From: Bacteroidota bacterium
Lineage (GTDB): Bacteria > Bacteroidota > Ignavibacteria > UBA10030 > UBA8401
DNA: 64,000 nucleotides
Assembly (NCBI GenBank): GCA_041665525.1
Contig: JBAYIS010000003.1
Coordinates: forward strand, 150,129-214,128
Direction of reading: 5' to 3'
In this document: positions 1 through 64,000 of the stretch, piece after piece
Position numbering within the stretch: the first letter of the stretch is position 1
Layout: every line of letters starts with the position of its first letter
Position numbers and translations under genes: made by a program
The notes under the pieces: model-generated
Database searches by the model: none
What the model saw: only the letters and a program-made list of their open reading frames with translations
What the model was told of the DNA's origin: nothing

Positions 1-259
1 TTCGTGTATCGCCGTACAGAGTAAACTGGGAAACAACCAGTGCGGATCCATCGACATCTTTCACAGACAGGTTCATCTTTCCTTCACCGTCTTCAAAAAT
101 CCTGATGGCGGCACATTTTTCTGCCAGATAGTTACCGTCCGTTTCTGTATCACCAGTTTTTATTCCTAACAAGATCAACAGACCATGACCAATCTGACCA
201 TGCACGTTCCCGGAAATCGTCACGCTGGCGGAAGAAACCCTTTGAATTAGTGCTCTCAT
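1..259 (-). CDS. dtd: D-aminoacyl-tRNA deacylase, N-terminal part (runs off left edge)
   Basis: Hand translation of the minus strand, frame 2, gives [86 protein letters not shown] with no stops to position 1. This closely parallels E. coli Dtd (MIALIQRV...GLLVLLGV...RIFSD.EGKMNLNV...VLVVSQFTL). The ATG at 259-257 overlaps the prmC stop. Confidence 0.7.
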
Positions 260-1173
260 TGTACGCCCCCAATGATCGGATTCCGGCGATAGAACAGATG
301 ACGTGGGATTCCTTGATAGTCTTTCACAATAATAGGGTCCGTAAAACCTTCCGAATGGAATATTTCCTGTACCTGTTCAGACTGATCATAGGCGTGTTCG
401 ACACCGATGATGCCGGTTTCGGTCAATGTCTCGTATGCAAAATGCGCAATATCAGGATAATATTTCAAGCCATTTGCATTGTCCGTCAAGGCAGTATTCG
501 GTTCAAAGTCCCGGACGTCGTTCGACACCAGTGAAAATTCATCTTTCGAAATGTACGGTGGATTGGAAAGGATACAATCAAATTTGTTCGGGAAAGTTTT
601 TTTATTGCAGGAAAAGATGTCCAATTCCTGAAAACGGATCCTCTCCGAAACACCATTCTGTTCTGCGTTCGACAACGCTAGTTTGAGTGCATCCACGCTG
701 TTATCCATCGCTTCGACCATTGCAGCAGGAAGTAATGTTGCCATACTCACGGCGATACAGCCGCTTCCGGTTCCAATATCCAAAATGGAGTATGCCGAAT
801 CGACTGCAGCGGTTTGTTTCAGCAGATCAACAGCTTTTTCAACAAGCAGTTCTGTTTCAGGACGAGGGATCAGCACGCGTCGGTCGACGGAGAATTTCAA
901 TCCCATGAATTCGGTGCCGCCCAGGATATATTGCAGCGGTTCGTGCAGCAGCCGCCGTTTCAATAATTCCTTAAAGTGGGCCAGTTCCGATTCGGTCAAC
1001 GGTTGATCGAATTTCGTGTAGAGCTGAATGCGTTCGAAGTGCAGGACGTGCGACAACAAGAGTTCGATGGTCAGGCGGGCATCATCGATATGTTTTTCGG
1101 CCAGATACCCGGTCCCCCAGTTGATCAGCTCCAGAATCGTCCAGGTTTTTTTTGCGGCAGTGGATGAACTCAA
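256..1173 (-). CDS. prmC: Release factor glutamine N5-methyltransferase (HemK/PrmC)
   Basis: 305 aa. Has the NPPY catalytic motif ([13 protein letters not shown]) and an SAM-binding GTGSGCIA motif. Typical HemK length. Confidence 0.85.
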
Positions 1174-1176
1174 TAA

Positions 1177-1713
1177 TTACTTCTTCCCTTTTGATGACTT
1201 ACCCGGTTTCGATTTCGTCTTCGTCGATTTTGCAGTGGCGGTATTTTGTTTTTTCTTCTCCAACATCGCCGAGGCGGTTTTCTTTTGATTGTTATTTGCA
1301 TGGTGCGAAAGATGAGCGATATCCACTCTTCCTGAAAATTTGCTCGCATCGTCATCATCGTCATCGTCATGCGAGCGTTTCTTTTCATATTTCTTCAGTC
1401 CGACAACCTGGTCTTGATTGAAACCGAGTTTCTCCATCTTTTCCACTTCAAAAAAATCCTCGCCTACTTCATACTCTCCCTCTTCTTCCCCAACATCCAC
1501 GTCTTCGATTTCATCTTCGATCTTCGCCGCGACAAAGACGAACCGCTTATCCGCTTCGATAAGGAATTCAAAATCGCCGAGGTTCTCTGGCATATCGAAC
1601 TTCATTAATTCTGCACGTTCTGCCATTTCATCCCACAGTTCAAGGATCGGAACTTCCTTCGTCTTATGGGCTTCCAAATATTTTTCGGCTTCAGATAATA
1701 ATTTCTCGTACAT
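1177..1713 (-). CDS. Hypothetical acidic protein with a poly-Asp tract and a Lys-rich C-terminal tail
   Basis: 178 aa ORF ending 4 nt upstream of the prmC start. Contains DDDDDDD and a KSTKTKSKPGKSSKGKK tail. I recognise no family. Confidence 0.45.
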   Translation of the reverse strand: MYEKLLSEAEKYLEAHKTKEVPILELWDEMAERAELMKFDMPENLGDFEFLIEADKRFVFVAAKIEDEIEDVDVGEEEGEYEVGEDFFEVEKMEKLGFNQDQVVGLKKYEKKRSHDDDDDDDASKFSGRVDIAHLSHHANNNQKKTASAMLEKKKQNTATAKSTKTKSKPGKSSKGKK

Positions 1714-1755
1714 ACATACCTCCTTATCGAAACATCCTTTCTCGATCGTAGTATA

Positions 1756-3525
1756 CTATTTTTTTTGATAACGAATGATCCCACCGACGATCGTCATCTC
1801 GACCTCCGTTGCCGGGATCTCTTTCAGCGGTACGGACATAATGTCTTTTGACAGGATGACAAGGTCCGCAAGTTTTCCCTCTTCGATACTCCCTTTTTCT
1901 CCTTCCATAAATTCCGCATATGCCCCCCACAGGGTAAATGAGCGGAGCGCTTCCTGCCGGGTCATCTTCTGTCCGGGAAACCAACCGCCCGAAAAATTTG
2001 ATGAATCCCTGATTCCTTCTGCCGACAGCTGAAACTGCATTGCAACATCCTCAGCAGTATTCGGTATCCCTCGTGTATCTTGCCGTGATACGGCCGCATA
2101 AAATCCGAGCAACGGATTCGGATTTTCCACCGGAAAGTCCGAGCCAGACGGTATGATGTTACCGTCATCCAATAGCGATCGCCAGGCATACGAACCGAGA
2201 ACCCGATCCGGTCCGAGCCGGGACTGCACCCAATACATATCGGAGGTGGCGTGCGTCGGCTGCATACTTGGAATTACATTCAATTGTTTGAATCGATGAA
2301 TATCTTCCGGTGCGATTACCTGCGCATGTTCTATGCGCATTCGCGCACTGCGGGCTTTCAGCGGATTTTTCTGCGATGCTTTTTCGAAAGCATCCAACGC
2401 AATTTTATTTGCTCTATCACCAATTGCATGAATTCCAACCTGAAACCCATTTTCCAGCGCCTGTTCTGTGATCACTCGGATGGAATCTGGAGGGAATGTG
2501 ATTAATCCGCGGTTGTTTGTTTCATCACTGTACGGTTCGATCAATGCTGCACCGCGAGAACCCATCGCTCCGTCCAGATAGATTTTCACGGAGCGAACCG
2601 TCAACGATTTGTTCACATGATCAATGAATGGACCTTCGGCGAACATTCGATTCAACAATGCCCCATTGCCGCCGATAAAAGCGTTAATACGGATCGGCAA
2701 TCGACGGTGACTGGCCAGCGTACGATAAATTTTGTATCCTGATTCATCAATGCCCATATCATGGACACCGGTAATTCCGTTTCGCAGACATTCTTTCAAT
2801 GCCAGGTCATAGAGACCTGTTTTCTCCTCAAGAGAATAGTCTGGAACAGCGCTTTCTATAATGCTGACGGCATTGTCAATAAAGATCCCGTTCGGATTTC
2901 CCATCCGGTCGCGAAGGATCATCCCGCCGTCCACTTCGGTTGTCAAATCTGTCGAGCGTTTGGCTACTTCCATAGCTTTGCTGTTCACCCACACTGCGTG
3001 TCCATCCACCCGTTTGAGTACGACGGGATTATTCGGCGACACTTTATCCAGTTGTGCTGCTGTCGGAAAGGGCCGTTGTCCCATCCCTTTTCCCCAATCA
3101 TTTTGATCCCAGCCGCGGCCGCGGATCCATTCGCCGGGTTTTAATTGTTTCACTTTTTCCGCGACCAACTCCACAATCTGTTGAGGGGATTCAGTACCGT
3201 ACAAATTCACTTCGGACAAACTGAGTCCCAATCCGAGCACATGTGCATGTGAATCGATCAATCCCGGGACGACAGTTTTTCCCTGCGCATCGATCACATT
3301 TTGTGAAGTGTAATGTTTTTGTATATCTTGTGTTGTTCCGACGGCGATGATCCTGCTGCCGCGAACTGCAACAGCTTCCGCTTTTGCATCAGCATTGTCA
3401 ACGGTATAGATGACCGCATTAATGATCATCAGATCGGCATGCTGCTGTCGCGATGCGATAGAGTAGAACGCGGCAACGGAAAGAAGAAGAGCAAAAAGTA
3501 TGAGAAGAGGTGTTTTCATCGTCAT
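1756..3525 (-). CDS. Secreted amidohydrolase-family metal-dependent hydrolase (amidohydrolase 3-like)
   Basis: 589 aa with an N-terminal signal peptide (MTMKTPLLILFALLLSVAAF). Has the HxH metal-binding start (GLIDSHAHV) and an overall TIM-barrel amidohydrolase pattern. Confidence 0.7.
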   Translation of the reverse strand: MTMKTPLLILFALLLSVAAFYSIASRQQHADLMIINAVIYTVDNADAKAEAVAVRGSRIIAVGTTQDIQKHYTSQNVIDAQGKTVVPGLIDSHAHVLGLGLSLSEVNLYGTESPQQIVELVAEKVKQLKPGEWIRGRGWDQNDWGKGMGQRPFPTAAQLDKVSPNNPVVLKRVDGHAVWVNSKAMEVAKRSTDLTTEVDGGMILRDRMGNPNGIFIDNAVSIIESAVPDYSLEEKTGLYDLALKECLRNGITGVHDMGIDESGYKIYRTLASHRRLPIRINAFIGGNGALLNRMFAEGPFIDHVNKSLTVRSVKIYLDGAMGSRGAALIEPYSDETNNRGLITFPPDSIRVITEQALENGFQVGIHAIGDRANKIALDAFEKASQKNPLKARSARMRIEHAQVIAPEDIHRFKQLNVIPSMQPTHATSDMYWVQSRLGPDRVLGSYAWRSLLDDGNIIPSGSDFPVENPNPLLGFYAAVSRQDTRGIPNTAEDVAMQFQLSAEGIRDSSNFSGGWFPGQKMTRQEALRSFTLWGAYAEFMEGEKGSIEEGKLADLVILSKDIMSVPLKEIPATEVEMTIVGGIIRYQKK

Positions 3526-3666
3526 TCAGTATCCTTGACCGAAAATTACAAAAGGGATATTCCAAAATCCAATACCATTTTATTTTTGACAGTGCATTAT
3601 CCCAGTGAACATTAATATTAGATACAGTATAGTGATTTTAACAAAAAAAATAGCTATAGGGAATCC

Positions 3667-4422
3667 ATGAAAGAATTCGATGAATTTGTCTCGATAATGA
3701 AACGGCTCCGAAACGAATGTCCGTGGGACCGCGAACAGACGCATGAATCATTAAAAAAACATTTTGTCGAAGAAGCGTATGAAGCGCTGGACGCTCTGGA
3801 CCGGAATGATTTCAACGATGTGAAGGGAGAACTCGGCGACGTTGCACTGCAAGTGGTCTTTCATTCCATCATTGCAGAAGAAGAAAAACATTTTACGCTG
3901 GCAGAAGTCTTTGCTGCCGTCAATGAAAAACTGATTCGCCGCCATCCCCATATTTACGGCAATGCCGTGGTCAATTCGGGTGCTGAACAGTCAGCGCTGT
4001 GGGACAAGATTAAAATGACCGAGGGAAGGATGTCCGTTCTAGAAGGAATTCCAAAACACCTTCCCGCACTGATGAAAGCGGAAAAAGTTCAGAAAAAAGC
4101 AGCGAAAGTGGGATTCGACTGGAAACAGAAAGAAGATGTTTGGAAAAAAGTAGAGGAAGAAATTGCCGAACTGCATTCCGCTGTACTCTCCGGAGATGCG
4201 GAGCATACAAAAAAAGAGTTTGGCGACGTTCTCTTTTCCCTTGTCAATTATGCACGCTTCATCGGCGTGGAACCGGAAGAATCGCTGCACTCCACCGTCG
4301 CGCGGTTTGCACAACGGTTCCAGTATATCGAAAAAAGACTGTTGGAAAAGGGAAAGGACATACACGCAACCAGTTTGAAGGAAATGGATCTCCTGTGGGA
4401 CGAAGCAAAACAACAAGAGTGA
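3667..4422 (+). CDS. mazG: Nucleoside triphosphate pyrophosphohydrolase MazG
   Basis: 251 aa. Contains ELGDVALQVVFHSIIAEEE...LIRRHPHIY, the MazG EEXXE signature helix, and a second MazG repeat. Confidence 0.85.
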   Translation: MKEFDEFVSIMKRLRNECPWDREQTHESLKKHFVEEAYEALDALDRNDFNDVKGELGDVALQVVFHSIIAEEEKHFTLAEVFAAVNEKLIRRHPHIYGNAVVNSGAEQSALWDKIKMTEGRMSVLEGIPKHLPALMKAEKVQKKAAKVGFDWKQKEDVWKKVEEEIAELHSAVLSGDAEHTKKEFGDVLFSLVNYARFIGVEPEESLHSTVARFAQRFQYIEKRLLEKGKDIHATSLKEMDLLWDEAKQQE

Positions 4423-5427
4423 TTATTTCCTTTTACCAAATTCCTTTTCGCTGAACTTACCGTACGCATCGATAATCTCCCGCACCAAACGGTGCCGGAC
4501 GACGTCATTCCTGTCGAAATAGACAAAATCGATCCCTTCAATCTTCTCCAGAACTTCCTGTATTTGCACAAGTCCGGATGTTGCATTCGACGGCAAATCG
4601 ATCTGCGTGACGTCGCCGGTAATGATCGCTTTGGAATTGTTTCCCAATCTGGTAAGGAACATTTTCATCTGCATCGCCGTGGCATTCTGCGCTTCATCCA
4701 GAATGACAAACGCATTATGGAGCGTCCTTCCGCGCATATAGGCCAGAGGAACGATCTCGATGATGCGCCGCTCTAAATACATCTTCAGTTTTTCACTCGG
4801 CAGCATATCATCCAGTGCATCATACAACGGACGAAGATACGGATCGATCTTTTGCGCCATATCCCCGGGAAGAAAACCAAGCGACTCACCCGCTTCCACA
4901 GCAGGCCGGGCAAGGACGATCTTGCTCACTTCATTGTTCTTCAGGCTTGCCACAGCCATCGCTACGGCAAGATAGGTTTTCCCGGTTCCTGCCGGTCCGA
5001 TTGCAAAAACGATATCATTCCGCTGCGCTTTGTCCAGATACTCACGCTGCGTCGGCGTTTTTGCTTTGATAATGGAATTCTTTGTAAAGAGTACTGCAAC
5101 ATCATTCTCTTTCAGTTTTGTCACCATGTGCTTGCTGGGAGTGATATCGACAACCAGGTCCAGAACGGTGTTGACGTCATTAGCGGTCAGGACACCGTTT
5201 TTTGCCAACAGGAATTGCAGTTCGTTGAAGACCCGTTCGAGTTGTAGAAGTTCTTCTTCTTCGCCGCGAAGGGTGATATTGCTTCCGCGTGCAGTGATGG
5301 TCGCATCGAACCGTTGTTCGATCAGATGCAGATGCGAATCATTGTACCCCAGAAGGGACAATGCATCGACATCTTTTATAGTCAATTTCTTTTCGATGTG
5401 CGTTTCTCCAGTTATGTTCTTTTCCAT
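4423..5427 (-). CDS. phoH: PhoH-like ATPase
   Basis: 334 aa. Walker A motif GPAGTGKTYLAVAMAV; PhoH-family architecture with an N-terminal KH-like region. Convergent with mazG. Confidence 0.85.
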   Translation of the reverse strand: MEKNITGETHIEKKLTIKDVDALSLLGYNDSHLHLIEQRFDATITARGSNITLRGEEEELLQLERVFNELQFLLAKNGVLTANDVNTVLDLVVDITPSKHMVTKLKENDVAVLFTKNSIIKAKTPTQREYLDKAQRNDIVFAIGPAGTGKTYLAVAMAVASLKNNEVSKIVLARPAVEAGESLGFLPGDMAQKIDPYLRPLYDALDDMLPSEKLKMYLERRIIEIVPLAYMRGRTLHNAFVILDEAQNATAMQMKMFLTRLGNNSKAIITGDVTQIDLPSNATSGLVQIQEVLEKIEGIDFVYFDRNDVVRHRLVREIIDAYGKFSEKEFGKRK

Positions 5428-5446
5428 AAAGTACCTATTTCGACAT

Positions 5447-5815
5447 TTAAAAACAGTCCTTCAGGACTCTGCATTCTGTTTTCCCCTCTTCCATTACAAT
5501 GGAAACAACGTCAAACCGGCATTCGATGCCCGAAGGAAACCGTTCCATCACATATCCTTCGGCGGTCCGGCGCAACAGTTCCTGTTTTTTCGGCGTCACC
5601 GATTCTTCCGGCTCTCCAAATCGACGCGACCGGCGGAACTTCACTTCAACAAAAACGAGCACGCTCCCTTCTCTCGCAATGATATCGATCTCGCCATGGC
5701 GATGGATATAATTCTTTTCCAGGATTTCGTAGCCATGCTGCTGCAGAAATTGTTCTGCCGTCTCTTCACCCGCTCTTCCTTTGCTGCGGGCAGAACTGTT
5801 TCCGGAACGAATCAC
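5447..5815 (-). CDS. yraN: YraN-family (UPF0102) endonuclease
   Basis: 122 aa. [22 protein letters not shown] matches the UPF0102 core. Confidence 0.7.
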
Positions 5816-6411
5816 AAATGTTCCAGCTGTTCAACATGAAATGACCGGCGGTGAATCGGGGAATAGCCGTGACAGCGGATAGCTTCGATGTGTTCCTTCG
5901 TGCCATATCCCTTGTGTTTCGCAAATCCGTAGTGCGGATATTGTTCGTCCAAGTCCTTCATCAGCGAATCCCTCGTTACTTTGGCGATAATCGATGCAGC
6001 TGCGATCGAGTGCGAGAGAGCGTCTCCCTTGATGATGTTTTCCACCGGGAAGAGTTCATGACGGAAGAAATTCCCGTCCACGAGCAATTGTTGCGGCTGA
6101 ATCGACAGCAGAGCGATCGCCTTATTCATCGCCAGGAACGAAGCTTGCAGAATATTAATCCGGTCGATCACGTCATGACTCACTATTCCAATACCGACCG
6201 CCAGCGCTGATTCGTGGATGGAATGGAACAGCTGCTCCCGCTTTTTCTCCGACAGTTTTTTTGAATCATTCACTCCCTCAATCAGTACATCCTTCTCGAA
6301 GATCACAGCCGCTGCAACGACAGGTCCGGCAAGCGGACCTCGTCCTGCTTCATCCACTCCCGCAATACAACGGATCCCCTTCGACCAATATTTCATTTCA
6401 TATTCCAGCAT
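5812..6411 (-). CDS. rnhB: Ribonuclease HII
   Basis: 199 aa. [23 protein letters not shown] active-site motif. 4-nt ATGA overlap with yraN. Confidence 0.85.
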
Positions 6412-6513
6412 ATCAACACTGCATCCAGAGATTGATGAAAACTTTAAAAATCTTTTTCCATTTCCAATTCGTGAGAAACTCTGATGGAAACAGATATTTC
6501 AGTGAACAATTTC

Positions 6514-7338
6514 TTATCCAAGATAAATGGCAACGAGGCCGACCAGCATAGTCCACTTCAAGATATTCGAGAGTATATGCAGATTGAACACCGAACGGTC
6601 TTTCCAGAAAGAATACATCACATACAGGATCACGACATCCACTCCTCCTGTAACAACAATGAAATAATTCTCCCCATAAATTCCGAGCAGGTACGGGATG
6701 AACGAAGTAAGGAACACTAAAGTGAGAAAAATGGTCGCCATGATCGAAGCACTGTTCATTCCATAAATGACGGGAAGTGTTGCCGCACCGTTCTTCGCAT
6801 CCCCTTCCACATCTTCCATATCTTTGATAATCTCACGTCCCACGTTGATCAGGAATGCAAACAATGCCGGGAATACCGCCTGCCGAATATTTCCGACAAT
6901 GGCGCCGCCATAAATAAAGGCGAGTCCTGTCAAACCTCCAACGAGCAGATTGCCAAACAACACTGTTCCTTTGAAGACCTTGCTGTACATGACGATGAGC
7001 GGCACGGCAATAAACGCGATGATGAATGCCGGCCTTGTGGTGTATGCGCTCATGATCATTCCGATACCTGTTAATGCACCGTAGAACATCAATGCATCAT
7101 ACCGGGACACAGCGCCGCTGGGAATCGGACGGTCAGGCTTATTGACTCTGTCGATTTCGATATCAAGAATATCGTTGATCACCATTCCTCCGGCGGCGAT
7201 ACACGCGCCGCTGAGTGCACCAAAGATCATGATGAGCATCTGCTGCTGTGTACCTCCGGCAAGAATACACGCAACAAAGATCGACAATGCAGTGATAGTG
7301 AAATTGACCGGACGAATAAGTGTAATATATGGTTTCAT
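6514..7338 (-). CDS. UbiA-family prenyltransferase with a DGGGP-synthase-like motif
   Basis: 274 aa polytopic membrane protein. Contains NDILDIEIDRVNKPDRPIPSG, the UbiA Asp-rich motif followed by the KPxRPxPSG motif characteristic of archaeal-type (di)geranylgeranylglyceryl phosphate synthases. Substrate cannot be assigned from sequence. Confidence 0.65.
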   Translation of the reverse strand: MKPYITLIRPVNFTITALSIFVACILAGGTQQQMLIMIFGALSGACIAAGGMVINDILDIEIDRVNKPDRPIPSGAVSRYDALMFYGALTGIGMIMSAYTTRPAFIIAFIAVPLIVMYSKVFKGTVLFGNLLVGGLTGLAFIYGGAIVGNIRQAVFPALFAFLINVGREIIKDMEDVEGDAKNGAATLPVIYGMNSASIMATIFLTLVFLTSFIPYLLGIYGENYFIVVTGGVDVVILYVMYSFWKDRSVFNLHILSNILKWTMLVGLVAIYLG

Positions 7339-9125
7339 CAGAACTCGTTATTTATTCCCACGTGAATTTTTCCGTTACTGAAACTATCCCCTTCACCCAA
7401 TGCATAACTGATATTCATTATTCCAACACCTGTTTCAATCCGGGCACCAAGCCCGTAACCGACCAGACTTTTTTCCTGGCGAATTGTTCCTTTCCGCGGA
7501 TCGGCAGGACGGGAAAAATATCCTGCGTCGATGAATCCAAAAAACGATGAAGCGCGACCGGTGAGGAAACGATATTCGGTGTTAATATATGCAATTTGAG
7601 ACGCAAAAAATTGACTTTCGCGGTATCCTCGAAGAGATGTCGTTCCTCCAAAAGAATAAAGGTCGCTCAGCTCCAGCTGGGTTGAAGTCACCTGTTTTCC
7701 GTGAATTCCGAGCATTAATACCTGACGAACAATAAATGAAAAATACACTTCCGCATCCATCGCAAATTTTCGGACAGTAAAATCTTTCTCTGCAGCAAGA
7801 AACAAATATTGCTGTGGCCCGGTGATGTGTTTTTTTCCCTGCTGAACCGTTGTGGAATACCGTATTCCATCCGTCGGATTACGCAGATAGTCTCTTGTGT
7901 CATAGAGAATCTCACCGCCGAAAGAGAGCGTGTTGCTTTCAAAAACAATGAATTGCGTCAGATTCGAAGCGGGGTACACTGACTCTGTGAGAATATTGAC
8001 ACCAACCGTCAACACATCCGAAAGGATAAAATCACCTCGTACATCGAATCTCGTCTTCACATACGAGGAATCCTGTTTCCGTTGATAGAATGTTCCGCCA
8101 AGGCTTGCGGGATAGCCGAACAGCCACGGTTCCCGATATTGAAGTTCCAATTCCTGTGTTGTCTCGTTCTCGCGCTGCCATTTCACCAGTGCCTTTCGTC
8201 CTGTGCCGAAAAGATTTCGCATGGCAACAAAGACATTGCCGGTAAAATACCCGTCGGAATTTGGCGGCGTCGCGGGGACATACCCGATGATACCGTCAAA
8301 CGTATTAGCATTTCCTTCCTTCACGGATATTCTGATGCCTCCCCGAAGCGAATCGTCCAAAGAATTCGAGAGGATATACAATTGCGGTTCACCCACGGAG
8401 GAAAACAACTGCATCCGTTCAAGCCTTCTGCGAAACAGTTCCAGTTTCCTTTCATCAAACACTTCACCCCTGTGGATCCCGGATTCGCGGATAATGACTT
8501 CAGTAGAGGTCGTTCCGTTCCCTTCCGTTTTAATTTCATCCACAAAGACCTTTCCTCCTTCATGAATTTCCAGTTCAACGGAAAGACTCGATGAATCGCG
8601 TTCGTCGATGCGGACTTTGTCGCTTGTGACAGAAACGAAAGGAAATCCGTTTCGGGAGTAATGTTCAAGAATGGATCGGATATCTGCTTCGAGCAAGGAC
8701 GACTGCAGCGGAGTACCGGCAGATGTTTCTATCAATGGAAGCAATTGTGCTGACGAAAATGCACGGTTTCCGGAAACCGAAACTGCAGAGACAAGTGTCC
8801 TGATATTTTCCCGGAGAAAGAGTTTAATTCGTACTGAGGAAGAATCCTCTGAAAACTCCTTTTGTACCGAATCAATAGAAAATGAATAAAAACCTTCTTC
8901 ATGATAGAGATCCGTCAATACGGGAAAGGATTGATCGATTGCATCAACGGAAGCGCCGATACGGGCAGGTATCTTTTCAAGCAGTTGGCGTTGTGAAAAA
9001 AAACTGTTGCCGGAGATCTCTATCGAAGCGATGGTCGGCTGCGCGGAAGCATTCGCCATAAACAGCAAAAGCCATCCGCAGAGTGCAAACGGCTTTCGAT
9101 TCCATATTCGGTCATACCCGCTCAT
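7338..9125 (-). CDS. Omp85-family outer membrane protein with about 3 POTRA domains (TamA-like)
   Basis: 595 aa with a signal peptide. N-terminal POTRA-like repeats followed by a C-terminal bacterial surface antigen (D15) beta-barrel. Shorter than BamA. Confidence 0.7.
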   Translation of the reverse strand: MSGYDRIWNRKPFALCGWLLLFMANASAQPTIASIEISGNSFFSQRQLLEKIPARIGASVDAIDQSFPVLTDLYHEEGFYSFSIDSVQKEFSEDSSSVRIKLFLRENIRTLVSAVSVSGNRAFSSAQLLPLIETSAGTPLQSSLLEADIRSILEHYSRNGFPFVSVTSDKVRIDERDSSSLSVELEIHEGGKVFVDEIKTEGNGTTSTEVIIRESGIHRGEVFDERKLELFRRRLERMQLFSSVGEPQLYILSNSLDDSLRGGIRISVKEGNANTFDGIIGYVPATPPNSDGYFTGNVFVAMRNLFGTGRKALVKWQRENETTQELELQYREPWLFGYPASLGGTFYQRKQDSSYVKTRFDVRGDFILSDVLTVGVNILTESVYPASNLTQFIVFESNTLSFGGEILYDTRDYLRNPTDGIRYSTTVQQGKKHITGPQQYLFLAAEKDFTVRKFAMDAEVYFSFIVRQVLMLGIHGKQVTSTQLELSDLYSFGGTTSLRGYRESQFFASQIAYINTEYRFLTGRASSFFGFIDAGYFSRPADPRKGTIRQEKSLVGYGLGARIETGVGIMNISYALGEGDSFSNGKIHVGINNEF

Positions 9126-9155
9126 CAGTTGTTCCGCCGTGTCGGAATGTGCTCC

Positions 9156-10445
9156 TTATTCGTTTCGTATTCTCTGTAACAGGTCCCAGATCGGCGTCAG
9201 CAGCCGGTAATCACCGAAGCCGGTCTCATCAACGAAGATGACACTGCGGTTGTATTCATAGTACGACCAGATTTCGTATGGTTTGGAATCAATATCAAAC
9301 GGATGCCGTTCTACGTTATTCGGCGAACCGAACAGGATGAAGACCATACCCATATCGGTCTTCCAGCCCGGCTGATAGTGTGAAAAATTCTGATTCGCAT
9401 ATTCCACCCGGCTGTAGTACTCTTCCATATACTCATTTTTTTTCGTTGCAGGATTCGGATCGCGTTTCAACCAGAACTCATCGAACAACGCACGTTTTGA
9501 TTCCTCCGTTTTTGCATCCGACACTTTATCGTATTCATCATCTTTCGCAATGTACCGAATCTGCTTGATGGCGAGATCCAGGTCCGAAATACTAATCGGT
9601 ATATTTCCCCAACGAACGATAATCGATCGTTGTTTCAGGATTGGCAGGTCGTCCGGAGAATGTTCCAGCGATTGGACTTCAACATTCAGGTTATACGAAC
9701 CGGTGACATAATTGGCGCTGTCGAACCGGGAAATGATCTGGCTTCGTTTTCCCTGAATGCGATGGTACTCGACCTTCTCAAGATATTCTTTCCCTTTGAT
9801 ATCGGTGATCGTATAATGAAGCCGTAATGAATCCGTGGGTGCAGCGGAATAAACTTCGAAAAAAACAGCAAAAGTGTTATTTGTTTCGCCGATGTTTCCG
9901 GAAACATTGGGGGCAAGCACATTTCGTCCCCCTTCACTGGAAGTCCTTCGCACCAGCATCATATCGCTCACGGAAAGCACTTTGGTAGCATAATTTCCGA
10001 CAATCAGCTTTTTAATTACATAGGAGACCTTTTTGGATTCGTTGTCCTTCACCTGTGCCCGCAGCGTATAAATGCCCGGAACAATATTCACCGATCGCTG
10101 CGTAAGATGAAACGCTTTTTTGGATGCGGTGTATTCAAAGAGCGGCACTTTGATCTCTTCCGTCCACACTTTCTCATTGACGGATGCGTTATCATCGGTG
10201 AGGAAATTGATCGATACTTCATAACTTGCAGAATATCGATCGTTCCGTTTCAGAAACTGGAGCGCATCGTACGGTACCTGAACATACAGGTCCACACGAG
10301 AGGAAAGTGAATCTCCGGAATAAAAACTGAGCGCATCCACAGAGAATTCCGGCAGGTCGATCGACGTCTGCGGTCTTCGTGCTTCCACCTGAGCGAACAG
10401 TGCGGAAGAACATGCCATCACAATGAAAATACTTTTCTTTATCAT
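9156..10445 (-). CDS. GWxTD-domain secreted protein
   Basis: 429 aa with a signal peptide. C-terminal region has PGWKTDMGMVFILFGSPNNVE...YEIWSY, matching the GWxTD domain family found in the FCB group. Confidence 0.6.
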   Translation of the reverse strand: MIKKSIFIVMACSSALFAQVEARRPQTSIDLPEFSVDALSFYSGDSLSSRVDLYVQVPYDALQFLKRNDRYSASYEVSINFLTDDNASVNEKVWTEEIKVPLFEYTASKKAFHLTQRSVNIVPGIYTLRAQVKDNESKKVSYVIKKLIVGNYATKVLSVSDMMLVRRTSSEGGRNVLAPNVSGNIGETNNTFAVFFEVYSAAPTDSLRLHYTITDIKGKEYLEKVEYHRIQGKRSQIISRFDSANYVTGSYNLNVEVQSLEHSPDDLPILKQRSIIVRWGNIPISISDLDLAIKQIRYIAKDDEYDKVSDAKTEESKRALFDEFWLKRDPNPATKKNEYMEEYYSRVEYANQNFSHYQPGWKTDMGMVFILFGSPNNVERHPFDIDSKPYEIWSYYEYNRSVIFVDETGFGDYRLLTPIWDLLQRIRNE

Positions 10446-11743
10446 TTGGCCGTTTCTATTTCTCCATAAAGATCATATTCTGTTGCATCAGACACCGTCA
10501 TAGTCACCATGTCGCCGACACGCACGTGTTCAACTGCCGGAAGGAAAACTTCGTTGTCAATCTCCGGTGCATCCCATTCCGTCCGCCCGACGAAACTCCC
10601 CTCCTCCAGCCGCTCAATTACCGCCCGTGTTTTCATGCCGATGCGCGACTCGTTCTTTTCCAGGGAAATCGCACGCTGCACTTCCATCACATACTCTTTC
10701 CGACGCTCTTTTTCCTCCTCCGGGATCGGATCCCCCAGTCCGTACGCAGATGTATCATCCTCCTGCGAGTAGGTAAAAACTCCCAGCCGGTCGAAACGGA
10801 CATCCTTAATGAACTGCACAAGTTCTTCCACATCCGCTTCGGTTTCGTTCGGATAACCGACGATGAGTGTTGTGCGCAGTGCAATGTCCGGTATTGAAGT
10901 CCGGATACGGCCGATCAATTGTTCCGTGGTGCGCCGCGTGATACCGCGCCGCATGGATTTCAACACATTATCCGCCGCATGCTGAATTGGCATGTCAAGG
11001 TAGCGACAGATCTTCGGATTGTCACTAAACGATTGTAATACATCCATCGGAAATTTTGACGGGAATGCATACATCAAACGTATCCATTCCAATCCTTTTA
11101 CCGAGGCAAGAGATGTGAGCAGCGATGAGAGTTTCCGCTCGCCGTACAGGTCCAGACCATAGTAGGTCGTATCCTGTCCGATCACTATCAGTTCCTTCAC
11201 TCCTTTTTCCGCAAGCCGCACTGCTTCATCCATCACCTGCTCAACCGGTTTCGTCTTATGCTTGCCCCGCATTATAGGTATGGCGCAGAAGGAACAGGGG
11301 TTATCACACCCTTCGGAAATCTTTACATATGAAAAATAATTCGGAGTTGAAACGGCGCGCTCGCCGAGCAATTCATATTTGTACTTGCCGCCAAGCGTTT
11401 CCAGTATGTTCGGCAATTCGTTTGTGCCGAAAAAGTTATCGATCTCCGGGATCTCCTTTTGCAGATCGTTCTTATACCGTTCGACAAGGCAGCCCATCAC
11501 ATACACTTTACTCAACTGACCGTAATTCTTCCGTTCAACCGCGGCAAGAATCGTGTCGACCGACTGACGTTTTGCCGCGTCGATGAAACCGCAGGTATTG
11601 ATGATCGCAATATCTGCCTCTTCAATCTTTTCGGTCAGAGAGAAATCATTGTACAAAAGCTGACTGTACAATGCTTCGGAATCGACCGTATTCTTTGCAC
11701 AGCCGAGGGTGATAATATTGATTTTTTGCTGTTGTGTATTCAA
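10442..11743 (-). CDS. rimO: Ribosomal protein S12 methylthiotransferase RimO (radical SAM MTTase)
   Basis: 433 aa. MTTase N-domain (IITLGCAKNTVDSE), radical-SAM CxxxCxxC (CDNPCSFC), and a C-terminal TRAM domain. Confidence 0.85.
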   Translation of the reverse strand: MNTQQQKINIITLGCAKNTVDSEALYSQLLYNDFSLTEKIEEADIAIINTCGFIDAAKRQSVDTILAAVERKNYGQLSKVYVMGCLVERYKNDLQKEIPEIDNFFGTNELPNILETLGGKYKYELLGERAVSTPNYFSYVKISEGCDNPCSFCAIPIMRGKHKTKPVEQVMDEAVRLAEKGVKELIVIGQDTTYYGLDLYGERKLSSLLTSLASVKGLEWIRLMYAFPSKFPMDVLQSFSDNPKICRYLDMPIQHAADNVLKSMRRGITRRTTEQLIGRIRTSIPDIALRTTLIVGYPNETEADVEELVQFIKDVRFDRLGVFTYSQEDDTSAYGLGDPIPEEEKERRKEYVMEVQRAISLEKNESRIGMKTRAVIERLEEGSFVGRTEWDAPEIDNEVFLPAVEHVRVGDMVTMTVSDATEYDLYGEIETAK

Positions 11744-11755
11744 AATAATTTCTTT

Positions 11756-12511
11756 TCAGTATTCTGAAGCCGAATTATATTTTACTAACTTTTCCCAATC
11801 TATCTCCCCATTGGTTTTACAATATTCATTTGCGAAGATTTTCGTAAACTTATTCACCACTCTTGCATAAGATTGATTAAATTCTTCATTTTTTTCTTTT
11901 GCCTTGTAACCCAACGGTTCAATTATCTCAATATACAATGCTCTACTGCCCGAAATAAATTCCCAAAAATTTTCCCCACAATATTTAAAGTAATTTCCTT
12001 TGATTGGATGTTTATCTCTTCCATAACAACAACCATTTACCGAGACGACGTTAATTTTTGAATTACTAGTCCTTAAACTTTTCGTGGCAGCATTGAAATC
12101 GGTGATCATTTTTTTTATTTGACTGCTGTTTCCCCAATTAGGCCCTGATTTTATAGAAACTATATATCTTGAATTATCTTTTTCAAATTCCAAATCAATT
12201 CCAGGCGAAGAGGATTTTTTCCCACCATAAACTTTCCCATTAATAAATATTGCAAGGCCTTCTAACCAATCTCCAAAAATAGCTTCTTCTTGAGAAGACA
12301 AATGTGCATCTACTAAACCCTTCACAATTTGTTCTGATGTTAATACATTTTTCGCTTTATACAAGTACGGATTTTTTCTTTTTAATACGTCCGTAAGTTT
12401 TAATCTATCGAGGCTAAGAATGCGTTTTTCGTGAAAAACTCCAATGTTTTGCTCAACGTACTGTTGAACGTCTTTTAATTTTAGTCTTCCCATATTTTGC
12501 TTTCTTATCAT
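11756..12511 (-). CDS. Putative type II restriction endonuclease (cognate to the adjacent methyltransferase)
   Basis: 251 aa ORF overlapping the 3' end of the methyltransferase gene by about 59 nt, on the same strand, with a matching AT-rich composition. Has a possible PD-(D/E)xK-like element (GIDLEFEK...VSIK). No family is recognised; the call rests on operon context. Confidence 0.4.
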   Translation of the reverse strand: MIRKQNMGRLKLKDVQQYVEQNIGVFHEKRILSLDRLKLTDVLKRKNPYLYKAKNVLTSEQIVKGLVDAHLSSQEEAIFGDWLEGLAIFINGKVYGGKKSSSPGIDLEFEKDNSRYIVSIKSGPNWGNSSQIKKMITDFNAATKSLRTSNSKINVVSVNGCCYGRDKHPIKGNYFKYCGENFWEFISGSRALYIEIIEPLGYKAKEKNEEFNQSYARVVNKFTKIFANEYCKTNGEIDWEKLVKYNSASEY

Positions 12512-13331
12512 GTAATCTAAGTTGCAATGGATTTATTGCTTTGTATATCATTTTGTAATATTCTGGCATAATTTCAATCCCAATAGTTTTTCTGCCCATT
12601 CTATTTGCCACAATGTTTGTTGTACCTGAACCGGCAAATGGATCTAAAACAATATCATTTTCCTTCGTAAACAGTTTGATGAACCATTCAGGTAATTCCT
12701 CTGGGAATGCAGCACTATGATTTTTATTATTACATTCAGTTGCAAGGTGCAATACATTTGTTGGATATGCTTTTTCCCGATTTATCCAATTAGATATTTT
12801 TTTACCAAACCCGCTTCCTACTTTAGAGTTATCTCTTTTTTTATCGGTCTCACTTAAATTTTTGAGTCTTACTTTTGCCCAATCACCCATTGGAACCATG
12901 ACAGTATCTTGATACATGTTGAATTTTTTGTCTTTATTAAACTGCAATAAATGCTCCCAAGAATCTCTAAACCTGTTTGGCCATTTACCAGGGAAACTAT
13001 TTTTCTTGTGCCAAATAAATTCTTCTGTCCAGAGCCAACCTTGTTTTCTCATTGCAATTACAAGTTCCATAACATATGTACTTCTCTCTCCGCTTACCAC
13101 TTTTTCCTTTATATTAAGTACGAAAGTGCCAGTAGGTTTCAGGACTCGCAACAATTGTTCTGAAATGGGTAAAAACCATTCAACGTATTTGTCATGAGAT
13201 ACACCACCATAAGTATTTTTCCTTTGATCAGCATAAGGGGGTGACGTAAATATTAAATCAACAGAATTTGAAGGAATTTTTTTAAGTTCCTCTTTTGCAT
13301 CACCAAGAAAAAGTTTATTGGATTCATTCAT
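12453..13331 (-). CDS. Beta-class DNA methyltransferase, probably N4-cytosine-specific
   Basis: 292 aa. Motif IV is IFTSPPY and precedes motif I (VLDPFAGSGTT), which is the beta-class order. SPPY is typical of m4C methyltransferases. Its start overlaps the cdsA stop (ATGA). Confidence 0.8.
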   Translation of the reverse strand: MNESNKLFLGDAKEELKKIPSNSVDLIFTSPPYADQRKNTYGGVSHDKYVEWFLPISEQLLRVLKPTGTFVLNIKEKVVSGERSTYVMELVIAMRKQGWLWTEEFIWHKKNSFPGKWPNRFRDSWEHLLQFNKDKKFNMYQDTVMVPMGDWAKVRLKNLSETDKKRDNSKVGSGFGKKISNWINREKAYPTNVLHLATECNNKNHSAAFPEELPEWFIKLFTKENDIVLDPFAGSGTTNIVANRMGRKTIGIEIMPEYYKMIYKAINPLQLRLHDKKAKYGKTKIKRRSTVR

Positions 13332-14290
13332 GATAATACTACAAAGTCTATATAAAGGTACAATATCGGTGCAACAAAAATCAAACTGTCGAAACGATCG
13401 AATACTCCGCCATGGCCCGGAATTAAATTTGAAGAATCCTTCACTCCGGCATCCCGTTTCATCAATGATTCAATAAGATCACCGGTTTGACCAAAAATAC
13501 CGATCATGCCGCCGATGATGAGTGCCTGATGGAATTGAAGATAAGGAAGAAAATAGTGATGAAAAGCGATCATCGTCACCATCGCACCGAAAAATCCCCA
13601 AACGGCACCTTCCCAGCTTTTATTGGGACTGACCCGGGGAAATAGTTTATGCTTTCCCATTGAGAGTCCGCCGAAGTACGCCGCCGTGTCGCACATCCAG
13701 ATTGAAACAAAGATCGAAATCACCGTCCAACCTCCCCACGCATATGTCATGGCATGAATGTTCTCATCGGTCCGCATCGATGTTTCCGGTATGAACTGTA
13801 CGGCCATAGAATAAGGGAATTCCGCTCCGAAGAGTTCTCGAATTCCTGTGAGCGCAGCAAGAAACACACCTACATACATCACACCAAAGATGGTGAATCC
13901 AGCGTTTAAAAAGATCGAACCTTTATTCCGAAATAGTTCTATTAACAACACGATCGTCAAAAAAAGAAATTCTACCGTCAGAAACAGCTGCAGTTTCATC
14001 AACAGGGAAATCCCTCCCCGGTCAGCAAAGAACGGGAGAATGAAATTTTGAATCTGCTCATGAAAGAAAGCAAGATGCAGTGCCGACAAGCCGAGCAGTG
14101 CGGGAATCGTTTGAGGATTTGCACCTTTGGCTTTTGCAAGCGTGAAAAATTCTAACAGTGATGCGATACCAATTCCAAGGACCATCAACACAAACAATAG
14201 TCCCCCAAGATAGCTGATGTACAGCATCATCGGAATGCCAATGACGGCAACGGTAACGCGCGGAGCGAGATTTGCAAATTTATTCGGCAT
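13328..14290 (-). CDS. cdsA: Phosphatidate cytidylyltransferase
   Basis: C-terminal CdsA signature SLMKRDAGVKDSSNLIPGHGGVFDRFDSL; polytopic membrane protein. The likely start is the internal Met (MPNKFANL...), although the ORF is open to 14365. Confidence 0.8.
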   Translation of the reverse strand: MPNKFANLAPRVTVAVIGIPMMLYISYLGGLLFVLMVLGIGIASLLEFFTLAKAKGANPQTIPALLGLSALHLAFFHEQIQNFILPFFADRGGISLLMKLQLFLTVEFLFLTIVLLIELFRNKGSIFLNAGFTIFGVMYVGVFLAALTGIRELFGAEFPYSMAVQFIPETSMRTDENIHAMTYAWGGWTVISIFVSIWMCDTAAYFGGLSMGKHKLFPRVSPNKSWEGAVWGFFGAMVTMIAFHHYFLPYLQFHQALIIGGMIGIFGQTGDLIESLMKRDAGVKDSSNLIPGHGGVFDRFDSLIFVAPILYLYIDFVVLS

Positions 14291-14546
14291 GGTAAGAAAT
14301 GAAATCCGCAAGATCCAACGAAGCAAGGACTGAACGCGCCTGCTCCTGTTGGCCAACGGGTACAAACAGTTCCGGAATTTCCTCTGGATGATCGACAGGA
14401 TCGGGATAGAACCACACGGCTTCGATACCGTTCATCTTCAGATTCTTTCCGACAAGGTCCATAGCGAATATTGTTGGCGTCGACAGCAAGCGGATGTGTC
14501 CATCCAGCTGTTTGGGAATTGATTGAGAATCAGTGAATTTAGTCAT
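14280..14546 (-). CDS. Small hypothetical protein (possibly DUF2007-like)
   Basis: 88 aa ORF between the CPBP protease and cdsA with short overlaps at both ends. No diagnostic motif. Confidence 0.3.
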   Translation of the reverse strand: MTKFTDSQSIPKQLDGHIRLLSTPTIFAMDLVGKNLKMNGIEAVWFYPDPVDHPEEIPELFVPVGQQEQARSVLASLDLADFISYHAE

Positions 14547-15468
14547 GCGAGTATTGTCGGTCCTGCACAGTTTCGGTCACCCGAATGTACTGAACAATGA
14601 TGACGAAAAAAATAACGGCAAAGAACATTCCGGAGCCAAGGACCGCAGCTGTGGACGGCTCGCTTTCCGCCGCGATAAAGACTGTCGGCGTCGTGGATTC
14701 GGAATTCCCGAACAGATACACACCTGCCGTGGCGGCGCCGTTATTAATCAGATGCGCTGCGATCGGCAGCAGCAACGTCCGGGAACGATATTGCATAAAA
14801 CTGAAATAGATACCGAGTGCGATCAGTGGAACAATCCAGAAAGGATTTAAATGATAGAGACCAAAGATTGTTCCCGCCAACACATACCCCTTCACATTCC
14901 CGTACGCCAGTGAAAAATTCTTCTGGATCAGTCCGCGAAACATCAGTTCTTCGCACACCGCCGGTGTTATTGCCGCTACCAGGATGACGAACATCATTTC
15001 CGGGAACGTTCGCGTAACAATCAGTATCTGATACGCTTCGTCGATCGCCTGTTTGAGCAAATCCACATATTGCCGAAACATCTCCGGGATCGGTATCAAA
15101 CCTTGCAAAAAAAGATATGTTTCACTCAGTTGCATGAGCACAATCATTCCTGCCAATGCAAGGAACGATTCGGCGAATGTGGGAATTCTCAAGGAAAACG
15201 CCTCTGATATCCGTCCATGTTGCCGTTTGGCAAGGTATAACGTCGGGATCAACAGAAAGAGTATCTGCGAAAGCATCGTTGCAACCCGCGCCGCAGTCAC
15301 ATTGTCCGATGTGATTTGTCCGCCAATGAATAACAGCGTTACTCCGCCGCCGACAAATTGATACAGGACGAACAGAATTGCCAGTGCCGCAAATGCAAAT
15401 CCTGCGGGCTTGTACGTTGTCTGCCGCGGCTGGAATAGTTCTGCCTCGTTCTCAATCACTTCATTCAT
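14539..15468 (-). CDS. CPBP-family intramembrane glutamic endopeptidase (CAAX protease / Abi family)
   Basis: 309 aa membrane protein with the EELMFRG motif (CEELMFRGLIQ) and FGLYHLN. Confidence 0.7.
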   Translation of the reverse strand: MNEVIENEAELFQPRQTTYKPAGFAFAALAILFVLYQFVGGGVTLLFIGGQITSDNVTAARVATMLSQILFLLIPTLYLAKRQHGRISEAFSLRIPTFAESFLALAGMIVLMQLSETYLFLQGLIPIPEMFRQYVDLLKQAIDEAYQILIVTRTFPEMMFVILVAAITPAVCEELMFRGLIQKNFSLAYGNVKGYVLAGTIFGLYHLNPFWIVPLIALGIYFSFMQYRSRTLLLPIAAHLINNGAATAGVYLFGNSESTTPTVFIAAESEPSTAAVLGSGMFFAVIFFVIIVQYIRVTETVQDRQYSHD

Positions 15469-16241
15469 TATTTTTTTGCCTTCAATTCTCCGTTAATTCC
15501 GGAATATTCCTTTAACTCCGCATCGATCGAACCGATAATTACTTTCGTATTTACTTTTACCGGGATTTTCCGTTCATCATCGGACAACCAGATTAAAATC
15601 CGGCCTTCACTTTTAAAGAGTCCCCCCTCCTTCACCATCGGTTCTACAATGATGCAATTGAATGTTCCCGCATCAACCTTCACTTTCTGTTTCCCGAGAT
15701 ATTTAATCTCCAGCGGATTCGTTTTCCCTTTGAAAAAATTATTCAGATGAACGCGCTGCCCCATCTTGAATCCTGTATAGTCGATCGTTCTTGCATAATA
15801 AAAAGCGGACATGATATCGTGCACATACTCCGGAATGGGGAAATCCCCTTCGGCAGTCCGAGCAGTTCGTTTTGGGTGATCAAATATTGCTGTATAATCC
15901 CTGACAAATTTTCCTTCACGGATATGTTGTTCGAATCTCCAGGGAAAGATACCGGCAGAATCAAGATACGTTTCATACCGATCCCGCACTTCAAAGAAAA
16001 AATCGAATGTCGGTGTCGAGCGGACGAGGAATTGAACTTTGAAGGTCGAATTGCCAAGTACTGTATCCATCTGCGGAATGGACATCTCTGCATATCCCGC
16101 CGTGATAATGCCGAAATTCACATCAAATAACAACCGTTCACCAACGCTGAATGCCGTTTGATGTTCTGCTTTTTGGCCGAACATGGTGTGCGACAGCAGG
16201 CCGAAAAGAAAACAGAATACTAATGCGTTAATTTTTTTCAT
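15468..16241 (-). CDS. Secreted hypothetical protein (DUF3108-like)
   Basis: 257 aa with a signal peptide (MKKINALVFCFLFGLLSHTMFGQ). Weak resemblance to DUF3108. Sits in an LPS-related neighbourhood. Confidence 0.4.
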   Translation of the reverse strand: MKKINALVFCFLFGLLSHTMFGQKAEHQTAFSVGERLLFDVNFGIITAGYAEMSIPQMDTVLGNSTFKVQFLVRSTPTFDFFFEVRDRYETYLDSAGIFPWRFEQHIREGKFVRDYTAIFDHPKRTARTAEGDFPIPEYVHDIMSAFYYARTIDYTGFKMGQRVHLNNFFKGKTNPLEIKYLGKQKVKVDAGTFNCIIVEPMVKEGGLFKSEGRILIWLSDDERKIPVKVNTKVIIGSIDAELKEYSGINGELKAKK

Positions 16242-17295
16242 TCAACAATCCCCTGATTGCCGCAACAACATGTTCAACCGTGATCTGTTCCATGCAAACA
16301 TTGGAACGGCACGGAGTACCTTGGCACAATGCACAGGCATTGTTATCAGCCGCAAACACTTTTTTCTTTTTCGTATATGGTCCCCACCGTGCCGGACTGC
16401 ATTGCAGGATCGGCGGATAAAATGCCACAACCGGAGTCCCGACCATCGCCGCGATATGGAGCGGACCGGTGGAATTCGAGACAAAGACACTCGCATGCCT
16501 GAATAATGCTCCCAGTTCTTGCAACGAGAATTCACTGGTATAATTGTACGGTGGATTCTTCATTTTAGCGGCAAGAGAATCTGTCAAGTGCCGCTCATTA
16601 CTGCCGCCGGTCAACACAACCTGCAGTTGAAGTTGCGATTGCAATTCGTCCCCTAATCGGGCGAAATTTTCTATGCTCCAATCCCTGGCCGATCCTCCGC
16701 TTCCAGCGTGGAGTACAGCAAAGCGCCGGACGCCGTCTGCTGATAACTTCTCGTGAACAGCTTTCTCCGTTTCAACGGGAATGGAGAATTCAAATACCGG
16801 TTCACCGTTTGGTGCGATCCCAAGAGTGCTTAACAGATTTACATTATATTCCACTTCGTGACGCTTTGCATCCTTCCGATGTTCATAGATCCTTTTAGTA
16901 AACAGGAAAGAATACCAGCGGAATCCCGTTCCGGCACGCAATGGTATCCTTGCCAGAAATGCGATCAACGAAAGATTGAACCGAGGATATGGAAGTATGG
17001 CAACATCGAATCCTTTCGACCGAAGCAGTGGAACATAGTGCGATATCCCCAGCGATTCATCCCACAGGATGATTTCATCCACGCACGAATGGCGCTCCAC
17101 CAATTCCTTAGTATACGGACGCACCATCATTGTAACGGATGCGTTTGGGAATTGTTTTTTGATCAATGGCAGCATTGGCAGCGACAGCACAACGTCGCCG
17201 ATTCGGTCCGTACGGACGAGCAAGATCTTTTTCACTGATTCGTTTGCAATTCCCATGAACCTCTCTTTAAGGATAATTCCAACACCGAATCGCAT
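16228..17295 (-). CDS. Glycosyltransferase family 9 (LPS heptosyltransferase-like)
   Basis: 355 aa. N-terminal KILLVRTDRIGDVVLSLPMLP is typical of GT9 heptosyltransferases; has a C-terminal Rossmann-like domain. Confidence 0.75.
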   Translation of the reverse strand: MRFGVGIILKERFMGIANESVKKILLVRTDRIGDVVLSLPMLPLIKKQFPNASVTMMVRPYTKELVERHSCVDEIILWDESLGISHYVPLLRSKGFDVAILPYPRFNLSLIAFLARIPLRAGTGFRWYSFLFTKRIYEHRKDAKRHEVEYNVNLLSTLGIAPNGEPVFEFSIPVETEKAVHEKLSADGVRRFAVLHAGSGGSARDWSIENFARLGDELQSQLQLQVVLTGGSNERHLTDSLAAKMKNPPYNYTSEFSLQELGALFRHASVFVSNSTGPLHIAAMVGTPVVAFYPPILQCSPARWGPYTKKKKVFAADNNACALCQGTPCRSNVCMEQITVEHVVAAIRGLLNEKN

Positions 17296-17402
17296 TCAAG
17301 GAACTGAAGATCGGGTCGCTGCAGGATTGGCCTGAACAATGGTCAGGACAGGACATGAAAGAATGGATGAGATGCACGGCAGTGAATGTTCGCATCATAA
17401 AT

Positions 17403-18572
17403 TTACGAAACGAACACTTTCGCGACTTCGATGATCATCGATGGTTTGTTCCACAATGCAGAACGAAATATCCCTCCCAATGTCCTCTTCTCCTCCGGAA
17501 GCTTTAATGCACTGTCACAGATGTCGTTTAATGTATCGTCATGGAACGTTGAGATCGCTTCTTTAATATTATAGAACACCTCATGCCGCCAGCCAAGACG
17601 TTTCTGCCAACGGTGTTGATATTCCCGCAGAAACGGGATGTTGTTGTTCGCAGCCGCTTCGGCAGCAACCTGTCCGCCGATCATTCCGCCGATCATTCCG
17701 GAAATGATTCCCCCGCCCGAGACGGGATTGACCTGATGCGCAGCATCCCCAACCAACAGTACGTTCCCTTTGACGATCTCATCGCAAGTTTTTGCACACG
17801 GAACACCTCCGGCGATATGCGTCAGCATGGCCGCATGGGGAAACCGTTTGTCCACGAATTCATGTAAATATTGGATGGCGGATTTTTTCTTTGCCAACTC
17901 CACGGAAAGTCCTAATCCGACATTCGCCGAATTGTTTCCTTTCGGGAAGACCCACAGATAACCGCCGGGCGAAACGGAATCGCCAAAATAGAATTCCAGC
18001 ACATCCTGATCTACTTCCACTCCGGACAAGGTCATTTGCGCGCAACTTTCCATATCACGGATATGACATGTTGTATTGATGCCGGCCATTTTTCCGATGC
18101 GGGATTCGACACCATCCGCACCGATCACTACTTTCGCTCGGATATCAACTTTTTTATCTTTGATCAATGACCGTACGCCGACTACCGCACCGTTTTCCCG
18201 GAGAAGATCGTAGACGTACGCTTTCGTAATCACCTCGGCTCCTTCGTTCGCTGCAATCTTTGCCAATTCATAATCAAAGATTCTCCGTTCCAGCACATAT
18301 CCGCCGCCATCCAGTTTCGGCATAACGCTCTTCCCGTTCGGTGCGTTCAACCTGAATTTTGTAACGGTTGCTGCAATCCACTTCGGATCCGGCTGGATGA
18401 ATTGCGACACCCCTTCATGACTGACCGCTTCACCGCAGCGGACGGGATAACCAACGTCACGATCTTTTTCAAGCATCAAAACTTTTGCTCCGCCGGCAGC
18501 AGCATAGCGTGCAGCGGTGGAACCTGCGGGTCCTGCACCCACAACGATTATATCATAGTCAAATTGATTCAT
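17403..18572 (-). CDS. Geranylgeranyl reductase-family FAD-dependent oxidoreductase
   Basis: FAD fingerprint DYDIIVVGAGPAGSTAARYAA and the GDAAH motif (LLVGDAAHQVNPVSGGGI). The likely true start is the internal Met (MNQFDYDIIVVGAG), which abuts or overlaps the ferredoxin stop. Confidence 0.75.
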   Translation of the reverse strand: MNQFDYDIIVVGAGPAGSTAARYAAAGGAKVLMLEKDRDVGYPVRCGEAVSHEGVSQFIQPDPKWIAATVTKFRLNAPNGKSVMPKLDGGGYVLERRIFDYELAKIAANEGAEVITKAYVYDLLRENGAVVGVRSLIKDKKVDIRAKVVIGADGVESRIGKMAGINTTCHIRDMESCAQMTLSGVEVDQDVLEFYFGDSVSPGGYLWVFPKGNNSANVGLGLSVELAKKKSAIQYLHEFVDKRFPHAAMLTHIAGGVPCAKTCDEIVKGNVLLVGDAAHQVNPVSGGGIISGMIGGMIGGQVAAEAAANNNIPFLREYQHRWQKRLGWRHEVFYNIKEAISTFHDDTLNDICDSALKLPEEKRTLGGIFRSALWNKPSMIIEVAKVFVS

Positions 18573-18823
18573 TAATAGGTGACCGCTTGGTTTAACATGA
18601 GAGGAGTTTCTTTCGGCAGTTGGTCGACACCATCGCGATGAAATTCGATCACTTCCCAGGGACAAGCCCAAACGCATTTACGGCAATTCGTACAGCGTTC
18701 TTCAATTATCGCAATTTTGGATTCCATCAATTCAATGGCATCTTCGGGACATACGCCCACACAACAGCCGCAATAATCGCATTTGCCCGGAGTAATATGG
18801 ATCATAAGATGTGGTTGCGGCAT
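18572..18823 (-). CDS. 2x[4Fe-4S] ferredoxin
   Basis: 83 aa with two CxxCxxCxxxCP clusters (CDYCGCCVGVCP and CTNCRKCVWACP). Immediately upstream of, and coupled to, the GGR-family gene. Confidence 0.75.
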   Translation of the reverse strand: MPQPHLMIHITPGKCDYCGCCVGVCPEDAIELMESKIAIIEERCTNCRKCVWACPWEVIEFHRDGVDQLPKETPLMLNQAVTY

Positions 18824-19227
18824 CAGTGTATTCCTAATAATTCTACTTCAAAAATCAATGTGGCATCCGGAGGAATCACTCCGCCTGCACCTTGACTTCC
18901 ATAACCCAATTCAGGTGGAATTGTGAATCTGCTTTTCCCGCCGAGTTTCATTGTCGCAACACCGTCATCCCATCCCTGAATCACTTCTCCCACTCCGAAT
19001 TGGTATTGAAACGGTTGTCCCCGATCAACAGAGCTGTCAAATTTTGTACTGTCGGTAAGCCAGCCAGTATAGTGAACAGTGACAATTTGTCCTTGTTTTG
19101 GAGAAGTTCCTTTTCCTTCACTAATTACTTCAACATTAACACCTGATTTGGTCATAAAATTCTTTCTTCCGCAGGATGTGATGAAAACTAACGATAAAAG
19201 AGTAACAAAAATGAGAATTTTTTGCAT
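18823..19227 (-). CDS. FKBP-type peptidyl-prolyl cis-trans isomerase (lipoprotein)
   Basis: 134 aa. Lipobox FITSCG; FKBP core VTVHYTGWL...GQPFQYQFGVGEVIQGWDDGV...LIFEVELLGI. Confidence 0.8.
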   Translation of the reverse strand: MQKILIFVTLLSLVFITSCGRKNFMTKSGVNVEVISEGKGTSPKQGQIVTVHYTGWLTDSTKFDSSVDRGQPFQYQFGVGEVIQGWDDGVATMKLGGKSRFTIPPELGYGSQGAGGVIPPDATLIFEVELLGIH

Positions 19228-19302
19228 TGTGTATTCAGAATTTTATCTAAAATAATGAAAAGATGCCCTACTTCCAAAAACATTTCCGTATCTGCACTGT
19301 TC

Positions 19303-19339
19303 ATTTAAAAAAGAAACTCCATTCGTTCAACGAATGGAG
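19303..19339 (-). terminator. Rho-independent terminator downstream of the HU gene
   Basis: 9-bp stem ctccattcg/cgaatggag with loop ttcaa. On the minus-strand transcript it is followed by a U-tract (revcomp of tcatttaaaaaagaaa). Confidence 0.6.
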
Positions 19340-19366
19340 TTAATATCTACAGCAAAATTTAAAAAA

Positions 19367-19654
19367 TTATTTTTTGCCGAGGATCGCATCTTTTGCAGCT
19401 TTTGCGACTTTGAATTTAACCACTTTCTTTGCAGGAATCTGGATTGTTTCACCAGTTGCAGGATTACGGCCCATTCGTGCCTTACGATCAACAAGCACTA
19501 ATTTTCCAATTCCAGGGATCGTGAACTGATTCACTGACTCTTTATATGCCAATGTTGATAATTCCTCAAAGAACTCTGTAACAACTTTCTTCTTCATTCC
19601 AAATTTGTCGGCAAAATGACTTGCGATTTGCGATTTCGACATTGCTTTTCCCAT
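19367..19654 (-). CDS. hup: HU-family DNA-binding protein
   Basis: 95 aa. HU arm motif RMGRNPATGETIQIPAKKVVKFKVAKA. Confidence 0.85.
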   Translation of the reverse strand: MGKAMSKSQIASHFADKFGMKKKVVTEFFEELSTLAYKESVNQFTIPGIGKLVLVDRKARMGRNPATGETIQIPAKKVVKFKVAKAAKDAILGKK

Positions 19655-19833
19655 ATGAACTCCTATATTTAGTGAATTGGAAATGTTATTTAGTGTAACT
19701 CTCTAATCAACTGTTGTAAATATATATTATTCATAAGGGAGTGTCAATACTTGATGAAAAAAATCTTATTTTATTGGGTTTTTTTGAACAATGTCAAAAA
19801 CTACGCCAAATCATTGAAGATTTTTTTATAAAT

Positions 19834-19866
19834 AAAATGGCGAAATCCATTCAATTTCGCCATTTT
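19834..19866. terminator. Perfect 13-bp inverted repeat hairpin (putative bidirectional terminator)
   Basis: aaaatggcgaaat-ccattca-atttcgccatttt. It has A/T-rich flanks and lies between the 121-aa membrane protein gene and the hup promoter region. Confidence 0.45.
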
Positions 19867-19947
19867 ATTTATCATTATATTATTCACCCATGTTAAAGAG
19901 TAAAACTATGGCGGAAATAATATTTGTAAAAACATTAGTAATTTCGT

Positions 19948-20313
19948 TTATAATGTAAATGCGATGACCGTTGCTGCAATTGCTGAACCAAAAATTATAT
20001 AGACAAACAATTGATTCGGAAGTTCATTCTTGGCAATTTTTTTCCGATACAATGTTGCGAACACTGCAACATCAATTGCGAAAAGCATTTTTATTCCGAC
20101 TTTCATATGATTGATATCTGCAAAAAGAAGGAAAAACAATGCGAATCCGGTAAGCAACTGTGTATGAGCGGCAGAAAGCAGATACACAGAAAGTTTTTTT
20201 CTCACTTCATCTTTTACATCTTTCCTGATTATAAAGAAAAATGAAATAAAGATGATCGCAACCATTCCAACGGAATGAAAGATATAGAGCAGTTGATGCA
20301 GCATTTTTACCAC
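19948..20313 (-). CDS. Small integral membrane protein, hypothetical
   Basis: 121 aa with three or four hydrophobic segments, AT-rich. No family recognised. Confidence 0.4.
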   Translation of the reverse strand: MVKMLHQLLYIFHSVGMVAIIFISFFFIIRKDVKDEVRKKLSVYLLSAAHTQLLTGFALFFLLFADINHMKVGIKMLFAIDVAVFATLYRKKIAKNELPNQLFVYIIFGSAIAATVIAFTL

Positions 20314-20381
20314 CTTTCTAAATGATTTATTGATTACAATGGAATTTAACGATAATTTGTTCGAAACCTACGGCCAATCTT

Positions 20382-21449
20382 ATGTTTGAACAAGAATTAG
20401 AAAGTATACAGAAACTCACCATCAATAATACGATCGGGAATACTGAGTCTATTGCTTTAAAGTCCATTTTGGAATCAAACATCCCGCCTAATATTAAAAG
20501 TTATTTTCGGGGAGAAGTGGAATGGCTCCTCTATAAAGAAAAACAGACGGAACATCATTCCACAAAGTTCAATTATCAGCAAGAAGATGTAAGGTTACTG
20601 CAAGAACAGATGGATATACTGTTGATATTTCATTACACTTTTTCCCGAGATGAATTTCTAAAAACACTTGATAAATGTGCCCATTTCCTCTTTAACTATC
20701 TCTGCCGTCCCCAATGGACTCTGGAAAGCTACCTCTTTGAAGAAAAGAACCATTTGAATATCAAAGAATTGTCGCTGAAATTTCGGTTTTGCGGAGACTA
20801 CCAATATTATTGGAATATTCTGGAAAAATATCTGGTCGGGAAAAACAAGACAGAATTGGAGCGGGACGAAACAGTTCGATTATTGAGGAAGATCGATGCT
20901 GAAATTGTCAACACTCACTCTGCCGAAGAGATGGCCAAAATGACCATCCCTTTCTTCGAATTCATCGGATTCATCCACCAAAATGCACTCAACGGCGGTA
21001 GAGGTGACCTGCCAACACGAGCATTGATGTATTTCTTTGAAGACAAGAAACTGCAGGCGGTCACCCAGCATCTGCTGAAACTCCGGGAAAAGGGAAAACA
21101 ATCCATGCTGTTCGATGAACTGGTTGAAGCACTGAAAGACTCATTCACACAAAAGAGTTTTTCCATTGCCGATGAAGTTGCACTAGTGCGTCAGCCACAG
21201 AAAAAAAGCATCATTGCTCTTCAGTTGCCTGAAAAAGATAAATACTCCATCATAAAATCCTTGTTTGGTGATGATGAATCGAAGTATATTGTAGCTATGG
21301 AAAAGATCCTCTCTTCCGCGACGTGGGATGATGCCGGATTGTCGCTCGATCACTATTTCACAATGAATGACATCGATCCTTTTTCTCGCGATGCGATTAT
21401 TCTGACCAACGCACTTCAAACATTCTTCACGAATCGAAATCCACAATAA
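20382..21449 (+). CDS. Hypothetical cytoplasmic protein
   Basis: 355 aa ORF ending 45 nt upstream of obg. No recognisable motif. Confidence 0.45.
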   Translation: MFEQELESIQKLTINNTIGNTESIALKSILESNIPPNIKSYFRGEVEWLLYKEKQTEHHSTKFNYQQEDVRLLQEQMDILLIFHYTFSRDEFLKTLDKCAHFLFNYLCRPQWTLESYLFEEKNHLNIKELSLKFRFCGDYQYYWNILEKYLVGKNKTELERDETVRLLRKIDAEIVNTHSAEEMAKMTIPFFEFIGFIHQNALNGGRGDLPTRALMYFFEDKKLQAVTQHLLKLREKGKQSMLFDELVEALKDSFTQKSFSIADEVALVRQPQKKSIIALQLPEKDKYSIIKSLFGDDESKYIVAMEKILSSATWDDAGLSLDHYFTMNDIDPFSRDAIILTNALQTFFTNRNPQ

Positions 21450-21494
21450 GAAAGCAAAGGGCCGGTCTCTGGAACGGTCGTTGACAATGCAATT

Positions 21495-22484
21495 ATGTTT
21501 ATAGACTCAGCTAAGATCCACGTAAAATCAGGAAAAGGCGGCGACGGAATTATTCACTGGCGCAGGGAAAAGTTCATCCCCAAAGGGGGGCCGGACGGCG
21601 GTAACGGCGGTGTCGGCGGCGATGTGATTTTCCGCGCAGATAAGCAGATCAATACACTTCTGGATTTCCGTTATCACAAGAAGTTTATCGCGAAGAACGG
21701 CAATCCCGGCGAAGGCTCCAACAAAGAAGGCCGATCTGCAGAACCGATCATAATTAAAATTCCAGTCGGCACGCTGATTCGCAACGCTGAAACCGGCGAA
21801 TTGATTGCGGATATTACTGATGACGGGCAGGAATTTGTCATCGCCAAAGGGGGAAAAGGGGGAAAAGGCAATTGGTTGTTTCGCTCCCCCACCAATCAGG
21901 CGCCGCGTGTGTGCACTCCCGGAATTCCGGGTGAAGAATACCATCTGGAACTGGAACTGAAACTCCTTGCCGACATTGGTCTGGTCGGATTCCCTAATGC
22001 GGGAAAATCGACGCTCATCTCCACAATCTCTGCCGCAAAACCGAAGATCGCTGACTACCCATTTACTACGCTGGTGCCAAATCTGGGGATGGTCTATTTC
22101 CAGGAGAACAAAAGTTTCGTCGTCGCAGATATTCCCGGATTGATCGAAGGAGCACACGAAGGCAAGGGGCTCGGCATTCAATTCCTGAAACATATCGAAC
22201 GAACGAAAGCGTTATTATATCTTATTGATTGTAGCAGTGATGACATTAAAAGGGACTATAAGATTCTTGCGAACGAGTTGAAAGCGTTCAGCAATGACCT
22301 TCCGAAGAAAAAGAGCATCATTGCGATCACCAAAATGGATATCGCGGATGACGACCTGTTGAAAGCCTTGAAAAAATTGAAATTTCCAAAAACAATTCCC
22401 GTACATTTTATTTCCGCTGCAACCAACGATGGCATTTCCAGCCTTATCGAAGCCATGTGGAAGATCGTTGCCAAAGGAAGATGA
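21495..22484 (+). CDS. obg: GTPase Obg
   Basis: N-terminal Obg fold ([19 protein letters not shown]) with Gly-rich repeats; G-domain [12 protein letters not shown] and DIPGLIEGA. Confidence 0.85.
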
Positions 22485-23527
22485 AACAAACCCGAAAATC
22501 TGAACATACCACCCAGGAACATTCCGGTAACGAAAAGGAATTTGAAAATACGCTCCGTCCTTCTGCGTTCGAGGATTTTTCCGGTCAACAGAAAATCGTT
22601 GATAACCTGAAAATCTTCATCGCGGCAGCGAAAAAACGGGGCGAATCCTTGGACCATGTTCTGCTCACCGGTCCGCCGGGACTCGGCAAAACAACACTTT
22701 CGTTCATTATCGCCAACGAGATGGGAACGGATATTAAGATTACCTCCGGTCCTGTGCTGGATAAACCGGCTGACCTCGCCGGTATCCTGACGAATCTCAG
22801 TGAAGGCGATGTTCTGTTTATCGACGAGATCCACCGTGTGAATGCCGTCGTGGAGGAATACCTTTATTCAGCAATGGAAGATTTTCGTTTGGATATTATG
22901 ATCGATTCCGGACCAAGTGCTCGCAGTATCCAATTATCGCTTCCCCGCTTCACACTGGTCGGCGCAACGACGCGGGCAGGACTACTCACCGCTCCCCTGC
23001 GTGCCCGTTTCGGTATCGCCAATCGGCTTGATTATTACGCACCAGAGATCCTGTTCAACATCATCATCCGCTCAGCAACGATTCTGGGAATTGAAGTCGA
23101 TAAAGATGGTGCGATGGAAATTGCGAAACGGTCCCGCGGAACGCCGCGAATTGCCAATCGATTACTAAAACGGTGCCGTGATTTTGCCGAAGCAGACGAT
23201 CGGTTGAAGGCACATAATGGCGTCATCACATTAGATGTTGCGCATTATGCATTGCGCGCACTTGAAGTGGATGAACACGGCCTGGATGATATGGACAAAC
23301 GGCTTTTGCAAACGATCATCGAAAAATATAAAGGGGGTCCGGTAGGTATATCCACCCTCGCAGTTGCTGTCGGTGAAGAAGCTGGAACGATCGAAGAGGT
23401 CTACGAACCGTATCTGATTCTTGAAGGATTCCTGCAGCGCACCCCGCGCGGCCGCGAAGCAACTGAACTTGCGTATAAACATTTCGGCAAACAAAAGACC
23501 TCTTCAAAACAAAATTCTCTTTTCTAA
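22481..23527 (+). CDS. ruvB: Holliday junction branch migration helicase RuvB
   Basis: [14 protein letters not shown]...[13 protein letters not shown], Walker [11 protein letters not shown], winged-helix C-terminus. ATGA overlap with the obg stop. Confidence 0.85.
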
Positions 23528-24142
23528 ATGCGAACGCTTCCCCGTTCATTCTACACACGGAATACGCTCATCGTCGCAAAAGAACTCCTTGGAAAAATCC
23601 TCGTTCGAAAAATCGGCAAGTCACAACTGGCAGGTATTATCGTCGAAACCGAAGCATATCTTCACAATGATCCTGCATCTCATTCCTATCGCGGTATCAC
23701 CGAACGGACAAAAGTCATGTTCGGCAATGGCGGTCACCTTTATGTCTATTTCACTTATGGTATGCACCATTGTGCCAATATTGTGACTCAAAAGGAAGGA
23801 AGAGGTGAGGCTGTCTTATTGAGAGCAGTTGAGCCTATCGATGGTATTGATGTGATGATGAAAAACAGGAGTGGTAGGAATGAAATCAATAATGACCGGC
23901 ATTTATCCGATACCGGTCATCTGAAGAATTTAACGAACGGACCGGCGAAATTAGCACAGTCGTTTGGCCTGTCGAGAAACGAATCCGGCACAGATCTTTT
24001 AGAAAACAAGATCTATCTCACGGAAGGCATCGCGGTCCCAAAATCTCAAATAATTTCTACTACCCGCATCGGCATTAATGTTGCGACTGAAAAGAAATGG
24101 CGTTTCTACATCAAAGGAAATGTCTGCGTTAGTAAACCGTAA
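23528..24142 (+). CDS. mpg: DNA-3-methyladenine glycosylase (Mpg/AAG family)
   Basis: 204 aa. FYTRNTLIVAKELLGK...ETEAYLHNDPASHSYRG...GGHLYVYFTYGMHHCANIV matches the PF02245 family. Confidence 0.8.
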   Translation: MRTLPRSFYTRNTLIVAKELLGKILVRKIGKSQLAGIIVETEAYLHNDPASHSYRGITERTKVMFGNGGHLYVYFTYGMHHCANIVTQKEGRGEAVLLRAVEPIDGIDVMMKNRSGRNEINNDRHLSDTGHLKNLTNGPAKLAQSFGLSRNESGTDLLENKIYLTEGIAVPKSQIISTTRIGINVATEKKWRFYIKGNVCVSKP

Positions 24143-24156
24143 ATTTCGCGCTCTAT

Positions 24157-24750
24157 TTATAGATCTTCGCTTGAATTGATTGTAATTCGTATTCCCACGC
24201 GGCCATACAATCCACCAAGATTCACGAATTCATCCGATACGTTCTCGATATACGTATAGATATAATCTGCTCCATATCGGACATCTCCGAAGAGTGCGAA
24301 TGTCCCGGATAGTTCATGCTGCATTCCGATCATCCCGAATATTCCATAACTTTGGGAAAGACTATTTTTTATTACCAATTCCGGTCGGGCATTCGTAACA
24401 TCGCTGGATTCCAATCCATTAAATCCAAAGATCAATCCGCCCGCAATATACGGCGATACGATCGGACCAGGATAATAATAACCGTAATACATGGAAAATG
24501 TCGCAGAAGATATGCCGACATTGTTAACTCCAAACACAGTTGCTGTGATGCTTTTCACTTGGAGATCCGCACCAATAATAATTCCCTGGCTGGTATTCAA
24601 GTATCCCGCATCGAACGCACTGGAGTGCGAACCATCAGCGGCAGAATAATATCCGCCGCCGATGGATAGGTAATCTGCGTAATAATCTTGCGCGTGTGCA
24701 GCAGAAATACAGCTTAAGAACACAATGACAAACGAAATTGCCTGTTTCAT
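24157..24750 (-). CDS. Small outer membrane beta-barrel protein
   Basis: 197 aa with a signal peptide; Gly/Tyr-rich alternating beta-strand pattern; aromatic-rich C-terminal region. Confidence 0.5.
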   Translation of the reverse strand: MKQAISFVIVFLSCISAAHAQDYYADYLSIGGGYYSAADGSHSSAFDAGYLNTSQGIIIGADLQVKSITATVFGVNNVGISSATFSMYYGYYYPGPIVSPYIAGGLIFGFNGLESSDVTNARPELVIKNSLSQSYGIFGMIGMQHELSGTFALFGDVRYGADYIYTYIENVSDEFVNLGGLYGRVGIRITINSSEDL

Positions 24751-25073
24751 TTTACGAACACCGCTACTCCAGAGAGTCCGGTCCTTGCAGCCACCGACGA
24801 CAATTTCGTCAGTCTGGTCATGATGACGGCATTTGCACCGATCTTTCCTGCTTTCGTTTTTAACAATTCTGCGGCGGCATTCCCGTCTCCGGTGGCATCC
24901 ACTGCAACACTGCCGATCACTTCATACTCCTGTGCAAGATCACCTGAGTATATCTTAACTAATGTGGGATCGACGGCAGCTTTCGCGGACGCTCCGTCTT
25001 GAAAATAGTGAGTGCTGATCGCGCAACCGCTTGTGAATAGGAAAATGGTAAGGAACATTAATATCTTTTTCAT
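24747..25073 (-). CDS. YbjQ/UPF0145-like (DUF74) domain lipoprotein, paralog A
   Basis: 108 aa. Lipobox FTSGC. Contains KIGANAVIMTRL and a GVAVFVK C-terminus, resembling YbjQ ALGADAVVGI...GTAVK. Confidence 0.5.
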   Translation of the reverse strand: MKKILMFLTIFLFTSGCAISTHYFQDGASAKAAVDPTLVKIYSGDLAQEYEVIGSVAVDATGDGNAAAELLKTKAGKIGANAVIMTRLTKLSSVAARTGLSGVAVFVK

Positions 25074-25096
25074 AGTCGTTTTCGTCCTGAGAATGG

Positions 25097-25438
25097 TTAT
25101 TTGAATTTAACGGCAGTGCCGGCGGCTTTAATGGCATTCTGCCAGTATCCGGTATCGACTTCCAATCGAAGATTGATGATGGCATCCGCCCCTAATTTCG
25201 ACGCTTCCACTTTCAACTTATCGACTGCCGGTGAAGAATTCTCGCCCGCATCTGCATCTGCAACAACTTCTCCGAGAATGATATACTCCTGTCCCGCTTT
25301 CGCAGTGGAAAACACTTTAATATTTTTGGCGACAGTTTTTCCCGAAGTTACCGGCGAATCGTCCGTTTGAATATTCGCAACGGAAGAACATCCGGTCAAC
25401 AGGAAAACACACAGTGACACTATTATAATGGACTTCAT
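25097..25438 (-). CDS. YbjQ/UPF0145-like (DUF74) domain lipoprotein, paralog B
   Basis: 113 aa. Lipobox LLTGCSS. Contains KLGADAIINLRLEV and a GTAVKFK C-terminus. Clear paralog of the adjacent gene. Confidence 0.5.
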   Translation of the reverse strand: MKSIIIVSLCVFLLTGCSSVANIQTDDSPVTSGKTVAKNIKVFSTAKAGQEYIILGEVVADADAGENSSPAVDKLKVEASKLGADAIINLRLEVDTGYWQNAIKAAGTAVKFK

Positions 25439-25577
25439 ACTTTCCTCTAAATTGATTCGAATCGGTTATTTATCATACCGAATATATCGGCCGTGTGAAA
25501 GAAGTAATTAATTTGGCGGGAATGCAAGAAATATAATTCGAAGTGAAATATTTTCGAGACACAGTGACTGCAGTACG

Positions 25578-26204
25578 TTAATTGGTAAACGCCGCAGTGA
25601 TTCCCAATGAGAACTCATGGAAGACTTTCCCCCTGAAGAATTTGTTGTAACGGTACGTAATTCCGTACGTGTGTTGCGGGAAAAACCCGAAATAACTCAG
25701 CCAGGGAGTCTTCAACCATGCGCCCGCACCAACTGTGTAACCTTCATTCGGGAAATCGGTCAGGAGTCCCGAACTGATATGGACACCGGAAAGAAAGATT
25801 TTCCGTCTTTCTACAAAATCAAAATGTAGATCGTGCTTTACTTCGGTACGAAACACATTGTGGACTTTTGAATTAAGGACGAAGGAATAACTGAACGACA
25901 ATCTCCAATCCGAAAAAACTCCTGTTACTTTTTTTTCTCCGATTCCGAATCCGGTTTCAAGATTCACCGCACCATAGGCAACACCCTCCTTTGCAACAAT
26001 GCTGTAACTCGGCGGAACGGCGCTGACCACAACGCCGGCGATTGCCAATGGAACAATAATACCGGTGATTGTGGCAAGGGCAATATCCTCTTTCGTTGTG
26101 GGGGCACTAATGGCCGTAGTATCTTGTCCCCTGGCCTGGCCGATGAACAGGATACACGATGTGAGAACAATAAGGGATCTTTTCATTAATAATTTACAGT
26201 TCAT
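25578..26204 (-). CDS. Hypothetical secreted or outer-membrane protein
   Basis: 208 aa with a signal peptide and beta-rich composition. Overlaps the uvrA start by 11 nt. Confidence 0.4.
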   Translation of the reverse strand: MNCKLLMKRSLIVLTSCILFIGQARGQDTTAISAPTTKEDIALATITGIIVPLAIAGVVVSAVPPSYSIVAKEGVAYGAVNLETGFGIGEKKVTGVFSDWRLSFSYSFVLNSKVHNVFRTEVKHDLHFDFVERRKIFLSGVHISSGLLTDFPNEGYTVGAGAWLKTPWLSYFGFFPQHTYGITYRYNKFFRGKVFHEFSLGITAAFTN

Positions 26205-29106
26205 TCTTCAGATATTGTCCGGTGTAGGAATGTTTCAACGCAGCAACATATTCCGGAGTTCCCTCGGCGATAATCATTCCTCCTCCCGACCCACCTTCCG
26301 GACCAAGATCAATGATCCAGTCGGCAGTTTTAATCACATCAAGATTGTGTTCAATCACCACCACAGTGTTCCCCTTTTCTACCAGCTTATTCAGCACTTC
26401 CAGCAGCATTTTCACATCATCAAAATGTAATCCCGTCGTCGGTTCGTCCAGGATATATAATGTATTACCCGTTCCGACCTTTGAAAGTTCCGTGGAGAGT
26501 TTCACACGCTGCGCTTCGCCGCCGGAAAGAGTTGTGGCCTGTTGGCCAAGATGAATATACCCAAGACCAACATCGAACAACGTCTGGATCTTTCTGTTCA
26601 TCACCGGCATCTCACTGAAAAATCCCTGCGCTTCTTCTACCGTCATTTCCAATACATCGGAGATCGATTTCCCTTTATAGAGTACTTCCAGCGTTTCACG
26701 ATTATACCGCTTCCCCCGGCAAACGTCGCATTGTACATAGACATCGGGAAGAAAATTCATCTCGATCTTCTTCACGCCATCCCCTTCACACGCTTCACAT
26801 CGTCCGCCTTTCACATTAAAACTGAATCTACCGGACTTGTATCCACGGATTTTCGATTCCGGCAATTGTGCGAACAGATCGCGGATGAATGTGAACAATC
26901 CCGTATAGGTTGCCGGATTAGAACGGGGTGTCCTGCCGATTGGGGATTGGTCGATATCAATCACTTTGTCAATATGCTCGATTCCGTCAATCGCTCGATA
27001 GGGATAGACCTGGATCTTCGTTTTATAGAATTTTTGAGAAAGGATCGGATAAAGCGTCTCATTAATAAGCGTCGATTTTCCCGAACCGCTAACACCTGTA
27101 ACGCACGTCAGGGTTCCAAGCGGGATATGAAGGTCGACATTTTGCAAATTGTTTCCGGTGGCACCGGAAATCGAGAGATATTTAGCGTTTCCTTTTCTTC
27201 TGAATGCCGGCACTTCGATGTTCTTTTTTCCGGTAAGGTATTCTATTGTAGATGAACGATCTCCAACTTTTTTGGAAAGTCCGTTCTTGAATTCTGCCGG
27301 CGAGCCTGCAGCGACCAGTTCTCCGCCATGCTCTCCAGCTCTCGGTCCGAGATCAACGATAAAATCGGAATTCTCCATCATCTCCTTATCGTGTTCTACA
27401 ACCAAAACAGTGTTTCCAAGATCGCGAAGATTTTTCAGTGAGCTGATCAGTTTTGAATTATCCCGTTGATGCAGTCCGATACTCGGTTCATCCAGGATAT
27501 AGAGTACACCAACCAGCTGCGAGCCGATCTGCGTGGCCAAACGGATTCGCTGCGCTTCACCGCCGGAAAGCGTCCGTGCTGCCCTGTCCAGCGTCAGATA
27601 TCCTAATCCGACGTCCACCATAAATCCCAACCGCTGGCTAATCTCTTTCAAGATCGGCCGTGCGATCTCCAACTGCCGCGCTGAAAAGGAAAGTGTAGTA
27701 AAGAATTTTTGTGATTCCACCAATGATTTTTTAACGATATCGGAAATCGTATGCCGCAGTCCGGTCTTCTCATCCTCAAGCTGAATGGCAAGATTCTCCT
27801 TCCGAAGACGTCCGCCGTCGCACGACGGACAGACCTTCGTGCTCATGAAACTCTCCACCCATTCGCGAATTTTCAATGACGCGGTATCATTGTAATATTC
27901 CTGCAGCATTTTCATCACGCCGTCGTACCGATGTTTGTAGGTAGTCGTACGCCCGCCCGCATAGGTGTATTCCACCTCGATCTTTTCTCCATTCGTGCCA
28001 TACAGCAATTCATCAAGTGCAGCTTTGGAATAATTTTTTATGGGGGTACTATAATCCAGTTTATGTCGTTTAAGAACTGCTCGCACCTGTGCATAGAACC
28101 AGGTGGAACGCGGTTTACCCAGCGGCGCGATTCCTTCTTCTTGCAAAGACAAATTCGGATTGGGAATGATGAGGGAAAGGTCAAAATCTTTCTTCTCACC
28201 GAGTCCTTCGCACGCAGAACAGGCGCCGGTGGTGGTGTTGAATGAGAATGAATTGGGCGCCGGTTCTTCATAGCTCGTGCCGCACAACGGACATGAATAT
28301 TTCTTGCTGAAGAGAATATCCCGAGAACCATCGTTGACGATCAACACTCCTTCGCCGAATTGCAGTGCAACTTCGACGGAATCGGCAATACGGGAGCGGC
28401 TTTCCTTTTTAATCTGGATCCTGTCTACCACAACTTCAATATTGTGGATCTTATACCGGTCGAGTTTCAATCCTTTGCTGATCTCCAGCACTTCATTGTC
28501 CACTCGGACTCGTAGAAAACCATCCTTCAGGATCTTCTCGAATAATTCTCTGTAATGACCTTTCCGTCCTTTCACGATCGGCGCAAGGATCTGGATCTTC
28601 GTCCCCTGCGGCAGTTTCACGATGGCATCTATAATCTGATCGACACTTTGTCTCTGTACACGGGAACCGTCATGGATGCAAAATTGTGTGCCGACACGGG
28701 CATAGAGCAGACGGAGAAAATCATATACCTCCGTCACAGTACCGACCGTTGAACGGGGATTCGTGCTGACCGTTTTCTGTTCGATGGAGATCGCTGGAGA
28801 GAGCCCTTCGATGTAATCGACATCCGGCCGTTCCATCAACCCTAAAAATTGACGGGCATATGCAGAGAGTGATTCGACATACCGTCGCTGTCCTTCGGCA
28901 TAGATGGTATCGAATGCAAGTGATGATTTCCCTGAACCGGATAGTCCGGTGATCACTACGAGCTTATCTCGCGGAATTTCAACATCGATGTTCTTAAGAT
29001 TATGCTCGCGCGCCCCTTTCACCACCAGCATATTCTGTTCTGTAGTATCGGAAGTAATGGGAGCGGATTTTGATTTTTTCATAGGAGATGGTTTACGATA
29101 TGCCAA
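26194..29106 (-). CDS. uvrA: Excinuclease ABC subunit A
   Basis: 970 aa. Two ABC ATPase modules ([20 protein letters not shown]), zinc-finger Cys clusters, LSGGEAQR signatures. Confidence 0.9.
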
Positions 29107-29345
29107 GAGTTGAACCGAGTTCGCGTTCGGCGAAATTCAAAAGGTAAGATACTGAAAGTTGATCGGAGAGGCAAAGGTTGACGGTGGGAGGCAGTGTCTC
29201 AATTTAACAGATACCGTCATGCCGAACTCGTTTCGGCATCATATTAGTTAGGAAAGTTGCTGACATTCGTCAGTGACGAAGTCATCACTTTGTGACATGA
29301 CGCAGTTCTTAAATTTCAAATTAAGACACGACCCGGCGGGAAAGG

Positions 29346-30260
29346 TCACCCAATACGCTGCCGTTTGTTCAAATAGTGGAGCAGTGCGGTATCAAACGGT
29401 GTGGCAGTATCCAGAAGAATATAATCAATGGAATTTTCCCGGCATTCCCGTTTGTATCGATCCATGAAACTTTTCATCGATTCCTGATATGCTTTTTGAA
29501 TGTGGTACGGCTGCGTGGTAATCATTTCTCCGGTCTCGACATCCTTAAAGACGGCATCATTGCCAAAGGCAAAGGACCGTTCCAGGGGGTCCAGAATGTG
29601 CATCACCAGAACTTCGTGGTGGTTATGCCGGAAATGTTTTAGGGCCGCCATGACGGCGGATGGATCATCGAACAGATCGCTCAAAACAATAACCAAACCA
29701 CGGCGGGAAATACGCTCCGCCAATTGATGCAATGCAACCGCGGAGTTCGTCGTAGTACTTGGCTGGATTTTTTCGAGTTCCATCAACACTCGGCGCAGAT
29801 GTTGCTTGGTAGCGTGCGGCGGAATTGACGACCGGACTGCGGAATCAAATAAGGTTAATCCGACAGCATCCCTCTGTTGGATCATCAAATAAGAAAGTGA
29901 TGCGGCAACGTACGATGCATATTCAATTTTCGAGATTCTCCGCTCTTTTTCACCAGGCACATCCGAAGCAAAGCGCATCGATGCGCTTGTATCAAGGACG
30001 ATATATGATTTTAGGTTCGTCTCTTCTTCGAATTGTTTTACATAGAAGCGGTCCGTCTTGCCATATACCCGCCAATCGATCCTGCGAATCTCATCCCCGG
30101 GCATATATTGACGGTGTTCCGCAAACTCTACGCTAAACCCATGATACGGGCTTTTATGCAGTCCGGTGATGAATCCCTCCACCACCAATCGCGCCCGCAG
30201 CTCCATATTCGACAATTTGGAGACGACTTCAGGACGAAGATATTTCAGTTGAGTCTGCAT
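29346..30260 (-). CDS. DUF58 domain protein (vWA-like, MoxR-associated family)
   Basis: 304 aa. FAEHRQYMPGDEIRRIDWRVYGKTDRFYVKQFEEE is the DUF58 signature region. Confidence 0.7.
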   Translation of the reverse strand: MQTQLKYLRPEVVSKLSNMELRARLVVEGFITGLHKSPYHGFSVEFAEHRQYMPGDEIRRIDWRVYGKTDRFYVKQFEEETNLKSYIVLDTSASMRFASDVPGEKERRISKIEYASYVAASLSYLMIQQRDAVGLTLFDSAVRSSIPPHATKQHLRRVLMELEKIQPSTTTNSAVALHQLAERISRRGLVIVLSDLFDDPSAVMAALKHFRHNHHEVLVMHILDPLERSFAFGNDAVFKDVETGEMITTQPYHIQKAYQESMKSFMDRYKRECRENSIDYILLDTATPFDTALLHYLNKRQRIG

Positions 30261-30758
30261 TTATTGTTTTGTGATCTCTTTATTCCGTTGAAATTTGCTT
30301 TCCAAAACTTCTTGAGTGGATCTTCCGAAACTCTCTAATTCCAATTTTACCGAAGGAGCGAGATCGTGTTTGGGATACTTTTTCAGAAAATCCTCATAAT
30401 ACCATCGGGCACTGTCGATCATTTGCAAATTATTTCCGTAGATGTAACCGACAAGGAACAACGATACCGCCGCCGGCTGAAGGTCAGGATACTTATCAAT
30501 GAAGAGTTTATAATTGTTGAGCGCTTCGCGCGGATGATTTTGGAAACGATGGCTTTCAGCCAGTGCAAACCGTGCCCATCCCGCAAATCGGCCATCCGGA
30601 TATTCCTTGAGAATCTGTTCCGAGACGATCCGGGTAGAATCCCAATTATTTGCATTTTTCGCTTGTTCCACTTTCAACCACATTTCCTCATCTGTTAACG
30701 AAGAACATCCCGAAAAAAAAAGAATGAAGACAATCGCAACGTATTTCATAGATATCAC
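30261..30758 (-). CDS. TPR-repeat lipoprotein
   Basis: 165 aa. Lipobox FFSGCSS. TPR-like helical repeats (WARFALAESHRFQNHPREALNNYKLFIDKYP). Confidence 0.5.
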   Translation of the reverse strand: MISMKYVAIVFILFFSGCSSLTDEEMWLKVEQAKNANNWDSTRIVSEQILKEYPDGRFAGWARFALAESHRFQNHPREALNNYKLFIDKYPDLQPAAVSLFLVGYIYGNNLQMIDSARWYYEDFLKKYPKHDLAPSVKLELESFGRSTQEVLESKFQRNKEITKQ

Positions 30759-32035
30759 ATAGTTCGTTTCATGACTGCTGCAAAGAAGCCGTCCGTATTG
30801 TTTCGCTGCGGCAGTAATTGAAAATATTTGTTTGTGGAGAGATGTGCAAGATGATACCGTTCCAGAACGGACCCGGGAGGAATGAGCTCAAATTCCGGAT
30901 GGTCTGTCAGGAATCGTTCGACGACATCATCGTTCTCATGTTTCATCAAGGAACAGGTTGCATAGACGAGCCGTCCTCCCGGCTTTACATAGCGGGCATT
31001 CAGCGATAGGATTGAGCTCTGTTTCGCATGAAGTTCTTCGACCATCTGTTCACTCACTGTCCATTTCATGCCGGGATTCCGTCTAATGGTGCCGGTTCCT
31101 GTGCACGGTGCATCGACGAGTACAAAATCCGCCGCACCCGATAATGACTCTATCACTTCGCCTTCGTGGATAACCCTTGCACGGATGGAATCGACACCGC
31201 TCCTTCGTATTCGTTTCCGTAACTCTTCAAGCCGAAAGGAATGCGTGTCCAGAGCAAATATCTCTCCTCGGTTCTTCATCAGTGCGGCCAGTGCCAATGC
31301 TTTCCCGCCGGCACCGGCACACGCATCAATAACTTTCGAACCGGGTTTAGGATCTACCAGAAGAGCCAGCAGCTGGCTCCCTTCGTCCTGCACTTCAAAT
31401 AGTCCGTCCTTGAACGCATTTAACTGAAAAAGATTTGTCCGTCGCTTCAGATGCAATCCGGAAGGAGAATATTCACTGATGTCTGTGTCCAGTCCTTCAC
31501 TTTGCAGTTTCCGCTGACATTCTTCCCGTGTTGTTTTGATGGTATTTACACGAATGGTCATCGGTGCCTGCGTGTTTAATGCCGAACACAATGGTTCCAG
31601 CGACTCCGTCCCGAACTGTGTCAACCATTCCCTCACCATCCATTCCTGAAGGGAATACTTTACCGCTGTTGTTTCGATCAGGGAATCCGAGGCCGGTTCT
31701 ATTCCTGCCTGATGTGCAATCACCGCAACAACGTCCGACGACAGGCCCATTTCTGCAGCGAGATCTTCCAGAGTCGCCTTCTTCTCAAAAAGTAAATATG
31801 CCGCACAGAGGTAACGATGGTTGGATTCTTTCTGCACAGCTGCGAGAATCCATTCGATCCTTTTTTTATGGCGCAGCATACCGTACACAGTCTCGGCGAT
31901 GAACCGTCTGTCCTTTGAGCCGAGATATTTTCGTGCGCGGAAAAAATAATCGATGTGCCTGTCGGCTGGTTTCAACGAGACGGTGACTTCTGAATACAAT
32001 TCGAGTACATGACCGATCAATGAAGCAAGTTTCAT
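30755..32035 (-). CDS. rsmB: 16S rRNA (cytosine-C5)-methyltransferase RsmB/Sun family
   Basis: 426 aa. NusB-like N-terminus, SAM motif DACAGAGGK, catalytic DAPCTGTGTIRRNP and PGGRLVYATCS. Confidence 0.8.
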   Translation of the reverse strand: MKLASLIGHVLELYSEVTVSLKPADRHIDYFFRARKYLGSKDRRFIAETVYGMLRHKKRIEWILAAVQKESNHRYLCAAYLLFEKKATLEDLAAEMGLSSDVVAVIAHQAGIEPASDSLIETTAVKYSLQEWMVREWLTQFGTESLEPLCSALNTQAPMTIRVNTIKTTREECQRKLQSEGLDTDISEYSPSGLHLKRRTNLFQLNAFKDGLFEVQDEGSQLLALLVDPKPGSKVIDACAGAGGKALALAALMKNRGEIFALDTHSFRLEELRKRIRRSGVDSIRARVIHEGEVIESLSGAADFVLVDAPCTGTGTIRRNPGMKWTVSEQMVEELHAKQSSILSLNARYVKPGGRLVYATCSLMKHENDDVVERFLTDHPEFELIPPGSVLERYHLAHLSTNKYFQLLPQRNNTDGFFAAVMKRTM

Positions 32036-32044
32036 ATTGTTTGT

Positions 32045-32950
32045 TTAGACCTCAATAACATCTGCATTCATTTCGGAAGTACGGTAGGCACGGGCCATAC
32101 GTGGTGTGTTAAAGGCAACAAACGGTTTCCCAGAATGATCCAGCACGATGACACCGCCGAAACCATCTACTTTTTTCTTTAATCGTTCTATCCCGAACCG
32201 GGCTGCGGCTTCGCCATCTTTTCCCAGCAATTCCATTTGATCGATAATCGTCTTTGCAAGACCGACCTTGATGATTGCCTCCCCCCACCCGGAACTGGAA
32301 ACTCCACCCACACGGGAATCTGCATACGTACCGCTACCAATCAATGGTGAATCCCCGATCCGGCCCGGATATTTGTTAGGCGAGCCCCCGGTCGATGTAC
32401 CGGCAATGATATTCCCTTCCATGTCCAACGCGACAGCGCCGACAGTATCGGATGGAAGCGCCCCTTTAAATGTATCTTTTGCGGAGAATTTCTTTTGAGA
32501 TTGCAGCTGCTTCCATCGCTGCAATTCCCGGACAGTAATCAGGTCATCTTTCTTGCATGTCGGAAGACCATTTTCTTTGGCAAATCGAACCGCACCTATC
32601 CCCGAATGCAAGATATGCTCGCTTTTTTCCATAATCCTACGGGCAAGGGTTATTGGGTTTGGAATGTTCTGCACTGCTGCAACAGCACCGCACCGGAACG
32701 TTGTACCGTGCATGATACTTGCGTCTAGTTCCACTTCACCATGAGCGTTCACAAATGATCCCCTGCCGGCGTCAAAAGTTGGGTCATTTTCCAAAACCCG
32801 GATCGATTGTTCAACAGCATCAACACCGCTTCCGCCATTCGACAAGATCTTCCACCCAATCGCGAGTGCATTTGATACACCCTTTTTATGGGCATCGACC
32901 ATATCATCGGGAATATCCCAGGCACCGCCATGAATTATTAGAGAGATCAT
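32045..32950 (-). CDS. iaaA: Isoaspartyl peptidase / L-asparaginase (Ntn hydrolase)
   Basis: 301 aa. GAVALDMEGNIIAGTSTGG carries the autoproteolytic Thr nucleophile context; HGGAWD N-terminal motif. Confidence 0.8.
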   Translation of the reverse strand: MISLIIHGGAWDIPDDMVDAHKKGVSNALAIGWKILSNGGSGVDAVEQSIRVLENDPTFDAGRGSFVNAHGEVELDASIMHGTTFRCGAVAAVQNIPNPITLARRIMEKSEHILHSGIGAVRFAKENGLPTCKKDDLITVRELQRWKQLQSQKKFSAKDTFKGALPSDTVGAVALDMEGNIIAGTSTGGSPNKYPGRIGDSPLIGSGTYADSRVGGVSSSGWGEAIIKVGLAKTIIDQMELLGKDGEAAARFGIERLKKKVDGFGGVIVLDHSGKPFVAFNTPRMARAYRTSEMNADVIEV

Positions 32951-33046
32951 AGGTAAGAAGGTGATTCGTTAATCAATTTCGTAGAAATTTACTCAATAAA
33001 AATTATTCGTCCTACGGAAATATTCAATACAAATCCATTTAAAATG

Positions 33047-33080
33047 AAAAAGACGGTCGTTAGACCGTCTTTTCTGTAAC
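33047..33080 (-). terminator. Rho-independent terminator (bidirectional hairpin) downstream of the small membrane-protein gene
   Basis: aaaagacggtc-gtta-gaccgtctttt, an 8-bp GC-containing stem flanked by an A-run and a T-run. On the minus transcript it is followed by uuuuucauuuu. Confidence 0.6.
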
Positions 33081-33096
33081 AATTTCTCACTGTTCT

Positions 33097-33318
33097 TTAT
33101 TTGTTCCAAGGCAATGCTGTGAATCGATTGAGATTGGATTTGGTGATATCCTTTTCGATATCCCGCAATGCAAAAAGAATGATAACAGCGACAATAAAGA
33201 ACAATTCCTGCGGCAATGCAATAAGAGCAATCGTAAAACTGGAAATCATGACCGCAATGTTAAAAAACAAAGTGTATTTCTCTTTCTTTTTAAACTCTAC
33301 AGTATCAGAATTCTTCAT
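33097..33318 (-). CDS. Small membrane protein (73 aa), hypothetical
   Basis: This is the C-terminal 73 codons of the annotated 197-aa ORF, starting at MKNSDTVEF. It has a GGAG-like RBS (aaagggga) upstream, one or two TM helices, and a strong terminator 20 nt downstream. The longer ORF upstream overlaps the patatin gene and is unlikely to be real. Confidence 0.35.
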   Translation of the reverse strand: MKNSDTVEFKKKEKYTLFFNIAVMISSFTIALIALPQELFFIVAVIILFALRDIEKDITKSNLNRFTALPWNK

Positions 33319-33474
33319 AGCTCCCCTTTGGTTGTTTTTGATGGATGTAAAATACAGGATAATGCTTACCAGTCTGTGATGATAATCATCTGAAAGGATA
33401 TCCATACATCGGACATGGGTTACCGAAATTATCAGGCATTTTTTTTCGGAATTGCATATATTTACCCAGTGTCT

Positions 33475-36228
33475 ATGATCAATATTAATCCTCGCCATTT
33501 TCTTTTTCTTTACTGCATCGTTTTTCTTTTTTCTGCAGCGTTCGTCTTTCCTCAGGGACAGGTGATCGAACTCAATCCTCTTTTTTCGGATCGCCCGGAC
33601 GAGCAGGAATCCGTCATTAATTTCAAGCCGATCAAGCGGCCGACCATTTGCCTGGTACTGAGCGGAGGCGGATCCCGTGGTATGGCGCACCTGGGTGTGA
33701 TTAAAGAATTAGAAAAAAACAACATTCCTATCGATTACATCGTGGGTACAAGTATCGGCGGGATCATTGGCGGACTTTATGCCTCCGGTTATACCACCGA
33801 GCAGTTGGAAAATTTGATCGATACAACCGATTGGAACTACATTCTTGCTCTGACGCAGGATACAGAACGAGAACATCTCTATTTTTCCCACAAAGTTGCT
33901 GCAGACAGGAAGCAACTGACCCTGCGCTTCGACGGACTGACACCTATTCTGCCATCAGCCTTATCCAGCGGACAACGGTTGACAAATTTTATTAACCAAC
34001 TGACTCTGCAGAGTCTCTATCATCCCGTGAAGACATTCGATGATCTCAAAATCCCGTTCAGGTGTGTTTCCACAGACCTCATCTCGGGAAAGCAGATTGT
34101 TTTCAGTTCCGGAAATCTCTCCGAAGCGCTCCGTGCAAGCATTTCCATCCCGCTGCTATTTAATCCTTTAAAAAAGGATACGATGGAACTTACCGACGGA
34201 GGATTGCGGTCCAATATTCCGGTTGATGTCGCAAAGCGGCTGGGGGCGGATATTATTATCGCTGTCAATACTACCAGTCCTATGCGTAATGCAAAGCAGC
34301 TGAATAATCCCTGGGAGGTGACAGATCAGATCGTGAACATCATGGCCCAGGATGCGAACAAACGGTCATTGGACAGCGCTACCATCGTTATCACTCCGGA
34401 TCTTGGATTCTATCCTTCCACTGATTTTTCGAATCTTTCTTTTGCAGTGAAACAGGGAAAACAAGCAGCTCACGATGCAATCTCCGCGATTCGGGATACC
34501 ATTGAGAGCAGACAGCGGAACCTTTTTTTCGACAATTCCCCTTTGTCAAATTTCTCATTTGCACTGCGTACTGTCACAATGAACGAATTTCCATTCGATT
34601 CAATCACACAAAAAGAACTGCAAACGGGAGGCAAATCGAGCGTACCGAAGATCCGGGAATTATTAACGAATATCTACAATACTGGATGGTACCGGAATGT
34701 TCATGCAGCGATGACCATTGAAGGCCAGTCGGCAGATATCACGCTCATGCTCGAACCGAATCCGATCTTGCATAGCGTTAACATTACCGGGAATACCTTG
34801 ATCGATTCTACCGCATTGACCAGTTCGTTTAATTCTTTGCTAGGGTATCCAGTCAATTTCCCAAGATTGAAAACAGCCTACGAAGATTTGTTGGGCATGT
34901 ACCGGACGGACGGATATTCCCTGGCCCGCATAACATCGGAACGTTTCGATTCGACAACGGGAACTCTTTCCCTAACGATTAATGAAGGAACAATCTTTAA
35001 AATTTATCTCCGCGGAAAAGAAAAATCGCGCGATTGGGTGATCTGGCGGGAGCTTGGATTTCGCGACGGCAGTCTCTTTACCGTTGAAAAAGGAAAAACC
35101 GCGCTGACCAATCTCGATGGGACGAATCTGTTCGACCAGGTGCTGATGGATGTCGGATTCGAAGATGGACGACCGACGATTACCATTCAAATGGAAGAAA
35201 AATCAACAGAAGTTTCACGCCTTGGATTCCGGCTTGATAACGAACGGAACTTGCAGCCATCGATCGAATTTAGGAATGAGAACCTGCTTGGTACAGCGAC
35301 GGAAATCGGAGCCAGTTTTGCCGGCGGATTGCGAAACCGGTTGTATGTTGCGGATTTTCAGGCGAACAGAATCTTCAATTCCTACTTCACTTTAAATCTG
35401 GATGCGTACTATGATCTACGGGACATCTATACGTACGCAAACGATCCGAAGCATACCAACCGCAGTGCATTCGAACGGCTTCGCATCGGTGAATATCGTC
35501 AAATACTCTATGGCGTCTCTTTCCAATTGGGAAGACAAGTGGAACGATTGGGCATCTTCAATATTGAATACCGCATTGAAGCAGACGAGGCAAAATTCAT
35601 TTCCGGGAACGGTTATCAGCCCGAACAATTCACACTGCAGGCGTTCCGGATTACTTCCACCATCGATTCCCGCGACCGGTATCCGTTCGCACGGCAGGGG
35701 TCGCTGACGAACTTCTCTTGGGAGACCGCAACTTCCACTCTGAAGAATGTTGTCGGCGATGTCGGGTATTCAAAAATCTATTTTGCATATGAGACGAACA
35801 TTTCCTACGAAAACTTTACGCTTCATCCGAAGCTTATCGCCGGATTCGGCGATCAAACATTGCCGTTGACGCAGCAGTTTTCTCTGGGAGGGGAAGAATC
35901 GTTCTTTGGATTACGTGAATATGACTCGCGGGGAAGACAGATCTTTTTAACAAGTTTAGAATTCCGGACACGGTTTCCCTTCAAACTCATCTGGGATACC
36001 TACTTCCGTTTGCGGTATGATCTCGGCAATATTTGGCCGCAACGGGAGGATATCCGTATCAGAGACTTCCATCACGGCATCGGCGGTATCGTTTCGTTGG
36101 ATACACCTGCAGGTCCAATCAGTTTTTCTGTCGGGCGAAGTTTTTACGTGCGGCGGGATCTGCTGGAACAACCGCTCACGCTCGGTCCGATTGTTGCATA
36201 TTTCTCTCTCGGATATCCCATCCTTTAG
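33475..36228 (+). CDS. Patatin-like phospholipase fused to POTRA/Omp85 (bacterial surface antigen) beta-barrel domain
   Basis: Signal peptide (MININPRHFLFLYCIVFLFSAAFVFPQ). Patatin motifs GGGSRGMAHLG and GTSIGG (GxSxG), and a DGG catalytic-dyad region (LTDGGLRSN). The C-terminal roughly 450 aa is Omp85-like. The ORF is open from 33415. Confidence 0.75.
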   Translation: MININPRHFLFLYCIVFLFSAAFVFPQGQVIELNPLFSDRPDEQESVINFKPIKRPTICLVLSGGGSRGMAHLGVIKELEKNNIPIDYIVGTSIGGIIGGLYASGYTTEQLENLIDTTDWNYILALTQDTEREHLYFSHKVAADRKQLTLRFDGLTPILPSALSSGQRLTNFINQLTLQSLYHPVKTFDDLKIPFRCVSTDLISGKQIVFSSGNLSEALRASISIPLLFNPLKKDTMELTDGGLRSNIPVDVAKRLGADIIIAVNTTSPMRNAKQLNNPWEVTDQIVNIMAQDANKRSLDSATIVITPDLGFYPSTDFSNLSFAVKQGKQAAHDAISAIRDTIESRQRNLFFDNSPLSNFSFALRTVTMNEFPFDSITQKELQTGGKSSVPKIRELLTNIYNTGWYRNVHAAMTIEGQSADITLMLEPNPILHSVNITGNTLIDSTALTSSFNSLLGYPVNFPRLKTAYEDLLGMYRTDGYSLARITSERFDSTTGTLSLTINEGTIFKIYLRGKEKSRDWVIWRELGFRDGSLFTVEKGKTALTNLDGTNLFDQVLMDVGFEDGRPTITIQMEEKSTEVSRLGFRLDNERNLQPSIEFRNENLLGTATEIGASFAGGLRNRLYVADFQANRIFNSYFTLNLDAYYDLRDIYTYANDPKHTNRSAFERLRIGEYRQILYGVSFQLGRQVERLGIFNIEYRIEADEAKFISGNGYQPEQFTLQAFRITSTIDSRDRYPFARQGSLTNFSWETATSTLKNVVGDVGYSKIYFAYETNISYENFTLHPKLIAGFGDQTLPLTQQFSLGGEESFFGLREYDSRGRQIFLTSLEFRTRFPFKLIWDTYFRLRYDLGNIWPQREDIRIRDFHHGIGGIVSLDTPAGPISFSVGRSFYVRRDLLEQPLTLGPIVAYFSLGYPIL

Positions 36229-37403
36229 TCCATCTTTTCGCGGAAACGCAAAACACTTGCCGTCAACACGATCAGTCCCATTCCCAGCAGCACCAGCGCT
36301 TCGAACCACAATTGATCGAGCCCTGCCCCCTTTAGTATGATTGAACGGATTACGATCAGATAATATTTCATCGGAATAAAGTCCGACAGTATCTGCAACG
36401 GCACCGGCATATTTTCGACCGGAAAAACAAATCCGGAGATGTACATCATGGGAAGAATCACCATAAACATTCCTACCATCATCGCCTGCTGCTGAGTTTT
36501 AGCGATGGTGGAAACGAACAACCCTAATGCAAGCGAAGTCATCAAAAAGAATGCTGTCAGGATGAACAGCAGCACTACACTTCCGCGAATGGCAATGGAA
36601 AATCCGAACACCATTACCAATACGACCACGGTGCTGACGATCAGGCCAAGCAGGATAAATGGTATCAATTTACCGATGATCAATTCCACCGGACGAAGGG
36701 GCGTTACCATCAATTGCTCCAGTGTGCCGATTTCTTTTTCACGGACAATTGCCATTGCAGTAAGAATTGTCGTTGTAATGAGAAGAATCAGCACCAGCAC
36801 ACCCGGGACCATAAAGTTCCTGCTGCGCAAAGACGGATTGTACCATGCTCTTGTTTCTGCGGTGACCCCTCCAAGACGGCGCAGGTCACCGACGATCGAC
36901 ACCAGAACATTTTGCGAATAGCGGTTGATAATCTGAACAACATAACTGGAAGCAATTGCGGTCGAATTTCCCTCGCTGCCGTCCAACAACACTTGCACGT
37001 CTACTGTTTCCCTCCGCAGTATCCTATCGCCAAATTTCGGCGGGATCACTAATGCCATCGCCGCTGTACCGTTATCAAGATATGATTGGATTTCCCGGTA
37101 ATCCTCTGTGGAATATTCCAAAAAAAAGTATCCGGAATTGGTGAAGGACTCCGTGAACTTTCTGCTTTCGCTGCTTTTATCAAGATCACAAAGAACGAAC
37201 GAGATATTCTTTACATCCAGTGATGCAGCATATCCGAGAAACACCAGTTGAAGAATGGGTGCAACGAAGACGAGCGGAAGCAGCCGTTTATCCTTGAAAA
37301 ATTGGGCAAATTCTTTTTTTATCAACGCCTGAAGACGATATACTCTCATATCACACCGAATGATGTTTGAAACGTTTAACGCTGATGGCAAGGACAACGG
37401 CAA
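36225..37403 (-). CDS. ABC-2 type transporter permease
   Basis: 392 aa. Large periplasmic loop after TM1 followed by 5 C-terminal TM helices, typical of ABC-2. Confidence 0.75.
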   Translation of the reverse strand: MPLSLPSALNVSNIIRCDMRVYRLQALIKKEFAQFFKDKRLLPLVFVAPILQLVFLGYAASLDVKNISFVLCDLDKSSESRKFTESFTNSGYFFLEYSTEDYREIQSYLDNGTAAMALVIPPKFGDRILRRETVDVQVLLDGSEGNSTAIASSYVVQIINRYSQNVLVSIVGDLRRLGGVTAETRAWYNPSLRSRNFMVPGVLVLILLITTTILTAMAIVREKEIGTLEQLMVTPLRPVELIIGKLIPFILLGLIVSTVVVLVMVFGFSIAIRGSVVLLFILTAFFLMTSLALGLFVSTIAKTQQQAMMVGMFMVILPMMYISGFVFPVENMPVPLQILSDFIPMKYYLIVIRSIILKGAGLDQLWFEALVLLGMGLIVLTASVLRFREKMD

Positions 37404-38478
37404 TAAAAATGCTGAGGTAAACGATTTGTTCCCAAAATGCTCCGATCCCTACCCCTTTCAGGACGATGCCGCGCATCATGACTAAATAGAATTTTGCCGG
37501 CGTTACATTGGAAAGTATTTGCAGAAACAGCGGCATACTCTTGATTGGGAACATGAATCCGGAAAGGATCATTGTTGGCAGCATGGAGATTACCGTCGCA
37601 ATCTGAAAGGCAACCTGTTGACTGTCCGCGATTGTTGATACGAGCAATCCTTGTCCCAGAGCGGCAATAATGAACAGCAGAGTCGCAAAGAAAAGCAGGA
37701 TCAAGCTTCCCTTCACCTCTACATCAAAAAGGAAATAGGCGGAGAGCAGTACAAGCGCCGCCGCCACAAGCGATATCACCGTGTAGGGAAACATTTTTCC
37801 CAAAATAAGATTCACTGGATGGATCGGAGAAACGTCTATCTGTTCGATTGTGTTCCGTTCTTTCTCCTTGACGATTGAAAGCGCCGTTGCGATTACTCCG
37901 GTAATCGCGAGAATGAAAGCGATCAGTCCGGGAACAAGGAACTTGGCGCTTTTCATTTCAGGGTTATACCATATCCGTGCTTCGTAATTGACGGGAATAA
38001 AGCTTTTCCTTCCGATCTTGGCGAGATTTTGCAGAACGATTTTTTGTGAAAACTGTTGAGTCACAGCCTGAGCATACCCAATAATAGTCGTTGCCGCATT
38101 GGCATCCATGCCGTCCACCAGCAATTGAATGCTGGCCTGTCGGCCCGAAAGAATCTGCTGCGAAAAATCCGGAGGAATGACAAGCACCAGTTTCACCGTC
38201 CCGTCATCGATCAACGACTGCGCCCGGGAATAATCAGTCAGGTATTCCGTGTATTCGAAATAACCCGCCGTCACGAAACTATTGACGAGTTCTCTGCTTT
38301 GCGAACTTTTTTCCGCATCATACACCGCCATGGTAATATTCCGTACATCGAAGTTCAATGCATACCCATTCAACAGCAGGAGGACAGCAGGCACAAGCGT
38401 GAGAATCGCCAGCACTTTGCGGTCGCGGCGGATTTGGCGGAATTCCTTTTTGATGATCGGCAGCAGTTGTCGGAACAT
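37351..38478 (-). CDS. ABC-2 type transporter permease
   Basis: Paralog of the downstream permease. Likely start at MFRQLLPIIKKEFRQIRRD, abutting the ATPase stop. Confidence 0.75.
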   Translation of the reverse strand: MFRQLLPIIKKEFRQIRRDRKVLAILTLVPAVLLLLNGYALNFDVRNITMAVYDAEKSSQSRELVNSFVTAGYFEYTEYLTDYSRAQSLIDDGTVKLVLVIPPDFSQQILSGRQASIQLLVDGMDANAATTIIGYAQAVTQQFSQKIVLQNLAKIGRKSFIPVNYEARIWYNPEMKSAKFLVPGLIAFILAITGVIATALSIVKEKERNTIEQIDVSPIHPVNLILGKMFPYTVISLVAAALVLLSAYFLFDVEVKGSLILLFFATLLFIIAALGQGLLVSTIADSQQVAFQIATVISMLPTMILSGFMFPIKSMPLFLQILSNVTPAKFYLVMMRGIVLKGVGIGAFWEQIVYLSIFIAVVLAISVKRFKHHSV

Positions 38479-38479
38479 A

Positions 38480-39412
38480 TTAACTTTTCCCCTCCCGTTG
38501 TTCCAGCAGATAGATGAAGACATCCTCCAGGGACGGGGTGATCCGGTCGATGGAGAGAACATCGATCCGGCTGCCCGAAAGCAATAAACGGATTTGTTCT
38601 TTCGCTTTCGATTCATTCTCCACATTCACATGGATACTGTTGCCAAAAATGGAGGTCTCCACCGCCCATGGCTGACCTTCGATCAGTTCAAGCGCGTCCA
38701 CCACGTTCGTGCATTGCACTTCCAGAATCGGGTGTTTGATATAATTCTGTTTTAGTGCTTTCGGACTTCCGCCGGCAATGATTTTTCCTGCATTGATAAG
38801 AATGATGTCGTTGCAGTACTCCGCCTCTTCCAGGAAGTGCGTTGTTACCAGTACCGTTACTCCTTCAGCGGATAAGTCGTTGATCAGTTCCCAGAATTTC
38901 CTTCGCATCACAGGATCGACGCCGCTTGTCGGTTCATCCAAAAACACGATCCTCGGACGGTGCAGCACTGCACATCCGAGCGCAAGACGCTGCTTCCATC
39001 CGCCGCTCAGCGTTTTCGTTATACTCTCTTCCCTGCCGTGCAAATTGGCAATGTCCAAAACCCACTCCTTTCGTTCCCGAAGTCCGCTGTTGGACAATCC
39101 GTACACCTTCCCAAAGAAATCAATGTTCTCCCGAACAGTCAGATCTTCGTACAACGAAAATTTTTGCGACATGTATCCGATGGATTCTTTCACTTTGTGC
39201 GGATCAGAATTGATGTCATATCCGCCGACACGGGCGCTTCCTTCCGTCGACGACAGTAATCCGCACAACATGCGGATGGTGGTCGACTTCCCCGCTCCGT
39301 TGGCGCCGAGAAAACCAAAGATCTCACCCTGCTTTACTTCGAAATTGATGTGATCGACAGCAGTGAAATCGCCGAATCGTTTCGTAAGATTCTCTACTTC
39401 GATGGTGTTCAT
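38480..39412 (-). CDS. ABC transporter ATP-binding protein
   Basis: Walker A GANGAGKST, signature LSGGWKQR, Walker B VFLDEPTSGVD. Confidence 0.85.
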   Translation of the reverse strand: MNTIEVENLTKRFGDFTAVDHINFEVKQGEIFGFLGANGAGKSTTIRMLCGLLSSTEGSARVGGYDINSDPHKVKESIGYMSQKFSLYEDLTVRENIDFFGKVYGLSNSGLRERKEWVLDIANLHGREESITKTLSGGWKQRLALGCAVLHRPRIVFLDEPTSGVDPVMRRKFWELINDLSAEGVTVLVTTHFLEEAEYCNDIILINAGKIIAGGSPKALKQNYIKHPILEVQCTNVVDALELIEGQPWAVETSIFGNSIHVNVENESKAKEQIRLLLSGSRIDVLSIDRITPSLEDVFIYLLEQREGKS

Positions 39413-40347
39413 GAGGCATTCCGCACGGTCAATAAAGAGATAAAAACGTTTTCCAATGACGGTTTTACCGCCCGCCAGTCGGCAACTTCGATCGCGTTCT
39501 CCGCCAAATGCTGCAGCACCGCTTGCATATCCTGCGAGGCGGAGTTCACGACGATATTCAATCGGTCGCCGAATGCTTGCACTTCCTGCACCAGCGATAA
39601 ATGTTTCATTAACGAAAACGCCCTGCGGATATCCGAACAGACTATTTCAACAATTTCTCCACGCATCACTTTTTTTAGGTTTGCCGGAGAATCGGTCATC
39701 AGAATCGTGCCATTATCCATCAATGCGACTCTGCTGCAGCGTTCTGCTTCATCCAGATACGGTGTTGTCATAACAATCGTGATGCCGGTTTTCAAGAGTG
39801 CAGAAAGAACCTTCCAGAAATCACGCCGGGATACCGGATCGACACCGGTGGTCGGTTCGTCAAGAAAAATAATCTCCGGTGTGTGAATGAGTGTACAGGC
39901 AAGAGCAAGTTTCTGTTTCATCCCACCGGAAAGCTTCTCCGCAAGGCGATCCCGGAACTTCGTTAACCGTGTGAATTCCAACAGTTCATTCCGCCGATCC
40001 GTATAGTTATATACCCCGTGGATCTCAGCAAAGAATTCGATATTCTCATCGATGGTCAAGTCGCCGTACAGCGAAAACCGCTGGGATAGGTAGCCGATCC
40101 GTTTTTTCACATCATCTTTTTCTTTCGATACATCGAATCCAAGGACTTTCACGTCACCGCTTGTTGGTCGGACAATGCCGCAAAGCATGCGAATGGTCGT
40201 CGTCTTTCCTGACCCGTCCGGACCGACAAGGGCAAACATTTCTCCGCGCCCGACAGTTAACGAAAGATCGTTTACCGCAGTGATCGCATCGAACTTCTTT
40301 ATTACATTTTTAAGTTCCAGCGCTGGCATGATGTATTCTGAATTCAC
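39409..40347 (-). CDS. ABC transporter ATP-binding protein
   Basis: Walker A GPDGSGKTT, signature LSGGMKQK, Walker B IFLDEPTTGVD. Confidence 0.85.
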   Translation of the reverse strand: MNSEYIMPALELKNVIKKFDAITAVNDLSLTVGRGEMFALVGPDGSGKTTTIRMLCGIVRPTSGDVKVLGFDVSKEKDDVKKRIGYLSQRFSLYGDLTIDENIEFFAEIHGVYNYTDRRNELLEFTRLTKFRDRLAEKLSGGMKQKLALACTLIHTPEIIFLDEPTTGVDPVSRRDFWKVLSALLKTGITIVMTTPYLDEAERCSRVALMDNGTILMTDSPANLKKVMRGEIVEIVCSDIRRAFSLMKHLSLVQEVQAFGDRLNIVVNSASQDMQAVLQHLAENAIEVADWRAVKPSLENVFISLLTVRNAS

Positions 40348-40427
40348 TTATACTTGTATTGTTTCCAATAACACATTATGGATATTTCGTTGCCTGGAAA
40401 TAACGGCAAACGTGAGTGATCATAATT

Positions 40428-41420
40428 TTACCGTAGAAAGGCATCCGCCGGCATACCGGATTTTAGGTCGCCTTCCGGATTCTCAACTTCCAGTTTTACA
40501 CCGAATACCAGTTTAGTCCGTTCATCCTTTGTCTGTACATTCCTCGGAGTGAATTCTGCGATAGGCGACACATAGACCACGGAAGCGGGATATTTTTTGT
40601 CCGGGTATGTATCAATACACACATCTGCCGCACCACCGATCTTCACCTTCCCTAATTCTGTTTCATTCACATAGATCATCAATTCCATCTGTTCCAGCCG
40701 GGAGATCCGAACCACGATGGTGCCGGTTCCGATCAACTCCCCCTCTTCTACAGGTTTATACGTGATCGTCCCCGGAACGGGAGCCAGGATATATGAATCA
40801 ACGATCTGTTTTCTGATGAGATTCGCCTGGGCGCGGGCTTGATCTACTCTGGCTTTCGCTGCGTTCAGATCCTCCGTGCGGGCAAAGTGCTGCAGTTTTT
40901 GGAGGTTATGTTTTGCCGTATTGTATTGCGCTTGCGTCACCGTCACACGGGATTCTGCATCTTCGAACTGTTTCGCCGAGACAGCGTGCGTTGTATACAA
41001 TTCTTTGATCCTATCAAAATCCGTTTTCGCCGTTCTATATCCTGATTCGGTCTGATGGACTGCCTCTTCTGCTGACTGTAGATCCTCCGAACGCGCGCCA
41101 TTCTTTAAAAGCTGATACTGTGCTTCGGCAAGATCCACGCCGGCTTGCGCCTGTTGAAGAAGCAGTTGCTGCGTTTCAGTATCGATAACGGCAAGAGTAT
41201 CTCCTTTATTCACTTTTGCTCCTTCTTGCACATGTAGACGAAGGATCTGTCCGGACACCTTCGACGCGACATTGACCTCCACCGATTCCAGGATCCCGCT
41301 CGATTCGATCATGCCGTTATTGTTTCCGCAACCGGCGAACTCAACAGCAGCAGAAAGAACTATCACTACTGCAATCCGTATTTTCCCTGCGGCAAATGCC
41401 GCTCTGTGATTGAATTTCAT
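40428..41420 (-). CDS. HlyD-family membrane fusion protein
   Basis: 330 aa with a signal/anchor sequence, coiled-coil centre, biotin-lipoyl-like and beta-barrel halves. Confidence 0.8.
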   Translation of the reverse strand: MKFNHRAAFAAGKIRIAVVIVLSAAVEFAGCGNNNGMIESSGILESVEVNVASKVSGQILRLHVQEGAKVNKGDTLAVIDTETQQLLLQQAQAGVDLAEAQYQLLKNGARSEDLQSAEEAVHQTESGYRTAKTDFDRIKELYTTHAVSAKQFEDAESRVTVTQAQYNTAKHNLQKLQHFARTEDLNAAKARVDQARAQANLIRKQIVDSYILAPVPGTITYKPVEEGELIGTGTIVVRISRLEQMELMIYVNETELGKVKIGGAADVCIDTYPDKKYPASVVYVSPIAEFTPRNVQTKDERTKLVFGVKLEVENPEGDLKSGMPADAFLR

Positions 41421-41429
41421 ATTCTCCTC

Positions 41430-42056
41430 TTATAGGATATTCATTTCATATTTGACAAATTCTTTTCGTGCCTCTTCCGTTAACGCGCCTTCGAAAATAA
41501 CGTGGAAGATGGTATACATCGCTTCCTTCGGCGAGAAGGCATGTTCTGCCAGTACATCCGGTGTGAGGATGTTTTGAAAACAGCTGGAGAGCATCATCAC
41601 AATTACTTCATCATTGATATCATTTCGGAAGACATTTTCCTTTTTTGCACGACGGATCATCTCAATCATTTTGTTGACGATATGTTCATGACGAAATTTT
41701 TCCGCTTCCACCCAGATAAACGGAGCGAACCGTTTCATATCCATTTGGAACGATTTGCTCAATCCCCCGAACGTTTTTCCGATATACAAGATGAGTTCCG
41801 CGAGCCGATGAACAAACGGTTTATCCTGCTCCGAAATGCGTTGCACTTCCTTTTCGACTTTTCGTAACACCATCCAGACAATGGTTTTCACCAACTCTTC
41901 TTTGCTTGGGAAATATTTGTACATCGTTTTTTTGCTAATACCCAGATCTGCGGATAATTCATCTAGTGTTACTTTGTTGAAACCCATTTTAAAAAATCTG
42001 TTTTTTGCCAATTCCAGAATTCTTTCTTTGGGCTCATTTTCTTTCATTACTTCCAT
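41430..42056 (-). CDS. TetR/AcrR-family transcriptional regulator
   Basis: 208 aa. N-terminal HTH ILELAKNRFFKMGFNKVTLDELSADLGISKKTMYKYF. Confidence 0.8.
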   Translation of the reverse strand: MEVMKENEPKERILELAKNRFFKMGFNKVTLDELSADLGISKKTMYKYFPSKEELVKTIVWMVLRKVEKEVQRISEQDKPFVHRLAELILYIGKTFGGLSKSFQMDMKRFAPFIWVEAEKFRHEHIVNKMIEMIRRAKKENVFRNDINDEVIVMMLSSCFQNILTPDVLAEHAFSPKEAMYTIFHVIFEGALTEEARKEFVKYEMNIL

Positions 42057-42116
42057 TTTTGCACCATTCCAATTCTACTGGATACTTTTATATTATTTAT
42101 AGTTTCCTAGTGTATC

Positions 42117-42142
42117 AAAAAAAACCATTGAGACAATGGTTG
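42117..42142 (-). terminator. Rho-independent terminator downstream of panB
   Basis: aaaaaaaa-aaccattg-aga-caatggtt. The minus-strand RNA forms an 8-bp hairpin followed by an 8-U tract. Confidence 0.65.
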
Positions 42143-42222
42143 TATCAGTTGAAAACTTTAATCGTATCTTCCGTTTCCATAATACGAGGATAATTCTTTT
42201 TTGTCAAGTATTTTTTCCTTTT

Positions 42223-43041
42223 CTAATAGCTCTCTTTTTTTGTAGGGAATTTTGAGGATTTAACATCCGCAATGTATGCTTCGAATGCAGTTCTTATCGT
42301 TTCAGACAAATTCGCATATTGTCGGACAAAGCGGGGACGGAACTGTTCGTTCATGCCGAGCATGTCATTAGTAACAAGCACCTGACCGTCGCATCCGGTA
42401 CCGGCACCAATTCCGATGGTGGCACAGGAAACTGCTTTTGTTACTTTCGCAGCCAACGAGTCCGGAATCTTTTCGAGGACGATGCCGAATACTCCGGCTT
42501 TATCCAGCATTTTTGCATCTTCGATAAGTTGCTTTGCTTCAGCAGATTCTTTCGCCCGCACTTCATACGTACCGAACTTATAGATCGATTGCGGAGTCAA
42601 GCCAAGATGTCCCATCACCGGAATGCCTATATCCACCAACTGTTCAATAAGAGGAACGATCCTTTTCCCCCCTTCCATCTTCACTGCTTCAGCACCGGAC
42701 TCTTTCAGCAGACGGCCGCAATTGCGGACCGCTTCCTTGATATCGACCTGGTAGGACATGAAAGGCATATCGGCAACTAGCATGGCACGTTTCACTGCCC
42801 GACGCACAACTTTTGTATGATAGATGATCTCATCGATCGTTACCGGAATGGTTGTTTCCAAACCTTGAAAAACATTCGCGACTGAATCGCCGACAAGAAT
42901 AATGTCGATCCCCGCATCATCCAGCAGCCGTGCCGTTGAAAAATCATATGCCGTCAGCATGGCGATCTTCTCCCCTTTTTGTTTCATCGCCAGGACAACC
43001 TTCGTGGTGATCCGTTTATAGTCTGACGTTTGGGTACTCAT
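42223..43041 (-). CDS. panB: 3-methyl-2-oxobutanoate hydroxymethyltransferase
   Basis: 272 aa. [25 protein letters not shown] and the KMEGG region. Confidence 0.85.
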
Positions 43042-43814
43042 AGGACCGCCTCAATGGTTTTTTCAAAATGGATATTCATTGCTTCTTCAAATCCTGTACG
43101 CACAATGGATGTGGTTTCCTCAAACGTTACGATACGGCCGAGAGCAGACGAAAGATCGATCGTTTTATTGTCGATATCGTTCATGATCTTCTCTTTGATA
43201 CTGTTGTTCTCAACGTGCAGAATCTCAGCGAGCAGCCGGTGTTCTTTCCCCAACAGAATCGAACCATGCTGCAAAACTATTTCAGGAAATTGTTCTGAAG
43301 AAAACCGCCGCTGCGCACTTCCGACCAGTTTCTTTCCGTTGATCTGTACTTCATACCGTGCTGACGCAGAAAAGCATGGGATCGATTCTTGCTTTTTATA
43401 GAATGCTTGAAAATTCGGCTGAGAAGTCTCGTAAGCAACATCGGCACATAACTTAGACAGTCCAGCGACAAGCGCTTTACTAATCATCGAATACGTTTCC
43501 GTGATGCCCTTTCCCCCGGAGGCCATGACGATAGAATAGGTCAGTTCATTGGCATGCAATACTGCACGGCCGCCGGTGGGCCGCCGTACAATTTCGATCC
43601 CGAATTCAGAACATTTGTCTTTGTCGATATCCAGTTCCGATTGGTTGTATCCGAGAGAGACCGCCCATGGTTTCCATCCGTATAAACGAAGAGTCGGAGG
43701 AATTTCACCGCGCTGCAATCGCTGGGCTAGCGCGATATCTTGTTCCATATTTTGGGTGCCGGTGCAGAACCCGGATTCGATACAATGCCACAGCCGGTCG
43801 GAAGAATCGCTCAT
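43038..43814 (-). CDS. Lipoate-protein ligase / octanoyltransferase family protein (BPL/LPL catalytic domain)
   Basis: 258 aa. [16 protein letters not shown]...[11 protein letters not shown] resembles the LplA/LipM catalytic core. Confidence 0.6.
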
Positions 43815-43820
43815 AGCCGT

Positions 43821-44627
43821 TTATTCCCCGCTCGAGGAATGCCGCCGGGCAGTAATGATGCCCCGTTTAGAAGCTTCAATAAAATCAAGAAGATTTTGAA
43901 TTTCGAGTGTGATCGCCATTGTTGACTTGATCTTTTCCACACCCTGGCTCACGTTTAATTTGGAAAGATAGAGTATACGATATGCATCGTTCAACGCGTC
44001 GAGTGCTTCCTTCGAAAATCCCCGTCGCCGCAGGCCGATGATATTCAAACGCTCGAACGAAACTGGCCAGCCGCCGGCTATGATATAGGGAGGGACATCC
44101 TTCGGGATACGAAAATGCCCGCCGATCATCGTGTGTGCGCCGATGGTGACGAACTGATGGATTGCCGAGAGTCCGCCGATGATGGCATAGTCCTGGATTG
44201 TGATATGCCCGGCCATCTGCACAGAGTTGGCAATTATGACATTGTTGCCGATGACGCAATCGTGCGCAACGTGAACATAGGCCATTAACAGGCAATTGCT
44301 GCCGACAGATGATTTGAGATGCTGTTTTGCAGTGCCGCGATTGAGTGTGCAAAATTCGCGGATGGTCGAGTTGTCCCCTAACTCGAAAAGCGTCGGTTCA
44401 TTTTTGTAGGAAAGGTCCTGCGGCGGAGTGGATACGACCGCTCCTTTATGAATCTTGCAATTTTTTCCGATGCGAGCACCGTTTGCAATGAGCGTGTGCG
44501 GACCGATATAGGTTCCTTCACCGATCGTGACATCATCCTCGATGATGGCATACGGATCGACGACAACGCCTTCCGCGATCTGTGCTTTGCCGCTGACAAT
44601 GGCAGTAGAATGAATTTGCGTAGGCAT
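43821..44627 (-). CDS. lpxA: Acyl-ACP--UDP-N-acetylglucosamine O-acyltransferase
   Basis: 268 aa left-handed beta-helix with hexapeptide repeats. Sits at the LpxA position of the lpx cluster. Confidence 0.85.
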   Translation of the reverse strand: MPTQIHSTAIVSGKAQIAEGVVVDPYAIIEDDVTIGEGTYIGPHTLIANGARIGKNCKIHKGAVVSTPPQDLSYKNEPTLFELGDNSTIREFCTLNRGTAKQHLKSSVGSNCLLMAYVHVAHDCVIGNNVIIANSVQMAGHITIQDYAIIGGLSAIHQFVTIGAHTMIGGHFRIPKDVPPYIIAGGWPVSFERLNIIGLRRRGFSKEALDALNDAYRILYLSKLNVSQGVEKIKSTMAITLEIQNLLDFIEASKRGIITARRHSSSGE

Positions 44628-44633
44628 AGGAGA

Positions 44634-46064
44634 TTAAGAATTTGGAGTTTTCGGCCTGTCGACGATTGTCGCCATCATTTCCGCTTCACACACGAGCTGC
44701 CCGTCCACATATGCTTCGCCTCTCATCGTGCACACTTTGCTGCGCCGGTTCACCATTGTGAGTTCATACACCAGTTGGTCACCCGGCACCACCTGGCGTC
44801 TGAATTTTGCATTATTGATCCCCATGAACAACACCAACCGATCATTCGTGTCCGATCCGTCCAGCAGCAGAATACCCCCCGTTTGCGCCATTCCCTCGAT
44901 AATCAACACTCCAGGCATTACCGGTGCACCGGGAAAATGCCCTTGAAAGAACTGCTCGTTCATTGAAACACTTTTTACACCGACACACCGCTCGTTTAGT
45001 TGGAATTCCACGATCTTATCAACAAGCAGGAAAGGATAACGGTGCGGGAGGATACGCTGCAATGCATTGACGTCGAATACGACTCCATGCTTCTTTTCAT
45101 GTTGATACTTTTTGACAATCTTTTTCTGTTGATATAGCTTCCTAACGACCTTCGCGAACTCCACATTTGCTGCATGTCCGGGACGCGCAGCGAGGATATG
45201 CCCTTTGAGCGGAACACCAATCAGTGCTAGATCTCCGAGCATGTCCAGCAGTTTATGTCGCGCAGGTTCATTCTTAAATCGGAGCGCTTTATTGTTAATC
45301 GGCTGTCCATGTCCGCCCAGAAAGATCGATTCTTTAATTCCAAGTTTATCCGCCACTCGCCGTAATTCTTCGTCCGGCAGGTCCTGGTCCGCAATGACGA
45401 TTGCATTATCCAGCGTTCCGCCTTTGATCAAACCAGCCTCTCGCAATTGTTCCACTTCATGAAGGAAGCAAAACGTACGGCACATCGAAAATTCTGGAAT
45501 AAATTCCTGTTCGAGATTAAACAATCCTGTATGCTGACTTCCTAGCGCCGGATTGTTGTAGTCCACCATTACCGTCATACGGAAATCATCCGTCGGCAGC
45601 GCGACAATATGAACTCCGCGCTTCTCATCCTTATATTCTACCATTTGATCGATTACAAGATAGTCTTTCGGAGCATCCTGCATTTCGAATCCTGCTTCCT
45701 GAAGCACGTCCGCATACGGTTTTGCGCTTCCGTCTCCGACCGGCGGTTCAATGCCGTCCAGATCGATGATGATGTTGTCGATCAATAATCCAACGACAGC
45801 TGCAAGTACATGCTCCGTGGTATGCACTCGCACTTCGCCTATTCCGAGCGTTGTTCCGCGCGCAACATCGACCACATGGTCAACATCTGCGGGGATCTCC
45901 GGCGAGCCGCCGATATCTACGCGGCGGAACCGGATGCCGTAATTTTCCGGCGCGGGACGGAACGTCATGGTACACTGCGTACCGGTGTGCAATCCGACTC
46001 CGGAAAGGGAGACAGGCTTTTTGATTGTACGTTGTTGAACTAACATCGAACCTCCATCATTCAA
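44634..46064 (-). CDS. lpxC/fabZ: Bifunctional UDP-3-O-acyl-GlcNAc deacetylase / 3-hydroxyacyl-ACP dehydratase (LpxC-FabZ fusion)
   Basis: 476 aa. N-terminal LpxC (SLSGVGLHTG, HTTEHVLAA) and C-terminal FabZ hot-dog (LPHRYPFLLVDKI...GHFPG.PVMPGVL). Confidence 0.85.
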   Translation of the reverse strand: MNDGGSMLVQQRTIKKPVSLSGVGLHTGTQCTMTFRPAPENYGIRFRRVDIGGSPEIPADVDHVVDVARGTTLGIGEVRVHTTEHVLAAVVGLLIDNIIIDLDGIEPPVGDGSAKPYADVLQEAGFEMQDAPKDYLVIDQMVEYKDEKRGVHIVALPTDDFRMTVMVDYNNPALGSQHTGLFNLEQEFIPEFSMCRTFCFLHEVEQLREAGLIKGGTLDNAIVIADQDLPDEELRRVADKLGIKESIFLGGHGQPINNKALRFKNEPARHKLLDMLGDLALIGVPLKGHILAARPGHAANVEFAKVVRKLYQQKKIVKKYQHEKKHGVVFDVNALQRILPHRYPFLLVDKIVEFQLNERCVGVKSVSMNEQFFQGHFPGAPVMPGVLIIEGMAQTGGILLLDGSDTNDRLVLFMGINNAKFRRQVVPGDQLVYELTMVNRRSKVCTMRGEAYVDGQLVCEAEMMATIVDRPKTPNS

Positions 46065-46092
46065 AATACAGATGTTGCAGCATCTGCCGTAT

Positions 46093-47154
46093 TCATTTTT
46101 TCAATTGAGCAATTTCTTTTTCAAGTCTTTCGACCATTTCTTTTAACTCCCGCATTTCCGTCAACAGATCCGGCAGTGAGCGAGACGCTGCTTCGATCTT
46201 TCGCCACTTTCCCGCTTCTTTCGCCGGGTATCCGGAATAGGTCATGCCCGCATGATCTAATGCCCGCGAAACTATAGAACCTCCGGCGACCTTGACTTCA
46301 TCCGCAGTAAAAACATGTCCGGTAATCGCTACGGCGCCGCCGATCATATTCCTGTTCCCGATTTTAGTGCTGCCGGCAACTCCGCTGGATCCGGCTATGA
46401 CTGTATCTTCGCCGACAATAACATTGTGAGCGATCTGCACGAGATTGTCGAGCTTCGTGCCGCGTTTGATCCGGGTCTCTCCGAGCGTAGCACGATCGAT
46501 ACAGGCGTTTGCCTGAACCTCAACATCATCTTCCAATACGACAATCCCTAATTGCGGGATCTTCTGATAGCTTGAATCTTTTTTCGGAGCAAAACCAAAT
46601 CCATCCCCGCCGATTACCGCACCCGGCTGAATGATCACCCGATTACCGATGACACATTCTTCTCTCACTGTCACGTGAGAATAGAACAGACAATCGTTTC
46701 CGATTTTCGCGTTCCTTCCGACGACAACATGCGGATGGATGGTCGTATTGTCTCCAATGACAGTATCCTCACCGACAACGACGTAGGCACCGATCGAACA
46801 ATCTTTTCCGATCCGGGCTGTCGACGCAATCACGGCGGTCGGATGGACACCTATTTCAACATTGATCTTCTTAGGTGCGAACTTTTCAATGGCAAAAACG
46901 AACGAGGTGTAGGGATCATCAAGTTTTATGAGCGACGGGGGAAGTTTCGAATACTTCGACGGATCAAAACTGCGGCTGACCAGCACACACGAGGCGCCGG
47001 TCATTTCGGCGTATTTCTCGTACTTCGGATTGGCGATAAATGCCAGCATGCCGCTGCCCGCCTCTTCGATCTTGGCAACACCAGTGATATTGATCGAACC
47101 ATCGCCGATCACTTCACCCTCCAATAGTGCCGCTATGTTCTGAACTGTGATCAT
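46093..47154 (-). CDS. lpxD: UDP-3-O-(3-hydroxyacyl)glucosamine N-acyltransferase
   Basis: 353 aa. LpxD N-terminal domain plus hexapeptide beta-helix, with a C-terminal coiled coil. Confidence 0.85.
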   Translation of the reverse strand: MITVQNIAALLEGEVIGDGSINITGVAKIEEAGSGMLAFIANPKYEKYAEMTGASCVLVSRSFDPSKYSKLPPSLIKLDDPYTSFVFAIEKFAPKKINVEIGVHPTAVIASTARIGKDCSIGAYVVVGEDTVIGDNTTIHPHVVVGRNAKIGNDCLFYSHVTVREECVIGNRVIIQPGAVIGGDGFGFAPKKDSSYQKIPQLGIVVLEDDVEVQANACIDRATLGETRIKRGTKLDNLVQIAHNVIVGEDTVIAGSSGVAGSTKIGNRNMIGGAVAITGHVFTADEVKVAGGSIVSRALDHAGMTYSGYPAKEAGKWRKIEAASRSLPDLLTEMRELKEMVERLEKEIAQLKK

Positions 47155-47194
47155 ACAAACGAAAACGAGTCCCGAAAATTCAGGACTCGCTTGA

Positions 47195-47710
47195 CTATTT
47201 TTGGAGTAAATTTTCGAGAACCTTCTGGGTGAGATCGTGTTTCGCGTTAGCGAAGAGCAGGAGCGTTGAACTGCTCCTATCTATGACGTAATCATACGAT
47301 TCCTCATCCGCTACATCCTTCACTGCTTTGAAAATCTTTTCCTGGACCGGCTTCATCAGTTCGTTCTGTTTTGTGAACATCTCTCCGCTGGTACCGAATT
47401 TCTGATTGCGGAAATCGACAATCTTCTTGTCCAAATCCTGGAGTTCCTTCTCCACTTCCGACCGACGTTTGTCGGACATGATCAGCTTTCGCTTATCGTA
47501 GTCTTCCACTTTTTTTTGCAAATCGCCCGCCATCTGATTCAGATCTGCCTGCCATTGTGAGGCGATGGCATCCAATTGTTTCTGGGCATCCTGGGCTTCC
47601 GGCAGTTGTTCCATTATTGTGGCGGAATTGATAAAGGCGATCTTTGTTTGCGCTGCCGAGGGAAGCACAGAAGCAGCGAGCAAAGCGAGAATGAACACTG
47701 ATTTCTTCAT
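47195..47710 (-). CDS. skp: OmpH/Skp periplasmic chaperone
   Basis: 171 aa. Signal peptide and a long coiled-coil with KIAFINSATIMEQLPEAQ start, typical of Skp. Confidence 0.75.
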   Translation of the reverse strand: MKKSVFILALLAASVLPSAAQTKIAFINSATIMEQLPEAQDAQKQLDAIASQWQADLNQMAGDLQKKVEDYDKRKLIMSDKRRSEVEKELQDLDKKIVDFRNQKFGTSGEMFTKQNELMKPVQEKIFKAVKDVADEESYDYVIDRSSSTLLLFANAKHDLTQKVLENLLQK

Positions 47711-47791
47711 AGGGATCCTTATATGAAAGTGTCAGGCGCGGCATCACTTCTTTCTGCGAGCCGATCTCCCGGGAACGTAATGCAACGGCGG

Positions 47792-48304
47792 TTATTTAGC
47801 CCCGCGCTTCAGCATATCCAGCACTTTGTATGTATAATCGAACTGTGGATCGGCGTAGAGCACCGGTACTTCGGTTGCGCGATCCAATACGAAGGAAAGT
47901 TTTTGTTCCTTAGCAACCTTTTCGATCGCTTTAAACACTTTTTCCTGGATCGGTTTCATGATCTTATCGCGCTGGACTGCAAGTTCCTGTTGTTTTTCCT
48001 GGCGATATTGGTTCAACTTCTGTTCGTCCTCGACCAGTTCTTTCTGTTTCACCTGCTTGGTGGACTCGTTCAGCATGCTTGCCTGTTTTTGGTACTCTTC
48101 ATATTTTGCCTGCAGTGCCTGACCGCGTTTTTCAATCTCATCCTGCCAGCCTTTTAAAATGCCTTCCAGTTTCGCCTGGGAATCTTTCGCTTCCGGCAAC
48201 TCCTTAATGATCGTTTCGGAATTCACATAACCGATCTTCAATGCCGGCTGCTGGGCAATTGCTGCCACGGAACAAATGAGAAGAACAAAAAATAACTTTT
48301 TCAC
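47792..48304 (-). CDS. skp: OmpH/Skp periplasmic chaperone (second copy)
   Basis: 170 aa paralog (KIGYVNSETIIKELPEAKD). Tandem skp genes are typical of Bacteroidetes-like lpx clusters. Confidence 0.75.
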   Translation of the reverse strand: MKKLFFVLLICSVAAIAQQPALKIGYVNSETIIKELPEAKDSQAKLEGILKGWQDEIEKRGQALQAKYEEYQKQASMLNESTKQVKQKELVEDEQKLNQYRQEKQQELAVQRDKIMKPIQEKVFKAIEKVAKEQKLSFVLDRATEVPVLYADPQFDYTYKVLDMLKRGAK

Positions 48305-48356
48305 GATAACCTCTTTTGATTGATGTAAATGAATGATTGAAAAATTTTATACCGTA

Positions 48357-50756
48357 TTAAAATCCGCGTCCAAACTGGAAATGGAATTTCCATCCTGCGG
48401 GGCTTTTAATGCCTGCATCGACATTGTCATACCCGTAACCGTAATCGAATCCCAGCAAGCCGATCGGGTTGATGAGCAAACGGGCGCCGAGACCAGCTGA
48501 GCGCTTCAGATCGAACATCTCCGATTTTGCCAGATTCTCCCAGGTGTTGCCTGCTTCTGCAAACGCTAGAAAGTAAATGGGAATTGGATTAAGTGCAACA
48601 TTAAAACGAAGTTCCGCTGTGTGCTTCGCCATAGCGTGCGCAGGGATGTACTGTCCGCCGGCATTTACCGGCCCAATGCTGCGGTCCTCATAACCGCGCA
48701 GCGGTGTGGTAGCGATTTGTCCCAGACCGGTACCGCCCATGTAGTACGTTTCGATGTACGGAACGTACGAATCTTTTTTGTAGGGAAAAATCGCTCCCAC
48801 CTGGGAACCAAAATAGAGCGCCACCCGTGAACTGTTGAGCACCGGCATATACCAATCCACAGAAAAGAGATGTTTATTATACTGTGCTGTTCCGGGTAAT
48901 ATCGGCGCTCCGGCAATTTCAGTGAAGAGGGAAATATTGCTCCCTTGAGTGGGGAATAACGGACTGTTGACACTGTTTCGCTGAATTACCTGCGAAATGC
49001 TTAGTTGACTGGACTGGCCTTGCTGATAGTAATATGAGGATCCGACATTTTGGACATCGAGTCTCTGGAAACGGAAGGTCCATGTAGCGCTGAAATAGTC
49101 ATCCGGGAATTTGAAGCGTCGCCCGAGACTGATTGTTCCTCCCTGTTGATGAATTGAATAATAATAATCCTGTTTGGTATCGTACAAACTGAAACCGAAT
49201 GAGGTCGGAGTATCGTACACCCACGGTTCGCGGAACGAGACGGAAAAGGTCCTATAGCGTGAACCTTCACCAAACTGCCAATCGAAGTTCAACACCTGCC
49301 CGCCGCCGCCCGAGAATGGTTCGGTAATATCAAAATTGTTAAACGTAAGGCCAAGCGCGCCGGTCGCACCAAATGCGCCGCTGTATCCAACTGATGCATT
49401 AAAAGTGTCGCTCGACTTTTCCTCCACTTCCAGTACAATATCGACATTTTTATCATCGACAAATTTCGTATCCGGTTTGATCTTTTCGGGATTAAAGTAA
49501 TTCAGCACGGACAATTGACGGATACTGCGAATGATATTGGAACGGCTGAAATAATCTCCAGGGCGGACATAGAGTTCACGTCGGATCACCCGTTCCTGCG
49601 TTTTCGTATTTCCCCGGATCTCCACTCCTGCGATCTTGAACTGATTCCGTTCACGCACACGGATAGCGATATCGATTTCATTCTCTCCGATCTTATGCTC
49701 CTCCGGTTCGAGCTGCACGGTGAGATATCCGTTATCCAGATACATGGAGGCAACATCGGTCTGATCCTGATTGCCGCGGAGATTCTGTTCGAATTTCTCC
49801 ATATCATACACTTCGCCGGGCAGGAATCCGAGCCGCTGCTCCAATGCTTCGGTCGGGAAGACGGTATTCCCTTCCCATGTTATGTTGCGGATCTTGAATT
49901 GCGGTCCTTCAAAGACCACGAGTTTCAGGATAATGTCTTCCTTGTCCTCGCTGAAGACAACGGAATCGGAAACCAATTCCGCATCGCGGAATCCGTTCTT
50001 CTTGTAGAACTCGACCAGTTTCTTTTTCGCTTCATCGTATTTCTTTCGTTCCAGTTTTCCGGAGCGCCAGAATTTCCACCAGGAGGTTGTATTCACATCC
50101 GGAAGTTCACTTTCCAGTTCATCATCCTCAAAATGGGTATTGCCGAAGAATTGGATCTCGCGCACTCGAGCGTCATAACCTTCGTCAACAGTAAATTTCA
50201 GTATCTTCCTTCCTTTTGACGATGCATCCGGTGCGTCGATCAGTTCGGATGAAATCTGCGCCTGCAAATATCCCTCTTCCTCATACGCTTTCTTGATAAC
50301 CTTTGAGACTCTACTGATTTCCTGCGGTGAGATGATTTGTCCTTTGGTCAGGTTAATCTTCTTGTCAAGATCGTCCGCATCCAGTTCTTCATTGCCGGCG
50401 TATTCCACTTTTTCCAGCCGGGGAAATTCCTCCACCATAATCAACAGATAGACACCGTTTTCGATGAAGTTTTCCGCCTGAATATCCACATTCGCAAAGA
50501 TCTTCAGATTCCAGAGCCTGAGGATCGCGTTCCGCGTCTGCTCACCGGGAACGGTGATCTCGTCACCGATCTTCAAACCGGAATTCCCGATAATTGCTGC
50601 CGGTTCGGAAAGTTTATTTCCTGCAACACTGATGCCGAGGATCTTATACTGCTTTTGCTGCAATCCCTGCTGTGCAAACAACATTCCGCTGACGCAGAGA
50701 AGCGCAATACCTATTTGTCGTATAGTCATTATAATTCGATTAGATTCCTGAAACAC
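48357..50756 (-). CDS. bamA: Outer membrane protein assembly factor BamA
   Basis: 799 aa. Signal peptide, 5 POTRA-like repeats, C-terminal Omp85 barrel ending in the aromatic GRGF. Confidence 0.85.
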   Translation of the reverse strand: MFQESNRIIMTIRQIGIALLCVSGMLFAQQGLQQKQYKILGISVAGNKLSEPAAIIGNSGLKIGDEITVPGEQTRNAILRLWNLKIFANVDIQAENFIENGVYLLIMVEEFPRLEKVEYAGNEELDADDLDKKINLTKGQIISPQEISRVSKVIKKAYEEEGYLQAQISSELIDAPDASSKGRKILKFTVDEGYDARVREIQFFGNTHFEDDELESELPDVNTTSWWKFWRSGKLERKKYDEAKKKLVEFYKKNGFRDAELVSDSVVFSEDKEDIILKLVVFEGPQFKIRNITWEGNTVFPTEALEQRLGFLPGEVYDMEKFEQNLRGNQDQTDVASMYLDNGYLTVQLEPEEHKIGENEIDIAIRVRERNQFKIAGVEIRGNTKTQERVIRRELYVRPGDYFSRSNIIRSIRQLSVLNYFNPEKIKPDTKFVDDKNVDIVLEVEEKSSDTFNASVGYSGAFGATGALGLTFNNFDITEPFSGGGGQVLNFDWQFGEGSRYRTFSVSFREPWVYDTPTSFGFSLYDTKQDYYYSIHQQGGTISLGRRFKFPDDYFSATWTFRFQRLDVQNVGSSYYYQQGQSSQLSISQVIQRNSVNSPLFPTQGSNISLFTEIAGAPILPGTAQYNKHLFSVDWYMPVLNSSRVALYFGSQVGAIFPYKKDSYVPYIETYYMGGTGLGQIATTPLRGYEDRSIGPVNAGGQYIPAHAMAKHTAELRFNVALNPIPIYFLAFAEAGNTWENLAKSEMFDLKRSAGLGARLLINPIGLLGFDYGYGYDNVDAGIKSPAGWKFHFQFGRGF

Positions 50757-51582
50757 TTTTTAACAATCGGCGCACGTAGCTTTTGGAAGAAGATTTGGAT
50801 GGGGATGTGATCTGTTCGCTGACCTTACCAAAACGGCGTTCGCGGGATTGAAAAGATTCTATAGCGCAATACAGTTCGTTCCGGCGAAAATCGGGCCACA
50901 GGATATCCGTTACGTACATTTCGGAATATGCCAGCTGCCACAACAGAAAATTACTTATGCGGAGTTCACCGCTGGTCCGAATAAGAAGATCCGGATCCGG
51001 GATGTTTTTTGTTGCCAAATGTTTTGTCACCGTTTCTTCGGTAATCGATTCCGGAGCAAGTTTCCCTGCCTGAACGAGTTCCGCTATTCGTTTTATACCG
51101 CCCGTGATATCCCACCTGCCGCTATAGCTTAACGCCAGAACCAGTGTCAGTCCGGTATTGTTCTTAGTCAATTCGATCGCATCCAGGAATTCGTCCTGCG
51201 CATCCTGCGGCAGTGCACCAAAATCTCCGATCGTTTGCACGCGCACATTATTGTTATGCAGACGGTCCCGTTCATCCCGTAAGGAACTGACCAGAAGGCG
51301 CATCAAAATGGAGACTTCCTCTTTGGGGCGGCTCCAGTTTTCCGTTGAGAACGTGTACAGGGTAAGATATTTCACACCGAGCTGTCCGCATGCTTCGACA
51401 ATATCCCGCACGGAATTAACTCCTTCGTGATGACCTGCTACGCGCGGTAATGAGCGTTTCTTTGCCCAGCGTCCGTTCCCATCCATGATCATTGCGATGT
51501 GAACAGGAATATTGCCGTTCTTTTGCAGATGTTCCTGCAGTTTCCTGTCTTGGCTCACCGTTCGAGCCGAACCTTTTGCCAA
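50740..51582 (-). CDS. uppS: Isoprenyl transferase (undecaprenyl diphosphate synthase)
   Basis: HIAMIMDGNGRWAKKRSLPRVAGH and FSTENWSRP motifs of cis-prenyltransferases. Confidence 0.85.
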   Translation of the reverse strand: MAKGSARTVSQDRKLQEHLQKNGNIPVHIAMIMDGNGRWAKKRSLPRVAGHHEGVNSVRDIVEACGQLGVKYLTLYTFSTENWSRPKEEVSILMRLLVSSLRDERDRLHNNNVRVQTIGDFGALPQDAQDEFLDAIELTKNNTGLTLVLALSYSGRWDITGGIKRIAELVQAGKLAPESITEETVTKHLATKNIPDPDLLIRTSGELRISNFLLWQLAYSEMYVTDILWPDFRRNELYCAIESFQSRERRFGKVSEQITSPSKSSSKSYVRRLLKSVSGI

Positions 51583-51724
51583 CGAAAGCTCCGAAAATGT
51601 TCAAAAAATGAAATGTACCGAGCGGTACATTTCAAAAACCTTGATAAGATACTCTTTTCCCGAGAGAGAATCAACGGATTTAGACGGCTTTGATGCAGTG
51701 AAGTTCCTCACTATATTCAATTGT

Positions 51725-52975
51725 ATGGGAAAAAACTTGAAACTCATTGTGATCGGCGGTGGAGCCGCGGGAATGATCGCTGCCTGGCGGGCTTCCCTAT
51801 CCGGCTCGTCTGTCGTCCTCCTGGAAAAAAATCCGCATCTCGGCATCAAGATTCTCATCTCCGGCGGCGGCAAATGCAATATCACAAACGGCAGTGACAT
51901 AAAGACTATGTTAAAGCAGTTCCAAACGAATGAATCCCGTTTTCTGAAGTATGCCTTTCATGAATTCTCCAATACCGATCTGGTGGAACTGCTTCATACC
52001 GAAGGGATTGAAACATACACCCGCGACAACGGAAAAGTTTTTCCAAAGAGTCATGATGCGGAGGATGTGGTGTCAGCGCTTCGCAGATTAATGGAAAAAG
52101 AAGGCGTAGAGATCCGTCTTCAACAACCGGTGAAAGAGATCCGTCCGCTCGACGACGGAACGTTCACCGTCATCTCCGGCAAGCGAATTCACATCGCAGA
52201 AAAAGTGATTGTTGCAACGGGCGGAGCATCGTATCGCAAAACCGGAACAACCGGCGACGGATACCGGTGGATGCAAGATCTCGGCCACACCATAGTGCCA
52301 GTCCGGCCCGCACTGACTCCGATCATACTCTCACCTCTGCCTGCATCCACCTGGCAGGGAACACCAATTCGTGATTGTGAACTTTTAGCACTGTGCGGTT
52401 CATCGATCGTTTCCCGGTGGAAAGGAGATGTGTTGATCACGCATTTTGGTATATCCGGACCGGCCACGCTGGAGGTAAGCCGCAAGGCATTTCTGGAATT
52501 CGAACAAGGGAAAAAGGTAGATATGTGCGTCGATTTTTTTCCTGAATACACTCCAGAACAGTTGAATGAAAAGATCGTCGATGAAATCAAACAGAATCCA
52601 TCACGCAGTATTTTAACATTCATCGAACAATTGGTGCCTCAACGGCTGGCGGAATATCTTCTGACAGTGGTCTCCGTGCTCTTTGCAAAGAAACTGAACC
52701 AGATCTCAAAATCAGAACGGACTTCAGTGGTGAAGACATTGAAACAGTTGCCACTGGGAACGGTAAAAGACATTCCGCTTGACCGTGGAGAAGTGACCGC
52801 CGGCGGAGTTGCGTTGAATGAAGTGGATTACACTTCAATGGAATCCAATATCCAGAAAGGTTTGTATCTCTGCGGCGAGATACTTGATATTGCGGGACCG
52901 GTCGGCGGTTACAATCTGCAGGCGGCATTCTCCACAGGGTTTGTTGCGGGGAATCACGCAGGAAGCTGTAAATGA
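51725..52975 (+). CDS. HI0933/BaiN-like NAD(P)/FAD-dependent flavoprotein (aminoacetone oxidase family)
   Basis: Likely start at MGKNLKLIVIGGGAAGMIAA (Rossmann GxGxxG). HI0933-like architecture. The ORF is open from 51512, but upstream residues look non-coding. Confidence 0.7.
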   Translation: MGKNLKLIVIGGGAAGMIAAWRASLSGSSVVLLEKNPHLGIKILISGGGKCNITNGSDIKTMLKQFQTNESRFLKYAFHEFSNTDLVELLHTEGIETYTRDNGKVFPKSHDAEDVVSALRRLMEKEGVEIRLQQPVKEIRPLDDGTFTVISGKRIHIAEKVIVATGGASYRKTGTTGDGYRWMQDLGHTIVPVRPALTPIILSPLPASTWQGTPIRDCELLALCGSSIVSRWKGDVLITHFGISGPATLEVSRKAFLEFEQGKKVDMCVDFFPEYTPEQLNEKIVDEIKQNPSRSILTFIEQLVPQRLAEYLLTVVSVLFAKKLNQISKSERTSVVKTLKQLPLGTVKDIPLDRGEVTAGGVALNEVDYTSMESNIQKGLYLCGEILDIAGPVGGYNLQAAFSTGFVAGNHAGSCK

Positions 52976-53261
52976 TTCTATCCCTGCTGATATGAACCCT
53001 TTTGTTTATAAAATTTTCGGGGAAAAAATATGGAGAATATCGGCAATAGCAATATGTTTTCTGTAGAGAATAAATTCTGCAAAGAACCAGAGCGATTGGA
53101 CAAATTCAACATGACTTTTTTCCTGAATACAGATGCAAACAGCAACAACACCGCAATCAACGATTTCTTGCAAATCCATACAAATCACAGTATCTTAATC
53201 CGGTAATCATGTCGGACCAATGCTCGTCCGACATTTCATTTTAGAACAAGAACACACCGAG

Positions 53262-54398
53262 ATGTCGAAAAAAATCTGTATTGGAATTCTTGGCGGCGGC
53301 CAGTTGGCAAAGATGTCAACGTTGGCAGCATCGCGTTTAGGCTTCGACATTTCCATCATGGAAAAAGAGATGCGCTCGCCCGCCGGCCAATTGACACACC
53401 ATGAATCAATCGGCTGGGTGGATGATGAACTGGTTCTGAAATCTTTTACACACCATTGCGATGTGATCACACTGGAGAATGAATTCGTCGATCACCACCG
53501 TATTGAATTCATCGAACAACTCGGGAAAAAAGTATTCCCATCTTCCGCAACCATCGGATTGATTCAGGATAAGTTGCTGCAGAAGCAGACGTTGCAAAAG
53601 ACCAACATTCCCGTCCCGGAATTCATAGAAATTATGGAAGACTTCCGGTATGACGAAATTGTCGCTAAACTGGGAACGCCTTTCGTGTTGAAATCCCGGA
53701 AAATGGGATATGACGGATACGGCAACGCGCTGGTCAATTCCGAAAAGGAATATTCCGAAGCTGTATTGCATCTCTCCAACCGCCATAACAATCTCATGGC
53801 GGAATCATTCGTCAAATTCTCCATGGAACTGGCGGTGATGGTAGTGCGAACTTCCCGGGAGATCAAAACATATCCCGTCGTACAAACGATTCAAAAGAAC
53901 CATATTTGCCATACGGTGATAGCACCTGCAGAAATTTCCAAAGCGATAGCAGCGAAGGCGGAATCTGTCGCTATAGAGTCAGTGCAGGCAGTAAAAGGAT
54001 TCGGCATCTTCGCCGTAGAAATGTTCTTGACCGAAGACGGTTCAATCATCGTCAACGAGATGGCACCGCGTCCGCATAATTCCGGTCATTACACGATTGA
54101 AGGGTGTGTCACTTCACAATTCGAGAATCATATCCGCGCTGTGATGGAATTGCCGCTTGGTTCAACAGAAATGATCAAACCTCACGCCGTGATGATTAAT
54201 TTGCTCGGCAAACCCTTTCCTCAAAAGAAAATGGAGACATACAGGACGGCTCTTCAGCATCCCAATGTGCACCTGCATATTTACGGAAAAGAGAGTTCAC
54301 GCAACGGCAGAAAGATGGGACATATCACTATCATCGGCGACAATCTGAAGAAGATCCTGAAGGAAGCGAACGAGATCGAAGAGCAGATCAGTTTATAG
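53262..54398 (+). CDS. purK: N5-carboxyaminoimidazole ribonucleotide synthase
   Basis: ATP-grasp enzyme. Start at MSKKICIGILGGGQLAKM. Followed by purE. Confidence 0.85.
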   Translation: MSKKICIGILGGGQLAKMSTLAASRLGFDISIMEKEMRSPAGQLTHHESIGWVDDELVLKSFTHHCDVITLENEFVDHHRIEFIEQLGKKVFPSSATIGLIQDKLLQKQTLQKTNIPVPEFIEIMEDFRYDEIVAKLGTPFVLKSRKMGYDGYGNALVNSEKEYSEAVLHLSNRHNNLMAESFVKFSMELAVMVVRTSREIKTYPVVQTIQKNHICHTVIAPAEISKAIAAKAESVAIESVQAVKGFGIFAVEMFLTEDGSIIVNEMAPRPHNSGHYTIEGCVTSQFENHIRAVMELPLGSTEMIKPHAVMINLLGKPFPQKKMETYRTALQHPNVHLHIYGKESSRNGRKMGHITIIGDNLKKILKEANEIEEQISL

Positions 54399-54452
54399 TC
54401 CCTCTCACTGCCAAGATTTCAAAGAATATTTTTATCTAAAATTGAGCTTGGA

Positions 54453-54953
54453 ATGTCTATGAAAAAACCTGTTGTTGGAATCATTATGGGAAGCGATTCC
54501 GATCTCCCCACCATGCAGGAAGCGGCGTTGGTGCTGGATGAATTCGGCGTCCCCTTTGAAATGAAAATTACTTCGGCGCACCGCACGCCGAAATTCATGT
54601 CGAGCTATGCCTCCGGTGCACAGCGTCGTGGAATAAAAGTGATTATCGCCGGTGCCGGAGGTGCTGCACATCTTCCTGGAATGTCCGCTTCACACACGCC
54701 CCTGCCGGTGATCGGCGTACCGATTAAGACGCGGTCGTTGGACGGGATCGATTCATTATTATCTATTGCACAAATGCCCGGCGGCGTTCCTGTTGCAACT
54801 GTTGCGATCGGCGGCGGGAAAAATGCAGGATTGCTGGCGGTGCAGATGCTGGCAATTCACGATACTGCTTTAATGAAAAAGATGAGCGCGTTTAAAAAGA
54901 AATTAGAAAAAGAATCTCTTGGTAAGAATAAGAAACTGGTTCGCAGAAAGTAA
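54453..54953 (+). CDS. purE: N5-carboxyaminoimidazole ribonucleotide mutase
   Basis: 166 aa. [15 protein letters not shown]...ITSAHRTP is the PurE signature. Confidence 0.9.
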
Positions 54954-55646
54954 GTGAACGGTTTGTAGATTGTTGTAAAACAGTTATTGGCTATTCACGG
55001 GATGAGAAGATTGTTACGCATTTAAATAAACGAGATTACGGCCAGCACCTTCTGGCTTTGCCAAAAACATTATACCACACTTCATTTTTCCATACCACAG
55101 TCCTTTTCCCTCACATTAATTATTTTCTCGACATACATTCAGAATAATCGAATTTGCCACAATGGTGTATCCACCATTGTAGCATAATTATAGTGTGCAA
55201 AGATCTTGCTCATACCAAATATTAAAATCCATGGCGCCTAATCAATATCAGGAAATTAGTTCCGGTAGTTTCTTCAACCTTAAAACAGTGACGAATACAG
55301 AATATTCCTTGAAGATTTCTTGATTCGAGTTTGAGACTCCCCTTGAAGGTGATTCGAATTCTGTGGTGGGTAATAAATGCTTGAAAAACGAGAACTGTTC
55401 GTCGGATATTTCATTTTGTTTGTACCGCGCCTAACATACTTAACCATTTTTCCCTGAAAAAGTCTGAATATCATTTTTAAGATTACTTCTCTGTTATTAA
55501 TAAAAAAAAGCTTTAAGATATTTTTATCTCCTATTAATAAATTTTAAATCAGATACTTTTATCGCGATTGACAGCAGATAATAAATTATTTATTTTTAAA
55601 ATAGTTCATGTATATAATTTGTTGCCACAACAAATATTAAATAAAT

Positions 55647-56631
55647 ATGAACTCACTTTTGCATATCCTACCTAAGGTATTCCTTCCTGCAATTAGAATA
55701 ATAATTGCAATTATTTTTATTTTATCTGGATCATTAAAATATTTAGATATTAACGCCTTCCAAAATTCCATTAAAAGTTTTTGATATTTTATTTTTCATT
55801 GACCCAATATTTGTTTCGATTCTTATACCAGCCTTAGAAATAGTTTTGGGTTTCCTGCTATTGTTTTCATTTAAAATAAGAATGACTGTCTCTTTAATTT
55901 TGGTACTTCTGAGTTTATTCACATCAGTTTTACTTGCACAAATAGATAACAATACTAATATTTCATGCCAGTGTTTTGGGTTTTTAAGTGATGGTAAAAT
56001 TACAACAGCAACGATATGGCGAAATGTATTTTTGATTTGTTGCAATATTTTTATTTTAGCAAATAGTGGAGAAATACCGAATAAAATGCAGTTAGTTCAA
56101 TCCATGCGATATTTTTTCATATTATTTATTTTAACACAATCTCTAGCCTTATCTCTTGAAAACAAAATCCTTAAAGAAAGGCTTTTGATTTTAACGTCTG
56201 GATTAGAACTAAAACCTGGTGACGAAATAGATGAACTAGTAGTTTTTTCAGATCAACTGGATACTAACATTATAAAGCCAAATAATAGTAAAAAGAAAAT
56301 CATAATATTTGCTGTAAAGAAAGATTGTTCATTTTGTAAAGAGAATTTAAAGCCGTGGAGGAAAATTATTTTGATGGCCAAGAAAGAGACATACAATGTT
56401 GTAATAATTTCACCAGATTCAATAAATATTCTAAAAAATTATTTACAGGAATACAATTTAAAATACGATTACTTGTCTGCGTCAAATAAAGAATTAATGA
56501 CAAGGTTAAAGATAAAATCAGTTCCACAAACTATCTTCATAGTGAATGGAATTGTAAAGAAAGTATTGCGTGGAGTTTTGACTTCGGAAGATGTTGATGT
56601 CATTTTTAGAAATATTAACTATTCTCAATAA
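55647..56631 (+). pseudogene. MauE/DoxX-like membrane thiol-oxidoreductase fused to TlpA-like thioredoxin domain, interrupted by an apparent +1 frameshift in a T5 run at 55778-55782
   Basis: ORF-a (55647-55784) reads MNSLLHILPKVFLPAIRIIIAIIFILSGSLKYLDINAFQNSIKSF*. The +1 frame then continues DILFFIDPIFVSILIPALEIVLGFLLL...CQCFG...KKDCSFCKENL...SVPQTIFIVNG. The N-terminal portion matches the MauE family, which contains a conserved CxCFG motif. The C-terminus is a thioredoxin fold with a CxxC active site and a cis-Pro loop. Removing one T from gttttt restores a single 327-aa ORF. Confidence 0.55.
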
Positions 56632-56649
56632 AAACATTTTGAAGGTAAT

Positions 56650-56973
56650 ATGCATTCAAAATATTTGTCCTTTGCGATAATTATTGTTTTAGCATTCTCA
56701 GTTATTCAACTTTCTTCTTCAAATTCTACATTTAGTGAGACATTGCAACCTTGTTGCAATCTTGATTATTGTACTTCGTTGGATATGAATTGTGGAGACT
56801 ATACAAGCGCACAGTTTTGGGAATTTGATTGCTCTGACCAAACTATAACCTGTAGACAATGTGTAGATTACACAGTATCTGGCTGTTTATGTTCAGGAGG
56901 AAGCCAAAGATGTAAAGAAAACAATGGAAGTTATTATTATGGAAATCACGTTTCTTGCAGCACGAGTAAGTAA
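56650..56973 (+). CDS. Small secreted cysteine-rich protein (13 Cys in about 80 mature residues)
   Basis: 107 aa. Signal peptide MHSKYLSFAIIIVLAFSVIQLSS; mature part contains CC, CxxxxC and CxC pairs. 18 nt downstream of the thiol-oxidoreductase gene, on the same strand, in the same AT-rich island. Confidence 0.55.
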   Translation: MHSKYLSFAIIIVLAFSVIQLSSSNSTFSETLQPCCNLDYCTSLDMNCGDYTSAQFWEFDCSDQTITCRQCVDYTVSGCLCSGGSQRCKENNGSYYYGNHVSCSTSK

Positions 56974-57096
56974 AAACCAAATATCGAATATGAACATACA
57001 AAAATGTAATAGTGCGCAAAAGTTTTGTGTCGTGTAAAATAATATTGTTAGGTGAGTTTTTTAGTTGGTTAAAGTGTAACAAATATTCTCTTTTTT

Positions 57097-58380
57097 ATGA
57101 AAAAATCCAGCAAGTGGATATATATTATTATAATTATAGTTTTCCACACTCTTTTATTAAAAGGGCAATGGATTTCTCAAAAAGGTAGTTTGCCATCATT
57201 TTTAGGAGGACTTAAAATTGATTCATGTGATTCATTAACTGCGGTTGTTGCGTTATCTCCTTCAATGATACTCCGATCCCTTGATGGCGGAAAAGTATGG
57301 TCAAAAATAGGATCATATAGCGCAATTGATATTTCCATGGTAGATAGTTCTCATATATGGATTGGCACATTACAAGGAGATATAATGAGCACTACTAATG
57401 GTGGCATAGAATGGATTAGACAATTCCATGATCCGACAATAACAACGTATATCATTTATATTAAAATGTTTAGTTTAGGTAGCGGAGTTGCAGTGGGAGA
57501 GGGGTTGACGGGTACGTTACCTTTAGTCGTATTACAGACTAACGACGGTGGTATTCATTGGACTTCAGTAAATGATTCTGCATTTGGTGGTTACTCAGCC
57601 GACGCTTGGAGGCGCTTACAATTCAGTTCACACTCTACCGGATATGTTTGGCCTTATGGAAAAGATATATCCTCATTATGGAAAACAATAGATGGAGGTG
57701 TAACTTGGAATAATTTGCATGTTCCAGGAAATCTTCAAGTATTAAGATTTTATGATGATACTTTTGGCATTGCATGCTTTAATAATGCTCCAACTACGAC
57801 GGGTCTCTCTATCCGGCGAACAATTGATGGGGGAAATACATGGGAAGTTCTTGTTCCCATATTTAATGGTTTTTGGGGAACTGATTTTGAGTTTTGTCCT
57901 AACGATGCAAAAAAAATTTGGTTTACTGATAATCAAAAATTATTTTTTAGTGTAGATTCTGGAAGATCTTGGGATGAAAACTTTTTAATTAAGGGTACTG
58001 ATATTATCTTCACCGATTCTTTGAACGGATGGGTGATTGGTAACAATGATATCATACATACACAAAACGGTGGTTTGTTATCAATTCACGAATCAGATAA
58101 CTCGAATCCACTAAAAACTTCTTACATGTTATTCCAAAACTATCCAAACCCATTTAATCCTACAACGACCATTAAATATTCTCTATTGCAAGATGGTGTC
58201 GTACAATTAAGAGTATATGATATGCTTGGCAGATTAGTGAATGAATTAGAAAATAAAACTAAACGTTCTGGAGATTATTCTGTTGAATTTAATGCAGACA
58301 AATTATCCAGTGGAATCTATTTTTATAAATTAAATTATGGAAATAATATCCAAGTAAAACGAATGGTTTTTTTAAGATAA
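57097..58380 (+). CDS. BNR/Asp-box repeat protein with C-terminal T9SS sorting domain
   Basis: 427 aa. Signal peptide. At least six SxDxGxTW-like repeats (TNGGIEW, TNDGGIHWT, TIDGGVTWN, TIDGGNTWE, SVDSGRSWD, TQNGG). The C-terminal roughly 80 aa (NPFNPTTTIKYSL...GIYFYKL...VKRMVFLR) matches a type A T9SS sorting domain. Confidence 0.7.
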   Translation: MKKSSKWIYIIIIIVFHTLLLKGQWISQKGSLPSFLGGLKIDSCDSLTAVVALSPSMILRSLDGGKVWSKIGSYSAIDISMVDSSHIWIGTLQGDIMSTTNGGIEWIRQFHDPTITTYIIYIKMFSLGSGVAVGEGLTGTLPLVVLQTNDGGIHWTSVNDSAFGGYSADAWRRLQFSSHSTGYVWPYGKDISSLWKTIDGGVTWNNLHVPGNLQVLRFYDDTFGIACFNNAPTTTGLSIRRTIDGGNTWEVLVPIFNGFWGTDFEFCPNDAKKIWFTDNQKLFFSVDSGRSWDENFLIKGTDIIFTDSLNGWVIGNNDIIHTQNGGLLSIHESDNSNPLKTSYMLFQNYPNPFNPTTTIKYSLLQDGVVQLRVYDMLGRLVNELENKTKRSGDYSVEFNADKLSSGIYFYKLNYGNNIQVKRMVFLR

Positions 58381-58404
58381 TACGGTTGATCTAAATCCCA
58401 ATAA

Positions 58405-59541
58405 CTATTTCTTTCCGTACATAAACATCAACGGCCGCCACACCCGCTTTGCCCAGGATTGTTCATTGTGCGAACCCAGAGAATCCAGCGTATATTCCAG
58501 GTCCTTTCCTTTCTTATATCCTTTCGACTTTAAGATCTCCGTCATCCTTTTATATCCGCTGATAAGTTCCTTTTCGCGGCCGCCGCAATCGAGATAGATC
58601 TTTATGTGTTTTTTACTGCCGGTGTATTCGCGTACTTCTTTCAGCGTTTTTTCATTGTCAAACCAAAAAGCGGAAGAAACGCAACCCGCCATGCCGAAGA
58701 CTTGGGGGTGTTTCCAGACAAATAATAAGGACGACAAACCGCCGAGTGATGAACCGATGACTCCCGTATGTTCCCTGCCCGGCTTTGTTCTATAGGTAGA
58801 ATCAATCAGCGGTTTTACGACACTAATCACAAAATTCATATATGCTGTTCCCAGATCCGTGTCGGAATATTCCGGCAATCGGTCCGGTGAGTTATAGATG
58901 CCAACGACGATAATCTCTTCGATTTTCTTCATCTTAATAAGGCTGTCCGCCACTTCATCCACCCGCCAGTCGTGTCCGGTAAATGCTGTGGAAGGGTCGA
59001 AAATGTTTTGCCCGTCGTGCATGTACAGTACGGGATAGAATTTCTTCGGGTTCTTCTCATAGGATGGTGGTAACCAAACGATAATATCCCTCGCATGAAT
59101 GAGTCCTTCGCCCCGGAGCTGTCGATGATAATCCACTTTTCCTCGAATGGCCTGTTCCGGTTTTTTCGGTAGGATAGAACGTTTCCAAAATAAAGGGCGG
59201 AGAATCACTATGGTGTCTTTCGTTACTTCAATGAATGTGTTTTGCGGAATTGCACTGCTGTCATATATCGCTTCCGATTCCCAGGAACCTGCAGTCACTT
59301 TGAATTCCAGAAGTGCACCTTTCTTCACGGATACGGCAATTTTCCAAAGAGAATCGTTCACTTTCTTTAATGCAACAGCAGAAGGATTCCAGTTTCCGAG
59401 TTCCGGAAGGTTCCCTGCGATAAACACTGTATTTTGCGAATCGCGCGCATCACCGGTCAATTCAACTGCAATCGTCACGTTCAACATTTGTGCGCTTGCA
59501 CAATGAACAAACAGCATCAGCAGTATTCCGGACATTCTCAT
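58405..59541 (-). CDS. Esterase (Fes/putative-esterase alpha/beta hydrolase family) with N-terminal CBM20-like carbohydrate-binding domain
   Basis: 378 aa with a signal peptide. The N-terminal about 100 aa resembles a starch-binding domain (VFIAGNLPELGNWNP...LWK...EFKV). The catalytic part has VLYMHDGQNIFD and GSSLGG (GxSxG). Confidence 0.65.
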   Translation of the reverse strand: MRMSGILLMLFVHCASAQMLNVTIAVELTGDARDSQNTVFIAGNLPELGNWNPSAVALKKVNDSLWKIAVSVKKGALLEFKVTAGSWESEAIYDSSAIPQNTFIEVTKDTIVILRPLFWKRSILPKKPEQAIRGKVDYHRQLRGEGLIHARDIIVWLPPSYEKNPKKFYPVLYMHDGQNIFDPSTAFTGHDWRVDEVADSLIKMKKIEEIIVVGIYNSPDRLPEYSDTDLGTAYMNFVISVVKPLIDSTYRTKPGREHTGVIGSSLGGLSSLLFVWKHPQVFGMAGCVSSAFWFDNEKTLKEVREYTGSKKHIKIYLDCGGREKELISGYKRMTEILKSKGYKKGKDLEYTLDSLGSHNEQSWAKRVWRPLMFMYGKK

Positions 59542-59591
59542 AAGTATTTTGCTGTTGTGACTGTGAAATGATAGGAAATTATTTCCCGTTA

Positions 59592-59633
59592 TCCAAAAAT
59601 AAAAAATCCGCCCTGCAGGATGCAGGACGGATT
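59592..59633 (-). terminator. Rho-independent terminator downstream of the 5-6-heme cytochrome gene
   Basis: 13-bp stem with one mismatch, aatccgccctgca-gga-tgcaggacggatt. On the minus transcript it is followed by uuuuuuauuuuu. Confidence 0.65.
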
Positions 59634-59673
59634 GTTGGATATAGGAGGAGGTGTTGCTGTTGTGTGCGATAGA

Positions 59674-60771
59674 TTATTTCCGCATTTCAGAGATAGAAGC
59701 GCGTAACAGACCATTTGCATACTTGGTGTTATGAATACCTTCGCTCAGATCATGCTCTAACAGGAAATAATTCCAGATTGCGCCGGCATGCCGGGCAAGA
59801 ACTGTTTTGCCTGACTTCGGTGTATTCGCAACTGTATCAACCCATCCTTGAGCAACAAGAAGTGTTCTCAAAGTGTCCATGTTCGCCTTCACTTCAGTCA
59901 TTTTACCGTTATAATCCAGCGATGTCAGCGGTGCTGCGCTATGGCAATCAGTAATATTGCAACCAGTGAGGTTATCGCCTTCTTCTTCATTGCCGATCAT
60001 CATGGTATGGCCGCCGGTCAAATCGCCAGCTGCATCAGCCATATGACAAGTTTTGCAACCGTCAGTTTTCAGTTTTGCTGCGTTGGTATGCGGCGAATTA
60101 TTGTAGGTGTAACCGGGCCATTCGAATCCGCCCTCTCCCATCAACACTTGTCCCTGCACGCCGTAATGTGAATACCAGCGGGAAGGAATTTTAATGGAAT
60201 CTGTTGCGCCAATTTTGGCAATATCCAATTTTGTTGATTGAGTGCGGGGATGATGGCACGATACGCAAAGGTTACCCTTGCCATAATCAAATGTAGCATC
60301 TGCCACGCCTGTGATATTGGAGAACAGCGTAACAGGAGCAACTGTACGGAGCGAGAAATCTCCGTTCTTGTGCGGTGAATGGCACGCAAAGCAACCGACC
60401 GGTGTCGTGTTGTTGTTCGCAACCAGCGTTACGCCGAGTTGTTTTTTCACATAACCTTCAGTGGTATGGCATTCTGCGCAACTGGTTCTATTTTCGAATG
60501 CGGTTCCGCCGACAGCATGTTTGGATTTTGCATATTGGAACGTTGCAGCTGCTTTATACAGCGTTGTATCCGTATCCGGATTATGACACGTAGCGCACTT
60601 TAAATCCGCTTTGAAGCCTTCGAAGTACACAAAGCCTGCGTCTTGTCCTGCAGAGCCTGTTGCACCGTCTTTACCTGCCGGTCCTGCAGGACCTTCGCAA
60701 GCAACGAGACCGAAGAGAGCGATAACGGTTAGAACAGTTAAGATGTTTTTCACTGTTTTAACTCCTTTCAT
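59674..60771 (-). CDS. Multiheme c-type cytochrome lipoprotein (5 CxxCH plus 1 Cx4CH) with a collagen-like GXY linker
   Basis: 365 aa. Lipobox LFGLVAC, then GPAGPAGKDGATGSAGQDAG (six G-X-Y triplets). Heme motifs CATCH, CAECH, CFACH, CVSCH, CKTCH and the variant CNITDCH. Confidence 0.8.
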   Translation of the reverse strand: MKGVKTVKNILTVLTVIALFGLVACEGPAGPAGKDGATGSAGQDAGFVYFEGFKADLKCATCHNPDTDTTLYKAAATFQYAKSKHAVGGTAFENRTSCAECHTTEGYVKKQLGVTLVANNNTTPVGCFACHSPHKNGDFSLRTVAPVTLFSNITGVADATFDYGKGNLCVSCHHPRTQSTKLDIAKIGATDSIKIPSRWYSHYGVQGQVLMGEGGFEWPGYTYNNSPHTNAAKLKTDGCKTCHMADAAGDLTGGHTMMIGNEEEGDNLTGCNITDCHSAAPLTSLDYNGKMTEVKANMDTLRTLLVAQGWVDTVANTPKSGKTVLARHAGAIWNYFLLEHDLSEGIHNTKYANGLLRASISEMRK

Positions 60772-61034
60772 TAATGAAGTGTGTTGTTCCTTTTTAGTGA
60801 ATATTGGCTTACCGTTAATTGAGATAAGTCAAACTTGTTTTAAAAACTACCATTTCATCGGCAAATTATGTGCCGAAGAAAAGAGGCAAAAATGTTGAAT
60901 TTTCCCACATGGCTCCGTTCAATTTCTTAAGGTTGCAACTGATTCTTAAAGTAATTTTGCATTAATGAGAGCATGAAACGACAAAATGCTCTGTATTCAT
61001 TGGAGAAAAATCATACTAAAGTCTCTGATAAAAC

Positions 61035-61066
61035 AAAAAAGTCCTGATTTAAACAGGACTTTTTCG
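61035..61066 (-). terminator. Rho-independent terminator ending the omp-cytochrome-cytochrome operon
   Basis: aaaaaagtcctg-atttaaa-caggacttttt, a symmetric hairpin. On the minus transcript it is followed by uuuuuuguuuu, about 50 nt after the 61118 stop. Confidence 0.65.
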
Positions 61067-61117
61067 TTCGCTTACATCGATATGAATTTAGAAAATGCAT
61101 AGGCATTAATCTATCGT

Positions 61118-61930
61118 TTAATCAATTTTCCCATTAATGTGTTTTGAAGGATTGATGATAGCCATACTTGCGTTAACAACTGCACCATGACATGACGAAC
61201 AATCCGCCGTTACCGAAACGAAAGTATGTCCGGAAACAGGAAATGCTTTTTCCTTAGTGGTTGATTTTGTCGCATCTCCGTGACAAGTACCGCACGCAAC
61301 CGCAGTACTCGAAGTATCGGTCCAGGTCATGGTACGATTGAGATTGCCACCGTTGAAATTACCGTGACAGTAAGTATTGGCACACGATACGTTGGACGCA
61401 TTATAGATCGCATTGGAACGATACATCGATAGTGTGGTATCGAACCGTACTTCTGCCTTCGAATCAGAACCAAGATGTCCGGTTGCAGCAACTGTTGAAG
61501 GAACCGCATGGCATGTAGAGCATGCGACATCAGCACCGAGTGTTCCCTGCGTTACATGCTTTTGATGCGCTCCCACAGTTCTGATTGTGCTATTCGTATT
61601 TCCCAGCAGATCCTTCCATTGCACTTCCACATCGCTCGCATGACACGTTCCGCAATATTCCGGTCCATTTGGTTTTGAGTGGCAGGTCAGACAGGTTTGC
61701 CCTGCGGTCCCGCCATCATACGCAAAGCCGTGGCAGCTTTTACATGTTTGTGTATTCCATCCATTATTTTGCAGGAGTTTCTGGTGGGACTGTTCAGATG
61801 CTGCATTTGCAAAACCAACTCCATGAACGGAAAGGTTTCCCTGCGCAGGATTCTTATCGTCCTGCACTTCACTGCAGCCGACCAGCATCAGACCGAAAAT
61901 CAAAACGACGAGAGGAGTAAATTTTTTCAT
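61118..61930 (-). CDS. Multiheme c-type cytochrome lipoprotein (6 CxxCH plus 1 Cx4CH)
   Basis: Likely start MKKFTPLVVLIFGLMLVGCSE (lipobox). An ATGA overlap with the upstream 14-heme gene stop and a GGAG sequence 10 nt upstream support this start. Heme motifs CKSCH, CLTCH, CGTCH, CSTCH, CANTYCH (Cx4CH), CGTCH, CSSCH. Confidence 0.8.
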   Translation of the reverse strand: MKKFTPLVVLIFGLMLVGCSEVQDDKNPAQGNLSVHGVGFANAASEQSHQKLLQNNGWNTQTCKSCHGFAYDGGTAGQTCLTCHSKPNGPEYCGTCHASDVEVQWKDLLGNTNSTIRTVGAHQKHVTQGTLGADVACSTCHAVPSTVAATGHLGSDSKAEVRFDTTLSMYRSNAIYNASNVSCANTYCHGNFNGGNLNRTMTWTDTSSTAVACGTCHGDATKSTTKEKAFPVSGHTFVSVTADCSSCHGAVVNASMAIINPSKHINGKID

Positions 61931-63141
61931 TGTACGTTCGCTCCATGACAATATCCGCAGAAGTTCTGACCGGCTTTTCCGTTCGGCCGTGCATTCGCAT
62001 CCGTGTGGCAGACAAAACAGTTGGAAGCTGCATCGTCATGCCAATCACCCTCCGCATCCCTCATAAATCCTATGGCATGTGTCTTCGGGTTCGTTCCCTT
62101 TATCCCATCGTTGTCTGCATGGCAGGTGATGCAGGTTGGATCGCCCCCTTGAGTGTCGTGGCACGACGCGCAGCTTTGAATATCGCGTTTTGCCAGAGTT
62201 GCATGCATCCCGCCGCCGGAGCCGACACCGAATGTCGTGAATCCAAATTGTTCATGGCTCGTTGGTACAGCGCCGCCTAAGGCTGCGCTGCCGTTCATGT
62301 GGCAATCACTGCAAAAGGTCTGCTGTCGGTGACAGGTCTGACAGTCGGCAGAGCGTCCTTTCGCGTCGATGCCGTGTGTAAATTTGTAGTTCAGATCGTG
62401 AACATTCTGTGCAGCCATTGCCGAGGGGGCGTCATTCCCGAATTTCCGCGGAGACATCATACCGGTCTTTTCGAACTTCGAGAGTTTCGTCAGATTTGTT
62501 CCATCGTGACATTCCATGCAGGTCGATTCTGTATGGCAGCTTTGACAGTTTGCATCGAATGTCCGTCCGTTCATTACACGGGAATGTTCACGTTTAAAAT
62601 TCGCCACAGTATGCGAGGCAGGGCGCAGTGCCGTAAGATTTGTATGGCACGCTTCACATTGATTGGATGCTTTCACGTTGTTATGGCAAGTGTTGCATGT
62701 TGCCATCGAAGGATTGTTTGACGCTTCAGCAAAATCCGTTTTATCCATACCGGCGTGACAGGTGATACATTCCACTTTCTGATCCACCACATGTTTTTGA
62801 TGATCAAAGAGAATCTCTCTGACCGGATTCGGTAGTGCAACAGGATTGTTCTCATCCGTATGGCAGAATCCGCACGTTTCGTTCACTTCTTGTTCGTGGC
62901 AGGATTGGCACTCCGTGTGTGTTGGCAGCATCTTTTCGGATGCGTTTTGTGTCAGTTTTTCCGGAGTATGACAGGAGGAACATTCGATCCCTGCCGTGGC
63001 ATGTGTACTGTGCGAAAATTTCAGCACTTGTTTTTTGTCGACTGGCGCATCGTCGCTTGCCACAGCACTGCTGCGGTTGATAAAGACCAGCGCGATCATG
63101 GCAGTAACAATAGAAGCTATCAGGAGGCTTTTTTTCATCAT
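61927..63141 (-). CDS. Periplasmic 14-heme c-type cytochrome
   Basis: 14 CxxCH motifs in about 400 aa (CSSCH, CQSCH, CGFCH, CITCH, CNTCH, CEACH, CQSCH, CMECH, CQTCH, CSDCH, CASCH, CITCH, CFVCH, CGYCH). Signal peptide MMKKSLLIASIVTAMIALVF of signal-peptidase-I type. Its start overlaps the stop of the upstream beta-barrel gene (aTGAtg). Confidence 0.8.
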   Translation of the reverse strand: MMKKSLLIASIVTAMIALVFINRSSAVASDDAPVDKKQVLKFSHSTHATAGIECSSCHTPEKLTQNASEKMLPTHTECQSCHEQEVNETCGFCHTDENNPVALPNPVREILFDHQKHVVDQKVECITCHAGMDKTDFAEASNNPSMATCNTCHNNVKASNQCEACHTNLTALRPASHTVANFKREHSRVMNGRTFDANCQSCHTESTCMECHDGTNLTKLSKFEKTGMMSPRKFGNDAPSAMAAQNVHDLNYKFTHGIDAKGRSADCQTCHRQQTFCSDCHMNGSAALGGAVPTSHEQFGFTTFGVGSGGGMHATLAKRDIQSCASCHDTQGGDPTCITCHADNDGIKGTNPKTHAIGFMRDAEGDWHDDAASNCFVCHTDANARPNGKAGQNFCGYCHGANVQ

Positions 63142-64000
63142 AACCAATTCAATTGTTCGCTGAACCAATAGTTCAATTTAAGGAATATACGCATATCACT
63201 TTTATACTGCGGATTGCTCATCCATTGCACCTGCAAGTCCGAGGAGAGTAATCGGTCCGGACGATAGTTGACGCCGACGGTCCCGTTCACAACATCACTG
63301 GACGGGTCATTCTTCGAAAGTTTGTATGTCGCATATCCAATTGCGCACATCGGAGTCAGTTTCTGATCCATCATCGGATAAACCGCTTGAACAGATATTC
63401 CGTTCAGCTCTCCTGCATATCCAAAATTCTGCGTATAGACGGCAGAGAACATGTCATACGTCCCCCCCACGACCAATCGCTGGCTATTGTCGTCCACATA
63501 CTCAACATTGGCAAACCGCGCATAGACAAACGTTTTTGCGAGCGGCCTGTATTCCACCCCCCCTTCGATCTCTTTTGTGCTGTTGATATTAAACACCGAG
63601 AAGATAGAATTGTATGCCACTCTCGGTTGTCGATAAATATATTCCGCCGTCACATTCAGTTCCGGCATTATACCCACGCGGGCGAACGTTTGCAATTTGG
63701 AGATCTCTTCAGAATGGAAATCAAAATCCGTTTTTGCCTGTACGGTGAATTGTTTTTCAAGCTGATATTCCACATCCAACGATGCCAATTCCTCTTCATT
63801 CGGCCGGCTGTTGACAACTATTGAATAAGGATTGAAAAGTGAATCCAACCGAAGCGCCGTATACGGTTTGCGCTGCCAGCGTTTGTTCATGTAACTGAGT
63901 CCGACGATCGCTTCTTCCGTCGCCGCATACGTTACCTGTCCGCCGAACAAACCATTCGTGCCGATATAGTTCTTCCTGATGTCGCGTGATTGGATCACAT
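63138..64000 (-). CDS. Outer-membrane beta-barrel protein (partial; N-terminus beyond window), candidate porin of a porin-cytochrome complex
   Basis: More than 286 aa. Alternating hydrophobic/polar beta-strand pattern with Tyr/Gly/Asn-rich loops and an aromatic-rich C-terminus (LKLNYWFSEQLNWL). Translationally coupled to the 14-heme cytochrome. Confidence 0.5.
   Translation of the reverse strand, partial: VIQSRDIRKNYIGTNGLFGGQVTYAATEEAIVGLSYMNKRWQRKPYTALRLDSLFNPYSIVVNSRPNEEELASLDVEYQLEKQFTVQAKTDFDFHSEEISKLQTFARVGIMPELNVTAEYIYRQPRVAYNSIFSVFNINSTKEIEGGVEYRPLAKTFVYARFANVEYVDDNSQRLVVGGTYDMFSAVYTQNFGYAGELNGISVQAVYPMMDQKLTPMCAIGYATYKLSKNDPSSDVVNGTVGVNYRPDRLLSSDLQVQWMSNPQYKSDMRIFLKLNYWFSEQLNWL

Follow-up and report, generated by a model that had tools for sequence, protein, structure and literature searches.

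A low-GC gene trio from a Bacteroidota bacterium: a MauE–thioredoxin fusion, a cysteine-rich mini-protein and a T9SS-type β-propeller as a candidate oxidative-folding module

The heavy chain of methylamine dehydrogenase (MADH) has a seven-bladed β-propeller fold. Maturation of the MADH light chain requires both MauE and MauD (PMC7794033; 10.64898/2026.03.05.709764), and MauE itself was demonstrated only recently to act as a DsbB-like oxidase, with experimental backing for a CXC active site in a protein that is often fused to thioredoxin (Gonzalez et al. 2026, bioRxiv 10.64898/2026.03.05.709764). In the same study MauE complemented an E. coli dsbB mutant via its CXC motif, an activity demonstrated only for the Caldithrix and Desulfatibacillum proteins, and thioredoxin fusions accounted for 8.2% of MauE entries (10.64898/2026.03.05.709764). 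Cysteine-containing products also occur beside such enzymes in other settings. In the Streptomyces decRiPPter families, which are candidate clusters, mauE with or without mauD adjoins a short ORF (open reading frame) with at least eight cysteine residues outside any mau cluster (PMC7794033), and the sunA-sunT-bdbA-sunS-bdbB operon of phage SPβ, on a mobile element, includes a DsbB-like and a DsbA-like enzyme dedicated to a cysteine-containing secreted product (PMC6391423).

Here we describe an AT-rich island within a 64 kb stretch of DNA (the window) from a Bacteroidota bacterium, which shares features with each of these systems and differs from each. As in the mau cluster, genes for a membrane protein of the MauE type and for its thioredoxin-like partner lie beside that of a small, very disulfide-rich exported protein, and the neighbouring large protein is a β-propeller. 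Unlike the mau cluster, the MauE and thioredoxin parts form a single polypeptide, the propeller is of the Ycf48/BNR type with a T9SS export domain, and the island, which holds only three genes, lacks the MauG di-haem peroxidase, the other mau genes and a conserved tryptophan pair for TTQ. The MADH light chain (MauA family) was considered as a relative of the mini-protein and rejected, as there was no Pfam match among 38 family members, none among PDB profile matches to E = 10 and no fold match; since no solved structure is similar to the mini-protein in sequence profile or in fold, this also holds for the MADH light chain. The island shares the CXC-F-G motif, the TM1 lysine, the TM2 glutamate and the thioredoxin fusion with the generalist MauE pathway (10.64898/2026.03.05.709764); however, that pathway employs a housekeeping oxidase, whereas the island gene appears to be tied to one client family in a small, apparently mobile cassette, and the X of its CXC is glutamine rather than glycine or alanine. 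Compared with the SPβ bacteriocin operon, there is no leader-cleaving ABC transporter, glycosyltransferase or immunity gene, and the product has a Sec signal, at least five predicted disulfides and a propeller partner. The Streptomyces families belong to a different phylum, with an unrelated precursor family and without T9SS or propeller. VKOR–thioredoxin fusions likewise join a membrane quinone-linked oxidase via an extra transmembrane helix to a periplasmic thioredoxin domain, but the membrane domain of the island protein is MauE/DoxX-like and not VKOR. A first-pass annotation of the window had called this gene combination an undescribed system, which holds for the trio with a T9SS propeller but not for MauE/MauD beside cysteine-rich precursors, already flagged in Streptomyces (PMC7794033).

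The island follows purE and is set apart by its composition. Over positions 54,960–58,400 the GC content is 31.6%, compared with a window mean of 45.5% and an SD of 3.5% among 3.4 kb windows, and this is the sole GC minimum of the 64 kb window; GC3 is 0.245–0.25 in the three island genes and 0.41–0.555 in seven flanking genes. The drop in GC content after purE that was noted in the first pass is therefore a significant one, and the three genes do lie on the same (+) strand with short gaps, of 18 nt between the MauE–thioredoxin (MauE-Trx) and cysteine-rich genes and 123 nt between the latter and the BNR gene. All but one of the related loci described below lie on contigs of 28–38% GC. Because the composition of the island differs from that of its surroundings and nearly all of its relatives are of low GC, the data fit horizontal acquisition by a 45% GC host. 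This earlier proposal is thus upheld by base composition but not by other marks of transfer: we found no integrase, transposase or other mobility gene at the island, no tRNA target anywhere in the 64 kb window, and, at either edge of the island, neither att sites nor significant terminal inverted repeats, a 13-nt inverted repeat there giving p = 0.03 against the window and 0.16 against an AT-rich control.

The first gene of the trio is not an intact ORF. A 5′ piece of 45 codons (55,647–55,784, + strand), encoding TM1 with the conserved lysine, ends at an in-frame TGA, and at this site (TTTTTGA, 55,778–55,784, + strand) a run of five T contains one T too many, which shifts all of the gene that follows into the +1 frame. 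The 3′ piece (55,783–56,631, + strand) encodes TM2–TM4, the CXC motif (SCQCFG), a fifth transmembrane helix and a periplasmic TlpA/ResA-like thioredoxin domain with the CXXC motif CSFC and the cis-Pro loop VPQT. The family HMM matches the 5′ piece at 3.9e-14 and this piece aligns with the N-termini of intact homologues; deletion of one T from 55,778–55,782 yields a 327-aa protein that aligns with them end to end. The same +1 frameshift is present in all three assemblies, i.e. the window, L001 (ENA) and L002 (Logan), and an independent frameshift of the oxidase gene occurs in related locus L004. The frame-repaired protein matches Pfam MauE (PF07291; 74.8 bits, cut-off 27, E = 1e-20, profile positions 3–126 of 128) and AhpC-TSA (35.7 bits, cut-off 26, E = 9e-9), in addition to Thioredoxin_2 and Redoxin, and its NCBIfam matches to the BT_3928 family and ResA do not reach the full-length cut-offs. 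A word-indexed homology search with MauE-Trx returned self-matches only. In an alignment with eight homologues the CXC-FG and CXXC motifs, the TM1 lysine, the TM2 glutamate and the fifth transmembrane helix are all conserved, and SCQCFG, SLKYLD and PALEIVLG align with SCGCFG, TKLVD and ELILG respectively. The assignment of this gene as a MauE-Trx thiol oxidoreductase is correct as to its domains, but the continuous reading frame that went with it is not there, and the module in this genome cannot work as drawn without a bypass of the frameshift. Given the one-base insertion in its oxidase gene, it is either decaying or dependent on the host's own disulfide machinery.

The second gene (56,650–56,973, + strand) encodes a 107-aa protein with a Sec-type signal (MHSK, 17 hydrophobic residues and TFS, with predicted cleavage before ET) and a mature part of approx. 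77 residues. It was rightly recognized as a cysteine-rich signal-peptide protein, although it contains 11 cysteine residues (positions 35, 36, 41, 48, 61, 68, 71, 79, 81, 88 and 103) and not 13. A word-indexed search with this protein gave self-matches only, and it has no Pfam or NCBIfam match and neither a sequence nor a fold match in the PDB. An exhaustive HMMER search of 1.84 billion proteins, however, recovered 43 credible family representatives besides the window protein (E<1e-3), one further match being left out as a repeat artefact. The family is therefore rare, at about 43 clusters at 50% identity, and seems to be confined to uncultured bacteria of the FCB group. Its members, mostly of 95–121 aa, share a fixed cysteine framework, so that the small ORF has both homologues and conserved cysteine spacing: C36, C41, C48, C61, C68, C71 and C88 are invariant, C35, C81, Y96 and G98 are nearly so, and the motifs CVDxTxSGC and YYG are conserved outside the cysteine residues. 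C79 and C103 are missing together in 12 of 53 sequences, a joint loss that we read as the signature of a predicted disulfide pair. The AlphaFold2 model of the mini-protein has a mean pLDDT of 86, and we thus define an unannotated family of small proteins with 9–11 cysteine residues and a confident predicted fold, with none alike among solved structures. The window protein has no T9SS sorting domain of its own, but in two relatives the cysteine-rich domain is fused to one: P0044 consists of the cysteine-rich domain, a middle domain and a Por_Secre_tail domain (5e-8, 33.5 bits), and P0009 of the cysteine-rich domain and a CTD (C-terminal domain)-like Ig domain. In P0033 a MauE N-terminus is fused to the C-terminal half of the cysteine-rich domain.

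The third gene (57,097–58,380, + strand) encodes a 427-aa Ycf48-like BNR/Asp-box β-propeller, identified through Pfam and NCBIfam matches that bear out the reading of a BNR-repeat protein with a T9SS sorting domain. A signal peptide ending in LLKG, before QW, is followed by the propeller domain (approximately residues 25–345; PSII_BNR, 7e-8, 32.5 bits, cut-off 27) and by a T9SS type A C-terminal sorting domain at residues 349–424 (Por_Secre_tail, PF18962, 1.3e-12, 48.3 bits, cut-off 27; TIGR04183, 5e-13, 48.8 bits, cut-off 23). Against the PDB, the family profile matches Ycf48 best (1.5e-19 over profile positions 38–328), followed by GH74 and sortilin; a single-sequence AlphaFold2 prediction of the propeller alone reached a pLDDT of 31. 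Homologues with 30–42% identity adjoin cysteine-rich genes in L016–L021. A disulfide between Cys35 of the mini-protein and the propeller was also considered and found unsupported: the propellers lack conserved cysteine residues and contain an odd number of them in some cases and an even number in others, which gives no indication of an intermolecular disulfide.

Related loci were sought with an alignment of eight family sequences, and the neighbourhoods were scored in 17 independent loci, the two genome-derived ones being from Ignavibacteriales MAGs (metagenome-assembled genomes). The cysteine-rich gene lies directly downstream of MauE-Trx, which often overlaps it, in ten of 13 assessable loci (the window, L003, L004, L006, L007/8, L016, L017, L018, L021 and L022), and 14 of 16 loci have a T9SS propeller gene next to it (the window, L004, L005, L007/8, L012, L013, L014/15 and L016–L022). 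An M28 peptidase, not a propeller, is encoded downstream of the cysteine-rich gene in L003 and L013, and L006 and L023 have no propeller within the available sequence. The pair of cysteine-rich and propeller genes may also be repeated as a cassette behind a single MauE-Trx, as in L017 (MauE-Trx, Cys, BNR, Cys, BNR), whose two cassettes are 74% and 79% identical, and L005 carries the array BNR, Cys, BNR, BNR, Cys. Moreover, the identity matrices of the cysteine-rich proteins and their adjacent propellers are correlated (r = 0.79, Mantel p = 4e-4). These data show that the neighbourhood of MauE-Trx with a small cysteine-rich ORF, noted from the window alone, is a consistent one, and that the trio recurring in Ignavibacteria-type genomes is a real module. 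The further idea that the module is self-contained is weakened, as the oxidase is frameshifted here and L005, L012 and L019 carry the cysteine-rich/propeller pair with no MauE-Trx within the available sequence, which indicates that the oxidase is not obligatory in cis.

Taken together, these data make it somewhat more likely than not, in our judgement, that the island is a horizontally acquired three-gene operon for oxidative folding, and that the protein to be folded is the disulfide-rich companion of a propeller exported as T9SS cargo. The product of the first gene would act as a fused two-step disulfide relay, in which a four-helix, DsbB-like MauE domain with a periplasmic CXC active site, presumably re-oxidized by quinone, would oxidize the CXXC of its own thioredoxin domain; the fifth transmembrane helix would place this domain in the periplasm, where it could introduce disulfides into client proteins, with electrons probably flowing in the oxidative direction. 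The putative main client is the Sec-exported mini-protein, the conserved 10+1 cysteine framework of which implies five disulfides and one extra N-terminal cysteine. The third gene would supply the cognate propeller, Ycf48-like with seven predicted blades and a T9SS sorting domain, and the folded mini-protein may then work together with it outside the cell or on its surface. We infer this joint extracellular role from the inheritance and duplication of mini-protein and propeller as a unit and from the fusions of the mini-protein domain to T9SS domains in relatives. The mini-protein is most likely a tightly bound, disulfide-rich accessory subunit, which could leave the periplasm with the propeller or bind to it afterwards. 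Besides the frameshifts, the loci without MauE-Trx or with an M28 peptidase gene downstream, and the lack of conserved propeller cysteine residues, two observations run against this proposal: the thioredoxin domain is similar to proteins of the ResA/TlpA type, known elsewhere as reductants, and the MauE preprint views MauE as a generalist and not as a dedicated enzyme (10.64898/2026.03.05.709764).

The first-pass annotation had suggested a secreted toxin, bacteriocin or adhesin-like effector, i.e. a free-standing, disulfide-knotted protein folded by MauE-Trx, the propeller being unrelated or merely co-regulated T9SS cargo. A small cysteine-rich signal-peptide protein does adjoin a dedicated oxidase, with precedents in sublancin with BdbB (PMC6391423) and in the Streptomyces mauE/mauD candidate clusters beside precursors with eight or more cysteine residues (PMC7794033), and the propeller is missing from the available sequence of two loci (L006 and L023). 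We nevertheless consider this unlikely. The N-terminus of the mini-protein, assessed as a possible RiPP leader, is a Sec-type signal; neither the window nor any related locus contains the marks of a bacteriocin or RiPP cluster (a leader peptide with a peptidase/ABC exporter, a modification enzyme or an immunity gene), and the three island proteins gave no match to the defence families of PADLOC or the phage families of PHROGs, which leaves the toxin or bacteriocin reading without support. In addition, the family diverges slowly and conserves CVDxTxSGC and YYG, unlike the fast-evolving toxins of conflict systems, and duplications of the cysteine-rich gene include the propeller genes, with which it also co-varies. 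It is this paired inheritance, with the repeated cysteine-rich-to-propeller cassettes, that argues for a T9SS cargo partner rather than a free-standing effector.

Quite unlikely, in our view, is the reverse chemistry, in which the mini-protein is kept reduced and binds a metal or cofactor, the thioredoxin domain serving as a reductant like ResA, CcmG or TlpA that readies its cysteine residues for insertion. ResA and StoA are indeed the best named matches of the thioredoxin domain, the mini-protein has CxxC (C68–C71) and CxC (C79–C81) spacings, most family members have an odd number of cysteine residues, and one earlier study, as cited in the MauE preprint (10.64898/2026.03.05.709764), read MauE as a reductase. 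However, MauE restores disulfide formation to E. coli mutated in dsbB, none of the loci was found to contain a metal chaperone or transporter, and C79 and C103 are lost jointly with the other eight or nine cysteine residues retained, which agrees better with a disulfide than with a metal site of four ligands. The frameshift, reproduced in three assemblies, might instead mark the island as decaying passenger DNA, a remnant of transfer whose three ORFs have no role in the host; the strong compositional mismatch with little amelioration and the absence of paralogues of the island genes elsewhere in the window would agree with this. We think it improbable, since there is a single lesion in 3.4 kb, since the mini-protein and propeller ORFs are intact and of full length, with all family-invariant residues and the T9SS domain retained, and since the lesion lies at UUU-UGA, where +1 slippage would restore the frame.

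Within the preferred reading, of a folding operon for a T9SS cargo partner, a more specific and doubtful version may be put forward, to which we would give little credence at present. Here the propeller, Ycf48-like and exported through the T9SS, would have the mini-protein as its obligate ‘light chain’; a fused MauE/MauD would mature this chain, and its passage across the outer membrane would require binding to the partner that bears the CTD. The result, in convergence with the quinoprotein amine dehydrogenases, would be a surface-displayed two-subunit architecture of propeller heavy chain, disulfide-rich light chain and MauE/D, in which a cross-link, a catalytic site or a cofactor site might be built from the conserved odd cysteine together with the YYG motif. 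If true, this would be a T9SS substrate without a sorting domain of its own, hitch-hiking on a partner.

In the case of the folding operon as a whole, the cassette offers a candidate client for MauE outside MADH, and this candidate is encoded directly downstream of MauE-Trx in ten independent loci. The scope is bounded by the rarity of the family and by the damaged oxidase gene of the window copy. Genetic linkage also ties the cysteine-rich family to the T9SS-exported BNR/Ycf48-like propellers of Ignavibacteria and their relatives, a very large group of obscure function, and suggests that those propellers may work with small accessory subunits; if the mini-protein is exported in complex with its partner, this has implications for the question of whether the T9SS can move complexes.

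The stop codon of purE and the start codon of MauE-Trx are separated by an AT-rich non-coding leader of 693 bp (54,954–55,646, 32% GC). This leader yielded no ORF with homologues, no tRNA and no Rfam family, and it resembles neither any of the related loci nor the remainder of the window. It does contain a hairpin with a 13-bp stem at 55,155–55,184. Scans for promoters and terminators did not exceed shuffled sequence in their number of matches. A multihaem cytochrome encoded nearby gave a sub-threshold match to CCP_MauG (18.7 bits, cut-off 25.6).

The three + strand genes of the island at 54,960-58,400 encode a MauE-thioredoxin fusion (MauE-Trx), a Cys-rich mini-protein of 107 aa and a T9SS propeller of 427 aa, separated by gaps of 18 and 123 nt and preceded by a 693-bp AT-rich spacer. 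This segment averages 31.6% GC, compared with 45.5% for the window as a whole, and is the sole GC minimum among all 3.4-kb windows (SD 3.5%), approximately 4 SD under the mean; GC3 is 0.245-0.25 in the three island genes compared with 0.41-0.555 in seven flanking genes. The compositional shift noted in the first-pass annotation is thus upheld by window-wide statistics.

The mini-protein has a Sec-type signal (MHSK, 17 hydrophobic residues, TFS↓ET) and 11 cysteines, rather than the 13 originally counted. A word-indexed homology search returned only the self-match; the check for homologues and Cys spacing that had been called for was answered by running phmmer exhaustively against 1.84 billion cluster representatives, which gave 45 proteins at E<1e-3 (E<=1e-10 for ten). 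Removal of the query itself and of the repeat artefact P0025 leaves 43 credible relatives, mostly of 95-121 aa, with seven invariant cysteines (C36, C41, C48, C61, C68, C71 and C88), near-invariant C35, C81, Y96 and G98, and the motifs LSYKNxVFA(D/E)S in the signal-cleavage region, CVDxTxSGC and YYG. Among the 11 Cys columns of 53 aligned sequences, C79 and C103 are missing jointly in 12 sequences, the behaviour expected of a disulfide pair, and four carry another residue in place of the first Cys in the N-terminal CC; most members have an odd number of cysteines (11 or 9). None of the 38 members scanned matched a Pfam family and NCBIfam gave nothing for the window's mini-protein. AF2 with the family alignment produced a model with a mean pLDDT of 86 (>90 across residues 41-100), for which Foldseek found nothing better than E = 3.8 in the PDB, and a family profile search of PDB sequences returned only noise, with no light chain of methylamine dehydrogenase (MADH). 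In three relatives, P0024, P0043 and P0044, the Cys-rich domain is followed at residues ~105-200 by an extra domain of ~90 aa with a recurring motif, W.FG..SNP..Y......T.YAIY, and no Pfam match.

Matches to Por_Secre_tail (1.3e-12), TIGR04183 (5e-13) and PSII_BNR (7e-8) confirm the third gene product as the BNR-repeat protein with a T9SS sorting domain first proposed. A 15-member propeller profile matched solved structures of Ycf48 across the full propeller length (1.5e-19), followed by GH74 xyloglucanases and sortilin. The predicted mature N-termini, in the window (57,097-57,170) and in homologues from loci L014-L021, start with a conserved Gln-Trp (A↓QW), reminiscent of the ‘Q-rule’ described for Bacteroidetes, in which N-termini exposed by signal peptidase carry pyroglutamate (PMC5837995).

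Redundancies aside, the trio was compared across 17 independent loci, namely the window and a set drawn from L003-L023 (L003-L015 from exact-protein look-ups; L016 and L017 from Ignavibacteriales MAGs in GTDB; L018-L021 from metagenomes; L022 and L023 added), annotated by phmmer/HMM searches and Pfam. These data bear out the prediction of a conserved module: MauE-Trx lies directly upstream of the Cys-rich gene, often overlapping it, at 10 of the 13 loci with enough upstream sequence, and a BNR/Sortilin-like T9SS propeller gene adjoins the Cys-rich gene in 14 of 16 assessable loci. MauE-Trx was not found in the available sequence of L005, L012 and L019. The order MauE-Trx, Cys, propeller is reproduced exactly in L016, L018, L021 and L022; L017 reads MauE-Trx, Cys, BNR, Cys, BNR, L005 reads BNR, Cys, BNR, BNR, Cys, and L014/15 and L019 read BNR, Cys, BNR. 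At two loci from one metagenome an M28 peptidase follows the Cys-rich gene, in place of the propeller in L003 (8,367-10,388) and together with it in L013 (1,979-3,034), so the partner of the mini-protein is not always a BNR protein. Pairwise identity among the Cys-rich proteins tracks that among the propellers encoded just downstream (r = 0.79, Mantel p = 4e-4); this suggests co-inheritance, as support and not as proof, since shared species history contributes as well. In L017, the two cassettes match each other at 74% and 79% identity, indicating duplication as a unit. Domain fusions point the same way, towards probable co-inheritance in one module: P0044, whose gene is flanked by MauE-Trx and a propeller gene, joins the Cys-rich domain to a ~100-aa domain and a T9SS sorting domain, P0009 combines it with an Ig domain resembling the T9SS C-terminal domain (CTD), and in P0033 a MauE N-terminus runs into the C-terminal half of the Cys-rich domain.

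The window's own copy of the module is damaged. The 5′ piece of MauE-Trx (codons 1-45; 55,647-55,784, + strand) stops at a TGA and the remainder runs in the +1 frame to 56,631 on the same strand; a 327-aa protein is restored if the T run at 55,778-55,782 is shortened by one base. Both the ENA assembly (638-kb contig) and the Logan assembly (4.8-kb contig, 0 mismatches) show the identical frameshift, which makes it reproducible between assemblies. At the site itself (55,776-55,785; AGT-TTT-TGA-T, in RNA AGU-UUU-UGA-U), a +1 slip of tRNA-Phe onto UUU over the in-frame UGA could conceivably restore the frame; the arrangement is that of the programmed +1 frameshift of RF2. Since homologues are uninterrupted at the same place, insertion of a single base is the likelier explanation. 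On L004, an unrelated metagenome contig, the MauE-Trx homologue (1,941-2,959) is split by an independent frameshift right after its CEPC (CXXC) motif; broken oxidase genes were seen in these two among approximately ten loci.

The repaired protein matches Pfam MauE (1e-20) and AhpC-TSA (9e-9), together with the NCBIfam BT_3928 family and ResA, and aligns from end to end with eight homologues from related loci. It keeps the Lys of TM1, the Glu of TM2 and the CXC-F-G motif (SCQCFG) of MauE, the fifth transmembrane helix, the thioredoxin CXXC (CSFC) and the cis-Pro loop; given an N-terminus inside the cell, the helix order would place both redox motifs in the periplasm. The oxidoreductase assignment holds at the level of family and motifs, but not as an intact reading frame. 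According to a 2026 preprint, MauE proteins substitute for DsbB in E. coli via the CXC motif, and thioredoxin fusions make up 8.2% of MauE entries (10.64898/2026.03.05.709764).

We consider the trio to be real, and we lean slightly towards a reading in which the MauE-Trx relay folds the mini-protein, which acts with its cognate T9SS propeller. By analogy with tested MauE proteins, gene 1 would be a fused DsbB/DsbA-like relay; its client, suggested by the conserved adjacency, would be the Sec-exported mini-protein, oxidatively folded with a predicted five disulfides and one spare Cys. Cassette duplication, co-variation and fusions argue that this would then act alongside the propeller at or beyond the cell surface. 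The module may work much as MauE and its thioredoxin-like partner MauD do with the MADH light chain, or BdbA/BdbB with sublancin (PMC6391423), and it resembles the mauE/mauD clusters of Streptomyces, themselves candidates only (PMC7794033). Classification as a mau cluster was rejected, since neither MauG nor a match to the MauA family could be found. As to the suggestion that the combination was undescribed, the MauE-Trx fusion by itself is a known architecture, whereas what is new is the Cys-rich family and that it is consistently paired with T9SS propellers.

The same chemistry could be read in the opposite direction, with a reductant of the ResA type keeping the mini-protein reduced so that it can bind metal. 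In favour of this view are the ResA-like subtype of the thioredoxin domain and one earlier study; the complementation of dsbB by MauE and the pairwise loss of cysteines speak against it, and we regard it as the least probable of the alternatives. Marginally less doubtful is that the island is a decaying remnant of a transfer, as the frameshift in MauE-Trx might suggest; the two downstream ORFs are, however, intact. About as improbable is a free-standing toxin or bacteriocin, the effector role offered in the first-pass annotation, since supporting gene content is lacking and the island proteins matched no defence (PADLOC) or phage (PHROGs) family.

With regard to origin, horizontal acquisition fits the composition: apart from L023, the related loci have 28-38% GC, like the island but unlike its host at 45% GC. 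On L023, a 53% GC contig, the Cys-rich domain is fused to a CTD-like domain (124-771), with no propeller downstream and the upstream side ending at the contig edge, showing that neither low GC nor the three-gene order is a strict requirement of the family. Even the nearest propeller homologues share just 30-42% identity, which means that a close donor is not among the sequences sampled. Neither an integrase nor a tRNA turned up, and flanking repeats tested at the edges of the island were not significant.

On both sides lies ordinary core chromosome: purK and purE precede the island, and a CBM20-esterase and a cluster of multihaem cytochromes follow it. Within the AT-rich spacer, ~200 nt past the purE stop, a hairpin with a 13-bp stem (55,155-55,184; TGCCACAATGGTG ... 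CACCATTGTAGCA) has no clear T-tract and could be a terminator or regulatory element. Farther out lie genes for UvrA, Omp85/BamA proteins, a GWxTD protein, a patatin-POTRA-Omp85 fusion (33,415-36,228) and an LpxC-FabZ fusion (44,634-46,064), the last typical of the Bacteroidota/Chlorobi/Ignavibacteria group. Both fusions give hints to the host lineage, and LpxC-FabZ together with the T9SS sorting domains suggests a host from the FCB group. The multihaem c-type cytochrome run (59,674-63,998, − strand, continuing in the ENA assembly, L001), with MtrC/MtrF-like and c3/c7/c554-type motifs and an adjoining cytochrome b gene, lies right next to the island and resembles a gene cluster for electron transfer in the periplasm or outside the cell.

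Follow-up and report, generated by a model that had tools for sequence, protein, structure and literature searches.

We analysed a window of 64,000 nucleotides from an Ignavibacteria-class bacterium (FCB group), the end of which carries a cluster of genes located exclusively on the minus strand. The cluster comprises the 3' part of a gene for an outer-membrane β-barrel (63138–64000, an open frame running past the window end) together with genes for a 14-heme cytochrome c of 404 residues (61927–63141), a 7-heme lipoprotein cytochrome of 270 residues (61118–61930) and a 6-heme lipoprotein cytochrome of 365 residues (59674–60771). The three cytochromes contain 14 CxxCH motifs, six CxxCH plus one CxxxxCH motif and five CxxCH plus one CxxxxCH motif, respectively. 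A six-frame translation of the whole window yielded 32 CxxCH motifs, 25 of which are in frame within these three genes. Since the three genes provide about 1,040 of the 128,000 six-frame codons, this clustering is not a product of chance.

The original prediction described barrel, 14-heme and 7-heme genes as a three-gene operon linked by overlapping stop and start codons. Both the barrel/14-heme and the 14-heme/7-heme junction are indeed 4-nt ATGA overlaps, but the source contig contains a fourth gene in front of the barrel gene, beyond the window, which encodes a small periplasmic cytochrome. The complete porin-cytochrome (pcc) operon therefore runs from this 171-residue cytochrome via the 426-residue barrel and the 404-residue 14-heme protein to the 270-residue lipoprotein, and its four genes are translationally coupled. 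It ends, as predicted, at a clean intrinsic terminator (61031–61069, minus strand), a hairpin followed by a U-run with a folding energy of -21.7 kcal/mol (z = -5.6; none of 200 shuffled sequences was equally stable).

The window covers the C-terminal 287 codons of the barrel gene, and the first 139 codons were recovered from the neighbouring DNA. The resulting chain of 426 residues starts with a signal peptide. An AlphaFold2 model of it (pLDDT 80) shows 22 long strands, which take up the mature chain of about 406 residues entirely; a plug and long constriction loops are both absent. This is above the 20 strands that had been set as the minimum for a barrel wide enough to sheathe a cytochrome. 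A porin of 16 or fewer strands and an OmpA domain were both rejected on the basis of this model. A TonB-dependent receptor or a fragment of one was likewise rejected: the model has no plug, neither Plug nor TonB_dep_Rec was matched in Pfam, and the likeness is one of barrel geometry only. The barrel matched no Pfam or NCBIfam family, while OMP_b-brl or Porin_4 of Pfam was found on some members of its family. Structure searches with the barrel returned generic outer-membrane barrels only.

The 14-heme cytochrome carries a Sec-type signal peptide, with the site between AVA and SDD, and has no lipobox, in agreement with the periplasmic location that had been predicted for it. In an alignment of 30 homologues all 14 CxxCH motifs are invariant, as are eleven further histidines and Met146; two more histidines are nearly invariant. 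These residues would add up to about 14 candidate distal heme ligands. Profile searches gave generic c7/c3/ActA-like matches only. An AlphaFold2 model of the protein alone reached a pLDDT of 53 and is unreliable.

The 7-heme protein has the lipobox LVGC and contains exactly 14 histidines. It matches TIGR01904, the CxxxxCH/CxxCH domain model, with 42.3 bits (cut-off 27). The lipidated cysteine opens the motif C-S-E-L-K-(N/D/E)-(D/E), which is conserved in 55 homologues, and we regard this N-terminus as a putative export-type signal.

The second lipoprotein, the 6-heme cytochrome, has the lipobox LVAC, directly followed by a collagen-like G-X-Y run (GPAGPAGKDGATGSAGQDAG, 60634–60693, minus strand). 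Such a run, four to nine triplets long depending on the species, follows the lipidated cysteine in 22 out of 28 listed homologues; the six listed homologues without the run include four open reading frames that start inside the gene. The run is a candidate tether or spacer. No enzyme family was matched by this protein in profile and PDB sequence searches. The gene was predicted to be transcribed from its own promoter to its own terminator. The terminator (59605–59633, minus strand) is a 13-bp stem followed by a T-run (-25.3 kcal/mol, z = -6.6; none of 200 shuffles equally stable), whereas a sigma-70 scan found no promoter 5' of the gene. In its place we observed a conserved motif, CGGCACATAATTTG (60862–60875, minus strand), 91–104 nt 5' of the gene, which is part of an imperfect palindrome of the form CGGCA-N7-TGCCG. 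Within 21 kb only two exact copies of CGGCACATAATTTG are found, the one just described and a second one (L001:8141–8154) located 55–68 nt 5' of the small cytochrome gene that opens the pcc operon. In 18 further genomes the motif precedes the homologous genes with orientation and position unchanged, which makes it a candidate for a shared promoter or operator element. Because CGGCACATnATTTG precedes the 6-heme gene as well as the pcc operon and is also kept in these 18 other genomes, the two units are apparently co-regulated.

Upstream of the operon we found genes for ImcH-like and CbcL-like proteins and for a Rieske/cytochrome b complex. The ImcH-like protein (498 residues) shows NapC/NirT homology and has seven heme motifs; the first is CxxxCH, a feature described for ImcH. 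The CbcL-like proteins are fusions of a multiheme part with a cytochrome b, and the Rieske/cytochrome b complex includes an 11-heme subunit. The end of the window is probably the distal end of a gene island for extracellular electron transfer.

To what extent the cluster is conserved was judged from loci in species-representative genomes. The 14-heme gene lies directly 3' of the barrel gene in 70 of 70 loci, down to a barrel identity of 33%, and a 7-heme-type lipoprotein cytochrome gene comes next in 63 of 64. The co-conservation that the original prediction depended on is thus clearly present. Heme numbers are also conserved among related loci. The small upstream cytochrome gene was found in 64 of 72 loci and the ImcH-like and CbcL-like genes upstream in 31–33 of 55. 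A homologue of the 6-heme gene lies 3' of the operon in 25 of 56 loci only, and for this reason we propose that the 6-heme lipoprotein, a separate transcription unit, is an accessory surface cytochrome. Locus L062, whose MAG of origin is labelled Ignavibacterium album, shows the same layout, as do loci of Melioribacteraceae.

The closest described counterpart is the pcc cluster IALB_1840–IALB_1837 of I. album JCM 16511, from the same phylum-level lineage, for which a porin, a 14-heme cytochrome of 400 residues and an outer-membrane cytochrome with an atypical heme motif were reported (PMC4245776). The gene order at our locus is identical: a periplasmic cytochrome, a porin, a 14-heme protein of about 400 residues and an outer-membrane cytochrome with an atypical motif. 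MAGs bearing the labels I. album and Melioribacteraceae contain homologous clusters, and identity to the proteins of one I. album-labelled MAG ranges from 36% (barrel) to 48% (14-heme protein). The IALB_1839 and IALB_1838 proteins of the type strain were not among the matches listed (best 80 or 120), and orthology to the type-strain cluster is suggested by architecture and family membership. The 6-heme tethered lipoprotein and the adjoining ImcH-like, CbcL-like and Rieske/cytochrome b genes go beyond the 2014 description of I. album. Clusters of this type have been known from the same phylum since that year, first for I. album (PMC4245776) and also for Ignavibacteria MAGs and M. roseus (PMC7399161, PMC6137239). 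The novelty implied by the original prediction is therefore not borne out; the locus is no discovery but a good further example, and is most likely a porin-cytochrome conduit of the kind already put forward from Ignavibacteria genome analyses alone.

Outside this lineage the three-part design is that of OmbB-OmaB-OmcB (and OmbC-OmaC-OmcC) of Geobacter sulfurreducens (Liu et al. 2014), in which barrel, periplasmic multiheme and lipoprotein multiheme genes lie side by side. As in Pcc-type clusters, the barrel gene has as neighbours a secreted, non-lipoprotein multiheme cytochrome within the range of 5–14 hemes (here 14) and a lipoprotein multiheme cytochrome (LVGC, 6 + 1 heme motifs). The Geobacter barrel, with about 20 strands, is like ours much smaller than MtrB. 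The heme distribution is reversed, with eight periplasmic and twelve surface hemes in Geobacter versus 14 and seven here. The ExtABCD, ExtEFG and ExtHIJKL(-MNOPQS) clusters of Geobacter also combine a barrel, a periplasmic multiheme protein and small lipoprotein cytochromes with CxxxxCH-type motifs, and have a cytochrome b/Rieske-type complex nearby. ExtA and ExtG contain 12 hemes compared with 14 in our protein, the ExtH rhodanese has no equivalent at our locus, and none of the Ext equivalog models reaches its curated cut-off. Published HMM searches class Ignavibacteria porins as OmbB-like; in the analysis of Shi et al. (PMC4245776), porin and cytochrome of I. album fall outside all five Geobacter-centred phylogenetic groups.

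With Shewanella MtrCAB (PDB-entry 6R2Q) and MtoAB/PioAB, the cluster would have in common a principle in which an outer-membrane barrel sheathes a multiheme wire and a surface lipoprotein cytochrome forms the cap. Membership in these families was rejected, in line with the original prediction that the proteins are not MtrABC homologues. The barrel (426 residues, 22 strands) is too small compared with MtrB (about 650–700 residues), the MtrA/DmsE model TIGR03508 gave 18.4 bits for the 14-heme and 22.5 bits for the 6-heme protein (cut-off 192.2), and the MtrC/OmcA model TIGR03507 matched none of the window proteins. The solved structure of MtrB contains 26 strands; a number of 28 predicted strands is also given for it.

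Based on these data we propose that the cluster probably encodes a Pcc-type porin-cytochrome conduit which carries respiratory electrons outward to extracellular acceptors. The reaction sequence would start at the inner membrane, where the ImcH-like, CbcL-like and Rieske/cytochrome b proteins would oxidize quinol and pass the electrons on to periplasmic carriers, among them the small 171-residue cytochrome. The 14-heme protein is proposed to act as the electron wire from the periplasm into the barrel; inserted in the barrel, it would form an insulated chain of hemes across the outer membrane. From there electrons would be transferred to the 7-heme lipoprotein, the proposed terminal reductase on the cell surface. 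This protein and the 6-heme lipoprotein, separately transcribed and presumably held on its short collagen-like tether, would finally reduce acceptors that are insoluble or lie outside the cell, for instance Fe(III)/Mn(IV) minerals, electrodes or humics. None of the findings that would have spoken against such a conduit, namely a small barrel, orthology to respiratory enzymes or a lack of co-conservation, was obtained. Enrichment of Ignavibacteria with such clusters has been described for anodes and for Fe(III)-reducing settings. A pcc cluster by itself, however, does not prove Fe(III) reduction (Shi et al., PMC4245776): I. album carries such a cluster yet is described as a chemoheterotroph, and Kuenenia also has one. 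The multi-omics paper on M. roseus did not address iron reduction, and sequence does not show in which direction the electrons flow.

Electron flow could also be directed inward, which we consider unlikely. The same conduit would then work in the manner of MtoAB/PioAB: electrons donated by Fe(II), a cathode, reduced humics or a syntrophic partner would enter through it and end up in the quinone pool or at a periplasmic terminal reductase. In principle such conduits are reversible, and clusters in non-iron-reducers such as Kuenenia as well as the 'mto-like' reading proposed for some Ignavibacteriales MAGs fit this direction. The adjoining Rieske/cytochrome b complex is a module that frequently operates downstream of Fe(II) oxidation, but the ImcH-like and CbcL-like proteins, encoded upstream in 31–33 of 55 loci, are of a kind that serves as quinol oxidase in Geobacter. 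Moreover, Mto/Pio-type oxidizing systems usually have no surface lipoprotein cytochrome, according to a published criterion, whereas a predicted one is present here, and cultured relatives reduce Fe(III) and do not oxidize Fe(II).

If the flow is outward, the physiological acceptors might be soluble or colloidal compounds outside the cell, reduced at its surface, instead of metal minerals: selenite/tellurite, arsenate, elemental sulfur/polysulfide or humic substances. The cytochrome b of the Rieske pair is nearest to ExtP from the Geobacter ext operon for selenite/tellurite reduction, at 207 bits against a cut-off of 290, and the weak matches to ExtN, ExtO and ExtS also stay below their thresholds. 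While bacteria that respire sulfur or selenate also possess pcc clusters, and arsenate and nitrate reducers are known among Ignavibacteria, no molybdopterin or rhodanese (ExtH) gene lies within 10 kb upstream or 10 kb downstream. We regard this as quite unlikely; it differs from the preferred reading in the substrate alone, which sequence cannot decide.

That there is no conduit at all, the barrel being an ordinary diffusion porin or exporter co-transcribed with periplasmic cytochromes for electron storage or detoxification, appears very improbable. The lack of a diagnostic family, the generic structure matches and a single distant relative named 'alginate export domain-containing' in UniRef would be compatible with it. 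Such a porin would, however, be far smaller than a 22-strand barrel free of plug and long constriction loops, and the strict adjacency to the 14-heme gene, the translational coupling and the conserved export-type N-terminus of the partner lipoprotein would be left unaccounted for. Finally, an identity of the cytochromes as subunits of a periplasmic nitrite, hydroxylamine, tetrathionate or sulfite reductase (NrfA, octaheme nitrite/tetrathionate reductases, HAO, MccA) is effectively refuted. Models of NrfA, NrfB, NrfH, octaheme tetrathionate reductase and HmcA gave very weak local matches only, with scores well short of the cut-offs (reductase models ≤21 bits vs. 134–692, the best enzyme models 15–21 vs. 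375–692; NrfA 16 vs. 595, octaheme tetrathionate reductase 21 vs. 375, HmcA 35 vs. 400). PDB sequence matches to NrfA extend over about 50 residues with E-values no better than 0.01, neither CxxCK nor another catalytic-heme motif is present, and the histidine counts fit electron-transfer hemes with exclusively bis-His ligation.

One further idea is possible but doubtful: the Ignavibacteria cluster might be a conduit class assembled independently instead of a diverged copy of the Geobacter Pcc system. Taken jointly, its features would be a plug-less 22-strand barrel without a Pfam or NCBIfam model, a 14-heme wire long enough to bridge the periplasm and the outer membrane almost or entirely without shuttle proteins, a surface lipoprotein whose export motif is specific to the phylum, an accessory cytochrome under shared regulation on a collagen-like tether of variable length, and control by a conserved operator of the CGGCA-N7-TGCCG type. 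If so, it would represent a third structural solution for electron transfer across the outer membrane, beside Mtr and Geobacter Pcc. A minor observation concerns the annotation of the accessory cytochrome: its gene may start at GTG 60753, which is preceded by AGGAG, rather than at ATG 60771.

The four minus-strand reading frames at 59674–64000 have the features ascribed to them in the original prediction. The barrel gene is represented by its 3' part (63138–64000), an open frame that runs off the window end and contains no cysteine-rich motifs. Next to it lie the genes for a 14-heme cytochrome of 404 residues (61927–63141) with 14 CxxCH motifs, a classical signal peptide (…SSAVA/SDD) and no lipobox, and for a 7-heme lipoprotein of 270 residues (61118–61930) with six CxxCH motifs, one CxxxxCH motif and the lipobox L-V-G-C. 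A further lipoprotein of 365 residues with six heme motifs (59674–60771; five CxxCH, one CxxxxCH, lipobox L-V-A-C) is encoded downstream. Translated in all six frames, the whole window (128,000 codons) contains 32 CxxCH motifs. Since 25 of them fall in frame within the approximately 1,040 codons of the three cytochrome genes, the heme motifs are not a product of chance.

The barrel, 14-heme and 7-heme genes are joined by ATGA overlaps, as had been claimed, and a hairpin with a U-run at 61031–61069 (−21.7 kcal/mol, z = −5.6 versus shuffled sequence) serves as terminator. The proposed three-gene operon was correct in this linkage and in its terminator, and has to be extended by a fourth gene upstream, outside the window. 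DNA past the window end was taken from a 638-kb metagenomic contig (ENA ERZ27249449 k141_1295741), matched by exact protein, which adds 10 kb to the locus (referred to as L001). There, the complete barrel gene encodes 426 residues with a signal peptide (…SVSASA/Q). Upstream, overlapping it by 1 nt, is the gene of a secreted cytochrome of 171 residues that matches Pfam Cytochrome_C554 with 64 bits. The small cytochrome, the barrel, the 14-heme protein and the 7-heme lipoprotein therefore form a four-gene operon (pcc operon).

The barrel matched no Pfam or NCBIfam model. Its relatives fall into 212 clusters at 90% identity, nearly all of them hypothetical proteins of about 425 residues from Bacteroidota/Ignavibacteriales MAGs, and an exhaustive profile search resulted in 434 family representatives at 50% identity. 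The most remote named members are hypothetical proteins of Marinimicrobia and Handelsmanbacteria; Geobacter was absent when the distant relatives were named. A few family members contain Pfam OMP_b-brl or Porin_4. An AlphaFold2 model based on a 38-sequence alignment (pLDDT 80) is all-beta and comprises 22 long strands with a short hairpin in one loop and no plug. The best query coverage in a Foldseek search was obtained for the usher barrels FimD and PapC, which are built from 24 strands, and 18-strand porins of the Occ/AlgE type aligned over only about 260 residues. From barrel geometry, a plug-less barrel of 22 strands would enclose a lumen of roughly 30–35 Å. A comparable space in TonB-dependent receptors is taken up by the plug domain, about 150 residues long. 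Because the model has 22 strands and lacks a plug, we rejected a fragment of a TonB-dependent receptor as well as an OmpA-like domain or a general porin of 16 strands or fewer.

None of the cytochromes reached a family model, whether of an enzyme or of Mtr. Scores of the 14-heme protein were 35 bits against HmcA (cut-off 400), 18 bits against DmsE/MtrA (192) and 14 bits against NrfH (134). The 6-heme protein scored 21 bits against octaheme tetrathionate reductase (375) and 16 bits against NrfA (595), and no CxxCK motif was found in the cytochromes. Orthology to nitrite, hydroxylamine or sulfite enzymes was thus not observed. The proteins are not MtrABC homologues, in agreement with the original prediction, and the system falls outside the Mtr family. 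Over its N-terminal third, the 14-heme protein is similar to c7-type triheme units and to ActA, the pentaheme subunit of alternative complex III (E-values from 2.5e-8 to 2.6e-6). Every one of its 14 motifs is invariant across 30 homologues. Conservation extends to 13 other histidines, of which 11 are invariant and two almost so, and to one invariant methionine; together these provide one distal ligand per heme. An AlphaFold2 model of this protein alone (30-sequence alignment) had a mean pLDDT of 53, was confident only up to residue ~155 and was left out of fold searching. The 7-heme protein contains exactly 14 histidines for its seven hemes. It matches NCBIfam TIGR01904 (CxxxxCH/CxxCH), a domain defined on Geobacter cytochromes, with 42 bits, above the cut-off of 27.

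Directly upstream of the pcc operon and on the same strand, past the window end (L001:1–7999), we observed a run of genes for inner-membrane electron transfer. One group consists of a Rieske protein, a cytochrome b that scores 235 bits against cytochrome b6 and 207 bits against ExtP, and a translationally coupled 11-heme protein anchored in the membrane by its C-terminus. An ImcH-like membrane cytochrome of 498 residues with NapC/NirT homology has seven heme motifs, the first of which is CxxxCH, the published signature of the quinol oxidase ImcH from Geobacter. Two proteins of 710 and 933 residues (the latter with 19 hemes) share the design of CbcL, a fusion of a multiheme domain and a b-type cytochrome domain, the latter being Ni_hydr_CYTB / formate-dehydrogenase-gamma-like. 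The inner-membrane genes and the pcc genes jointly form an island some 14 kb long, whose products could move electrons all the way from quinol to the cell exterior surface.

To describe the synteny, one genome per species was scanned with the barrel, which gave 147 relatives. The best 79 of these 147 loci were used, all from Ignavibacteria-type MAGs, including some labelled Ignavibacterium album and Melioribacteraceae, and counts were limited to loci with enough DNA present. The co-conservation of the three originally predicted genes is strict: a 14-heme homologue lies directly 3' of the barrel in 70 of 70 loci, and a lipoprotein cytochrome homologue then follows in 63 of 64, the single miss being a distance-threshold artefact. 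The small cytochrome is found 5' of the barrel in 64/72 loci. Heme numbers are also kept, with 14 (or 13+1) in the first protein and mostly 6+1 or 5+2 in the second. Less constant are the 11-heme protein (44/55), the ImcH-like (33/55) and CbcL-like (31/55) proteins, the Rieske/cytochrome b pair (22/55) and the 6-heme lipoprotein (25/56).

Within the 21-kb locus there are exactly two copies of the 14-nt motif CGGCACATnATTTG. One copy (L001:8141–8154, plus strand) is located 55–68 nt 5' of the first gene of the pcc operon. The other (window 60862–60875, minus strand) is located 91–104 nt 5' of the 6-heme gene and is part of CGGCA-N7-TGCCG. The motif is kept in orientation and position in 18 further genomes and is best read as a candidate shared promoter or operator element. 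Since it is common to both units, the 6-heme lipoprotein would functionally belong to the pcc system. This gene had been assigned a promoter and a terminator of its own. The terminator, a hairpin with a U-run, was found at 59605–59633 (−25.3 kcal/mol, z = −6.6 versus shuffled sequence). A sigma-70 scan of the intergenic stretch ahead of the gene, however, detected no promoter, and the conserved motif lies there instead; the organism probably uses Bacteroidota-type promoters.

Clusters of this kind are already described from genomes of the same phylum. Shi, Fredrickson and Zachara (2014; PMC4245776) reported pcc clusters in six phyla, with porins of 18–22 predicted strands. For I. album they listed an associated periplasmic cytochrome (IALB_1840), a porin-like protein (IALB_1839), a 14-heme cytochrome of about 400 residues and an outer-membrane cytochrome with an atypical motif (IALB_1837), the porin and cytochrome being only distantly related to the Geobacter groups. 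The architecture of this cluster is the same as here, and the I. album type strain was not among the matches listed in the genome scan, the 14-heme search or a search that started from the barrel of a MAG labelled I. album. Later metagenomic studies assigned pcc clusters of an 'OmbB-like' or 'Geobacter-like' type to Ignavibacteria MAGs and M. roseus (PMC7399161; PMC6137239), and a Bacteroidetes cluster of six multiheme cytochromes and one barrel was called uncharacterised (PMC8258643). We found no experimental work on these Ignavibacteria/Bacteroidetes clusters in the literature, and neither the M. roseus multi-omics paper nor the I. album genome paper mentions iron reduction or these genes. 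Compared with OmbB-OmaB-OmcB of Geobacter the heme distribution is reversed, with most hemes on the periplasmic side. An independently assembled class of conduit, rather than a relative of the Geobacter Pcc, is conceivable and in our view doubtful.

Based on these results an outward electron conduit is the most likely function, and we consider it probable; the porin-cytochrome interpretation stands together with the observation behind it. Quinol oxidases would deliver electrons to periplasmic carriers, and these to the 14-heme protein, which would form a wire inside the 22-strand barrel. The electrons would then pass to the 7-heme (and 6-heme) lipoproteins at the cell surface and on to extracellular acceptors. 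Gene content, sorting signals, barrel size, synteny and the shared motif were observed directly; assembly of a complex, threading of the barrel by the cytochrome, surface exposure, flow direction and substrate are inferred. The same conduit running inwards would employ the same proteins and is unlikely, with candidate quinol oxidases encoded next to it. If the outward flow ended at metalloid oxyanions, sulfur or humics instead of minerals, the route would be the same; this appears slightly less likely still. A plain porin beside periplasmic cytochromes is improbable for a barrel of this size that has the 14-heme gene next to it in all 70 loci. A respiratory enzyme (NrfA/HAO/Otr/MccA) is practically ruled out by scores far under the model cut-offs and the missing CxxCK motif.

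Aquifers, sediments, hot springs, activated sludge and anode biofilms all harbour Ignavibacteria in abundance. For the outward conduit the concept is unchanged, as porin-cytochrome conduits have been predicted in this phylum since 2014. Added here are the full four-gene operon, the plug-less barrel model, synteny quantified in some 70 species, the quinol-oxidase genes nearby and the conserved upstream motif. The locus offers a complete, strictly co-conserved example of the phylum's conduit adjoining candidate quinol oxidases. Metagenome surveys for iron and electrode respiration could draw on it for a sharper gene signature, and the conduit, with its mostly periplasmic hemes, is a target for structural work.

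Three small oddities were also observed. The first heme site of the small cytochrome (L001:8209–8724) reads C-A-C-H (CxCH), one residue short of CxxCH. The short form (FVGxNxCACHNLPK and its variants) recurs in about 25 of the species loci aligned, mainly those of the nearest relatives; in more remote homologues an ordinary CxxCH occupies this alignment column. We know of no c-type heme attached via CxCH; the site may bind heme in an unusual way or may have lost it. Two residues past its lipidated cysteine, the 6-heme lipoprotein enters a collagen-like run of G-X-Y triplets, GPAGPAGKDGATGSAGQDAG (residues 27–46; 60634–60693, minus strand). Four to nine triplets, their number depending on the species, occupy the same place in 22 of the 28 homologues listed; of the six without the run, four are ORFs starting inside the gene. 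The run may be a spacer that keeps the cytochrome off the membrane. In the 7-heme homologues (L003–L081, loci of related genomes) C-S-E-L-K-(N/D/E)-(D/E) is strongly conserved directly after the lipobox cysteine, the version in the window being C-S-E-V-Q-D-D-K (61853–61876, minus strand). It recalls the Bacteroidota K-(D/E)2 surface-export signal of lipoproteins, and is a lead only.

The 6-heme gene has an alternative start at GTG 60753 instead of ATG 60771 (60751–60771, minus strand). AAAGGAG is located 8 nt 5' of this GTG, and a close homologue in a related genome (L005) begins at the equivalent position. The gene may start here, which would give a more typical lipoprotein signal peptide of 19 residues.

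The gene that directly follows the cytochrome genes downstream (58405–59541, minus strand) codes for a secreted esterase whose N-terminus carries a starch-binding CBM20 domain (Pfam CBM_20 and Esterase on the source contig); a link to the cytochromes is not evident. A low-GC island at approximately 55000–58400 (26–35% GC versus 44–50% on the flanks) comprises three genes and may be a horizontally acquired cassette. The first (55846–56631) encodes a fusion of a MauE/DoxX-like domain and a thioredoxin-like AhpC/TSA domain, the second (56650–56973) a small secreted protein with 14 cysteines, and the third (57097–58380) a BNR/sortilin-like protein that carries a type IX secretion tail.
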